DNA of 41,841 nucleotides from an uncultured Deferribacteres bacterium (GTDB taxonomy: Bacteria; Zhuqueibacterota; Zhuqueibacteria; Zhuqueibacterales; Geothermadaptataceae): positions 1-41,841 of the forward strand of contig CAXHAT010000054.1 in the NCBI GenBank assembly GCA_964014485.1. Reading direction: 5' to 3'. The position numbers and the translations under genes were made by a program. Shown here piece by piece: positions 1-41,841 of the stretch. Position 1 is the stretch's first letter, and every line of letters starts with the position of its first letter. The notes under the pieces are model-generated. The model was not told where the DNA came from. It was given only the letters and a program-made list of their open reading frames with translations, and made no database searches.

Positions 1-2
1 GT

Positions 3-3000
3 TCAAGCGCCGGGGCGGCCTACATTTTCGAGCGCAGTCCCGGCGGCGTCTGGAGTGAAGACGCCAAAATCCAGGCCAGTGATAAAGAATCCGATGACGA
101 GTTCGGCTGGTCGGTCTCGATCAGCGGCGACCGCGCCATTGTCGGGGCGTATCGGGAAGACACGGGCGGCGGCAACGCCGGTGCGGCCTACGTTTTCGAG
201 ACGCCTGCAGGCCAGGCGCCGGAGATGAACGTCACCGGCGCCGGTGTTTCCATCGTCGACGGCGATATAACGCCCGCCTTTAACGATAATACGGATTTTG
301 GCTTCAGGAACATCGTCGGCGCCGCCCAGCAGCACATATTCGTCATTGAGAACACCGGCGACGGCGCTTTGAATTTGACCGGCGTCCCGAAAGTGCAAAT
401 CACCGGCGCCCATGCAGCTGATTTTTCGGTGATGTTGCAGCCTTCGAGTCCGGTGGCTGCGGGCGGCCAAACCACTTTCGAAGTGCGTTTCGATCCGAGC
501 GCGGTTGGCTTGCGCAGCGCGACCGTCAGCATCGCCAACGACGACGCGGATGAGAACCCGTATGACTTCGCCATTCAAGGCACGGGTACGGCGGCGGAAA
601 TGGACGTGTTGGGCAATAACGTTTCCATCGCTGACGGCGACGTGACGCCTTCCGCCGCCGATCACACCGACTTCGGTTCAACGGACGCTTCGAGCGGCAG
701 CGTCGACCGCGTCTTCACGATTACGAATAGCGGCGACGCGAACCTGACAATGATCAGCGGGACGACCGTGCAAATCAACGGCGCGCATGCGGCTGATTTT
801 TCGGTAACGGCGCAGCCTTCGGCTTTAGTAACGCCGGGCGGTCAAACCACGTTCACGGTTCACTTCGATCCGAGCGCGGTGGGTCTGCGCACAGCAACCG
901 TCAGCATCATCAACAACGATTCCGATGAAAACCCCTACGATTTCTCGATTCAGGGCACGGGAACCGGCGCGGCTGAGATGGACGTGTCGGGGAATTCGGT
1001 TTCCATCGCCGACGGTGACGCGACGCCTTCGTTGACCGATCACACCGACTTCGGTTCGGCGGACATTTCGAGCGGCAACATGGATCGCGTTTTCACCGTT
1101 GCCAATTCCGGCAACGTGAATTTGAATTTGACCGGCACGCCGAAAGTTGTCGTCGGCGGCGCAAACGCGGCGGATTTTTCGGTCACGGTTCAACCGTCGA
1201 GCCCGGTGGCGCCGAGCGGCAACACCACGTTCACGGTTCGCTTCGATCCCAGCGCGGTTGGACTGCGTTCAGCAACGCTCAGCATCGCCAACGACGACGC
1301 GGACGAAAATCCCTACGATTTCTCGATTCAAGGCACGGGAACCGGTGCGGCTGAGATGGACGTCACCGGCAACGCGGTTTCCATCGCTGACGGCGACGCG
1401 ACGCCTTCGTTGAGCGATCACACCGATTTCGGCTCGGCGGATATTTCCAGCGGCTCCGTTGACCGCGTTTTCACCGTTGCCAATCTGGGCAACACCAATC
1501 TGAATTTGACCGGCGCGCCGAAAGTCGTGGTCGGCGGCGCAAACGCGGCGGATTTTTCGGTCACGGTTCAACCGTCGAGCCCGGTGGCGCCGAGCGGCAA
1601 CACCACGTTCACGGTTCGCTTCGATCCCAGCGCGGTTGGACTGCGTTCAGCAACGCTCAGCATCGCCAACGACGACGCGGACGAAAATCCCTACGACTTC
1701 TCGATTCAGGGAACCGGAACCGGCGCGGCTGAGATGGACGTGTCGGGCAATGCCGTTTCCATCGCCGACGGCGACGGCACGCCTTCGTTGAGCGATCATA
1801 CTGATTTTGGCTCGGCGGACATCACCAGCGGCACGGTTGATCGTGTTTTCACCGTTGCCAATCTCGGCAACACCAATTTGAATCTCACCGGCACGCCGAA
1901 AGTCGTGGTCGGCGGCGCAAACGCGGCGGATTTTTCAGTCACGGTTCAGCCTTCGAGTCCGGTTGCGGCCAGCGGCAACACGACTTTCACCGTGCGTTTC
2001 GATCCCAGCGCGGTGGGACTTCGTTCAGCAACCTTCAGCATTGCCAACGACGACGCGGATGAAAATCCGTACGATTTCTCGATTCAAGGAACAGGAACCG
2101 GCGCGGCTGAGATGGACGTGTCGGGGAATTCGGTTTCCATCACTGACGGCGACGGGACGCCTTCGTTGACCGATCACACCGATTTCGGCTCGGCGGATAT
2201 ATCCAGCGGCGCCGTTGACCGGGTTTTCACCGTTTCCAATCTCGGCAATACCAGCCTGAATTTGACCGGCACGCCGAAAGTCGTGGTCGGCGGCACAAAC
2301 GCGGCGGATTTTTCAGTGACCGTTCAGCCGACGAGTCTGGTCGCGCCGAGCGGCAACACCACCTTCACCGTGCGTTTCGATCCCAGCGCGGTTGGCTTGC
2401 GCAGCGCAACCCTCAGCATCGCCAACGACGACGCGGATGAGAATCCCTACGATTTCTCGATTCAGGGCACGGGCACGGCTCCCGCCGCCACCGCTGACGT
2501 CAGCGGCGACGCTTCGATTTGCGACGGCGGCTCGACAACGATTCAAGCCGCACTCACCGGGACGGCGCCGTGGAATCTCACCTGGTCGGACGGCTTCGTG
2601 CAAAACGGTGTCACGACAAGTCCTGCCGCACGCACCGTCAGCCCGACAAGCACGACTGTTTATACCGTGACTTCTCTCAGCGACGCCAACGGTTCGGGAA
2701 CGTCCTCCGGCAGCGCGACGGTCACCGTCAATCCCAACCCCGTCGTGGCCGTTGCCGACGCTTTGACTTGCGCCGGCGGCAGTGCGACGATCTCGGCGGG
2801 CGTGACCAGCGGAACCGCGCCGTTCAGCTACGCCTGGACGGTTCCGGGCGGCGCTTCGAACCCCGGCAATGCGGCAAGCTTCAGCGCGACTGTTGCCGGA
2901 ACCTACTCCGTCGTCGTCACCGACATGCATGGCTGTACGGGCACGGACGCAGGAACTTTGAGCGTGAATGCCAATCCGGTCGTTACGGTTGCCGACGTAT

Positions 3001-4244
3001 CCGCCTGTTCCGGTAACAGCGCGACGATCTCGGCGGGCGTGACCGGCGGCGCCGCGCCTTTTAGCTACGCCTGGACGGTTCCCGGCGGCGCTTCAAATCC
3101 CGGCGACGTTGCCAGTTTTAGCGCAACTGTGGCCGGAAATTACGCCGTCGTCGTCACCGACGTTCACGGCTGCACCGGCGCCGGCAACGGTGATTTGACC
3201 GTTGATCCCGGCCCGACCGCTGACGCCGGGGCTGACGCGACCGTGCTTTCCGGCGCTTCCGCGATTATCGGCGGCGCTCCGACCGCTTCCGGCGGAACCG
3301 GCGTCTTGACCATCTCGTGGAGTCCTGCCGCGGGGCTGTATGACGATACGGCGGCCAATCCAACCGCCGCGCCGACCGCAACCACAACGTACACCGTGAC
3401 CGTCACCGACGAAAACGGCTGCGAGAGTTCGGACGACGTGGTTGTCACGGTAACAAGCTTCGCCGACTATATCGCCGCCCAGTGCGCCGCGATCCAGGCG
3501 ATGCTCGATGATCCCGGAACGCCCGAAGACGCGATTGAATTTCTGGAAGACGCGCAGGACGCCTGCGGCGACGCACAGCAAGCCGCGATTGACGACGACG
3601 TGGAAGAGTTGTTCGACCTCATGCGCGACGTCGCCGACGCTCTGGAGGAAGCGCGCGACGAAAACGCCGACACGGACGCGATTGCGAGCCAATTCGCTGA
3701 TTTGGCGAGACATATCGCCCTGGAGAAAAAAGACGAAGCCCTGGCCTGCGATCCGACGCCGTCCGGCAAAATGGCCGACGACATCGAAGACGGCGACAAT
3801 GATCTCGCCGACGGCGATGACGAGTACGACGACGGTTACTTCGGCGACGCGATCAAGGATTACAAGAAGGCGTGGGAAGACTACTGCGACGCGCTGGATC
3901 GCTGCGCTTCTCCGAAAGCGGCAGTCGTGAATCGTGAATCGGCAATCGAAAATACTCTGCCCGCCGAATTTGCTCTGCATCAGAACTACCCCAACCCCTT
4001 CAATCCGACGACGACGATTCAGTTTGATTTGATTGAAGCGGGGAATGTTGAACTGAGGATTTACAACGGCGTCGGGCAGTTGGTGCGCACGCTGGTTTCC
4101 GGCGACTACGCTCCCGGCGCGCACAAAGTCACCTGGGACGCGCGTGATAACGACGGCGTTAGAGTGGCCAGCGGACTTTATCTCTACACCATCAAAGCCG
4201 GTCAACAATTCACCGCACAGCGCAAATTGCTTCTGATGAAATAA
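3..4244 (+). CDS. Large secreted surface protein, 5'-truncated by the window edge: FG-GAP repeats, six choice-of-anchor D/ASPM-Hydin-like Ig repeats, two SprB/PKD-like repeats, an acidic helical domain and a C-terminal FlgD-Ig/T9SS-type sorting domain
   Basis: The frame is open from position 3 (SSAGAAYIFE...DEFGWSVSISGDRAIVGAYREDTGGGNAGAAYVFE = FG-GAP) into the 225..4244 ORF. Repeats read EMDVxGN...NDDADENPYDFSIQGTG. The C-terminus reads FALHQNYPNPFNPTTTIQF...WDARDNDG..VASGLYLY. Confidence 0.9.
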   Translation, partial: SSAGAAYIFERSPGGVWSEDAKIQASDKESDDEFGWSVSISGDRAIVGAYREDTGGGNAGAAYVFETPAGQAPEMNVTGAGVSIVDGDITPAFNDNTDFGFRNIVGAAQQHIFVIENTGDGALNLTGVPKVQITGAHAADFSVMLQPSSPVAAGGQTTFEVRFDPSAVGLRSATVSIANDDADENPYDFAIQGTGTAAEMDVLGNNVSIADGDVTPSAADHTDFGSTDASSGSVDRVFTITNSGDANLTMISGTTVQINGAHAADFSVTAQPSALVTPGGQTTFTVHFDPSAVGLRTATVSIINNDSDENPYDFSIQGTGTGAAEMDVSGNSVSIADGDATPSLTDHTDFGSADISSGNMDRVFTVANSGNVNLNLTGTPKVVVGGANAADFSVTVQPSSPVAPSGNTTFTVRFDPSAVGLRSATLSIANDDADENPYDFSIQGTGTGAAEMDVTGNAVSIADGDATPSLSDHTDFGSADISSGSVDRVFTVANLGNTNLNLTGAPKVVVGGANAADFSVTVQPSSPVAPSGNTTFTVRFDPSAVGLRSATLSIANDDADENPYDFSIQGTGTGAAEMDVSGNAVSIADGDGTPSLSDHTDFGSADITSGTVDRVFTVANLGNTNLNLTGTPKVVVGGANAADFSVTVQPSSPVAASGNTTFTVRFDPSAVGLRSATFSIANDDADENPYDFSIQGTGTGAAEMDVSGNSVSITDGDGTPSLTDHTDFGSADISSGAVDRVFTVSNLGNTSLNLTGTPKVVVGGTNAADFSVTVQPTSLVAPSGNTTFTVRFDPSAVGLRSATLSIANDDADENPYDFSIQGTGTAPAATADVSGDASICDGGSTTIQAALTGTAPWNLTWSDGFVQNGVTTSPAARTVSPTSTTVYTVTSLSDANGSGTSSGSATVTVNPNPVVAVADALTCAGGSATISAGVTSGTAPFSYAWTVPGGASNPGNAASFSATVAGTYSVVVTDMHGCTGTDAGTLSVNANPVVTVADVSACSGNSATISAGVTGGAAPFSYAWTVPGGASNPGDVASFSATVAGNYAVVVTDVHGCTGAGNGDLTVDPGPTADAGADATVLSGASAIIGGAPTASGGTGVLTISWSPAAGLYDDTAANPTAAPTATTTYTVTVTDENGCESSDDVVVTVTSFADYIAAQCAAIQAMLDDPGTPEDAIEFLEDAQDACGDAQQAAIDDDVEELFDLMRDVADALEEARDENADTDAIASQFADLARHIALEKKDEALACDPTPSGKMADDIEDGDNDLADGDDEYDDGYFGDAIKDYKKAWEDYCDALDRCASPKAAVVNRESAIENTLPAEFALHQNYPNPFNPTTTIQFDLIEAGNVELRIYNGVGQLVRTLVSGDYAPGAHKVTWDARDNDGVRVASGLYLYTIKAGQQFTAQRKLLLMK
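225..2480 (+). repeat. Six tandem intragenic ~378-bp (126 aa) Ig-like repeats
   Basis: Repeat Met codons lie at 225, 600, 978, 1356, 1734 and 2112 (spacing 375, then 378 four times). Positions 1152-1318 are identical to 1530-1696. Confidence 0.95.
2727..3200 (+). repeat. Two tandem 237-bp (79 aa) SprB/PKD-like repeats
   Basis: ATISAGVTxGxAPFSYAWTVPGGASNPG..ASFSATVAG.Y.VVVTD.HGCTG occurs twice; gcgacgatctcggcgggcgtgacc lies at 2784 and 3021. Confidence 0.85.
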
Positions 4245-4294
4245 GCGCGAAGTACAGATGAATCGGCTTGAAGCATTGCTTCTTGCGGAAAACG

Positions 4295-4326
4295 AAAAGG
4301 CGGCCCTGTTCATGGAGTCGCCTTTT
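4295..4326. terminator. Probable bidirectional intrinsic terminator between convergent genes
   Basis: aaaaggcg...cgcctttt hairpin with A and T tracts on either side. Confidence 0.7.
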
Positions 4327-4366
4327 ATATTTTTTCGATGAGATTGAAAACGTCGAGCAGAAAATA

Positions 4367-5695
4367 TCAAGTACGAGCTTGGACTTTTACGGTGGTGAAG
4401 GGAGTGAACCAAGCCATAACCACTGCTCCGAGCAAACAGACCGCGCCCGCGATTATAAAAGGAGCCATCCAGATAATCGGCCCAGTGGCGTCAACTGCCG
4501 CGTCCTTAAAAAGCCCGGCCAACTGTGGCCCCAAGATTCCCGCAATTCCATAGGCCGTAAACACCCAGCCGTAATTGGAGCCAACGTTCTTATTGCCAAA
4601 AATGTCCGCCGTGGCCGCGGGAAACAAGGAGAAGTTACCGCCAAAATTGAACCCGAGAAGGCAGGCCCCAATAATGAATCCTATGCTTGAACCCAAGATG
4701 ATAAAACCATGGTAAAAAGACAGCACCACCATCCCTTGAAACACCGTCATAAAGATTATTGCATTTTTCCGACCGATCTTATCGGATATCGTACCCCATA
4801 CAATTCTTCCTAAACCGTTAAAAATCGCGTACCATGCCATAGCTGTCCCGGAAATGGCGGCCGCGCCGGCGACGCCGTTATATTCCAGTGCGTCCACGCC
4901 GAATAGTCTGATGCAGTAAATAACCATTAACCCGGCAAGCGAGGAAAAAATAAAAACCGCCCATAAGGAATAGAACTGTCGGCTCCGCAGCATTTCCTTG
5001 GGCTGATAATTCACGCTGCCCGCTGAATTCGCAGTGTTTGGATCAGGCGGCGTCCAACCTTCAGGAACATAATCCTTCGGGGGATTCACCATAACCAGGC
5101 TTCCGACGAGCACAAGGGACGCAAACACGACCCCATAGATGAAATACACGCTTTGCACGCCGGGGAGACCAAAAACATGGGTGGTATGGAGTAATCCTCC
5201 AAACCACGATCCAGCCAGTTTTACCCATATGGTGGCTCCGAATCCGAAACCCGCTACAGCCAGGCCGGTAATCATCCCCTTTTTATCAGGAAACCACTTG
5301 ACGCCCACTGCAATAGGCACGACGTAAGCCAGTCCAATCCCAGCTCCTCCCATAATTCCTATGAAAAAAAACTGAGCCCAAAAATGACTTCCAAAAAGAC
5401 CTCCCAAAACGTACCCCGCTCCCAGAACAATACCGCCAAGCGAGGATATCGCAAATGGACCTGCCTTAGTCTGCCATTTACCAGTCAGCGCCATAACAAC
5501 CGCGAAAGTGGCAAGCCCGGCGGAAAATATCCACGCTGTCTGTGTAGCTGAAAATGCATAAATTCCATCGGGGTTGGTCAACAACTTTGTAAAAACCGAC
5601 CAAGCGTAGATGGCGCCGAGAGCCAATTGAATCATGATGGCGCCAACTACCACAAACCATCTATTGAAGCGTTTACTTTTGGCAAGGTTATACAT
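4367..5695 (-). CDS. OFA (oxalate/formate antiporter)-family MFS transporter, monocarboxylate-type
   Basis: 442 aa with about 12 hydrophobic segments. Motifs NRWFVVVGAIMIQLALGAIYAWSVF, GIGLAYVVPIAVGVKWFPDKKGMITGLAVAGFGFG, NGLGRIVWGTISDKIGR and FGNKNVGSNYG. Confidence 0.9.
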   Translation of the reverse strand: MYNLAKSKRFNRWFVVVGAIMIQLALGAIYAWSVFTKLLTNPDGIYAFSATQTAWIFSAGLATFAVVMALTGKWQTKAGPFAISSLGGIVLGAGYVLGGLFGSHFWAQFFFIGIMGGAGIGLAYVVPIAVGVKWFPDKKGMITGLAVAGFGFGATIWVKLAGSWFGGLLHTTHVFGLPGVQSVYFIYGVVFASLVLVGSLVMVNPPKDYVPEGWTPPDPNTANSAGSVNYQPKEMLRSRQFYSLWAVFIFSSLAGLMVIYCIRLFGVDALEYNGVAGAAAISGTAMAWYAIFNGLGRIVWGTISDKIGRKNAIIFMTVFQGMVVLSFYHGFIILGSSIGFIIGACLLGFNFGGNFSLFPAATADIFGNKNVGSNYGWVFTAYGIAGILGPQLAGLFKDAAVDATGPIIWMAPFIIAGAVCLLGAVVMAWFTPFTTVKVQART

Positions 5696-5848
5696 AACCG
5701 CTCTTTCCTTGTGTTAGATATCGCATAGTATCAGCCTATTGACAGTTCGTCTCCGCCGCCCCCATTATGCTCGATGAGTTCAGGCTGCCAAGGGAGAATC
5801 TAGCTATTCTTGCTTTTTGTAATTGTCCGGCCAATTGGGTATTCGGAA

Positions 5849-5864
5849 AGCAAGAATGACGCCG
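5849..5864 (-). promoter_or_regulatory. Possible sigma54 (-24/-12) promoter for the MFS gene
   Basis: The minus strand reads CGGCGT-CATTC-TTGCT (GG-N10-GC), about 155 bp upstream of the start. Confidence 0.3.
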
Positions 5865-5942
5865 CAAGCATCCAATTATCCCCGTTTGCCCTGAACAGAC
5901 TTAGAACAAGCGCCTGTTCCGGTCCCGATATATCGAACACAG

Positions 5943-6071
5943 GGCGCATGACAAATTGCACACAATGTACGGAGTTCACGCTTTAGCGTGCTTTTCAGCG
6001 CCTAAAAGCACGCTAAAGCGTGAACTCCATACTTGAGCCATTCAGTCCATTTGTGCAATTTGTCATGCGCC
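5943..6071. mobile_element. MITE/REPIN-like element with 20-bp perfect terminal inverted repeats enclosing a 25-bp perfect inverted repeat
   Basis: ggcgcatgacaaattgcaca at 5943-5962 pairs with 6052-6071; ggagttcacgctttagcgtgctttt at 5971-5995 pairs with 6004-6028. Confidence 0.7.
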
Positions 6072-6297
6072 ATCGAGCACATCAACTAACATCCTGTTTT
6101 GTCATGACTTATTTATCTTTTTCAGCAACTATTCACGTCGCCCTTGATGTCATGCTCTTGAGCATCTTCCCAATCGCAAACTCTGAACGTTCTCGATCAT
6201 TCTGTGCCTGACGATGGGGAAGATTTCTGAAGGAATGACAGACATGGTGAATAGTATTACAACGTTAAATCTGCGGGATCGCGTAAGAAAAGTGTCG

Positions 6298-6431
6298 TTC
6301 TCGTTCCAATGCTTCGCGTTGGAATGCAGCCCCGGCGCGTCGCGCCAATTCATTCAGGTTCAAAATTGTGCGGACGGAACCGGCGCGAAGCGCCGCAAGC
6401 TGCATGACCACGCGAAGCATGGTCACGAGAA
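6298..6431. repeat. REP-doublet-like inverted repeat element
   Basis: Arms 6300-6330 and 6399-6429 are inverted copies (25/31 identical) and each folds into its own hairpin; inner ggcgcg..cgcc palindromes are also present. Confidence 0.7.
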
Positions 6432-6710
6432 TGTTGGACTTAACGTTGTAATAATAGTTACTTTTTTTAAATCGAGTCTGCACAAATAACATAACGGCGT
6501 TCTGAGCGCCGGAAACGAGAAAGTTCCCACGCGCTCCTGCCGACAAAAAACGAAAGCGGTTCTCGACCTTGAGAAAGCGCGCAAAAACCAGGATTTCCTA
6601 CTTTCAAAAATCTCGAAAGCATTGATGTCAAAATTGGGAATTTGCGCAGGAAGGAAGTTCTTGTCCGTGAGGATTTTCAGGCTGTTTTAGCGCCTGTTGT
6701 ATCACTGGAA

Positions 6711-6726
6711 TGGCGCATGATTTGCC
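6711..6726 (+). promoter_or_regulatory. Sigma54-type promoter for the porin-tpl operon
   Basis: TGGCGC-ATGAT-TTGC matches TGGCAC-N5-TTGC, about 50 bp upstream of ATG 6775; RBS aaggag at 6761. Confidence 0.55.
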
Positions 6727-6774
6727 ATAGCCCATTGATGTAACTGTCGAACGAGTCGAGAAGGAGTAGTTCAG

Positions 6775-7947
6775 ATGCGAAAGATTCTTATTTGCGCCAC
6801 ACTGATGTTGGCGGTGTATGGAACGACGATTCATGGTCAAGAGACGCGACAGGGTATCGCTTTCTCCGGATATGTGAAAATGGACGCCTTCTTCGATTCG
6901 CGGCAGAACGTTGCCGCACGCGAAGGGCATTTCCTGCTTTATCCCACGCCGACGTCATTCAACGATAGCGGCGAAGACGTCAATGCAACGCCCAACTTCA
7001 ATATTCTGGCCCTGCAAACACGCTTGAAAGGTACAATCACTGCGCCGGAAGCCTTCGGCGCCAAAACCGCGGGCGTCATTGAAGGGGCCTTCTTCGGCCA
7101 TACCAACGCAGACATCAACGGATTTCGTTTGCGCCACGCGTTTGCCAAATTGGATTGGCAAAAGACCAGTTTACTCTTGGGGCAATATTGGCACCCGCTC
7201 TTTGTAACAGCGGTTTTTCCGGGCGTTATTTCGTTCAACACAGGCGCACCGTTCCAGCCGTTTGCCAGAAATCCGCAGATCAGACTGACTCGCTCGCTGG
7301 GTTTCGGGACTTCTCTCATGCTGGCCGCATTGTCACAACGAGATTTTGCCAGCCCGGGGGGGAGCAGTTCTTTGCGCAATTCAGGCATCCCCGCCATGCA
7401 TGCCCAGGTGCAAGTGCGGCGTGCGGGAAACATATTTGGCGGCGGGGTCGACTTTAAGTCCCTGCGCCCCTCCCTCGAAAGTCACGAACAAGTTCAGGGG
7501 ATATCCTTGATTGGCTACACAAAACTCTCTCTGGGAAAAATCACTCTTAAACTGGAAGGTGTGCATGGCAAGAATCTTTTTGACGCACTGATGCTCGGCG
7601 GCTATGCTCCCCGCGCAGACAGCAGCTACGCGACGCTTTCCAATCGCTCCATTTGGGGCGAGATTATGGCTGGGGAAAGGACCCAAATCGGCGTTTTTGC
7701 GGGATATACCAAGAGTAGCGGCTGCGGGACAGAGATCACGGATTCAGAGTGTATTCGCGGTCAAGACATCGATTCCGTGCTTAGAATTTCTCCCAGAGTG
7801 GTCTGGAATTCAGGGAAAATGCGTTTCGCTGTCGAGACTGAGTATACCGTGGCGGCCTACGGCCGGGCAAATGCCAAATTGGAGGTCGAAAACCCGTCGT
7901 CCGTTTCAAATCTCCGGATATTGTTTGCATCGTACCTGTTCTTTTGA
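6775..7947 (+). CDS. Outer-membrane beta-barrel porin (DcaP-like)
   Basis: Signal peptide; FSGYVKMDAFFDSRQ, FRLRHAFAKLDW..LLGQYW and RNPQIR motifs; C-terminal aromatic residues (SYLFF). Confidence 0.75.
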   Translation: MRKILICATLMLAVYGTTIHGQETRQGIAFSGYVKMDAFFDSRQNVAAREGHFLLYPTPTSFNDSGEDVNATPNFNILALQTRLKGTITAPEAFGAKTAGVIEGAFFGHTNADINGFRLRHAFAKLDWQKTSLLLGQYWHPLFVTAVFPGVISFNTGAPFQPFARNPQIRLTRSLGFGTSLMLAALSQRDFASPGGSSSLRNSGIPAMHAQVQVRRAGNIFGGGVDFKSLRPSLESHEQVQGISLIGYTKLSLGKITLKLEGVHGKNLFDALMLGGYAPRADSSYATLSNRSIWGEIMAGERTQIGVFAGYTKSSGCGTEITDSECIRGQDIDSVLRISPRVVWNSGKMRFAVETEYTVAAYGRANAKLEVENPSSVSNLRILFASYLFF

Positions 7948-7991
7948 CCGGTTCAAATTTCTCCGTCAAATCTACATTAGATACAATTTGA

Positions 7992-9416
<1,425 letters not shown>

Positions 9417-9472
9417 AGAAGGCATGATTCTGCTTTACAAACACCGCATTTCGTTTCCATTTTACCTCATAG

Positions 9473-9607
9473 GTTTCTGGCGCTTACGCCCCCGGCGCGC
9501 ATAAAGTCATTTGGGACGCGCGTGATAACTCCGGCGCCCGCGTGGCCAGCGGACTTTATCTCTACACGATCAAAGTCGGGCAGCAATTGACCGCGCAGAA
9601 GAAATTG
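9473..9607 (+). pseudogene. Orphan 3' fragment of a FlgD-Ig/T9SS sorting-domain gene, paralogous to 4095-4229
   Basis: Translates VSGAYAPGAHKVIWDARDNSGARVASGLYLYTIKVGQQLTAQKKL versus VSGDYAPGAHKVTWDARDNDGVRVASGLYLYTIKAGQQFTAQRKL; 113/135 nt identical by hand count; an in-frame TAG lies immediately upstream. Confidence 0.85.
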
Positions 9608-9627
9608 TTTATGAATAGGGCAATATG

Positions 9628-9655
9628 GTAGAGCCGCGATGCATCGCGGCTCTGC
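9628..9655. repeat. GTAG-type REP palindrome
   Basis: gtagagccgcgatgcatcgcggctctgc; perfect 24-bp palindrome at 9630-9653 within a sequence starting GTAG. Confidence 0.7.
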
Positions 9656-9722
9656 AACCGTGTGCGAAGAGTAACCTCACATCTGGAGGCCATCTGGCCG
9701 GATTGGAAATAGACGCCCGATG

Positions 9723-9755
9723 ACGCTCCAGACGCATTTTAAAGGTCTGGAGCGT
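9723..9755. terminator. Hairpin between convergent tpl and sbnB, possible terminator
   Basis: acgctccagac / gtctggagcgt 11-bp inverted repeat. Confidence 0.4.
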
Positions 9756-9811
9756 TTGTCATTGAGCAGTCCGCATTTTAGGGGATCGGGGAAGCTTGAG
9801 AATTGCTCGTC

Positions 9812-10825
9812 TCAAGACAAGGCGAGGAAATCTTCGATCACAGTGCCAATGCCGTTTTTCGCGGCGAAATCGCTGACGAAATGCGCGACGGCCATATCCA
9901 GCACGCCAAGCCCGAACGGAGAAAAAATAGCGACGCGATCATCGTCTGTCCTCGCTGGAATCGCGCCTTCGAGAATATCGGCCAACGAGCCTCGGACGAA
10001 GTCAGCGTTGCCCGACTTGAGCGAAGCCAAATGGATCGATGTTCTTTCACGATTGACGTGATCCAGATCGTCCACGAGATTGTCGCTGGCCAAAATGACT
10101 TCAGGGGTAAAGTCACGCAGCGAAACGTGCAGGATCGTAGATTTCGGTTCACACGGCGAAAGATCGGAAATGTGCGGTTCAATGGCGGAAGTGGCGATAG
10201 AAGTCAGGGAGCTGTAGGCGAGCAAATCGCTTGCGCTTGTTACAACGTCGACCGCCAGATTTTCATGAGCTTGTTCGCAGCGCGCCTTGAATTCTTCGGA
10301 GCGGTTGACGTCCGTATCAAAAACGGCGATGCTGGACAATTCCGGGAATTTCACCCGCAGAAACCGCAAAATCTGAAAATTGATCAACCCTGTGCCGATA
10401 AAACCGGCCCGTTCCGTGCGCTTGCCGTCCTGCAAAACGTAGCCCGCCAAAGCGGCGCTTGCCGCCGTGCGTACGGCGCTGACGATTGAGCCTTCCATGA
10501 CAATTTTGGGTCGACCGGTTTCGCTCGAGTTGAGGATAATTACAGCCGACGCGCGGGGCAGGCCTTGATTCAAGTTTTCCGGGAAAGAAGCGACCCACTT
10601 CATTCCGGTCGCTTGGAAATCCCCGCCCAGGTACGCAGGCAAAGTGATGATGCGGTTGCGCGCACTGTTCGGAAATCTTAAAAAAAGCGAATGCGGGCAG
10701 GAACTGTCGCCCTTGCCGTGAAATCTATACGCCATGCCGACCTGGTCAACAACTTCACTTTCCCGCCCATTTAAAATACGATTGATTTCTCCCCCTTTGA
10801 GAATCAGGATACTGTTTTCAGACAT
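9812..10825 (-). CDS. sbnB: 2,3-diaminopropionate biosynthesis protein SbnB (ornithine cyclodeaminase family)
   Basis: PHSLFLRFP...RIITLPAYLGG, GMKWVASFPEN...PRASAVIILN, SAVRTAASA, FIGTGLIN, LHVSLRD and FSPFGLGVLD; directly downstream of sbnA. Confidence 0.9.
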   Translation of the reverse strand: MSENSILILKGGEINRILNGRESEVVDQVGMAYRFHGKGDSSCPHSLFLRFPNSARNRIITLPAYLGGDFQATGMKWVASFPENLNQGLPRASAVIILNSSETGRPKIVMEGSIVSAVRTAASAALAGYVLQDGKRTERAGFIGTGLINFQILRFLRVKFPELSSIAVFDTDVNRSEEFKARCEQAHENLAVDVVTSASDLLAYSSLTSIATSAIEPHISDLSPCEPKSTILHVSLRDFTPEVILASDNLVDDLDHVNRERTSIHLASLKSGNADFVRGSLADILEGAIPARTDDDRVAIFSPFGLGVLDMAVAHFVSDFAAKNGIGTVIEDFLALS

Positions 10826-11859
10826 GTGAGACGTTCCTTCGTGTTACCAGTAATTTCATGTTTTTTAAGTAAATGAGAAATATCGCCAAAATGCTTTTTG
10901 ACCCAAGTTTCGGAAAAGACGGTGTCCAAATAGCGCTCGCCGCGATCCGCCACGAGCACGACGCAATTGGCGCCGTCCGGAATGATTGGGCGAGCGTATG
11001 CTATCGACTGGACAACGCCGCCCGACGATCCGCCAATCAGTACGCCTTCTTTTAGCCCCATTCTTCGGCAGCCAAGAATGCACTCCACATCATCGACGTG
11101 AATGCAATAATCCGCCGTCGCTTTTTTGGAATGCGGCGGCTTGATGCCCGCCCCCATGCCCGGCAGTTTGCGATCCGCCGGCTTGTCGCTGAAAATCATG
11201 CTGCCGACGGCGTCGACCGCAACGACCTTTGTCTTGAGATTGTGATCTCGCACGTATTCGGAAAATCCTCGCAGCGTGCCGCACGTACTGGTTGCGCAAA
11301 AAATGAAATCCAGTTTGCCGTCTAATTCTTCTGAGATTTCTTGAATCGTTTGTTTGTGAGATTCGGGGTTTTTGAGGTTCGAGTATTGATCGGGCCAGTA
11401 GCTGCTCTTGATGGTTTTGAGCAAATGCTGCACGCGGTTCAATCGAGCTTGCAGAAATTCGCCGGTTATCGGATCAGGCTCCTCCACCAAATCGATTTCC
11501 GCCCCCAGCGCGCGCAGGATGCGAATATTTTGCTGGGTCGTTTTTACGTCCACGACGCAGATGAATCGAATGTTGAGCGCGCGGCAAATCTGGGCAATGC
11601 CAATCCCCATGTTGCCGGAACTCGATTCGACAATGACCGTGTCCGACGTAATATTGCCGTTCTCGATTTCTTGTTTGAGAACTCTGAGCGCCGGACGATC
11701 TTTCAAACTGCCGCCCGGGTTCAACATTTCCAATTTGGCGTAGACGTTGAAGGGCCAGTTCTTGAAGAGATTCGAGAGTTTTATCAGCGGCGTGTTGCCG
11801 ATAGCCGGCAGAACGCCTTGTGAAAACGGGTCCGTAGACTGAAGCAATGAAGAATGCAT
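10804..11859 (-). CDS. sbnA: 2,3-diaminopropionate biosynthesis protein SbnA (PLP-dependent, cysteine synthase family)
   Basis: IGNTPL, KLEMLNPGGSLKDR, ESSSGNMG, FLQARLNRV, YWPDQYSN, ATSTCGT, DAVGS, RKLPGMGA and DRGERYLDT; overlaps sbnB by 22 nt. Alternative TTG start at 11865. Confidence 0.9.
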   Translation of the reverse strand: MHSSLLQSTDPFSQGVLPAIGNTPLIKLSNLFKNWPFNVYAKLEMLNPGGSLKDRPALRVLKQEIENGNITSDTVIVESSSGNMGIGIAQICRALNIRFICVVDVKTTQQNIRILRALGAEIDLVEEPDPITGEFLQARLNRVQHLLKTIKSSYWPDQYSNLKNPESHKQTIQEISEELDGKLDFIFCATSTCGTLRGFSEYVRDHNLKTKVVAVDAVGSMIFSDKPADRKLPGMGAGIKPPHSKKATADYCIHVDDVECILGCRRMGLKEGVLIGGSSGGVVQSIAYARPIIPDGANCVVLVADRGERYLDTVFSETWVKKHFGDISHLLKKHEITGNTKERLTCLKTVS

Positions 11860-11867
11860 AATCAAAT

Positions 11868-12674
11868 TCAGGGTTTTGAGTTTTCGAGCGTTATCATCCT
11901 ATCGTCATTTCGCAATTCCGTATAAATTTCGAGACACTCCGCAACGTGTTGTCTAAAGCTGTTGTTTGCTGGAAATTCTGTTATCTCCGGGGGCGTTTCC
12001 ACCGCTGGTTGCAAACCTGTGCTTTTGAGCACGCGCCGATACCAGTGGCTTTGCTCATCCCAAAGCTGGCCGATTTCAACTTTGTCCATGGATTCCCAGG
12101 AAAGGAATTTCTCCGAAAAAGGGAGGGAAGATTTTTCGAAGACGGACTGAAATATCGTCCGGGAGTGGTTTCTGAAATCTGTAGAATCGACTATCCAATA
12201 GGGAATTTTTTCTTTTTTGCAAAGCGCTAACTGCCGGATGAGATCGTCCCAGCCGGATTCAATGGCTGGAAAAACCGCATCTTGCCCGCCTTGTTTTCTT
12301 TTATTCATCCTTGAAAAAACGCTCAGGCGCGGGTCGCGAATCAGAAAAAAAATGGGGTGCGAGGTCAAAGATGCATAATCTAAAAAACGCTCCCCGACCT
12401 GAAAAGTCATCTCCTTGACGACAAGTCCGGCTCCTGCCTTCGAACGGTTCAGCACGCTGAGGTCAAGGGCGTTGAGAAGCGCGTTTTGGACGTCGTTCAT
12501 TTCCAGATTGCGGTGGTAGATCAAATCAAACGGTTCGTGGCAATAGTAACGAATGGAAGGCTGCTCCCAAAAAACGCGGGCGAATGCGGTGGAAGAAGTG
12601 CGCGGCGGCGCGATGATAAGATAAATATCGGAATATTTCTCGATGACTTTTTTCAAAACGTTCCTCTTGTCCAA
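11868..12674 (-). CDS. PAPS-dependent sulfotransferase-family protein (Sulfotransfer_5-like)
   Basis: 5'-PSB-like loop IIAPPRTSSTAF, then HEPF, VKEM and a 3'-PB-like FLIRDPR..S; C-terminal WY..VLKSTG. Confidence 0.75.
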   Translation of the reverse strand: MDKRNVLKKVIEKYSDIYLIIAPPRTSSTAFARVFWEQPSIRYYCHEPFDLIYHRNLEMNDVQNALLNALDLSVLNRSKAGAGLVVKEMTFQVGERFLDYASLTSHPIFFLIRDPRLSVFSRMNKRKQGGQDAVFPAIESGWDDLIRQLALCKKEKIPYWIVDSTDFRNHSRTIFQSVFEKSSLPFSEKFLSWESMDKVEIGQLWDEQSHWYRRVLKSTGLQPAVETPPEITEFPANNSFRQHVAECLEIYTELRNDDRMITLENSKP

Positions 12675-13957
12675 TTAACGATTAAATGTGCAAGTACTTT
12701 GGCGCATTGTACGATTTGTTCGATCTCGATAAATTCATCCACGGTATGCGCTTGCGCGACGTCTCCCGGGCCGTAGAGCACGGCGGGCACGTTGCCGTGA
12801 TTGGTGAAAAGCCGGAGATCGGAGCCGTAAGTGACGCCCTGAATTTCTGGATCGGCGCTATGCGTTTCCTTGTGCGCCGCACGCAAGTTTTTGACAATCG
12901 CGGAGTCGAGCGGCGTTTCCCCAGGCTCAAACTGGCCCTCAAACCATGCGACGGCGGGAGGGTGTTGTGCGAGCCATTCATCTTGCGCTGCTGTTTTCGA
13001 AATCACTGTTTCAAACGCTTTTCTTGCTTCAGGCAAGGCCTCGCCGGGAAAAACGCCCGCCCGTCCTTCAGCGACCAAAATTTCCGGCACGCTGGAGTGC
13101 CAATCCCCGGCGCGAACTGTTCCGATGCTGATTGGCGCAATGCAGTTGGGATCGGAGAAAACAGGATTTTGGCGGCGCGCGTGCCTTTTCCGGTCGAAAG
13201 CTTCAAGCGCTTTGAAAATCGGGATCATCTTTTCAATGGCGCAGACCCCGGTATTTTTCAGGCACGCGTGCGCGGCTTTCCCGTGAATTTTGAGGCGAAA
13301 GGTCATGGCTCCGGCCTGCGTTGGGCAAATGCGCAAGCGCGTCGGTTCCATGATGACGGCCGCGTCCGCGCGATAACCTGCAACCAAGGTCGTCAATGTG
13401 CCCACACCGCCGCTTTCCTCGCCAATCACGCTTTGGAGCAGAACCTCGCCTCCTGGCTGAAAGCCGATTTTCTGCAACGCTTCTACGGCAAAAATTGCGG
13501 CGCTCAAACCCGATTTCATATCGCAGGAGCCGCGACCGTATAGGTTGCCGTTTTCGATACGTCCGCTCCAGGGCGAATGCCGCCACAGGGATTCGTCGCC
13601 GGGCGAGACAACGTCGACGTGACCGTTGAGAATCAGACTTCTTCCTTTTGCAAAATTTGTCGCTGTTTTTACGCCGCGCCACTTTCCGACCACGTTAATA
13701 CGGTCTTGAAACGGAACGCCGTCGTCGCAAAATGCCGGATGGTCTTCCAAATCTTGCCGAATCGAGGGAATGATTTCGACCTGCAGGTTGAGGTGCTGAA
13801 GCTTCTGCGTGATGATTTTTTGCACCGCCTGCTCGTTTCCCGGCAAGCTGGGCGTTTGCACCAACTGCTGGGCAAAGCGAATCATTTCCGCTGAAATTTG
13901 CTCGACCGCCTGGTCGATTTGGGCGTGATTTGGAGCCGCGCGTTTTGAACTCGCCAT
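12653..13957 (-). CDS. ArgE/DapE-family M20 metallo-deacylase/peptidase
   Basis: SLILNGHVDVV, LYGRGSCDMKSG, GEESGG, MEPT, GKAAHA, GSDLR and YGPGDVAQAHTVDE. Confidence 0.92.
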   Translation of the reverse strand: MASSKRAAPNHAQIDQAVEQISAEMIRFAQQLVQTPSLPGNEQAVQKIITQKLQHLNLQVEIIPSIRQDLEDHPAFCDDGVPFQDRINVVGKWRGVKTATNFAKGRSLILNGHVDVVSPGDESLWRHSPWSGRIENGNLYGRGSCDMKSGLSAAIFAVEALQKIGFQPGGEVLLQSVIGEESGGVGTLTTLVAGYRADAAVIMEPTRLRICPTQAGAMTFRLKIHGKAAHACLKNTGVCAIEKMIPIFKALEAFDRKRHARRQNPVFSDPNCIAPISIGTVRAGDWHSSVPEILVAEGRAGVFPGEALPEARKAFETVISKTAAQDEWLAQHPPAVAWFEGQFEPGETPLDSAIVKNLRAAHKETHSADPEIQGVTYGSDLRLFTNHGNVPAVLYGPGDVAQAHTVDEFIEIEQIVQCAKVLAHLIVNWTRGTF

Positions 13958-14017
13958 AAAAGATCGTTTTGAAACTGAGAATAATGCTTGGGAAATTGTT
14001 TCGTTGCTCGGTGTGCT

Positions 14018-14554
14018 TCAAGAAGTATAGGCTCGAAGCATGGCAAAAATGACCACGCCCGTGACAGAGACGTACATCCAGATCGGGAACGTCCAACGTG
14101 CAAAGCGAGGGTGCTTGGCGAAATTCTTGGTGAGAGCGAGGTAGAGCGTGTAGAGAATCAACGGCAGCATGACCACCGAGAGCACGATGTGTGAGAAAAG
14201 AATGAAAAGATAAATCCCCTTCACCAGTCCCGTGCCGGGAAATACAGTGTGTCCGGTAAAATTGTGATAAATGACGTAAGAAATGAGAAACAACGCCGAG
14301 AAGACAATTGCTGAGAGCATGAATCGCATATGCGTGTCCTGCGCGCCGCGTTTGATGGCGCGAAAGCCAAGAACAAGGCAAATTGCGCTTAATGTGTTAA
14401 AAGTCGCGTTGAGTGCGGGCAATTTGGACACTGTCTCGGAAAACTCCGGCGAGGGGCCTTTAAAATAAATCAGCCAAAACAAAAACAGCGTGATCGCGCC
14501 GCTGATGGAAAATATGATTGTGAGTACCAGTCGATTGTTTTCTTTTTGCGTCAT
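14018..14554 (-). CDS. DUF420-family membrane protein
   Basis: LPALNATFN, H.RFM..A...SALFLISY..YH, ILFSHIVLS and H.RFARWT.PIW.YVSVTGV; ATG at 14554 gives 178 aa. Confidence 0.88.
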   Translation of the reverse strand: MTQKENNRLVLTIIFSISGAITLFLFWLIYFKGPSPEFSETVSKLPALNATFNTLSAICLVLGFRAIKRGAQDTHMRFMLSAIVFSALFLISYVIYHNFTGHTVFPGTGLVKGIYLFILFSHIVLSVVMLPLILYTLYLALTKNFAKHPRFARWTFPIWMYVSVTGVVIFAMLRAYTS

Positions 14555-14777
14555 AATCGAGTCAAGCGTTCCAGTAAAAAAAATGCCATGAATTTTTTGC
14601 CGCGCGAAGTGTACAACGCCGCGCGGCAAGGCGCAAGGAAAACAGGATTTCGCTGGTCTGATCGTTTTGCGAAACAACCCGAAAGTCTTGCGACAGCGCG
14701 ATGGCGTGACTAACTTGGCGAAAAAACAAACTGGTTGCACGAAGCACATTTTTTTTTGACTGTTGCGGAGGAAATCG

Positions 14778-17222
14778 ATGAAGTTTTTGAAAGCGGCGAT
14801 TGGCGTCGCTTTGTGTGCGGTGACGTTCTATTTTTTTAATTTCGCCCAAAATATCGCGGGATTTCCTTTGCCGCCGCTGGGCAAGTTTCTGAACCCGTTC
14901 ATGGGATTTTGGCAGAACAATGGTCGGCTGGACGCATTGCCCGAACAGTTGACGCTGGCGGGTTTGCAGGACGAAGTAAGCGTCGTTTGGGACGACCGCC
15001 GCGTACCGCATATTTTCGCGCAGAACGACCACGACCTTTATTTTGCGCAAGGCTACGTTACCGCCCGCGACCGGTTGTGGCAGATGGAGTTTCAAACGCA
15101 ATTCACGGCCGGCAGACTCTCGGAGATTCTCGGCGGACAGGCGCTTGCTTCCGATAAAAATCAACGCCGCCTGGGGCTGGGATTTGCGGCGGAGAACGCG
15201 ATAAAAGCGATGTCGAAGAATGCTGAGAACATGGCGGTGATTAACGCCTATGCTGACGGCGTGAACGCTTTTATCGCGACGTTGGACGCGCAGAGCCTTC
15301 CGTTAGAATACAAGCTTCTCGATTATGAACCGGAGCTTTGGACGCCGCTCAAATCCGCACTTTTGCTCAAAATGATGAGCTGGACGCTGACCGGGCGAAG
15401 CTCTGATCGCACGATGACGCGAACCCGCAAAGCGCTTGGCGACAGCTTGCTGCGAAAACTCTATCCAGAATACCCGCCGTTTCAAGAACCCATCATTCCG
15501 CCGCAGACGCAGTGGCGATTCACCCCGGAAAAAATCCCCGCCGCCGCGCCGCAATTCGACGCTGCCGCGCCCTCGAATTTTGAACTTGAGCAACCGGACA
15601 AATGGTACGGCAGTAACAACTGGGCGATTTCCGGAGCCAAAAGCGCCAACGGCTACCCGATTTTGAGCAATGACCCGCATCTCGGCTTGAGTCTGCCTTC
15701 TATTTGGTATGAGATGCAATTGAACGCGCCTGGCGTAAACGTCTACGGCGTGACGCTGCCGGGCAGCCCGGCCGTTATCATCGGCTTTAACGAGAGCGCA
15801 GCCTGGGGCGTGACCAACGCCGGGTCGGACGTTTTGGATTGGTATCAGATTAAATTTAAGGACGCTTCACGCACTGAATATTTTTATGACGGTGATTGGC
15901 GACCGACAAAAATGCGCATCGAAGAAATAAAGATTCGCGGCGGCGAAACGGTGCTTGACACGGTTTTTTACACGCACCACGGCCCGGTCGTGGCTTTTGA
16001 AAACGCGGGAAATGTGAGCGCGAACAGTCAGGTGGCGCCGGGAGCGGCCATGCGTTGGGCGCCGCATGAGCCTTCGAATGAATTGAACGCTTTTCTCAAA
16101 CTGAACCGTGCGCAAGACTACGACGATTATTTATCGGCGCTCAAAGATTATGATTATCCGGCGCAAAACTTCGTCTACGCTGACGTTCACAATAATATCG
16201 CCATTTGGCACAATGGAAAATTTCCTCTACGCTGGCCTGGACAGGGGAAATTTATTTTGGACGGCTCGAATCCTGAGCATGATTGGCAAGGGTGGGTGCC
16301 GAAGGAACACAATCCGCATGTGAAAAATCCGGAGCGCGGTTTTGTTAGTTCGGCGAATCAAAATCCGACCGATCCGAATTATCCGTACTATTTGGGGTCG
16401 AGTTGGGCGTCTTTTACGCGCGGCGCACGCATTAACGAGCGCTTGGAAGCGTTGCAAGGCGCCGCCCCGCGGGACATGATGGCTCTGCAATTGGATAACG
16501 CCAATCTGGCCGCCCGAACCATCTTGCCTCGGCTAATCGAGATAATTCCCGAAGATAGTCTCAATCAAAATGAAAAAGCGATGATGAAATCGCTCAAGGC
16601 CTGGAATTATGAGAACAACGCTTTCTGGGATGCGCCGACGATCTACGAAGAATGGGCGGATTTCTTGTACGAGCTGATTTGGGACGATGAGATGGAGCGC
16701 GAAAACGGAAATTTGCGCTGGCCACGTTCCGACGTGACCTTCGATTTAATTCTCAATCAGTCGGACAGCCCGTTTTTTGACAACAAAAAAACCGACGAAA
16801 AGGAAACGTTGCCCAGTCTTGCTCTTCTGGCCTTTCGGCAAGCGGCGGAAAAACTGGAAAAACGCTTTGGCGCTTTGGGCAAAGATTGGGCGTGGGGAAA
16901 GGCGCGCGGCACGGATATTCGACACATAGCGAGACTGCCCGGACTGGGGCGCGACCGTCTGTTTACCAACGGCAACGGCGGAATCGTCAACGCGACGGGG
17001 CGGTTTTTCGGACCGTCATGGCGCATGGTGGTCGAGCTTGGCCCTGAGGTGAAGGGCTGGGGCGTTTATCCGGGCGGACAATCCGGGAATCCGGGATCAT
17101 ATTTTTATGACGACATGGTTGACGATTGGGTGGAAGGTAAAACGTTTTCGCTGTTATTCTTGAAATCGCCCGATGAAAACAACGAAAGCATTGAACACAA
17201 AATGATGATGAGGCGGCAATGA
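14778..17222 (+). CDS. Penicillin acylase family (Ntn-hydrolase S45; penicillin/AHL acylase)
   Basis: VPHIFA...YFAQGYVTARDRLWQME, GSNNW (beta-chain Ser nucleophile), NDPHL, SANQ, GPSWR and PGGQSG; RBS ggagg before ATG 14778; N-terminal membrane anchor. Confidence 0.93.
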   Translation: MKFLKAAIGVALCAVTFYFFNFAQNIAGFPLPPLGKFLNPFMGFWQNNGRLDALPEQLTLAGLQDEVSVVWDDRRVPHIFAQNDHDLYFAQGYVTARDRLWQMEFQTQFTAGRLSEILGGQALASDKNQRRLGLGFAAENAIKAMSKNAENMAVINAYADGVNAFIATLDAQSLPLEYKLLDYEPELWTPLKSALLLKMMSWTLTGRSSDRTMTRTRKALGDSLLRKLYPEYPPFQEPIIPPQTQWRFTPEKIPAAAPQFDAAAPSNFELEQPDKWYGSNNWAISGAKSANGYPILSNDPHLGLSLPSIWYEMQLNAPGVNVYGVTLPGSPAVIIGFNESAAWGVTNAGSDVLDWYQIKFKDASRTEYFYDGDWRPTKMRIEEIKIRGGETVLDTVFYTHHGPVVAFENAGNVSANSQVAPGAAMRWAPHEPSNELNAFLKLNRAQDYDDYLSALKDYDYPAQNFVYADVHNNIAIWHNGKFPLRWPGQGKFILDGSNPEHDWQGWVPKEHNPHVKNPERGFVSSANQNPTDPNYPYYLGSSWASFTRGARINERLEALQGAAPRDMMALQLDNANLAARTILPRLIEIIPEDSLNQNEKAMMKSLKAWNYENNAFWDAPTIYEEWADFLYELIWDDEMERENGNLRWPRSDVTFDLILNQSDSPFFDNKKTDEKETLPSLALLAFRQAAEKLEKRFGALGKDWAWGKARGTDIRHIARLPGLGRDRLFTNGNGGIVNATGRFFGPSWRMVVELGPEVKGWGVYPGGQSGNPGSYFYDDMVDDWVEGKTFSLLFLKSPDENNESIEHKMMMRRQ

Positions 17223-17572
17223 TTGGAATCGCAATTTGCTTTGTTGCAATGCTCATTTTGCAAATATTTACGCCGTTTTGGTGGTGGATTTTGGTCGTAC
17301 CTTTTGCCGGCGCAATATTTCTTTGCGACTCCGCGAAAGAAGGCTTCAAAGTCGGGTTTATTGCGGCTGGATTGCTTTGGTTGTTGGCCGGATTATTCTT
17401 CTATATTAATGGCGCTGACGTCATTTTTGGACGAACGGCGACGTTGTTGCGTATGCCGGTCTCGTGGCTTTTGTTTATTTTCACCGCCGTGATTGCGGGA
17501 TTGGCCGGCGGCGTCGGCGGACTTGGCGGTTATTGGGCGGGCGCGGCATTCTCAAACAAGGGAAGCTCATGA
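17219..17572 (+). CDS. Small membrane protein of unknown function
   Basis: 117 aa and strongly hydrophobic; ATGA overlaps with both neighbours. Confidence 0.75.
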   Translation: MIGIAICFVAMLILQIFTPFWWWILVVPFAGAIFLCDSAKEGFKVGFIAAGLLWLLAGLFFYINGADVIFGRTATLLRMPVSWLLFIFTAVIAGLAGGVGGLGGYWAGAAFSNKGSS

Positions 17573-19044
17573 AAATACGAAGAATTTTCGCGTTGTTGCT
17601 GGGCGCAACGGCATTGCTCGGACTTTGGTCAAAATCTGAGCGGACAAACTGGGGACAGTTTCGCGGGCCGGGCGGCGCAGGCGTTGCTTTGGATGCTCAA
17701 TCTCTGCCCGCCGTTTTTAATGATTCAACCAATGTGCTCTGGAAGACGCCGCTTGCCCCTGGCCACTCTTCGCCGATTATTTGGGACGAGCGAATTTTCC
17801 TGACAGCGTTTGAGAATGAGAAACTGACGACGCTTTGCTTTAACCGATCGGACGGCAAAGTTCTTTGGCGGCGAGAAGCTCCGGCGGAAAAAATTGAAAA
17901 AGGCCATAAAATACACAGCCCCGCCGCCTCAACGCCGGTGACGGACGGCCAAAGGGTTTTCGTCTATTTCGGTTCGTACGGCTTGCTGTGCTACGATTTC
18001 TCCGGCGAAGTTTTGTGGCAAAGACCGTTGCCGATTCCGAAAAATACTTTTGGTTCAGCGGCCTCGCCGATCATCGCCGGGGACTTTTTGATTTTTAATC
18101 ATGATTCGAACGAAAAATCCTGGCTGGAAGCCATCGATCCGAAATCCGGCGAGACTGTTTGGCGAACTGAGCGGGAAGGCTTTGGTTCGGGCTGGTCTAC
18201 GCCGACTTTGTGGCGCAGAAACGGCGTTGACGAACTCGTGGTCTACGGCGTGTGGTGGTTAAAAGCTTATGATTTGAAAGACGGCTCAGAACGCTGGGCC
18301 GTGCCCGGTCTTGCGGATGAACCGAGCATCACGCCAGTCATCGGCGACGGTATGGTTTTCGTGACTTCGTACAATATGAAAACCAATTTGGAAGTTGAAG
18401 GCTTGCCTGAGTTCAAGACCCTGCTGGAAAAGTATGACGCCGACAAGAACGGCCAGTTGAATCGCGAGGAATCCAAGAAAAACAAAAGCATTTTGTCACG
18501 CCACGATGCAGACGGTGAAGGCGATCATCCGCTGTCGATCTTTTTTAGATTTTTGGACGTGAACCGGGACGATCAAATCAGCGAAAAAGAGTGGGCAAAA
18601 ATCGTCGCCTGGGTCGACGGCTTTGAGCAAGAAAACGCGCTTTTGGCAATTCGCCCGCGCGATGACGGGCAAGAACCGGAAATTGTCTGGAAACACATTC
18701 GCGGCGTGCCGGAAATTCCTTCCCCGCTCTATCTCGACGGCAACGTGTATATTTTGAAAAACGGCGGCATAATTTCGTGCCTGGACGCTCAGACAGGCGC
18801 GTTGAAATACATGGAAAAGCTCGGTTCGGGCGGACCGTATTATGCTTCCACGGTTGTTGGGGACGGCAAAATCTTCGCATCATCCGCGCGCGGCGTAATT
18901 ACAGTTTTTAAGCCGGGCGATGCGTTGACGGTCTTGGCAAAGAACGATTTGCAGGAGCGCATTATGGCGACTCCGGCGCTTTGCGAGAGCAAGATTTATG
19001 TGAGAACGGAAAAAGCTCTCTACGCTTTCAGCGACGAAGATTAA
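17569..19044 (+). CDS. PQQ-binding-like (BamB-type) beta-propeller protein with an EF-hand insertion
   Basis: Signal peptide; WGQFRGPGG, NVLWKT.L.PGHSSPII, AASTPVTDG and repeated G..W motifs; EF-hand-like DADKNGQLNREE and DVNRDDQISEKE. Confidence 0.88.
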   Translation: MKIRRIFALLLGATALLGLWSKSERTNWGQFRGPGGAGVALDAQSLPAVFNDSTNVLWKTPLAPGHSSPIIWDERIFLTAFENEKLTTLCFNRSDGKVLWRREAPAEKIEKGHKIHSPAASTPVTDGQRVFVYFGSYGLLCYDFSGEVLWQRPLPIPKNTFGSAASPIIAGDFLIFNHDSNEKSWLEAIDPKSGETVWRTEREGFGSGWSTPTLWRRNGVDELVVYGVWWLKAYDLKDGSERWAVPGLADEPSITPVIGDGMVFVTSYNMKTNLEVEGLPEFKTLLEKYDADKNGQLNREESKKNKSILSRHDADGEGDHPLSIFFRFLDVNRDDQISEKEWAKIVAWVDGFEQENALLAIRPRDDGQEPEIVWKHIRGVPEIPSPLYLDGNVYILKNGGIISCLDAQTGALKYMEKLGSGGPYYASTVVGDGKIFASSARGVITVFKPGDALTVLAKNDLQERIMATPALCESKIYVRTEKALYAFSDED

Positions 19045-19129
19045 TTTTATATTTTCGCAATTTTTATTTGGGAAAATCTTTTGGCGTTTGTTATACTGCC
19101 CGTCCGCCTAAAATGAAAAAGAATCGAAC

Positions 19130-19672
19130 TTGAAGCGAGCGTTTCCTATGGTTCGGGTAATTGACAATCGAGAAGCATTTCATGAAGATATTCGAAGATT
19201 TTGGGACGCTCTGACGCTGTCGATGGGGGACAATCCATTTTCCATTGCTGCGATTCAGGGGGTGTCACTCACTTTCCACGATGAAGATTCTCAACTTTCA
19301 CCCGATGAAAACTGCTACAGCCAATTTCGCCCTGACGTTTTGGCCATAGATATTTTTACGACCAATCTGAATCGATTTTGGGAAGAAATGTTTCCTGGCT
19401 GCGCTCCAGAGTTGAAATATCGCTACGCTTGCTGGCGTGAGCTGTGGCACTTCTGGAATCACTCGCGTTTTGCCCCCTTAAAGTTCACTTTGGGCGAAGA
19501 TTGGCTCTATTTTCTGGAAAATTTTTCGCGACTGTCGTTTCTGCAGTCAGAATATTTGGCGCAGTACTTCGCGGCCATGGCCACTTCCGTCATCGACCGC
19601 GACTATGACAAGGCGCTTGCTTTTAACAAAGTTTCCACCTTTAGGGACGATGCGATTTCGACGATTTTGTAA
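19130..19672 (+). CDS. Hypothetical protein, possibly a degenerate ImmA/IrrE-like fold
   Basis: 180-aa ORF filling the intergenic gap; RYACWRELWH...EYLAQYFAA. Start could be ATG 19148. Confidence 0.6.
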   Translation: MKRAFPMVRVIDNREAFHEDIRRFWDALTLSMGDNPFSIAAIQGVSLTFHDEDSQLSPDENCYSQFRPDVLAIDIFTTNLNRFWEEMFPGCAPELKYRYACWRELWHFWNHSRFAPLKFTLGEDWLYFLENFSRLSFLQSEYLAQYFAAMATSVIDRDYDKALAFNKVSTFRDDAISTIL

Positions 19673-19780
19673 AGTTAATTTTCTTGATTTTGAATGTCAC
19701 TTTCTTTAGTTTCCGCATTCTAAAAATTCCTCTAAATTCTCACCCGACACATCAATTTTTGTCGATAAATACGGTTCAGG

Positions 19781-20863
19781 ATGATGTATGCACTGATTAT
19801 GGCCGGAGGAAGCGGCACCCGATTTTGGCCTCGCAGCCGCAAAAAACACCCAAAACAATTGCTGAAGATTCACGGCGAAAGCACGATGATTCAGCAAACC
19901 GTTGAGCGCTTAAAACCGATTATCCCCGCAGAAAAAATTTTCATTGTTTCCACCAAAGTCCAAATTTCCGCAATAGCCGACCAGCTTCCAGAAATCCCTT
20001 CTCAAAATTTAATTGTTGAACCGCAAGGCAAGAACACGGCCCCTTGCATAGGTCTTGGCGCTCTGCACATCGACGAGGCGGAGCAAGATGCGGTGATGGT
20101 CGTTCTGCCGGCAGACCATTTGGTCGGCGATGAAGATAGTTTCCTGCAACGGCTCCAGCAAGGCGCCGAAATCGCCGGCAAAACAAGTGCGCTGGTGACT
20201 TTGGGCGTTAAACCGACCTATCCAGCCACCGGCTACGGCTATATCCAGCACACGGACGAAGCCGTGACGTCAGAGAACGGGGCGGCGGCGTACAAGGTCA
20301 AAACCTTCGCGGAAAAACCCACGCTTGGCACCGCAAAACGATTTCTGGAGAGCGGGGACTTCCTCTGGAACAGCGGCATTTTTATCTGGAAAACCTCTGT
20401 GATACTTTCCGAGATCGAAAAGCTTTTGCCTGATATGTACGACGGTCTGAATACAATACGCACCGCATTTGGCGAAGAGGATGAAGCCGCGACTTTGGAG
20501 CGCGTTTATCGCCAAATCAAGAGCATTAGTATAGACTACGGCGTTATGGAATATGCAAAAAACGTCATGGTTTTACCCGGCGATTTCGGATGGAATGACT
20601 TGGGAAGCTGGGAGGAAGTCTATAAAATTCAAGCGAAAGACGATGACGGCAACGTCGCCGGGGAACGCGATATTTTAGTTGACACCAAGAATTCCTTTTT
20701 TAGTGCTGAAAGCGGCGGAAAAACAATTGCCGCTATTGGTCTAGACGACTTTATTGTCGTCGATATGGACGACGCCCTCCTCATCTGCCCTCGCGATAGA
20801 GTGCAAGATGTGAAGCGGGTCGTTGACATTCTGAAGCGCCGGAAAGCGGAAGAATTATTGTGA
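19781..20863 (+). CDS. manC: Mannose-1-phosphate guanylyltransferase
   Basis: IMAGGSGTRFWPRSR...PKQ, EPQGKNTAPC, PADH, PATGYGYI, FAEKP, WNSGIF, SIDYGVME and WNDLGSW; no C-terminal PMI cupin. Confidence 0.93.
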   Translation: MMYALIMAGGSGTRFWPRSRKKHPKQLLKIHGESTMIQQTVERLKPIIPAEKIFIVSTKVQISAIADQLPEIPSQNLIVEPQGKNTAPCIGLGALHIDEAEQDAVMVVLPADHLVGDEDSFLQRLQQGAEIAGKTSALVTLGVKPTYPATGYGYIQHTDEAVTSENGAAAYKVKTFAEKPTLGTAKRFLESGDFLWNSGIFIWKTSVILSEIEKLLPDMYDGLNTIRTAFGEEDEAATLERVYRQIKSISIDYGVMEYAKNVMVLPGDFGWNDLGSWEEVYKIQAKDDDGNVAGERDILVDTKNSFFSAESGGKTIAAIGLDDFIVVDMDDALLICPRDRVQDVKRVVDILKRRKAEELL

Positions 20864-20895
20864 GACTGCGCAATTGCGTGCGCGGTTAAAGCTAA

Positions 20896-21186
20896 ATGAA
20901 AAATACAGGCGAAAATCTTGACGATGAAAATCTTCTTTCCAATTTAGAAGATTTGCTGAGTCAGCTTAATATAGAAGTGCGTTATGAAAAGGGTGATTTC
21001 AGGGGCGGAATCTGCCGCGTTGGCGATGATAAGATTTGTTTGCTGAACAAGTCCTTGACCGCGCCGCAAAAGAATATTCTCATAGCGCAATCGCTCGTCG
21101 AAGAAGATCTCTCCGACGTTTTTATTGTACCGGCGATACGCAAATTCATTGAAAGTAGTGGTGAGCAGAGGCGAATGGAGGTTTGA
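20896..21186 (+). CDS. Small hypothetical protein
   Basis: 96 aa, IEVRYEKGDFRGGICRV...LLNKSL; its stop overlaps the next start. Confidence 0.75.
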   Translation: MKNTGENLDDENLLSNLEDLLSQLNIEVRYEKGDFRGGICRVGDDKICLLNKSLTAPQKNILIAQSLVEEDLSDVFIVPAIRKFIESSGEQRRMEV

Positions 21187-21647
21187 TGCAGATTTCGGAA
21201 GTATTGAGTTTTTTCAGTGAAGACCGGTTTGTGACGGAGTTGAAGTCGCGAAAGAAAGAGAGTATCATGGACGAGCTTGCCGAGACGTTTGTTGAAAGCG
21301 GGGTGGTTCGTCAAAAATCCATGTTGATGGAAATGATTCACCGACGAGAGTCCGTTGGAAGTACGGGAATTGGCCGCGGAATCGCCATCCCGCACGGCCG
21401 CAGCACTGCGACGAGCGACATTATTGTGGCTTTCGGCAAAACAAAGAGAAACATAGACTGGAGTGCAATTGACGGCGAGCCCGTCCACCTCGTTTTTATG
21501 ATTGTTGCACCCCCAACGGAAGAAAAGAGTCGCTACTTGCCGATGCTGGGGCGTCTGGTTGAGTTTTTGAATGTTGATGAAAACCGGCAGAAGCTTCTCG
21601 AAGTCGACAGTTTCGAGTCATTCAAAAATGTTTTGACAGGAGAGTAA
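21186..21647 (+). CDS. PTS sugar/nitrogen-regulatory EIIA component (PtsN-like)
   Basis: RESVGSTGIGRGIAIPHGR (phospho-His motif) and IDWSAIDGEPVHLVF. Confidence 0.9.
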   Translation: MQISEVLSFFSEDRFVTELKSRKKESIMDELAETFVESGVVRQKSMLMEMIHRRESVGSTGIGRGIAIPHGRSTATSDIIVAFGKTKRNIDWSAIDGEPVHLVFMIVAPPTEEKSRYLPMLGRLVEFLNVDENRQKLLEVDSFESFKNVLTGE

Positions 21648-21650
21648 GTT

Positions 21651-21995
21651 ATGGCTGTGAAACATCAAATAGAATTGCTCGCCTCTTTGCAAGACCTTGA
21701 TCTCATGATCGAAGAATTAGGCGAAGTGCAGAAACTGGGGTTTGAAGTGCATGAAGAAGGCAGAGAGAAATTGGAAAAGGCGCGCGCCGAGCTGGTTGAA
21801 AAGCTCAACAAGCCGTTCGTGGGGCGCTATGAACGCTTGCGCGGCAAGTATAAGCGGGCGATTGTTCCCATCCGCGGCGACACGTGTCTGGGATGTTTTA
21901 TGAAACTGCCGACATACTTGATTACCCATGCGCAGCGCAGTGAGCAAGTCATCAATTGTGAAGGCTGCGGTCGCATAATTTATTGGTTAGAGTAA
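21651..21995 (+). CDS. C4-type zinc-ribbon protein (short DUF164-like)
   Basis: L..LQ.LD, YERLR, CLGCFMKLP...CEGCGRII. Confidence 0.85.
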   Translation: MAVKHQIELLASLQDLDLMIEELGEVQKLGFEVHEEGREKLEKARAELVEKLNKPFVGRYERLRGKYKRAIVPIRGDTCLGCFMKLPTYLITHAQRSEQVINCEGCGRIIYWLE

Positions 21996-23111
21996 CGATT
22001 TTTCATAAACTCGGTAGCGTTTGTAGACATGGGCGCCCATGATGCGCGCCGCCGAGTTCATTGCCTTGTTTGATTCCAGAATCCACGAAAATTCCCCGCC
22101 AGTTAGCCCATGTTTGACCCCCCGATCATAAGTTTCCTGATAAAGCAGTGATCCCAGTCCGCGCGTATGCTGGTGTTTTTTTATCACTCCAAGAATGATA
22201 ACGCGAATCTGGTCTATTTTCCTGGCATGGTACAACAATTTTGGAAGCCCGAACGGGAAAAGCCTGCCGTTGATTTTGATAAGCGCCTGATTGAAATCCG
22301 GCAATGAAAGTCCGAAGCCGATTGGTTCCCCGTCTAGTTCCGCAATGAGCGCATAGCGAGGATCGACCACGGGTTTTAACTCTTTTGCCAGATGGTGAAA
22401 CTCCGCATCCGTCATCGGCACGAAACCCCAGTTTTTGCTCCAGGCGTCGTTATAAATCCGGTGGACGAACTTCACCTCTTGCCAAAAATTCTTCATATTT
22501 ATTTGGCGAACAGTGATTCCCTCTTTTTGGCGAACGAGGTCGGCGAGTTTTGAAATGCGATCGCCCATTCGTTGCGCTGTGAGCATTTTGTAGGCGAGTA
22601 AATCTTCGGCTTTTTCATAATCAAGGCTCTGCAACAAGCCATTGTAATAACTTGGATTGTACGTCATCATGATCATCGGCGGCAGATCAAAGCCTTCCAA
22701 AAGCATGCCGCACGTGTCGTTCGTCGTGAAGTTCATCGGGCCGCGCAAACGTTCCTGGCCTTTACTTTTGACCCATTCTTCAGCCTTGCTAAAAAGCGCT
22801 TTGGCGACCTCAAGATCATCGATGCTTTCGAAAAAACCAAAAAAGCCGGTCTTCTCGCCGTGAAATTCATTGTGGTTATTGTTCAAGATTGCCGCAATGC
22901 GCCCTGCCGGTTGGCCATTTTTGTAAGCGAGAAAATAGTCAGCGGAGCTGTGTTGGAAAAATGGGTTCTTCTGTCGATTTAGTAGGTTTTTTATGTCCAT
23001 AATCAGAGGCGGAACCCAGTTGGAGTCGTTTCGATAGATTTTCCAAGGCAAGCGGATGAACGTTTTCAACTGACTCTGAGATTCGACTTTGACGATTTGA
23101 ATATCACTCAC
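21987..23111 (-). CDS. GNAT-fold N-acyltransferase of the YghO / bacterial ceramide synthase (bCerS) type
   Basis: FIRLPWKIY...WVPPL, NPFF, GRIAA, GFFGFFE, GPMNF, YNPSYY, AW.KNWGFVP and SWILESN; immediately downstream of spt. Confidence 0.75.
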   Translation of the reverse strand: MSDIQIVKVESQSQLKTFIRLPWKIYRNDSNWVPPLIMDIKNLLNRQKNPFFQHSSADYFLAYKNGQPAGRIAAILNNNHNEFHGEKTGFFGFFESIDDLEVAKALFSKAEEWVKSKGQERLRGPMNFTTNDTCGMLLEGFDLPPMIMMTYNPSYYNGLLQSLDYEKAEDLLAYKMLTAQRMGDRISKLADLVRQKEGITVRQINMKNFWQEVKFVHRIYNDAWSKNWGFVPMTDAEFHHLAKELKPVVDPRYALIAELDGEPIGFGLSLPDFNQALIKINGRLFPFGLPKLLYHARKIDQIRVIILGVIKKHQHTRGLGSLLYQETYDRGVKHGLTGGEFSWILESNKAMNSAARIMGAHVYKRYRVYEKSLL

Positions 23112-23138
23112 TGAAATTCAAGGCCTCCTTGAATAAGA

Positions 23139-23163
23139 AAGGCCGCACATAAGGTGCAGCCTT
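23139..23163 (-). terminator. Terminator/attenuator-like hairpin between spt and the acyltransferase
   Basis: The minus strand reads aaggctgcac-cttat-gtgcggcctt followed by tcttatt. Confidence 0.5.
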
Positions 23164-23212
23164 ACACTAAAACGAATTTGTTAAATCACTAATTCTGCAA
23201 CAAGGAACAGGT

Positions 23213-24397
23213 CTATATGAGCTGGAATTTTTTGCCAAGCTTGTGGAAAATATCCAGAACCCGATCTAGTATTTCATCGGTGTGCGTCGCCATATAGCTT
23301 GTCCGAATAATGCCTTGGCCGGGCGGAACGGCGGGGGCGATTGACGGGTTGGAAAAAACGCCGTTTTCGAACAATGATTTCCAGAAATTAAAAGTCGCCA
23401 TATCATCGCCGATATGGATGGGGATGATGGGCGTTTCCGAGTGGCCGGTGTTGAAGCCCATTTCGTCAAACGCTTTCTTCATTTTTCGGACGTTTTGCCA
23501 GAGTTTTTCCAGGGGTTCAGGATCGTTCTCGATGATGTCAAGCGCTGCAATGACAGTGGCGACGGCGGCGGGCGGCATGCTCGCTGAAAAGATAAAGGGG
23601 CGTGAATGATGTTTGATATAATCAACAACATAGTGCTTGCCGGCGATAAATCCGCCGAGCGATGCAAAGCTTTTTGAGAATGTGCCCATCACCAAGTCAA
23701 CATCTTCCATGCTCATGCCAAAATGCTCCGCGGTGCCGCGACCGAGTTTGCCAAGCACGCCGACGGAATGGGCGTCGTCAACCATGACGCGTGCGTCGTA
23801 CTCTTGCGCAAGTGCGTGGATGGCGGGCAAGTCGACAATATCGCCTTCCATGCTAAAAACGCCGTCCGTGACAATCAATTTTCCTGAATCGTCGGCGTTT
23901 CTTTCAAGCAAGCCTTTGAGATGCTCAATGTCATTGTGCTTATATTTCAGAAAACGGCCATAACTCAAACGGCAGCCGTCTACGATGCTTGCATGGTTTC
24001 CGCGATCTGCAAAAATAACGTCGTTCTTGCCAATAACCGTCGAAATCGTGCCCAGGTTTGTTTGAAAACCGGTTGAAAAAACGAGCGCGGATTCAGCTTG
24101 GACAAAATTTGCAAGGCGCGTTTCCAGTTCCGTATGAATATCCAATGTGCCGTTCAGAAATCGGGAGCCCGTGCACCCGGAACCGTATTTTGAGACGGCT
24201 GCACGCGCGGCTTCGAGCACTTTTGGATGCTGCGTTAATCCCAAATAGTTGTTGGAGCCAATCATGATCATCTTTCGCCCGTCGACCATGACTTCCGGGC
24301 CGGCTCCGCTCTCGACCTCTTTAAAATACGGGTACCAGCCTTCTTCGCGAGCCTGGTTGGCGCGAGTGAATGCACGACATTTTTCAAACAGATCCAA
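23213..24397 (-). CDS. spt: Serine palmitoyltransferase (alpha-oxoamine synthase family)
   Basis: YPYF, GSNNYLGL, GCTGSRFLNGT (SPT-type, unlike KBL SVRFICG or BioF GSRLV), HASIVDG, DGVFSMEGD, DDAH, GTFSKS (PLP Lys) and FIFSAS; RBS ggagg before the TTG start. Confidence 0.8.
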   Translation of the reverse strand: MDLFEKCRAFTRANQAREEGWYPYFKEVESGAGPEVMVDGRKMIMIGSNNYLGLTQHPKVLEAARAAVSKYGSGCTGSRFLNGTLDIHTELETRLANFVQAESALVFSTGFQTNLGTISTVIGKNDVIFADRGNHASIVDGCRLSYGRFLKYKHNDIEHLKGLLERNADDSGKLIVTDGVFSMEGDIVDLPAIHALAQEYDARVMVDDAHSVGVLGKLGRGTAEHFGMSMEDVDLVMGTFSKSFASLGGFIAGKHYVVDYIKHHSRPFIFSASMPPAAVATVIAALDIIENDPEPLEKLWQNVRKMKKAFDEMGFNTGHSETPIIPIHIGDDMATFNFWKSLFENGVFSNPSIAPAVPPGQGIIRTSYMATHTDEILDRVLDIFHKLGKKFQLI

Positions 24398-24706
24398 TTC
24401 TCTTTCCTCCGTTATCGCCTCAGGTCAGAAATAAACATCGCACTCTATTAAGCGCTCTTATTCATAAATAGGAGTTCACTTCTAAAGAAAAAGCAAAAAT
24501 ATCACATCTGAAATACGAGGGCAACTTAAAGATGACTGATGAACCATGTATTCGTTTATGCATTGCCGGATGAGTTGGTTTTTGGATAAGTTAGTCTGTT
24601 TGTCGTTTGAGCTTTGCTATGATCAATGTATAATTTTAGCTGTTTTACTGCTTTTGAAGGCGCATAGTTTTGGATGCTGTATTTATAAAACGAAGGACGT
24701 TTTGCA

Positions 24707-25471
24707 GTGGGATTTGAACTGACAATTCTCGGATCGGGAACATGTTCGCTGACGCTGAACCGCTCGATGGCGAGCTATCATCTTTTTCTGGACGGCGAGG
24801 CGGCTTTGGTCGATATCGGCGCAGGTTCTCTTCGTCGGATGCTGGAGAGCGGATTGGATTATAAAAGCATAGAGACGATTTTCATCTCTCACTTTCATAT
24901 TGATCATATTGCTGATTTTGTCCCCTTTCTCTGGGCGACCAAGTATGCGCCTGGAAAAGCCAGAAAAAGCGGTTTGCGAGTTATCGGGCCGCCGGGACTG
25001 AAGGCGTGGCATGAAAAGCTGGCTGCAGTTCATGGCGAGTGGCTCTTGGAAATGCCGTTTGAAATGACTTTTGAAGAAGTGGAAGATCAACGCTTTCGAT
25101 TTCAAAATATCGAAGTCGAAACGCTGCCGATGTATCACAGCATTCCGGTCAACGGATATCGCTTTGAAACCGAATCAGGCGTTTTTGTGTTTACCGGTGA
25201 CACAGGTTACGGCGAGAACGTCATTGAACTAAGTCGTGACGCAGACCTTTTGCTTATTGAATGCGCTTTCCCTGATCAAGCGCCCGCGATGGACACGCAT
25301 TTGCGCCCTTCTCAAGTTGGCAAAATTGCCTCTGCTTGCCATGCAAAAAGAGTCGTTTTAACGCATCTTTATCCGGAATGTGAAGAGATCGATGTTGTTG
25401 TCCAATGCAAACAGGAATTTTCCGGCGTCGTTGAAATTGCTGAAGATCGGAAGAAATATTATTTGAAATAA
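24707..25471 (+). CDS. MBL-fold metallo-hydrolase (RNase Z/BN-like)
   Basis: LTILGSG, DIGAG, SHFHIDH, FTGDT, LLIEC, HL.P and LTHLYP. Confidence 0.9.
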   Translation: MGFELTILGSGTCSLTLNRSMASYHLFLDGEAALVDIGAGSLRRMLESGLDYKSIETIFISHFHIDHIADFVPFLWATKYAPGKARKSGLRVIGPPGLKAWHEKLAAVHGEWLLEMPFEMTFEEVEDQRFRFQNIEVETLPMYHSIPVNGYRFETESGVFVFTGDTGYGENVIELSRDADLLLIECAFPDQAPAMDTHLRPSQVGKIASACHAKRVVLTHLYPECEEIDVVVQCKQEFSGVVEIAEDRKKYYLK

Positions 25472-25479
25472 GGAAGCTG

Positions 25480-26124
25480 ATGGATTCTATTCGAACAGTC
25501 TGGGAATTTTTGGTAAGCGGCGGCATAATGATGATTCCCTTGGCGATTTGCTCGCTTATTGGTATGGCGGTCGTCCTCGAAAAACTATATTCTTTACGCG
25601 CAAAAAAAATCATTATCCCCGAGATCGCAAGTACTATTGTCAAAATTAAAAATAAAGAAGACGTCTCGACGGCGATTACAGTCTGTGAACTGCATCCCGG
25701 CCCGTTTGCCGGCATCATGCTCGAAGTCCTGAACTTTCGCCAGTTGCCCAAAAATGAGATAAAAGAGCGGGTGGAAGAAACCGGACGCCACCAGGTAAGA
25801 CGGCTCGAAAAAGGTTTGGTCGCGCTCGAAACCGTTGCGGGAGTGGCGCCGTTGCTAGGGTTGTTGGGCACGGTGATCGGCATCTTGAGAGTTTTTAACG
25901 TCATTTCAGAAATCGGCGTTGGGCAGGCGACGGCGCTTTCCGGAGGTATCAGCGAAGCTTTGATTACTACGATCATCGGACTTTCAATCGGCATTCCTGC
26001 GGTTGTGTTTTACAATTACTTTATCGACAAGGCCGAGAATTTGGTTCTGGATATTGAGAAATTCAGCTCTGACTTGATCGAAAAACTCAAAAATATGACT
26101 GCAGCAGATCGGGAGGCGGCGTAG
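25480..26124 (+). CDS. exbB: MotA/TolQ/ExbB proton channel protein
   Basis: GG.MM.PL..CS, APLLGLLGTVIG and LSGGISEALITT..GL.IGIPA. Confidence 0.9.
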   Translation: MDSIRTVWEFLVSGGIMMIPLAICSLIGMAVVLEKLYSLRAKKIIIPEIASTIVKIKNKEDVSTAITVCELHPGPFAGIMLEVLNFRQLPKNEIKERVEETGRHQVRRLEKGLVALETVAGVAPLLGLLGTVIGILRVFNVISEIGVGQATALSGGISEALITTIIGLSIGIPAVVFYNYFIDKAENLVLDIEKFSSDLIEKLKNMTAADREAA

Positions 26125-26553
26125 TTGCAGATAAAGCCGAAAGTAAAAAGAAAACCGTTGGTCAATATTACTTCACTTATTGACGTACTTTTCTTGCTGC
26201 TCATTTTTTTTATGGTCTCATCGACTTTTCTCGAAGAGCCTGGCATGAAGTTGACGTTGCCCGAGGCCGAAAGCGCAGAAATCGGTGAAAAGAAGCAATA
26301 CACGTTGTACATCACCAAGGAAGGTGAGTTTTTTCTCAATAACGCGCCGATCAATTCGGATAGTCTGAAATCAGCCATTGAAGCCGTCGCGGATGAAATG
26401 GAAGATGAGACCTTGACCTTGAAAGCCGATAAAGAGACGGCGCACGGGCAAGTCGTTTTGGCGATGGACGTCGCGCGGGGCGCAGGCGTTAAAAAACTCA
26501 TTGTAGCGACCAACTCCCGAACAGATAGCGCCCAAAAGCTGGATGACAATTGA
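26125..26553 (+). CDS. exbD: Biopolymer transporter ExbD/TolR
   Basis: NITSLIDVLFLLLIFFMV (conserved transmembrane Asp), LP.A and LKAD. Confidence 0.9.
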   Translation: MQIKPKVKRKPLVNITSLIDVLFLLLIFFMVSSTFLEEPGMKLTLPEAESAEIGEKKQYTLYITKEGEFFLNNAPINSDSLKSAIEAVADEMEDETLTLKADKETAHGQVVLAMDVARGAGVKKLIVATNSRTDSAQKLDDN

Positions 26554-26740
26554 CCATCGCATTTGATCGATTTCAGAGCTATTGCTTAAATTGGAAAATT
26601 CGCTCTACTTCAAATCAGAACCCGCCGCTAATTTCTCACGTACTAACATAGTTTTCTAACCTTCTGTTATAATTAATTTTAGGGACGTTCGCTAAAAAGC
26701 TTTTCAACAATACGAAAACGGCGCGTGATCGAGATGGTTT

Positions 26741-26757
26741 TTGGCATATTGCTTGCT
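26741..26757 (+). promoter_or_regulatory. Sigma54-type promoter upstream of the response regulator
   Basis: TTGGCAT-ATTGC-TTGCT, a near-perfect -24/-12 consensus. Confidence 0.6.
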
Positions 26758-26987
26758 TGTAGAGCATGAATAATGACGGGAATGATTCGAAAGCGACGAT
26801 GGCGCTTTCTTGGCTTCGCGCCGAAAACGACTAGAAAATACATCGTATTTGGCCAGGACAGGACGTATTAACAGCTTAGGATATGCAGCGTTTTTTGGTG
26901 CGGAGCCGTTTCTTCCCATCGCCCTTTAAATCAAGGATGATTTTTGCCATTTGTTCAAAGGAATAACATCAACATCTGGAGGAGAAG

Positions 26988-27671
26988 ATGGATAAAGGGA
27001 CAGTGCTCTACTTCGGTAAAAGCAACGACGAAATTTCCTCTTTGGCGACGGCTTTGCAAAGAGACGGTTTCGGGTTGAAATTTTCTGCTGAGATAGACAT
27101 TGCGCAGGAGATCGCAACGCGTGAAAAACCGACTGCGATTATCGTAAACACGAAGCATTTCGGGGAGGAAGGGTGGCAAGTTTGTTTGGAACTCAAAGAT
27201 GATTTGGTAGCAAGAAAATCCGCATTGATTCTTTTGTCAAACTGCGATGATGAAAACGTCAGAATCAGAGGCCTCGAAAGCGGCGCTGATGATGTTTTCT
27301 GTCTGCCGATAAGGCCGCGCGAATTGGCTGCAAAGATCAAGGCGATTGTTCGACGTATCACATTGGCGGATAACAAAAAAATCCGTGTGAAAGATATTGA
27401 AATTGACTTGGATGAGCATCGAGTACGAAAGGCCGGCAAACCGATCGACTTGACTTACATCCAGTTCAAGTTGCTTTATCTACTGGCCTCACGTCGCAAC
27501 AACGTCTTCAGCAGAAAAGAGATTCTGGAGAGAGTCTGGGGCAAAAAGGTTTTCGTTACAAATCGTACCGTGGACGTACACATCAAACGCCTTCGCGAGA
27601 AGCTTGGCGAGTATAAATACCCGTCTCAATATATTGAGACGATACACGGAACCGGTTATAGATTTTTATAG
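26988..27671 (+). CDS. OmpR/PhoB-family winged-helix transcription factor with an atypical receiver domain
   Basis: GLESGADD, RELAAKIKAIVRR, LT..QF.LL..LA, SR.EIL..VWG, RTVDVHIKRLREKL and IETIHGTGYRF; RBS ggagga. Confidence 0.92.
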   Translation: MDKGTVLYFGKSNDEISSLATALQRDGFGLKFSAEIDIAQEIATREKPTAIIVNTKHFGEEGWQVCLELKDDLVARKSALILLSNCDDENVRIRGLESGADDVFCLPIRPRELAAKIKAIVRRITLADNKKIRVKDIEIDLDEHRVRKAGKPIDLTYIQFKLLYLLASRRNNVFSRKEILERVWGKKVFVTNRTVDVHIKRLREKLGEYKYPSQYIETIHGTGYRFL

Positions 27672-27693
27672 ATCTCATTTTTCCTCCCTCCGG

Positions 27694-27721
27694 GCCCCTG
27701 GCGTAAGCTGGGGGCTTTTTT
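27694..27721 (+). terminator. Intrinsic terminator
   Basis: gcccctggc-gtaa-gctgggggc followed by T6. Confidence 0.8.
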
Positions 27722-27914
27722 GTTTGTAGCGCTCTCTTTGGCCCCGCATTCTCCCCAAAACTATTTTTTAACCCTGAGAAAATTAAAACGTAGCAAGACA
27801 ACGATCTAATTTTAGAGCGAGGCAGTCTTGTGATTCAACCGTACGCAAAGCGTTGCGAGAGTGATTGAAAACTTTAAATCATTCAATCAAAGCAAGAACA
27901 AAAAACGATTGAAA

Positions 27915-28547
27915 ATGAAACGATTTGCTTCAAAAATGATCTGGGGCGTAATGGCGTTTTTTGCCGTTGGCGTCGCTCTTTATGCCGCGCAATATCTGTC
28001 GTTTGAGAAAACCGGCATTCTTTTCGATAAGGGCGAATTGATTAACCGCTTCGATTGGAAGTTCGCGTTTTACTGCCACATTGCAGGGGGTCTTGTTGCG
28101 CTGGCGACAGGAGCGTTTCAATTCGCCAACAATGATCGCAGCAAGAGTATGACTTGGCACCAGCGAATGGGTAAAGTCTATGTTTTTTCTATTCTTGGCC
28201 CGGGCGGTCTCAGCGGACTATTTTTAGCCTTCTATGCTACAGGCAATTGGGTTTCAAAAACCGGTTTTGCTTTATTGGCGATCTCATGGCTAATATCCAC
28301 AGGCCAGGCTTGGCGGAAAATCCGCATTTACGATATTCAAGCGCACAACGACTGGATGATTCGCAGCTACGCACTGACATTCGCCGCCGTCACGCTCCGG
28401 CTTTGGTTGGGAATTTTCCAGGGCGTGATGGAGTGGGCCTTTCTGCCTTCTTACATCGTTATTTCTTGGCTATGTTGGGTTCCCAATCTCGTTTTTGCGG
28501 AATGGTTCATTCGAAGGCCGGGCAGGCAATTGGAGGCAGTCGCCTGA
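27915..28547 (+). CDS. DUF2306-family membrane protein
   Basis: FYCHIAGG.VAL..G.FQF, H...GKVYV, H..WMIRSYALTFAAVTLR and WLCWVPNL..AEW; start uncertain (27861 or 27915). Confidence 0.85.
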   Translation: MKRFASKMIWGVMAFFAVGVALYAAQYLSFEKTGILFDKGELINRFDWKFAFYCHIAGGLVALATGAFQFANNDRSKSMTWHQRMGKVYVFSILGPGGLSGLFLAFYATGNWVSKTGFALLAISWLISTGQAWRKIRIYDIQAHNDWMIRSYALTFAAVTLRLWLGIFQGVMEWAFLPSYIVISWLCWVPNLVFAEWFIRRPGRQLEAVA

Positions 28548-28772
28548 TTGCGCTTGCCTTGTCATTGCCCCCGCCTTATCTTCAATCCGTGAAATTCGAT
28601 TGAACGTGTGACTTCAATTTTATTCTCCCCGAATGGATTCCAATAATCCAGGCCTTATCACTCCAAAATTCCAATTTAACCGCTTGCCACGATTTCGGAA
28701 CCGCGAAGTCACGCTCAACAAACCGATTTCTTTACATGCTCACTTTTCACAAAACCAAGGAGGAGATGTTTT

Positions 28773-31700
28773 ATGAACACTCAGCGTAACCTGGAGAAAG
28801 TTTTTACGACGATTTCGTGCGTTTTGCTGTTGGCTTTTAGCATCGGGGTGCAAAATGCAAGTGCGCAAAAGCTCGACATGAAAAAGCTGGAAGGCATGAA
28901 GGCTCGCAGCATTGGCCCGGCCGGCATGAGCGGACGCGTCACGGCGATTGACGTTGTTCTGGACGACACGGACATTATTTATCTGGGCACGGCCTCCGGC
29001 GGTCTGTGGAAATCCACCAGCGGCGGCGTTGACTGGAAGCCCATTTTTGACGATCAACCAGTCGCCTCGATAGGCGCATTGGCCATCGACCAAAACAACC
29101 CGGACGTGGTTTGGGTTGGCACGGGAGAAGGCAATCCGCGCAACACGCAAAACAGCGGCGACGGCGTTTTCAAATCGATGGATGCAGGTAAAACCTGGAA
29201 ATTTATGGGGCTGAAAAATTCCCGGAATATCCATCGCATGATCATCGATCCCCGTAACCCAAACGTCGTTTTCGCTGGCGTTCAAGGCTCGGCCTGGGGC
29301 GACCATGAAGAGCGCGGCGTTTACAAAACCACCGACGGCGGCAAGACCTGGAACAAAATTCTCTACAACGGTCCGGGAACCGGCGTTGCCGAAATGGTGA
29401 TGGATCCGACGAACCCGAACAAGATTTTCGTCGCGATGTGGGAATTCCGCCGCTTGCCTTGGTTCATGACTTCCGGCGGCCCAACTTCCGGGCTTTACGT
29501 CACCCACGACGGCGGCGAAACCTGGGTTCAGCGCACCAGCGAAGACGGCATTCCTAAAGGCGATCTCGGCCGCATGGGGCTGGCTATTTCCCGCGCCAAT
29601 CCGAATCGCGTTTGGGCTCTGATAGAATCGAAGAAAAACGCGCTCTACCGCTCCGATGACGGCGGCGCCACTTTCAGCAAAATTTCCGAAGATCGCGGCA
29701 TTGGTAACCGGCCGTTCTATTATTTTGAAATTCACGCTGATACCAAGAACGAAAATCGTCTTTACAGTCTACATTCCGGGGTCACGGTCTCCGAAGACGG
29801 CGGTAAGACTTTCGCATCGCTTTTTAACCGTCAAACCAGCGTTCACCCCGATCACCACGCCTTCTGGATTCATCCGGACGATCCTAATTTTATCATTGAC
29901 GGCAACGACGGCGGCGCGGCGATTTCTCGTGATCGCGGCGTGACCTGGCATTTTGTTGAGAACCTGCCTGTCGGCCAGTTCTACCATGTAAACGTCGACA
30001 ACGATTTTCCTTACAACATTATGGGCGGGATGCAGGACAACGGCTCGTGGCACGGCCCAGCCTACGCTTTCAAATCCGGCGGTATCCGTAACGGCTACTT
30101 CCAGGAAATTTTCTTTGGCGACGGCTTCGACGTTCTGCCGGATGCGAGCGATTCGCGCTATGTTTACGCCATGTCGCAGGGCGGCAACGTTGGTCGTGTT
30201 GATTTAAAGACCGGACATTCGAAGTTTGTGAAGCCTGTCCATGCTGACGGCGAGCAACTGCGTTTTAACTGGAACGCCGCCATCGCACACGATCCGTTCG
30301 ATGACAAAACCATTTACTACGGCAGCCAGTTCGTCCACAAAAGCACGAATCGCGGCGACACGTGGGAAGTGATCTCGCCTGATCTTACGACCGACGATCC
30401 TGAGAAGCAAAAGCAGCTCGTAAGCGGCGGCTTGACCTACGACGTTACGAACGCGGAAAACTTCACCACAATTTTGGCCATCGAGCCAAGCACGGTCGAG
30501 CAGGGCGTGATGTGGGTCGGCACCGACGATGGTAACATTCAGATCACCCGAGACGGCGGCGAGTCCTGGACGAATGTGATCAAAAATATCAAAAAGGGCC
30601 CGCCGGAAGGTACATGGGTTCCGCAAATCCGCGCCTCAACGCGCAACGGCGGCGAAGCGTTTGTGGTTTTCGACGATCACCGGCGCAACAACTGGGAAAC
30701 CTACGTTTACCACACCAAAGACTACGGCAAATCCTGGAAATCATTGGCGAATGACGAAGACGTTGCCGGTTTTGCGTTGGCCATAGCGCAAGATCCGGAA
30801 GAAGAAAATCTTCTTTTCTTGGGTACGGAATTCGGGCTTTACGTCAGCATCGATTTCGGCGAAAATTGGACTAAGTGGACGAACGGCTATCCGACCGTTT
30901 CGACGATGGATTTGGTCATCCACCCGACGGAACATGATCTCGCTATCGCCACGTTCGGCCGCTCGCTCTACGTTCTGGACGACATTCGGCCTTTGCGTGA
31001 ACTGGCGCGCGACGGCGCTGACCTGCTCGACAAACCGCTGTACACTTTTACCGCACCGGACGCTTACCACGCGATCAACCAGCAAGCGGCGGGGACGCGT
31101 TTTTATGGCAACGCTATCTTCCGCGGCGAAAACCGCAGGCGCGGCGCCATGATTACGTTTGCATTCAATCCGCCGAAAAAAGCGGAAATGACCAACGGCG
31201 CCAACATGACAAACGGGCGCAACGGCTCTGATGACACGCCGGCCGGCAGACCGAGAGGACGCGGACCTCAAGGCAACCGCGTCAAGTTTGAGGTCTTGAA
31301 TGCTGACGGCGAAGTGATTCGCACATTTACGCGTGAAGCCAAGCCCGGATTGAACCGCATGAGCTGGGGACTGGAGCGCAAAGGCGTTCGTATGCCGAAT
31401 CCGTTCCGTCGTTTTCGTCGCGGGGGTCAAGAGCGCCGCAACGAAGAACCGGGCGGCCCTGGCGTCCTTCCGGGAACTTATACGGTTCGTTTGAGTCACG
31501 GAGAAAACACTTCCGAGACGACTGTCAACGTGAAAATGGATCCTCGCGTCGAAGTTTCATTAGCGGCATTGAAAGCGCGCGATGCTCTTTATGATAAGTA
31601 TGCGCCGAAAATGGCGGTGCTTGGCAAGGCGATGGAACGCATGACCAAAGCCGGTGAAACGGTCAAATTGGTTAACGGTCGCTTGGCTGACCGTAAGGAT

Positions 31701-32039
31701 GACGACGCGAAAGCGTTGAAAAAGCAGGCGAAAGAGATCGGCGATAAGCTTAAAGAACTGAATGCCGTACTCAATGGCAAACCGGCTCCGCAAGGCTTTA
31801 GCCGCGATCCGAATACGGTGATGTCAAAGGTTTTCACGGCCCGTCGCTACTTGCAAAACGGCTTCGATATGCCCGGTAAAACGGAAGAAATCGTCGCCAA
31901 GCAAGCGATGGAAGCGATGGAAGGCGCGCTCGAACAAATCAATGCGTTCTTCGCAGATGATTGGGCGGCCTACACCAAGGCCGTTGACGCCGCGAACATT
32001 TCGCTTTTTGAGACTTATGAACCGCTAAAAATCAACTAA
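28773..32039 (+). CDS. Secreted VPS10/sortilin-like BNR(Asp-box)-repeat glycosyl hydrolase-like protein, paralog 1
   Basis: Signal peptide; RSIGPAGMSGRV, many SxDGGxTW Asp-boxes, DHHAFWI, QFYHV, GGMQDNG, RFNWN.I and a C-terminal coiled coil; RBS aggagg. Confidence 0.9.
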   Translation: MNTQRNLEKVFTTISCVLLLAFSIGVQNASAQKLDMKKLEGMKARSIGPAGMSGRVTAIDVVLDDTDIIYLGTASGGLWKSTSGGVDWKPIFDDQPVASIGALAIDQNNPDVVWVGTGEGNPRNTQNSGDGVFKSMDAGKTWKFMGLKNSRNIHRMIIDPRNPNVVFAGVQGSAWGDHEERGVYKTTDGGKTWNKILYNGPGTGVAEMVMDPTNPNKIFVAMWEFRRLPWFMTSGGPTSGLYVTHDGGETWVQRTSEDGIPKGDLGRMGLAISRANPNRVWALIESKKNALYRSDDGGATFSKISEDRGIGNRPFYYFEIHADTKNENRLYSLHSGVTVSEDGGKTFASLFNRQTSVHPDHHAFWIHPDDPNFIIDGNDGGAAISRDRGVTWHFVENLPVGQFYHVNVDNDFPYNIMGGMQDNGSWHGPAYAFKSGGIRNGYFQEIFFGDGFDVLPDASDSRYVYAMSQGGNVGRVDLKTGHSKFVKPVHADGEQLRFNWNAAIAHDPFDDKTIYYGSQFVHKSTNRGDTWEVISPDLTTDDPEKQKQLVSGGLTYDVTNAENFTTILAIEPSTVEQGVMWVGTDDGNIQITRDGGESWTNVIKNIKKGPPEGTWVPQIRASTRNGGEAFVVFDDHRRNNWETYVYHTKDYGKSWKSLANDEDVAGFALAIAQDPEEENLLFLGTEFGLYVSIDFGENWTKWTNGYPTVSTMDLVIHPTEHDLAIATFGRSLYVLDDIRPLRELARDGADLLDKPLYTFTAPDAYHAINQQAAGTRFYGNAIFRGENRRRGAMITFAFNPPKKAEMTNGANMTNGRNGSDDTPAGRPRGRGPQGNRVKFEVLNADGEVIRTFTREAKPGLNRMSWGLERKGVRMPNPFRRFRRGGQERRNEEPGGPGVLPGTYTVRLSHGENTSETTVNVKMDPRVEVSLAALKARDALYDKYAPKMAVLGKAMERMTKAGETVKLVNGRLADRKDDDAKALKKQAKEIGDKLKELNAVLNGKPAPQGFSRDPNTVMSKVFTARRYLQNGFDMPGKTEEIVAKQAMEAMEGALEQINAFFADDWAAYTKAVDAANISLFETYEPLKIN

Positions 32040-32045
32040 CCTTGC

Positions 32046-32078
32046 GTCGTGACGACTGCCCTGGTCGTCACGGCTTTC
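32046..32078 (+). terminator. Hairpin after VPS10 paralog 1
   Basis: gtcgtgacgac / gtcgtcacggc stem followed by tttc. Confidence 0.55.
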
Positions 32079-32081
32079 ATT

Positions 32082-32133
32082 CGCTCTACACCCGACAAGG
32101 AAAATGATAAAACTAATGGTAGGGTGTAGAGCG
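32082..32133. repeat. REP-like inverted pair (GTAG/GTCG-GGTGTAGAGCG)
   Basis: cgctctacacccgac at 32082-32096 and gtagggtgtagagcg at 32119-32133 (14/15 complementary). Confidence 0.55.
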
Positions 32134-32330
32134 CTTATGGAAAGCGAAATGGAGATCAAACAATCTAAGGGGCAAACCGGAACTGCGCTCGGGGATGCTA
32201 ACGGCTAAATGGCTGTAAATTAATTCATTTATTAAACTTTTGTCCCGAAAGGAAAAGTTGATTGAATACGACCAATCATCGCCACCGTTTGCCCAGTTTC
32301 TATCATCGACTGCGAAGAAAAAATACAAGT

Positions 32331-33224
32331 TTGAAAACCTGTGTCTTGTTGTTAATTATGCTCACATGCCCTTGTATTTTTGGGCAGGAGAAACAACCCG
32401 TCATTTTGGATGCTGACACCGGAAATGAAGTCGATGACCTTTTTGCCGTATCGCGCGCGTTGATTGAACCTTCATGGAATATTCTGGCTCTTAACGCAAC
32501 ACATTGGCAAACCAGTCACTGGGCCGAGCCGCAGTCTATGGAGAACAGCCATCGAATCAATCAGATGATATTAGGGCATCTTGGTCTGTCAGTCAAAACG
32601 AGAAGAGGCGGGGCGGCGCGCATGTACGATTGGGGCGATCAAGCCCAGCACTCAGCGGCGGCGTATGAAATTATCAAGCAGGCCAAGTTCATGCCTGAAG
32701 GACAAAAGCTCACAGTCATTGCGCTTGGCGCTTTGACCAATGTATCCTCGGCCATCTACATCGACCCTTCCATCGAATCCCGCATAAAACTATACTGGCT
32801 CGGAACCGATTACGATTTTGAGAACAATATTCTGTCTCAAACGGATTTCAATTGCGTGATGGACGTGCAAGCCTTGGCGATCATGCTAAGATCGAAAGTG
32901 GAAATGCATGTCATGCCCATAAGCGTCGCTTTGAACATGGAGTTTGAATTCTCGGAAACTGAGAAAAAGCTCAGGGGCAAGCATCCGCTCGGAGATTTGT
33001 TGTGTGATCGCTGGTTCAACCACCTGGACGGTCTGCGAAAGAAACGCGCGATCTGGGATTTGGCTTTGGTGCAAGCCATGCTTCATCCCGAATGGACGGA
33101 AAAGGTGACCATAATCACCTCAGCGGACAATGGCGGTAGAGAGATTCACTACTTTAAAGCCATCGATGCGGATAAGATGAAAGAAGAATTTTTTGCAAAG
33201 TTGTTGGCGTTTTTCGATAAGTAG
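32331..33224 (+). CDS. Nucleoside hydrolase-family protein with a predicted signal peptide
   Basis: [13 protein letters not shown]sp-rich Ca-binding motif, LGALTNV, DFN and IWD; hydrophobic N-terminus from TTG 32331 (start uncertain). Confidence 0.85.
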
Positions 33225-33262
33225 TTGTTGAACGTCGTCTCAAAACCTTCAAACGGTCTACA

Positions 33263-34090
33263 ATGGAAAGAAGCTACAGTTCTCCGGTCGATAAGCTTTT
33301 AACACAGGGCGATTGTCGAGAAAGTCACGCTAAATGGCCTGATTATTTAAAATTAGGTTTTACGCACGAGCATGTTCCGGAACTGATCCGCATGGTTCTG
33401 GATGAAGATTTGAATTGGGCGGATTCTGATAGTCTGGAAGTGTGGGCGCCGATTCACGCCTGGAGAACGCTTGCTCAACTAAAAGCAAGCGCCGCCGTAG
33501 AGCCTTTGTTAGGGGAATTGTACAAAATCGATGATGAGGATGATGACTGGATAATCGAAGAGTTTCCCAAGGTATTTGAACTAATTGGCCCGCCCGCTAT
33601 CGATGCGCTAGAAAAGTACCTCAAAAGCAATGATCACGGCGTACATGCGCGTATTTGCGCTGCCAGCAGCCTGAGGAATATAGGAAAGGCGTATCTCGAA
33701 GAACGTGACCAATGTGTGAAAATATTTACAAAATTACTCACAAACGCTCGAAAGAACGATCCAACTCTGAATGGATTTTTGATCAGTGATTTGGTCGATC
33801 TTCAAGCGACGGAATCTCTTGAAATTATTCGTTCTGCATTCGACGGTGACTATGTCGATCTCTTTATCATGGGGGATTTCGAAGATGTTGAAATATACAT
33901 GGGCGTCAGGACGCAGAGATCAACGCCGCCGCCTCGATTTGAATTGTTTAAGGAAGATGCGTTCAGTATCCCGGGGTTGTCTAAAAAGAGCAAAACAGGT
34001 CGTAATGATCCATGCCCGTGCGGCAGCGGCAAGAAATACAAAAAATGCTGCTGGAAAAAGGAGCAAATCGCAACCGCCGGAAATCTTTAA
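33263..34090 (+). CDS. DUF1186-like HEAT-repeat protein with a C-terminal SEC-C motif
   Basis: [17 protein letters not shown], helical repeats and [18 protein letters not shown]. Confidence 0.85.
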
Positions 34091-34194
34091 ACGCAGCAAA
34101 ACTTCGTTAAAATTACAGGTTCTCCGCAATTTGCAAACACTCTTTCCTGAAGCGCCTAAAATCATCCAATGTCAACCTCTATATTTGTAACACA

Positions 34195-34242
34195 AAATTC
34201 CGGCAAGAATGGTTTGGCTGAAGACGGAAAAAGCGTTAGAAT
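34195..34242 (+). promoter_or_regulatory. 48-bp direct repeat, copy 1, containing a sigma70-type promoter
   Basis: TTGGCT (34214-34219)-N17-TAGAAT (34237-34242); 44/48 identical to 35869-35916. Confidence 0.75.
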
Positions 34243-34272
34243 TTTGAAACGGTGAATTCAGAGAGTTTGGAA

Positions 34273-35697
34273 ATGGACGACGCTCATCTACGAAAATTAA
34301 TCGACCAGGGCGAAAGCATGACGGTTGAGTTTAAACGATCTCGAAACAAGCTCAGCAAAGATGTTTTCGAGTCAATCTGCGCTTTTCTGAATCGCCACGG
34401 CGGTCATTTGTTTTTAGGCGTTTCGGATAATGGCGAAATCACTGGCGTCGCCTACAATGCCGTCGATAAGATGCTGAACAGCCTGGCCACGGCGCTGAAC
34501 AATCCACAAAAGCTATCGCCGCCGTTTTATTTGTCTCCCCAAGTTGTTACTCTTGATGACCAGACGGTGATTTACATCCGCGTGCCGGAAAGCTCGCAGG
34601 TGCATTGCACGGCAGGCCAATTCTTCGATCGCAATGATGACGGGGATTTTAATATTACCGGCCAAGCCGCGCGGATCGCGCAGCTTTATCAGCGCAAGCA
34701 GAGCGTTTATAGCGAAAATACCATTTATCCCTATGCTCAATTGGCCGATTTCCGCTCTGATTTGATTGAGCGTGCACGCATTCGTGCGAAAAACGAAAAC
34801 GGGGGAAGCCATCCGTGGTTTGAGATGGATGACGAGTCGCTCCTGAAAAGCGCCCAGCTCTACAAGAAAGATTTGCAAGCGGGCAAAGAAGGTTTCACGC
34901 TTGCGGCGATTTTGTTGTTTGGTAAAGATGAGACCATTTTGAACGCACTTCCCCATCACAAAACAGACGCGATTTTACGCCGGGTCAATTTAGACCGCTA
35001 CGATGACCGCGACGACATCCGCACCAATTTGCTGGAAAGCTATGACCGACTGATGGCATTTGTCGCCAAACATCTGCCGGATCCGTTTTACCTGGAAGGC
35101 GACGTTCGCATCAGTCTGCGCAACAAAATTTTTCGTGAGGCCGTGGCGAATATTTTGATCCACCGGGAATATGCCAACGCTTACCCGGCGAAGATGATCA
35201 TCGAACGGAGCCGCGTGTTGTTCGAAAATGCAAATCGCTCCCAGGGACACGGCGAAATCGATCCAGCCAGCTTCACGCCTTTTCCCAAAAACCCTGTCAT
35301 TGCACGTGTTTTCAAAGAAATGGGCTTTGCCGATGAGCTGGGTTCGGGTGTAAGGAATCTCTTCAAATATACCGGCGCATACTCTGGAGGCCGTCAGCCG
35401 CAGCTTCTGGAAGGCGACGTGTTTCGAATTGTAGTGCCGATGAACGAAACCGTTGCCGAAGAAGTCACCGAGCAAGTCACCGAGCAAGTCACCGAGCAAG
35501 TCACCGAGCAAGCTATCTTAAGCTATTGTCTTTCTGCACGTACTGCAAGAGAGATCATGGAATATCTGGGATTAAAACATAGAGAACACTTTCGTGCGGA
35601 AATTTTACAGCCATTGCTTAGGAAAAAAGCTTTACTTATGACGGTTCCTGACAAACCGAACAGTTCCAAACAAAAATATTACACAAACAAAAGTTAA
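34273..35697 (+). CDS. Schlafen/AlbA_2 domain + HATPase_c_4 (RecG-C-like) + C-terminal HTH protein
   Basis: GESMTVEFKRS, ICAFLN..GG.LFLGVSDNG, REAVANILIHREY, PKNPVIARVF..MG.ADELGSG and a C-terminal PDKPNSSKQKY; alternative GTG start at 34252. Confidence 0.88.
   Translation: MDDAHLRKLIDQGESMTVEFKRSRNKLSKDVFESICAFLNRHGGHLFLGVSDNGEITGVAYNAVDKMLNSLATALNNPQKLSPPFYLSPQVVTLDDQTVIYIRVPESSQVHCTAGQFFDRNDDGDFNITGQAARIAQLYQRKQSVYSENTIYPYAQLADFRSDLIERARIRAKNENGGSHPWFEMDDESLLKSAQLYKKDLQAGKEGFTLAAILLFGKDETILNALPHHKTDAILRRVNLDRYDDRDDIRTNLLESYDRLMAFVAKHLPDPFYLEGDVRISLRNKIFREAVANILIHREYANAYPAKMIIERSRVLFENANRSQGHGEIDPASFTPFPKNPVIARVFKEMGFADELGSGVRNLFKYTGAYSGGRQPQLLEGDVFRIVVPMNETVAEEVTEQVTEQVTEQVTEQAILSYCLSARTAREIMEYLGLKHREHFRAEILQPLLRKKALLMTVPDKPNSSKQKYYTNKS
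35462..35512 (+). repeat. In-frame 12-bp tandem repeat x4 (VTEQ)
   Basis: (aagtcaccgagc)4 plus aag, all copies perfect. Confidence 0.95.
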
Positions 35698-35868
35698 ATG
35701 AGAAATAAGTGGGAGACGGTCGAAACTTTTTGCGGAAACTGAGCTCGTTGTTGTCGGAACTGTTGCTGAAATTTTTTTGAGTTCGTCGGGAAGATGCAAG
35801 AAAAATTAAAAATAGTCTGCTGGCGCAGCTAAATGAATGGACGATGATTTTCTATTGACGCTGAGGAC

Positions 35869-35916
35869 AAATTCCGGCAAGAAATGTTTGGCTGGAGACG
35901 GAAAAAACGTTAGAAT
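35869..35916 (+). promoter_or_regulatory. 48-bp direct repeat, copy 2, containing a sigma70-type promoter
   Basis: TTGGCT (35888-35893)-N17-TAGAAT (35911-35916), 75 bp upstream of ATG 35991. Confidence 0.75.
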
Positions 35917-35990
35917 CAAAAAGCGACGATTTCAGGGAATTGGAAAATTGTCGACGGCTCATCATTTTAATGCAAAGGAGGAACAAGGAG

Positions 35991-38900
35991 ATGGCAAGTT
36001 TCAAAAAACTCATGACCGGCTGCCTGCTCAGCTTGCTGACAATTTCGCTGTTTTCAACGGCGGGATTGGCGCAGAAGAAGAACGCGGGCGTGGACGAGAA
36101 GTATTTCGATGCGATGGAATATCGCAGCATCGGCCCGTATCGAGGCGGGCGCTCAGCGGCGGTGACGGGCGTGGCGAGCGATCCCATGCTCTATTACTTC
36201 GGCGGCACCGGCGGCGGCGTTTGGCGCACCAAAAACGGCGGCCAGAGCTGGGAAAACATTTCCGACGGCTATTTCGGCGGCTCCATCGGCGCGGTTGCGG
36301 TGAGCGAGTGGGACCCGAACGTGATTTATGTCGGCGGCGGCGAGAAGACCGTGCGCGGCAACGTTTCGTCGGGCTACGGCATGTTTAAGTCGGTCGACGC
36401 GGGCAAAACCTGGACGGAAATTGGCTTAAAGGATTCGCGGCACATCGCGCGCGTTCGCATTCATCCGCGCAACCCGGATTTGGTCTATGCGGCGGTTATG
36501 GGCCACCTCTACGGCCCGAATGAAGAGCGCGGCGTTTACCGGAGTAAAGACGGCGGACAGACGTGGGAACGCATCCTGTTCGCTAATGCAGACGCAGGCG
36601 CGGTTGATCTGATTTTTGACCCCACCAATCCGCGTAAAATGTTCGCTAGCACTTGGCGCATTCGTCGTACGCCCTACAGTCTGGAAAGCGGCGGCGAAGG
36701 CTCGGCGCTCTGGCGCTCCACCGACGGCGGCGACACTTGGGAAAATATTTCCGGCAACGACGGTCTGCCCGGCGGAAACTGGGGCATCAGCGGCGTGACC
36801 GTTTCCCCGGCCAATCCCAATCGCGTGTGGGCGATTATTGAAAATGAAAAAGGCGGCGTTTACCGTTCTGACGACGGCGGCGACTCCTGGCGGCGCATCA
36901 ATCAGGATCGCAACCTGCGTCAGCGCGCCTGGTACTACACGCGCATTTACGCCGACCCGCAAAATGAAGACATGGTTTACGTCCTGAACGTCCAGTTCTG
37001 GCGCTCGAAGGACGGCGGACGCACCTATGAAAGCATCCGCACGCCGCACGGGGATCATCACGATCTGTGGATTAACCCGAACAACACCAGCTACTTTGTC
37101 ATTGGCGACGACGGCGGCGCGCAGGTGACTTTTGACGCCGGGGAAGGGTTCAGCACTTACCATAATCAGCCGACGGCGCAGTATTATCGCGTGACCACGG
37201 ACAACAGCTTCCCTTACAGAATCTACGTTGCGCAGCAGGACAACTCGACCCAGCGCATCAATTCACGCTCCGATTTCGGCGCGATTACCGAGCGCGACTG
37301 GGAGTCCACTGCGGGCGGCGAAAGCGGCTGGATCGCTCCCGATCCGAAGGACAACGACATCGTTTACGGCGGCTCCTACGGCGGCTTTTTGCAGCGATTG
37401 AACCATCGCACACGCGAATCGCGCATGGTCAACGTTTGGCCGGACAATCCGATGGGACACGGCGCCGAGGGCATGAATCCGCGCTTCCAGTGGAACTTCC
37501 CGATTCTGTTCTCGCGCCACGATCACAACGTGCTCTACACAGCCGGGAACTTTCTCTACAAAACCACCAGCGAAGGCCAGCGCTGGGAAAAAATCAGCCC
37601 GGATTTGACTCGTAACGATCCTTCGCGGCTCGGCGCTTCCGGCGGCCCGATCACGAAGGACAACACCGGCGTTGAATATTATTGTACAATTTTCGCACTT
37701 TGTGAGAGCGTCAGCGAACCGGGCGTTATCTGGGCCGGCTCCGACGACGGCTTGATTCACATCACGCGCGACGGCGGCAAAAATTGGGACAACATTACGC
37801 CGCCGACGAAGATGCTCCCCGAATGGACGCAGATCAATAGCATCGATGCGCATCCTTTCGAGCCGGGCGGTCTTTACGTCGCCGCAACGGCCTACAAATC
37901 CGATGATTTTACGCCCTATCTTTATAAAACCACCGACTATGGCAAGTCGTGGACGAAAATCACCAACGGCATTGATCCGTTGCATTTTACCCGTGTGATC
38001 CGCGCCGATCCTGAGCGGCAGGGCTTGCTTTATGCAGGAACCGAGACCGGGATGTACGTTTCGTTCGACGACGGTTCAAACTGGCAGCCGTTCCAGTTGA
38101 ACCTGCCGATCGTGCCGATTACGGACCTGGCGCTTAGAAACAACGATTTGGTCGTCGCGACGCAGGGGCGTTCCGTTTGGGTGATGGATGATCTGACTCC
38201 GTTGCACCAGCTCTCCGACGAGTTGATGAAAAAAGACTGGTTTGTCTACCAACCGCGCGACGCTTATCTTGTGAGCGGCGGTTTTCGTTTTCGCGGGCCG
38301 TCGACAATGGGGCAAAACCCGCCCGGCGGGGCCGTGATCAATTATTATTTTTCCGAAGCGCCGGACAGCGCCAAACTATCGCTGACGATTATGGACGGCG
38401 CCGGAAATGAGATCAAAACCTACAAGCCGAAAGCGCGTCGTCCGGGTGACCGCCTTTCCGCAAAGGCTGGGATGAACCAATTCAATTGGAACTCAGTTTA
38501 TCCCGATGCTGAATCCTTTCAGGGCTTGATTATGTGGGCCGGCAGCGTTCGCGGGCCGCGCGCGGCTCCGGGAACCTACAAGGCGAAACTCACGGTCGGC
38601 GATGAATCGCAGGAAGTGTCTTTCAAATTGATGAAAGACCCGCGCTCCAGTTCTTCCGACGCCGATTTGAAAGAACAGTTCGAATTCCTGATTTCGTGCC
38701 GCGATAAATTGACCGAAACGCACAAGGCGATCAAACAGATTCGCGATGTGCGCGCTCAGGTAAAGGCGGTGACTGGCCGGATGAAGGGCGTGGACGGCGC
38801 TGAGGCGGTGATGGAAGTCAGCAAAGGCCTGCTTGGCAAGATAAAGACGATTGAAGAAGCGCTTTATCAAACCAAAAACCAGAGCCGGCAGGATCCGCTC

Positions 38901-39167
38901 AACTTCCCGATTCGCCTGAACAACAAATTGGCCGGGATCGCGGGCGTGGCCTCGCGCGGCAACTACAAGCCGACGGATCAGTTGTACGCCGTGAAAAAAG
39001 AGATCGTTGGACAGATTGACGCTGAGCTTGACAAACTGCGCACCGTGATCTCTGAAGATTTGCCGAAGTTCAACGAAGCGGTGAAAAACGCGGCTGTTCC
39101 CGCAGTGATGATCAAGAATGACGAAGCGAAAAAAGCGACGGATGAGACGGGGAGCGGGAGTCAGTGA
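35991..39167 (+). CDS. Secreted VPS10/sortilin-like BNR-repeat glycosyl hydrolase-like protein, paralog 2
   Basis: Signal peptide; YRSIGPYRGGRSAAV, Asp-boxes, QRAWYY, HGDHHDLWI, AQQDN, RFQWNFP and QDPLNFPIRLNNKL. Confidence 0.9.
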   Translation: MASFKKLMTGCLLSLLTISLFSTAGLAQKKNAGVDEKYFDAMEYRSIGPYRGGRSAAVTGVASDPMLYYFGGTGGGVWRTKNGGQSWENISDGYFGGSIGAVAVSEWDPNVIYVGGGEKTVRGNVSSGYGMFKSVDAGKTWTEIGLKDSRHIARVRIHPRNPDLVYAAVMGHLYGPNEERGVYRSKDGGQTWERILFANADAGAVDLIFDPTNPRKMFASTWRIRRTPYSLESGGEGSALWRSTDGGDTWENISGNDGLPGGNWGISGVTVSPANPNRVWAIIENEKGGVYRSDDGGDSWRRINQDRNLRQRAWYYTRIYADPQNEDMVYVLNVQFWRSKDGGRTYESIRTPHGDHHDLWINPNNTSYFVIGDDGGAQVTFDAGEGFSTYHNQPTAQYYRVTTDNSFPYRIYVAQQDNSTQRINSRSDFGAITERDWESTAGGESGWIAPDPKDNDIVYGGSYGGFLQRLNHRTRESRMVNVWPDNPMGHGAEGMNPRFQWNFPILFSRHDHNVLYTAGNFLYKTTSEGQRWEKISPDLTRNDPSRLGASGGPITKDNTGVEYYCTIFALCESVSEPGVIWAGSDDGLIHITRDGGKNWDNITPPTKMLPEWTQINSIDAHPFEPGGLYVAATAYKSDDFTPYLYKTTDYGKSWTKITNGIDPLHFTRVIRADPERQGLLYAGTETGMYVSFDDGSNWQPFQLNLPIVPITDLALRNNDLVVATQGRSVWVMDDLTPLHQLSDELMKKDWFVYQPRDAYLVSGGFRFRGPSTMGQNPPGGAVINYYFSEAPDSAKLSLTIMDGAGNEIKTYKPKARRPGDRLSAKAGMNQFNWNSVYPDAESFQGLIMWAGSVRGPRAAPGTYKAKLTVGDESQEVSFKLMKDPRSSSSDADLKEQFEFLISCRDKLTETHKAIKQIRDVRAQVKAVTGRMKGVDGAEAVMEVSKGLLGKIKTIEEALYQTKNQSRQDPLNFPIRLNNKLAGIAGVASRGNYKPTDQLYAVKKEIVGQIDAELDKLRTVISEDLPKFNEAVKNAAVPAVMIKNDEAKKATDETGSGSQ

Positions 39168-39227
39168 TAAGTAATTCGTGAATAGTAACCGGGATTCTAA
39201 TTACTAATCACTGAATACTAAAATGAC

Positions 39228-39261
39228 GCCCTCGACAGAGCGATTTGTCGGGGGCTTTTTT
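39228..39261 (+). terminator. Intrinsic terminator
   Basis: gccctcgacaga-gcga-tttgtcgggggc followed by T6. Confidence 0.8.
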
Positions 39262-39365
39262 GGTCCTGCTCAACTCATTAATTTTTACTGAACGCCTTGA
39301 CCTCATTGCTGTCATAAGATGAAGAATTTACTCGTTTCTTTAAATGCCAAATTGTGGAGGACGAG

Positions 39366-40238
39366 ATGCGCATTCATAATTCTCGGCGTGAATTTTTGGG
39401 AAAGTTAGCGGCAGGCGGCGGCGCTGCCGCATTGTTCAATTTAGGCGGATTCAGCACAACAGATGCGGCTAACGGACGCACAGCATTTTTCGCCAACTCT
39501 GCTCCTAACGACCTGCCAACAGAATTTCCGCGTCAGGATATCGAATCGGTACGGGAGGTCGTCGGTGCGTCACATGGAAGATTTGACCGCGTGAAAGAAC
39601 TTGTTTTGGCCCGCCCGGCTCTGGCCAAAGCTTCCTGGGATTGGGGCTTCGGCGATTGGGAGACCGCATTGGGAGCCGCCTCACACATGGGCAGAAACGA
39701 TATCGCGGAGTTTTTAATTGAACACGGCGCGCATCCCAACATCTTTACGTTCGCCATGCTGGGAAAACTGTCGGCGGTACAAAGCATCGTCGAGTCGATG
39801 CCGGGCGTGCAAAAAACGCCGGGGCCGCACGGCATTACCTTGCTGCAGCACGCACGCAACCGTCTGCGACGCAAAGATATTTCCACCGAGGACAAGGCCA
39901 ATGTGGAGCAAGTGGTTGAATATCTCGAGTCGATAGGCGATGCAGATATTGGCGAGAAAAGCATTGAAATCTCTGAAAAGCAAATGGCGATGTATTTTGG
40001 CGATTATCGCTTCACCGACGGCGAAATGGGCGTTTTTACTGTCGAGCTCAACCGTCGCGGCAGGCTGTACTTGAGCCGCGGCAAAGAAATAGGGCGGACG
40101 TTGAACCTTGTTGAGCAGCACGGTTTTGCCCCGAGCGGCGCGCCAGCCGTGCGTATCCGTTTTGAAGTGGTCGAAAACAAAACTGTTTCGCTGACGATTC
40201 ATGATCCGGAACCGCTGGTTAAAGCTGTACGCGTTTAA
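39366..40238 (+). CDS. Tat-exported ankyrin-repeat-like protein
   Basis: SRREFLGK twin-arginine signal; ETALGAASHMG..DIAEFLIEHGA ankyrin-like motif and GPHGITLLQHA; RBS ggagg. Confidence 0.8.
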   Translation: MRIHNSRREFLGKLAAGGGAAALFNLGGFSTTDAANGRTAFFANSAPNDLPTEFPRQDIESVREVVGASHGRFDRVKELVLARPALAKASWDWGFGDWETALGAASHMGRNDIAEFLIEHGAHPNIFTFAMLGKLSAVQSIVESMPGVQKTPGPHGITLLQHARNRLRRKDISTEDKANVEQVVEYLESIGDADIGEKSIEISEKQMAMYFGDYRFTDGEMGVFTVELNRRGRLYLSRGKEIGRTLNLVEQHGFAPSGAPAVRIRFEVVENKTVSLTIHDPEPLVKAVRV

Positions 40239-40240
40239 TC

Positions 40241-40608
40241 GTTGGAATAATGGATTGTTGGGTTAATGGGGCCGACACTCCGCACGTCAATTGTCGCATT
40301 TGAAATCATTTGTTGAAAGAGCGCTTTTTCGACAATTTTAGTTCGGCTGCAAGACGTCTTTTGCGCCTGATGAGATTTTGCATCTCATTAGCCCCGGGTT
40401 TCAAGCCGGGGTTTTGGTAAAATCACACTTTTCTTCTCCCCCGCCGCGCAAGCGCGGCGGGGGAGAAGGGTAGGAAGATGCTTTTGTCACCACCCTGAAG
40501 GACGGCGCTAATGAGAGAAAGAAATGATTTCCATCTCCAATTCTTGTGTGCGGAATGTCGGTTGGATGAGTGGTTTTTTTCAAAATTCCAGCAATCCGTC
40601 ATTCCAAC
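40241..40608. repeat. Nested multi-arm inverted-repeat element
   Basis: Five nested inverted pairs: 40241-61/40588-608, 40272-85/40548-61, 40302-11/40522-31, 40383-92/40507-16 and 40433-49/40452-68. Confidence 0.75.
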
Positions 40609-40660
40609 ACAATCAGAAATAACTGCGCTAAATTTTATTATTTGAATTTTCTGAACAGTA

Positions 40661-41722
40661 ATGCCTAAAATTGCCATCATCCCCGGCGACGGTGTGGGAA
40701 TAGACGTGACCGCCGAAGCCGTTAAAGTCTTGAATAAAATCAATGCGCTCGAAAATCTTGGCTTGGAACTTGTCGAATTCGATTTCGGCGCTGAGCATTA
40801 TCTCAAAACCGGCGTCGCACTGCCTGACGGACAAATTGAAGATTTTCGCGAAAACTACGACGCAATTTTTCTTGGAGCGCTCGGCGACCCGCGTATTCCA
40901 GACATGGCGCACGGTCGCAAGATTCTTCTCGCCATGCGTTTTGAATTGGATTTGTTTATCAATCTTCGTCCGGTCAAACTTTATCACGAACGCTTGTGTC
41001 CAATTAAAAACAAGCTGCCGAATGACGTTGATTTTGTCGTGTTTCGTGAAAATACCGAAGGTCCGTACGTTGGGGCGGGAGGGGTGTTGAAAAAAAATAC
41101 GCCGGACGAAGTGGCGATTCAAGAGAGCATTCACACACGCAAGGGCGTGGAGCGCATCATTCGCGCCGCTTTCGAATATGCGGAAGAACACGACCTTCCC
41201 AAAGTGACTATGAGCGACAAGGCGAACGTGCTGCGATTCGGCCATGATTTATGGCAACGCGCGTTTCGAGAAGTCGGCGAGGAGCACCCCAAAATCGAGA
41301 AAGAGCATTTTTATGTCGACGCCTTGGTGATGGAGATGGTGCGCGCGCCGGAGCGATTTCAGGTTATTGTTACGGAGAATATGCTCGGCGACATCGTCAC
41401 GGATTTGGGCGCGATGCTGCAGGGCGGACTGGGAATGGCGGCAAGCGGCAATATTAACCCGGACGGCGTCTCACTTTTTGAGCCTGTACACGGCTCCGCT
41501 CCTCCGCTGGCCGGAAAAAATCTTGCGAACCCGATCGCTGCGATTGCAACAGTTGAAATGATGCTCTCACACCTCGAGTTTTCATTTGCCGCGCAAAAAA
41601 TCAACGACGCCATTCAAACGGCAATTTCCGAGAATCAAGTGACCGAAGACTTGGGCGGCCGATTGGGAACATCGGACGTCGGGGATTTCATTGTGGAAAT
41701 GTTGAAGTGGAGCAATTCGTGA
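40661..41722 (+). CDS. leuB: 3-isopropylmalate dehydrogenase / tartrate dehydrogenase family (isocitrate/isopropylmalate dehydrogenase)
   Basis: IPGDGVG, LLAMRFELDLFINLRP, FRENTEGPY, DKANV, YVDA, ENMLGDIVTD and FEPVHGSAP; exact substrate uncertain. Confidence 0.75.
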   Translation: MPKIAIIPGDGVGIDVTAEAVKVLNKINALENLGLELVEFDFGAEHYLKTGVALPDGQIEDFRENYDAIFLGALGDPRIPDMAHGRKILLAMRFELDLFINLRPVKLYHERLCPIKNKLPNDVDFVVFRENTEGPYVGAGGVLKKNTPDEVAIQESIHTRKGVERIIRAAFEYAEEHDLPKVTMSDKANVLRFGHDLWQRAFREVGEEHPKIEKEHFYVDALVMEMVRAPERFQVIVTENMLGDIVTDLGAMLQGGLGMAASGNINPDGVSLFEPVHGSAPPLAGKNLANPIAAIATVEMMLSHLEFSFAAQKINDAIQTAISENQVTEDLGGRLGTSDVGDFIVEMLKWSNS

Positions 41723-41841
41723 AGAAAAGGAAACCATTTCGAAACTTTATCCGTTCTATTGGGTTTTGAATGTTATGCTCATTCGGTGGCTCTATATGAA
41801 TTTGTGTGGGTAATCAAATTCGAGTTTTCCTGCGATGAAGT

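Follow-up and report, generated by a model that had tools for sequence, protein, structure and literature searches.

A sulfotransferase encoded with SbnA and SbnB suggests a possible NRPS-free route to a sulfated diaminopropionate

Genes for SbnA and SbnB that sit beside a sulfotransferase gene and a deacylase gene, with no assembly line around them, raise the question of what such a block makes. The window, that is, the whole stretch of 41,841 nucleotides that was analysed, carries four tight minus-strand open reading frames (ORFs) whose neighbours overlap or lie 2 nt apart. The first encodes an M20 metallohydrolase of the ArgE/DapE deacylase type (12653..13957, 434 aa) and is followed by a sulfotransferase-fold protein of the 'type I' Sulfotransfer_5 subfamily (hereafter ST; 11868..12674, 268 aa from TTG 12674), the PLP enzyme SbnA (10804..11865, 353 aa) and the NAD-dependent enzyme SbnB (9812..10825, 337 aa). 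This confirms the layout given in a preliminary description of this DNA, with an overlap between the M20 and ST genes that is likelier 4 nt than 22. Indeed, the M20 stop codon TGA occupies 12655-12653 (read from the sequence), and ST can start at TTG 12674 (22-nt overlap) or at TTG 12656 (4-nt TTGA overlap). The latter is preceded at a distance of 6 nt by AGAGGA, agrees with the database and Atlas records, and appears to be the more likely true start. The ST stop lies at 11870-11868 and SbnA starts at TTG 11865 or ATG 11859, so that 2 to 8 nt separate the two; the SbnA and SbnB genes share 22 nt (SbnB ATG 10825; SbnA TGA 10806-10804). A DUF420 membrane protein (14018..14749, minus strand; PF04238, 148.8 bits) is encoded 60 nt upstream of the M20 gene and may be on the same transcript; its membership of the unit is doubtful, and tblastn found no DUF420 homologue in the 80 ST-family loci. 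The claim that these 42 kb hold no NRPS, NIS synthetase or ATP-grasp ligase was upheld: a scan of 26 non-overlapping ORFs, each 150 aa or longer, found no NRPS, IucA/IucC synthetase or ATP-grasp ligase.

SbnA converts O-phospho-L-serine and L-glutamate into ACEGA, from which SbnB, in an NAD-dependent reaction, yields L-2,3-diaminopropionate (Dap) and 2-oxoglutarate. The window SbnA scores 397.3 bits against the NCBI equivalog TIGR03945 (cut-off 349.95), and SbnB scores 398.0 bits against the equivalog TIGR03944 (cut-off 326.9) and 112.6 bits against OCD_Mu_crystall. No SbnA over the cut-off was found in 14 control genomes. In the alignment with S. aureus SbnA (5d84; 267 bits), the equivalents of K47, R132, Y152 and S185 are kept, the last three of which are reported to select O-phosphoserine (PMC12414870, in part). 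The equivalog scores and the kept O-phosphoserine-binding residues together count for Dap synthesis by this pair.

ST scores 27.6 bits against Sulfotransfer_5 (PF19798; cut-off 23.2), and its AlphaFold model (pLDDT 93.5, pTM 0.92) predicts a PAPS-type sulfotransferase fold. The top Foldseek matches of this model were the CurM sulfotransferase (4gbm), TPST1, TPST2 and the OLS sulfotransferase (4gox), with a probability of 1.0 and TM values of 0.42-0.58. Invariant residues form the motifs P23-P24-R25-x-x-S28-T29 and R113-D114-P115-R116...S121-R122, which we take to bind the 5'-phosphosulfate and the 3'-phosphate; both fall within the 54 alignment columns in which one and the same residue reaches at least 85% in each of the two context groups (78 ST sequences). 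Two APS-kinase genes make a supply of PAPS possible in this genome, and in Streptomyces L078 the ST homologue is accompanied by CysC, CysD and CysN genes; both points count for sulfonation. The closest folds, including the 'activating' CurM and OLS domains, are O-sulfotransferases, which counts against transfer to nitrogen. ST was absent from all 40 relatives, so the block is an accessory, and the operon was probably gained horizontally.

The preliminary description had proposed a neighbourhood comparison, and this placed a sulfotransferase beside sbnA/sbnB well outside the present genome. An SbnB-type gene lies within 3 kb of ST in 25 of the 80 ST-family loci, with an SbnA-type gene present in each, and these linked loci span at least seven phyla (Cyanobacteriota, Acidobacteriota, Verrucomicrobiota, Rhodothermota, Bacteroidota, Pseudomonadota and Actinomycetota). 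The locus counts are not phylogenetically independent, since 14 of the 25 belong to one Conexibacter-like clade, and the base of the ST tree, which was built by a quick method, is unresolved. Among the co-directional pairs tested, SbnA was over the cut-off in 5/5 and SbnB in 4/5 (the SbnB fragment of L076 reaches 320.2 against 326.9); a separated pair in Streptomyces (L078) was over both. The triad genes are co-oriented, in the order ST-SbnA-SbnB or SbnA-SbnB-ST, and for the majority of them no NRPS lies within 9 kb, in agreement with the NRPS-free setting that had been suggested. The conserved unit is ST, SbnA and SbnB, and not the four-gene set.

Indeed, the supposition that the M20 hydrolase is a conserved partner of ST and sbnAB did not hold. 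The window enzyme matches Pfam Peptidase_M20 (121.3 bits) and M20_dimer, and exceeds the cut-off of the ArgE/DapE deacylase family TIGR01910 (301.5 bits; cut-off 217.6). It remains under those of PRK06915 (399.7 vs 428) and YgeY (158 vs 321), and among solved structures 3pfo, a 'putative acetylornithine deacetylase', comes closest to it (220 bits). An M20-type gene was found within 3 kb of ST in five of the 80 loci, and both types tested differ from that of the window: L003, L053, L074 and L079 share one M20 type, only locally similar to it, and L008 carries YgeY. An orthologue 60% identical to the window M20 occurs in a genome of the same family without any ST or SbnB-family match, flanked on one side by an AHSA1-like gene, past which lies an ArsR-type regulator, and on the other by an alpha/beta hydrolase. 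Judged by these comparisons, the partnership of M20 with ST is particular to this genome, which counts against a concerted four-gene pathway to sulfated Dap. On the other hand, the four loci that share an M20 type make up, with the window, five of the nine members of the TFGQW subgroup of the window ST, and this recurring deacylase counts for an N-sulfo-Dap product; GNAT and methyltransferase genes are also present in three of the four.

These observations bear on whether the block encodes a shared pathway at all. Mere adjacency would have ST acting on an unrelated acceptor beside a resident housekeeping M20 hydrolase, with SbnA and SbnB making Dap for another use, catabolism or detoxification. 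The M20 orthologue in a relative that has no other block gene would fit such an arrangement, as would the fact that papers mentioning Sulfotransfer_5 name no substrate for the family. In 45 of the 80 loci, moreover, ST stands alone in varied contexts with no PALP gene within 3 kb, which also counts against the sulfated-Dap route. However, overlapping stop and start codons run through the entire block, and the triad recurs co-oriented in at least seven phyla, with varying gene order. Both families are also rare (a limit of E 1e-30 leaves 92 ST-family representatives out of 1.84 billion, and SbnA over its cut-off occurs in none of the 14 controls), so that chance could not credibly have brought them together in 25 of the 80 loci. 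We consider mere adjacency decidedly unlikely.

The ST family falls into two sequence types that differ at five positions, two of which, 90 and 91, immediately follow the invariant K87-E88-M89. The window ST carries the type I motif KEM-T-F-Q-V-G. Type I (T/S/A-F motif) is Dap-linked in 22 of 31 cases, and the other type in 6 of 47, being mostly alone. Among six genomes tested with an unlinked type I ST, three have SbnA elsewhere and three have none over the cut-off. All five ST-alone genomes tested (four of them type II) also lack an SbnA over the cut-off, so the ST family as a whole is not tied to Dap. A second, independent link of ST to Dap, which counts for N-sulfo-Dap, is given by its neighbours YgeY in L008 (506 bits) and YgeW in L044 (641 bits), the L043 copy being 88% identical by tblastn. 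YgeY and YgeX take albizziin to pyruvate with Dap as an intermediate, and YgeW, with phosphate, helps albizziin formation upstream (parts of PMC12507026). Transporters adjoin several homologous loci (LysE in L079, MATE-like in L005, GltP-like in L052), suggesting export or uptake of a small charged amino acid, which may also be the fate of the product here.

We tentatively favour, at slightly less than even confidence, the reading of the block as an NRPS-free route to free or transiently acylated N-sulfo-Dap. SbnA and SbnB would make Dap from O-phosphoserine and glutamate, and the dedicated PAPS-dependent ST would then modify Dap or a close derivative, most likely by N-sulfonation of the beta-amine, to give the free sulfamate amino acid N-sulfo-Dap without any NRPS. 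That the acceptor is Dap, and the sulfonated atom N rather than O, is our inference. The M20 hydrolase, translationally coupled to ST in this genome, would probably unmask an amine by deacylation or decarbamoylation of an N-acyl-Dap-type compound. It may free Dap from a precursor blocked by an N-acyl or N-carbamoyl group, in the manner of YgeY on albizziin, or take off a protecting acyl group after sulfonation. The product is probably an undescribed sulfated amino acid. A precedent exists in SulN, which N-sulfonates the Dap beta-amine with PAPS on an NRPS (PMC11298585, in part). Literature searches offered no match to a characterised cluster with this gene set, and Dap sulfonation appeared in them only as the NRPS-bound SulN reaction of sulfazecin.

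Could the sulfate instead be a leaving group? CurM and OLS sulfotransferase domains, among the best fold matches of ST, sulfate a hydroxyl to create one. ST would in that case O-sulfate L-serine in place of the kinases SbnI and DabA of known three-gene Dap/Dab modules, SbnA and other fold-type-II PLP enzymes would use O-sulfoserine for O-phosphoserine, and the product would be plain Dap. Three-enzyme sets that combine activation, PLP-dependent beta-replacement and release of the amine are established, for example DabA/DabB/DabC (PMC10906522, in part). ST adjoins varied PLP enzymes and not SbnA alone: a PALP gene lies within 3 kb in 35 of the 80 loci. Loci of Myxococcota have CysK-like genes (shown by test for L054 and L066; L062 and L082 are similar in appearance), L008, L043 and L044 encode a divergent PALP protein, and seven loci have ThrC-like genes within 3 kb. 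RidA adjoins ST in four loci; in L017 and L078 the neighbour is DUF1015, of which clustering also places homologues in L035 and L037. The strong conservation of ST in all contexts fits a universal acceptor such as serine. However, the differences between ST types at five positions may mean different acceptors, O-phosphoserine is a primary metabolite, PAPS is a costly activator, and no consumer of free Dap was identified in this genome. The window SbnA retains R132, Y152 and S185, although these could bind a sulfate ester too. Furthermore, L078 reads ATP-grasp ligase, DUF1015, ST, SbnA, CysC, CysD, CysN ... SbnB, and the DUF1015 family has been proposed as an SbnI-like serine kinase (bioRxiv 10.1101/2024.10.14.618325, in part). 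With DUF1015 already in the serine-activating role, ST would be redundant there and must act elsewhere in that pathway. Serine activation by ST is in our view unlikely, though it is the main rival of N-sulfo-Dap formation.

The block might also feed a remote assembly line, with SbnA and SbnB supplying Dap and ST acting in trans, in the way of SulN, on a carrier-bound Dap residue; the outcome would be a sulfonated peptide, monobactam-like or other. Homologues of the window-type ST adjoin NRPS or PKS genes in L003, L048 and L057. The genome encodes a single hybrid PKS-NRPS, on another contig (an A-PCP protein, then KS-AT-aminotransferase-C-A-PCP-TE), whose thioesterase has a cysteine nucleophile (G-Y-C-M-G), as has that of SulM. 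Published SulTE criteria, however, require a Gln-Cys-Asn motif (same partial source, PMC11298585), and we rejected this Tyr-Cys-Met enzyme as a monobactam-type thioesterase. SulM is absent from its 37 PDB hits (E up to 0.001), the best being 7dxo/7crn, 'Non-ribosomal peptide synthetase 4'. The preliminary description had advised looking for Dap-activating A domains in the genome; the single amino-acid A domain of this PKS-NRPS is closest to the second-module A domain of LgrA (574 bits), a module that activates glycine. No sulfotransferase lies in the examined part of that locus, the genome has no IucA/IucC gene, and most triad loci elsewhere lack a nearby NRPS. The NRPS-free idea fits this genome, and we regard a remote assembly line as very improbable.

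How does the proposed N-sulfo-Dap formation by this block compare with known systems? CurM and OLS activating domains and tyrosylprotein sulfotransferases are the closest solved folds to ST, with cofactor-binding motifs that look the same to us, but identity is only 10-17% (TM 0.42-0.58). They sulfate an ACP-bound beta-hydroxyacyl chain or a protein tyrosine, and they are megasynthase domains or Golgi enzymes, whereas ST is a small stand-alone bacterial protein encoded beside amino-acid genes. The staphyloferrin B locus of S. aureus (sbnA, sbnB, sbnI and NIS synthetases) shares SbnA and SbnB, orthologous by equivalog score, and the window SbnA keeps the catalytic and substrate residues of the solved enzyme; in place of SbnI and IucA/IucC synthetases, a sulfotransferase and an M20 hydrolase are found here. 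With dabABC, which encodes a threonine kinase, a PLP enzyme for beta-replacement and a lyase in monobactam clusters of Burkholderia and in other clusters (PMC10906522, in part), the block shares a compact three-gene logic of accessory enzyme, SbnA-like PLP enzyme and amine-releasing enzyme. Here the accessory enzyme is a sulfotransferase-fold protein instead of a kinase, the third place is taken by SbnB, NAD-dependent and of the ornithine cyclodeaminase family, instead of the argininosuccinate-lyase-like DabC, and the amine donor is presumably glutamate where dabABC uses aspartate. In the YgeW/YgeY/YgeX pathway of E. coli reductive urate degradation, YgeY is an M20 hydrolase acting on albizziin, N-beta-carbamoyl-Dap (PMC12507026, in part), and true YgeY or YgeW genes stand beside ST homologues in L008, L043 and L044; that pathway is catabolic, however, the window M20 is not a YgeY, and YgeW and YgeX are absent from the window. 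Sulfazecin biosynthesis in Pseudomonas/Paraburkholderia acidophila (SulG/SulH and SulN) differs in that SulN acts on an NRPS carrier-bound tripeptide, after which a Cys-thioesterase closes the beta-lactam, whereas the window has no NRPS within 42 kb and the only one in the genome fails the SulTE motif test. Both, however, encode SbnA/SbnB-type Dap synthesis together with a PAPS-dependent sulfotransferase; the chemistry known for sulfazecin is N-sulfonation of the Dap beta-amine (PMC11298585, in part), and the likeness here is one of gene pairing.

Four co-directional minus-strand genes with tight junctions had been reported in the preliminary description of this DNA, and reading of the sequence confirmed them. 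The first (12653-13957, minus strand) encodes an M20 metallohydrolase of the ArgE/DapE deacylase subfamily (TIGR01910, 301.5 bits against a cut-off of 217.6), and the second (11868-12674, minus strand) a protein, here called ST, that matches Pfam Sulfotransfer_5 (PF19798) alone, with 27.6 bits against 23.2, and no NCBIfam model. SbnA (10804-11865, minus strand; TIGR03945 equivalog, 397.3 bits against 349.95) and SbnB (9812-10825, minus strand; TIGR03944 equivalog, 398.0 bits against 326.9) follow. The stop codon of the M20 gene (TGA, 12655-12653) falls within or directly against the start of ST, for which there are two candidates, TTG 12674 and TTG 12656. The latter, preceded at 6 nt by AGAGGA and adopted in database records, is more likely the true one. 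The gap between the ST and SbnA genes is 2 to 8 nt, and the SbnA and SbnB genes overlap by 22 nt.

A DUF420 membrane-protein ORF (14018-14749, minus strand) lies 60 nt upstream of the block. Divergent from it is a penicillin-amidase-family (Ntn hydrolase) gene (14763-17222, plus strand, 732.6 bits); the annotated starts of the two are merely 13 nt apart, and at least one of them probably lies further in. At the other end of the block, a tyrosine phenol-lyase gene (8001-9416, plus strand; TIGR02618, 766 bits against 720.7) converges with sbnB and has upstream of it a 390-aa ORF that matches no family (6775-7947). G+C content ranges from 0.44 to 0.63 across 2-kb windows, the block (0.51-0.53) showing no contrast with its immediate flanks. 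A scan of 26 non-overlapping window ORFs (150 aa or longer) found no NRPS, NIS synthetase or ATP-grasp ligase. The entire window matched 0 Rfam families and hence offers no riboswitch clue, and scanning 9300-15000 for promoters and terminators was uninformative (9 and 14 sites, with 4.1 and 10.0 expected).

ST belongs to a rare family, with 92 cluster representatives at E values up to 1e-30 among 1.84 billion, and the source-named homologues among the matches listed are all annotated as 'hypothetical' or as 'sulfotransferase domain' proteins. Scanning a single genome per species yielded 90 confirmed relatives, from which 80 loci (numbered with the prefix L) were kept; neighbours no more than 3 kb from ST were counted by tblastn using several queries, ORFs being picked with GC3 guidance. 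A gene for a fold-type-II PLP enzyme (PALP) was found in 35 of the 80 loci, RidA in 4 and YgeW in 2. An SbnB-type gene was found in 25 of the 80, every time together with a PALP gene, and the conservation of the sulfotransferase with sbnA and sbnB that the four-gene proposal presupposed is present in at least seven phyla (Cyanobacteriota, Acidobacteriota, Verrucomicrobiota, Rhodothermota, Bacteroidota, Pseudomonadota and Actinomycetota), although 14 of these 25 loci belong to one Conexibacter-like clade in a quick tree (L022 and L040 were left out of it for stops in the matched stretch, and L082 for too short a match), so that locus counts are not independent. Five co-directional SbnA/SbnB pairs were scored against NCBIfam: four (L049, L005, L011 and L015) passed both cut-offs, and in L076 SbnA reached its cut-off at 351.0 and SbnB fell slightly short at 320.2. 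Both cut-offs were also passed by the separated pair of L078, from Streptomyces. The PALP genes of L007 and L018 score under the SbnA cut-off and their SbnB genes above theirs, and those beside ST in the Myxococcota loci L054 and L066 are CysK-like. True SbnA is rare (above cut-off in 0 of 14 control genomes), and the linkage of ST to SbnA/SbnB is therefore far beyond chance. Gene order varies, ST-SbnA-SbnB or SbnA-SbnB-ST. Our results show that the conserved unit is the triad of ST, SbnA and SbnB. In its own lineage the block is accessory, ST being found in 0 of 40 relatives and SbnB above cut-off in just 1 of 40.

The M20 enzyme had been proposed as a further partner of the set, and this was not borne out: an M20 gene lies within 3 kb of ST in 5 of the 80 loci. 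A 60%-identical orthologue of the window enzyme is found in a genome of the same family, between an AHSA1-like gene, beyond which lies an ArsR-type regulator, and an alpha/beta hydrolase; that genome has no ST match and no SbnB-family match. With an orthologue standing apart from ST and SbnB, we reject the window M20 as a conserved partner and regard it as added locally, with parallels from other M20 subfamilies at other loci. The enzyme reaches no equivalog model (PRK06915, 399.7 bits against 428) and stays below both YgeY cut-offs (TIGR03526/NF009555, 158 bits against 321 and 131 against 321.5). A recurring M20+ST module was found in Ktedonobacteraceae and three actinomycete genera (L003:5247-9512, L053:5040-11176, L074:6483-9711 and L079:4786-13982), with an M20 type that bears only local similarity to that of the window (31% identity over 58 residues for L003). 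Methyltransferase genes belong to the module in all four loci and a GNAT gene in L003, L053 and L079; L079 additionally contains an SbnA-like gene, SbnB, LysE, MetK and AhcY, and the L003 module lies inside a PKS-NRPS cluster. That different deacylases have been recruited repeatedly suggests that such pathways benefit from deacylation.

A predicted model of ST, built with a 25-sequence alignment (pLDDT 93.5, pTM 0.92), gave 29 Foldseek matches at E values up to 0.001. The top ranks are sulfotransferases, led by the CurM sulfotransferase domain, tyrosylprotein sulfotransferases 1 and 2 and the OLS sulfotransferase domain (probability 1.0, TM 0.42-0.58, identity 10-17%), and a few adenylate-kinase and HypB chains rank below them. 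By sequence, no PDB entry matched at E values up to 1, and the only Atlas matches were clusters labelled 'sulfotransferase-like domain' and eukaryotic proteins with a fusion to Aminotran_4 or rhodanese. The model, its Foldseek matches and the PF19798 score together point to a sulfotransferase fold. In an alignment of 78 family members, 54 columns show conservation of at least 85%, with an identical residue in the two context groups. The invariant P-P-R-x-x-S-T and R-D-P-R...S-R fall among these columns and are read here as putative 5'-phosphosulfate- and 3'-phosphate-binding motifs. With two APS-kinase genes, the genome can supply PAPS, and in L078 the ST homologue is accompanied by CysC, CysD and CysN genes.

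Five alignment columns divide the family into two types. In type I an invariant K-E-M is followed by [T/S/A]-F, and further differences lie at positions 202, 208 and 211, where type II, with P-Y after K-E-M, has D...H...L. The window ST belongs to type I, subgroup TFGQW, in which an M20 gene lies beside ST in 5 of 9 members, the window counted. Linkage to genes for the synthesis of L-2,3-diaminopropionate (Dap) is found for 22 of 31 type-I members, window included, and for 6 of 47 of type II. As for the nine unlinked type-I loci, L003 has an SbnA at cut-off 6.9 kb off and L074 a sub-threshold one 3.4 kb off, and SbnA was present elsewhere in three of the six whole genomes tested; in the genomes of stand-alone type-II members it was found in 0 of 4. 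The ST family overall is thus not bound to Dap, whereas the type found in the window largely is. The six linked type-II loci (L011, L018, L031, L033, L042 and L050; for example, L011:8992-14484) form one clade spanning Bacteroidota, Verrucomicrobiota, Rhodothermota and Xanthomonadaceae, in which a ThrC-like PLP enzyme follows the triad, except in L018, where its gene lies between SbnB and PALP. The three ThrC-like genes tested score about 301-311 bits with PRK08197, near its cut-off of 303, and our genome has no close copy (best match 30% identical, on another contig). An OSBS/N-succinylamino-acid-racemase-like gene also follows the triad in L011. In three Acidobacteriota loci (L017, L035 and L037) a type-II ST is immediately preceded by a RidA-domain gene, with a convergent DUF1015-type gene downstream, and no SbnA or SbnB gene was found within 9 kb.

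The window SbnA aligns with S. aureus SbnA (5d84) over 310 residues (HMMER, 267 bits), and K47 (the PLP lysine), R132, Y152 and S185 of the latter are all identical. The last three are cited as selecting O-phosphoserine in PMC12414870. By its score and these residues, the protein is an SbnA-family PLP enzyme of Dap biosynthesis, and would convert O-phosphoserine and L-glutamate into ACEGA; the overlapping gene, also above its equivalog cut-off, encodes an SbnB-family member. The retained O-phosphoserine residues speak against a rather unlikely alternative, in which ST O-sulfates serine to feed PLP beta-replacement enzymes. Such a role would account for the varied PLP enzymes, RidA and DUF1015 serine kinases that neighbour ST across many phyla, and would fit the high conservation of the family across contexts. 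The best folds matched by the predicted model also include 'activating' sulfotransferases, and three-gene modules that join an activating enzyme to an SbnA-like and an amine-releasing one are well established, dabABC being an example (PMC10906522). On the other hand, the two ST types differ adjacent to the invariant K-E-M, PAPS is costly, and serine activation would leave free Dap with no identified consumer in this genome. That the whole family acts as an amino-acid-level activator, with O-sulfo-L-serine a third serine activation after O-acetyl and O-phospho, we consider quite doubtful; if true, O-sulfo-L-serine would feed fold-type-II PLP beta-replacement enzymes, namely SbnA, CysK-like and ThrC-like ones.

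We infer instead that the acceptor of ST is Dap or a Dap derivative, which four observations favour. The first is the linkage of ST to SbnA/SbnB. The second is the presence of a true YgeY or YgeW next to ST in L008, where YgeY lies 2.7 kb from a type-II ST, L043 and L044: according to PMC12507026, E. coli YgeY and YgeX convert albizziin to pyruvate with Dap as the intermediate, and YgeW with phosphate helps form albizziin from a diureido precursor. The third comes from L078:6052-18795 (Streptomyces sp.), which encodes an ATP-grasp amino-acid ligase, DUF1015, ST, SbnA, CysC, CysD, CysN, (ABC) transporter genes, SbnB and an FAD-binding protein; L075 is similar. DUF1015 is proposed as an SbnI-like serine kinase in a recent preprint (10.1101/2024.10.14.618325). 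If it covers serine activation in L078, where ST would be redundant for that purpose, ST must act at another step, and by its gene content the cluster resembles a complete route to a dipeptide-like product that is sulfated and contains Dap. The fourth is an analogy: in the sole enzymatic sulfonation of Dap reported in the literature searched, SulN uses PAPS to N-sulfonate Dap within an NRPS-bound tripeptide (PMC11298585), a precedent that would favour Dap here. Furthermore, in one protein (P0163, 720 aa) a lysine/ornithine N-monooxygenase domain (PF13434, 312.7 bits) is fused to an ST domain (193 bits), a hint that ST may act on a diamino acid at its side-chain nitrogen. This protein forms a singleton cluster from one public assembly, a metagenome scan for its context confirmed no relative, and no N-monooxygenase homologue was found in the window or the 80 loci, so the fusion is used only as a lead. 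Remoter Sulfotransfer_5 relatives (P0190, P0208 and P0228) are fused to NUDIX domains. The earlier interpretation of the block stands in the conserved triad and falls in the M20 partner. A sulfated-Dap product is the best-supported reading of these genes, and would make this a system in which Dap synthesis is coupled to sulfonation without an assembly line.

It is very improbable that ST acts in trans, as SulN does, on a remote assembly line. The sole condensation-domain locus of the genome, on contig C3 (L102:6584-16006 and L102:16225-18957, both minus strand), is a hybrid with an A-PCP protein followed by KS-AT-aminotransferase-C-A-PCP-TE. Its thioesterase has an unusual cysteine nucleophile (G-Y-C-M-G) in place of serine, which recalls the SulM thioesterase. 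However, the SulTE criteria given in PMC11298585 require Gln-Cys-Asn, as well as Asp at position II and a basic pocket, and the C3 enzyme has Tyr-Cys-Met; the SulM thioesterase is absent from its 37 PDB matches, and the C3 A domain is closest to the second module of LgrA (574 bits). On motif, PDB matches and A domain, we reject this NRPS as a monobactam line. The genome (97% complete) also has 0 matches to IucA/IucC (PF04183).

Dap is incorporated into siderophores, tuberactinomycins and monobactams, and to our knowledge it has until now been tied to NRPS or NIS machinery. The non-subscription literature searched contained no description of an NRPS-free ST-SbnA-SbnB module, no paper on SbnA, SbnB and a sulfotransferase together, no substrate for Sulfotransfer_5 (PF19798) and nothing relevant on serine O-sulfate. 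Sulfazecin stood alone among the relevant matches for sulfamates or N-sulfonation, and the publications listed for diaminopropionate with sulfotransferase included sulfazecin or beta-lactam work and the PRISM predictor. The triad, in at least seven phyla, would couple Dap synthesis to a dedicated, uncharacterised sulfotransferase subfamily, giving a first functional handle on part of Sulfotransfer_5, and points to a free sulfated diamino acid. N-sulfo-Dap, if it is the true product, would be shaped like O-phosphoserine and O-sulfoserine, which would make it a candidate antimetabolite, signal or osmolyte, and a soluble enzyme sulfonating free Dap would aid chemoenzymatic routes to monobactam precursors.

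Compared with known systems, the locus departs from a sulfazecin-type monobactam cluster, in which the final NRPS module activates Dap and terminates in a SulTE-like thioesterase, in that the window has no NRPS and the C3 thioesterase is not SulTE-like. A staphyloferrin-B-type NIS cluster has IucA/IucC synthetases, which this genome lacks. Finally, dabABC has a threonine kinase and the argininosuccinate-lyase-like DabC, families of which none was found among the 26 window ORFs scanned, whereas the block described here consists of M20, ST, SbnA and SbnB.
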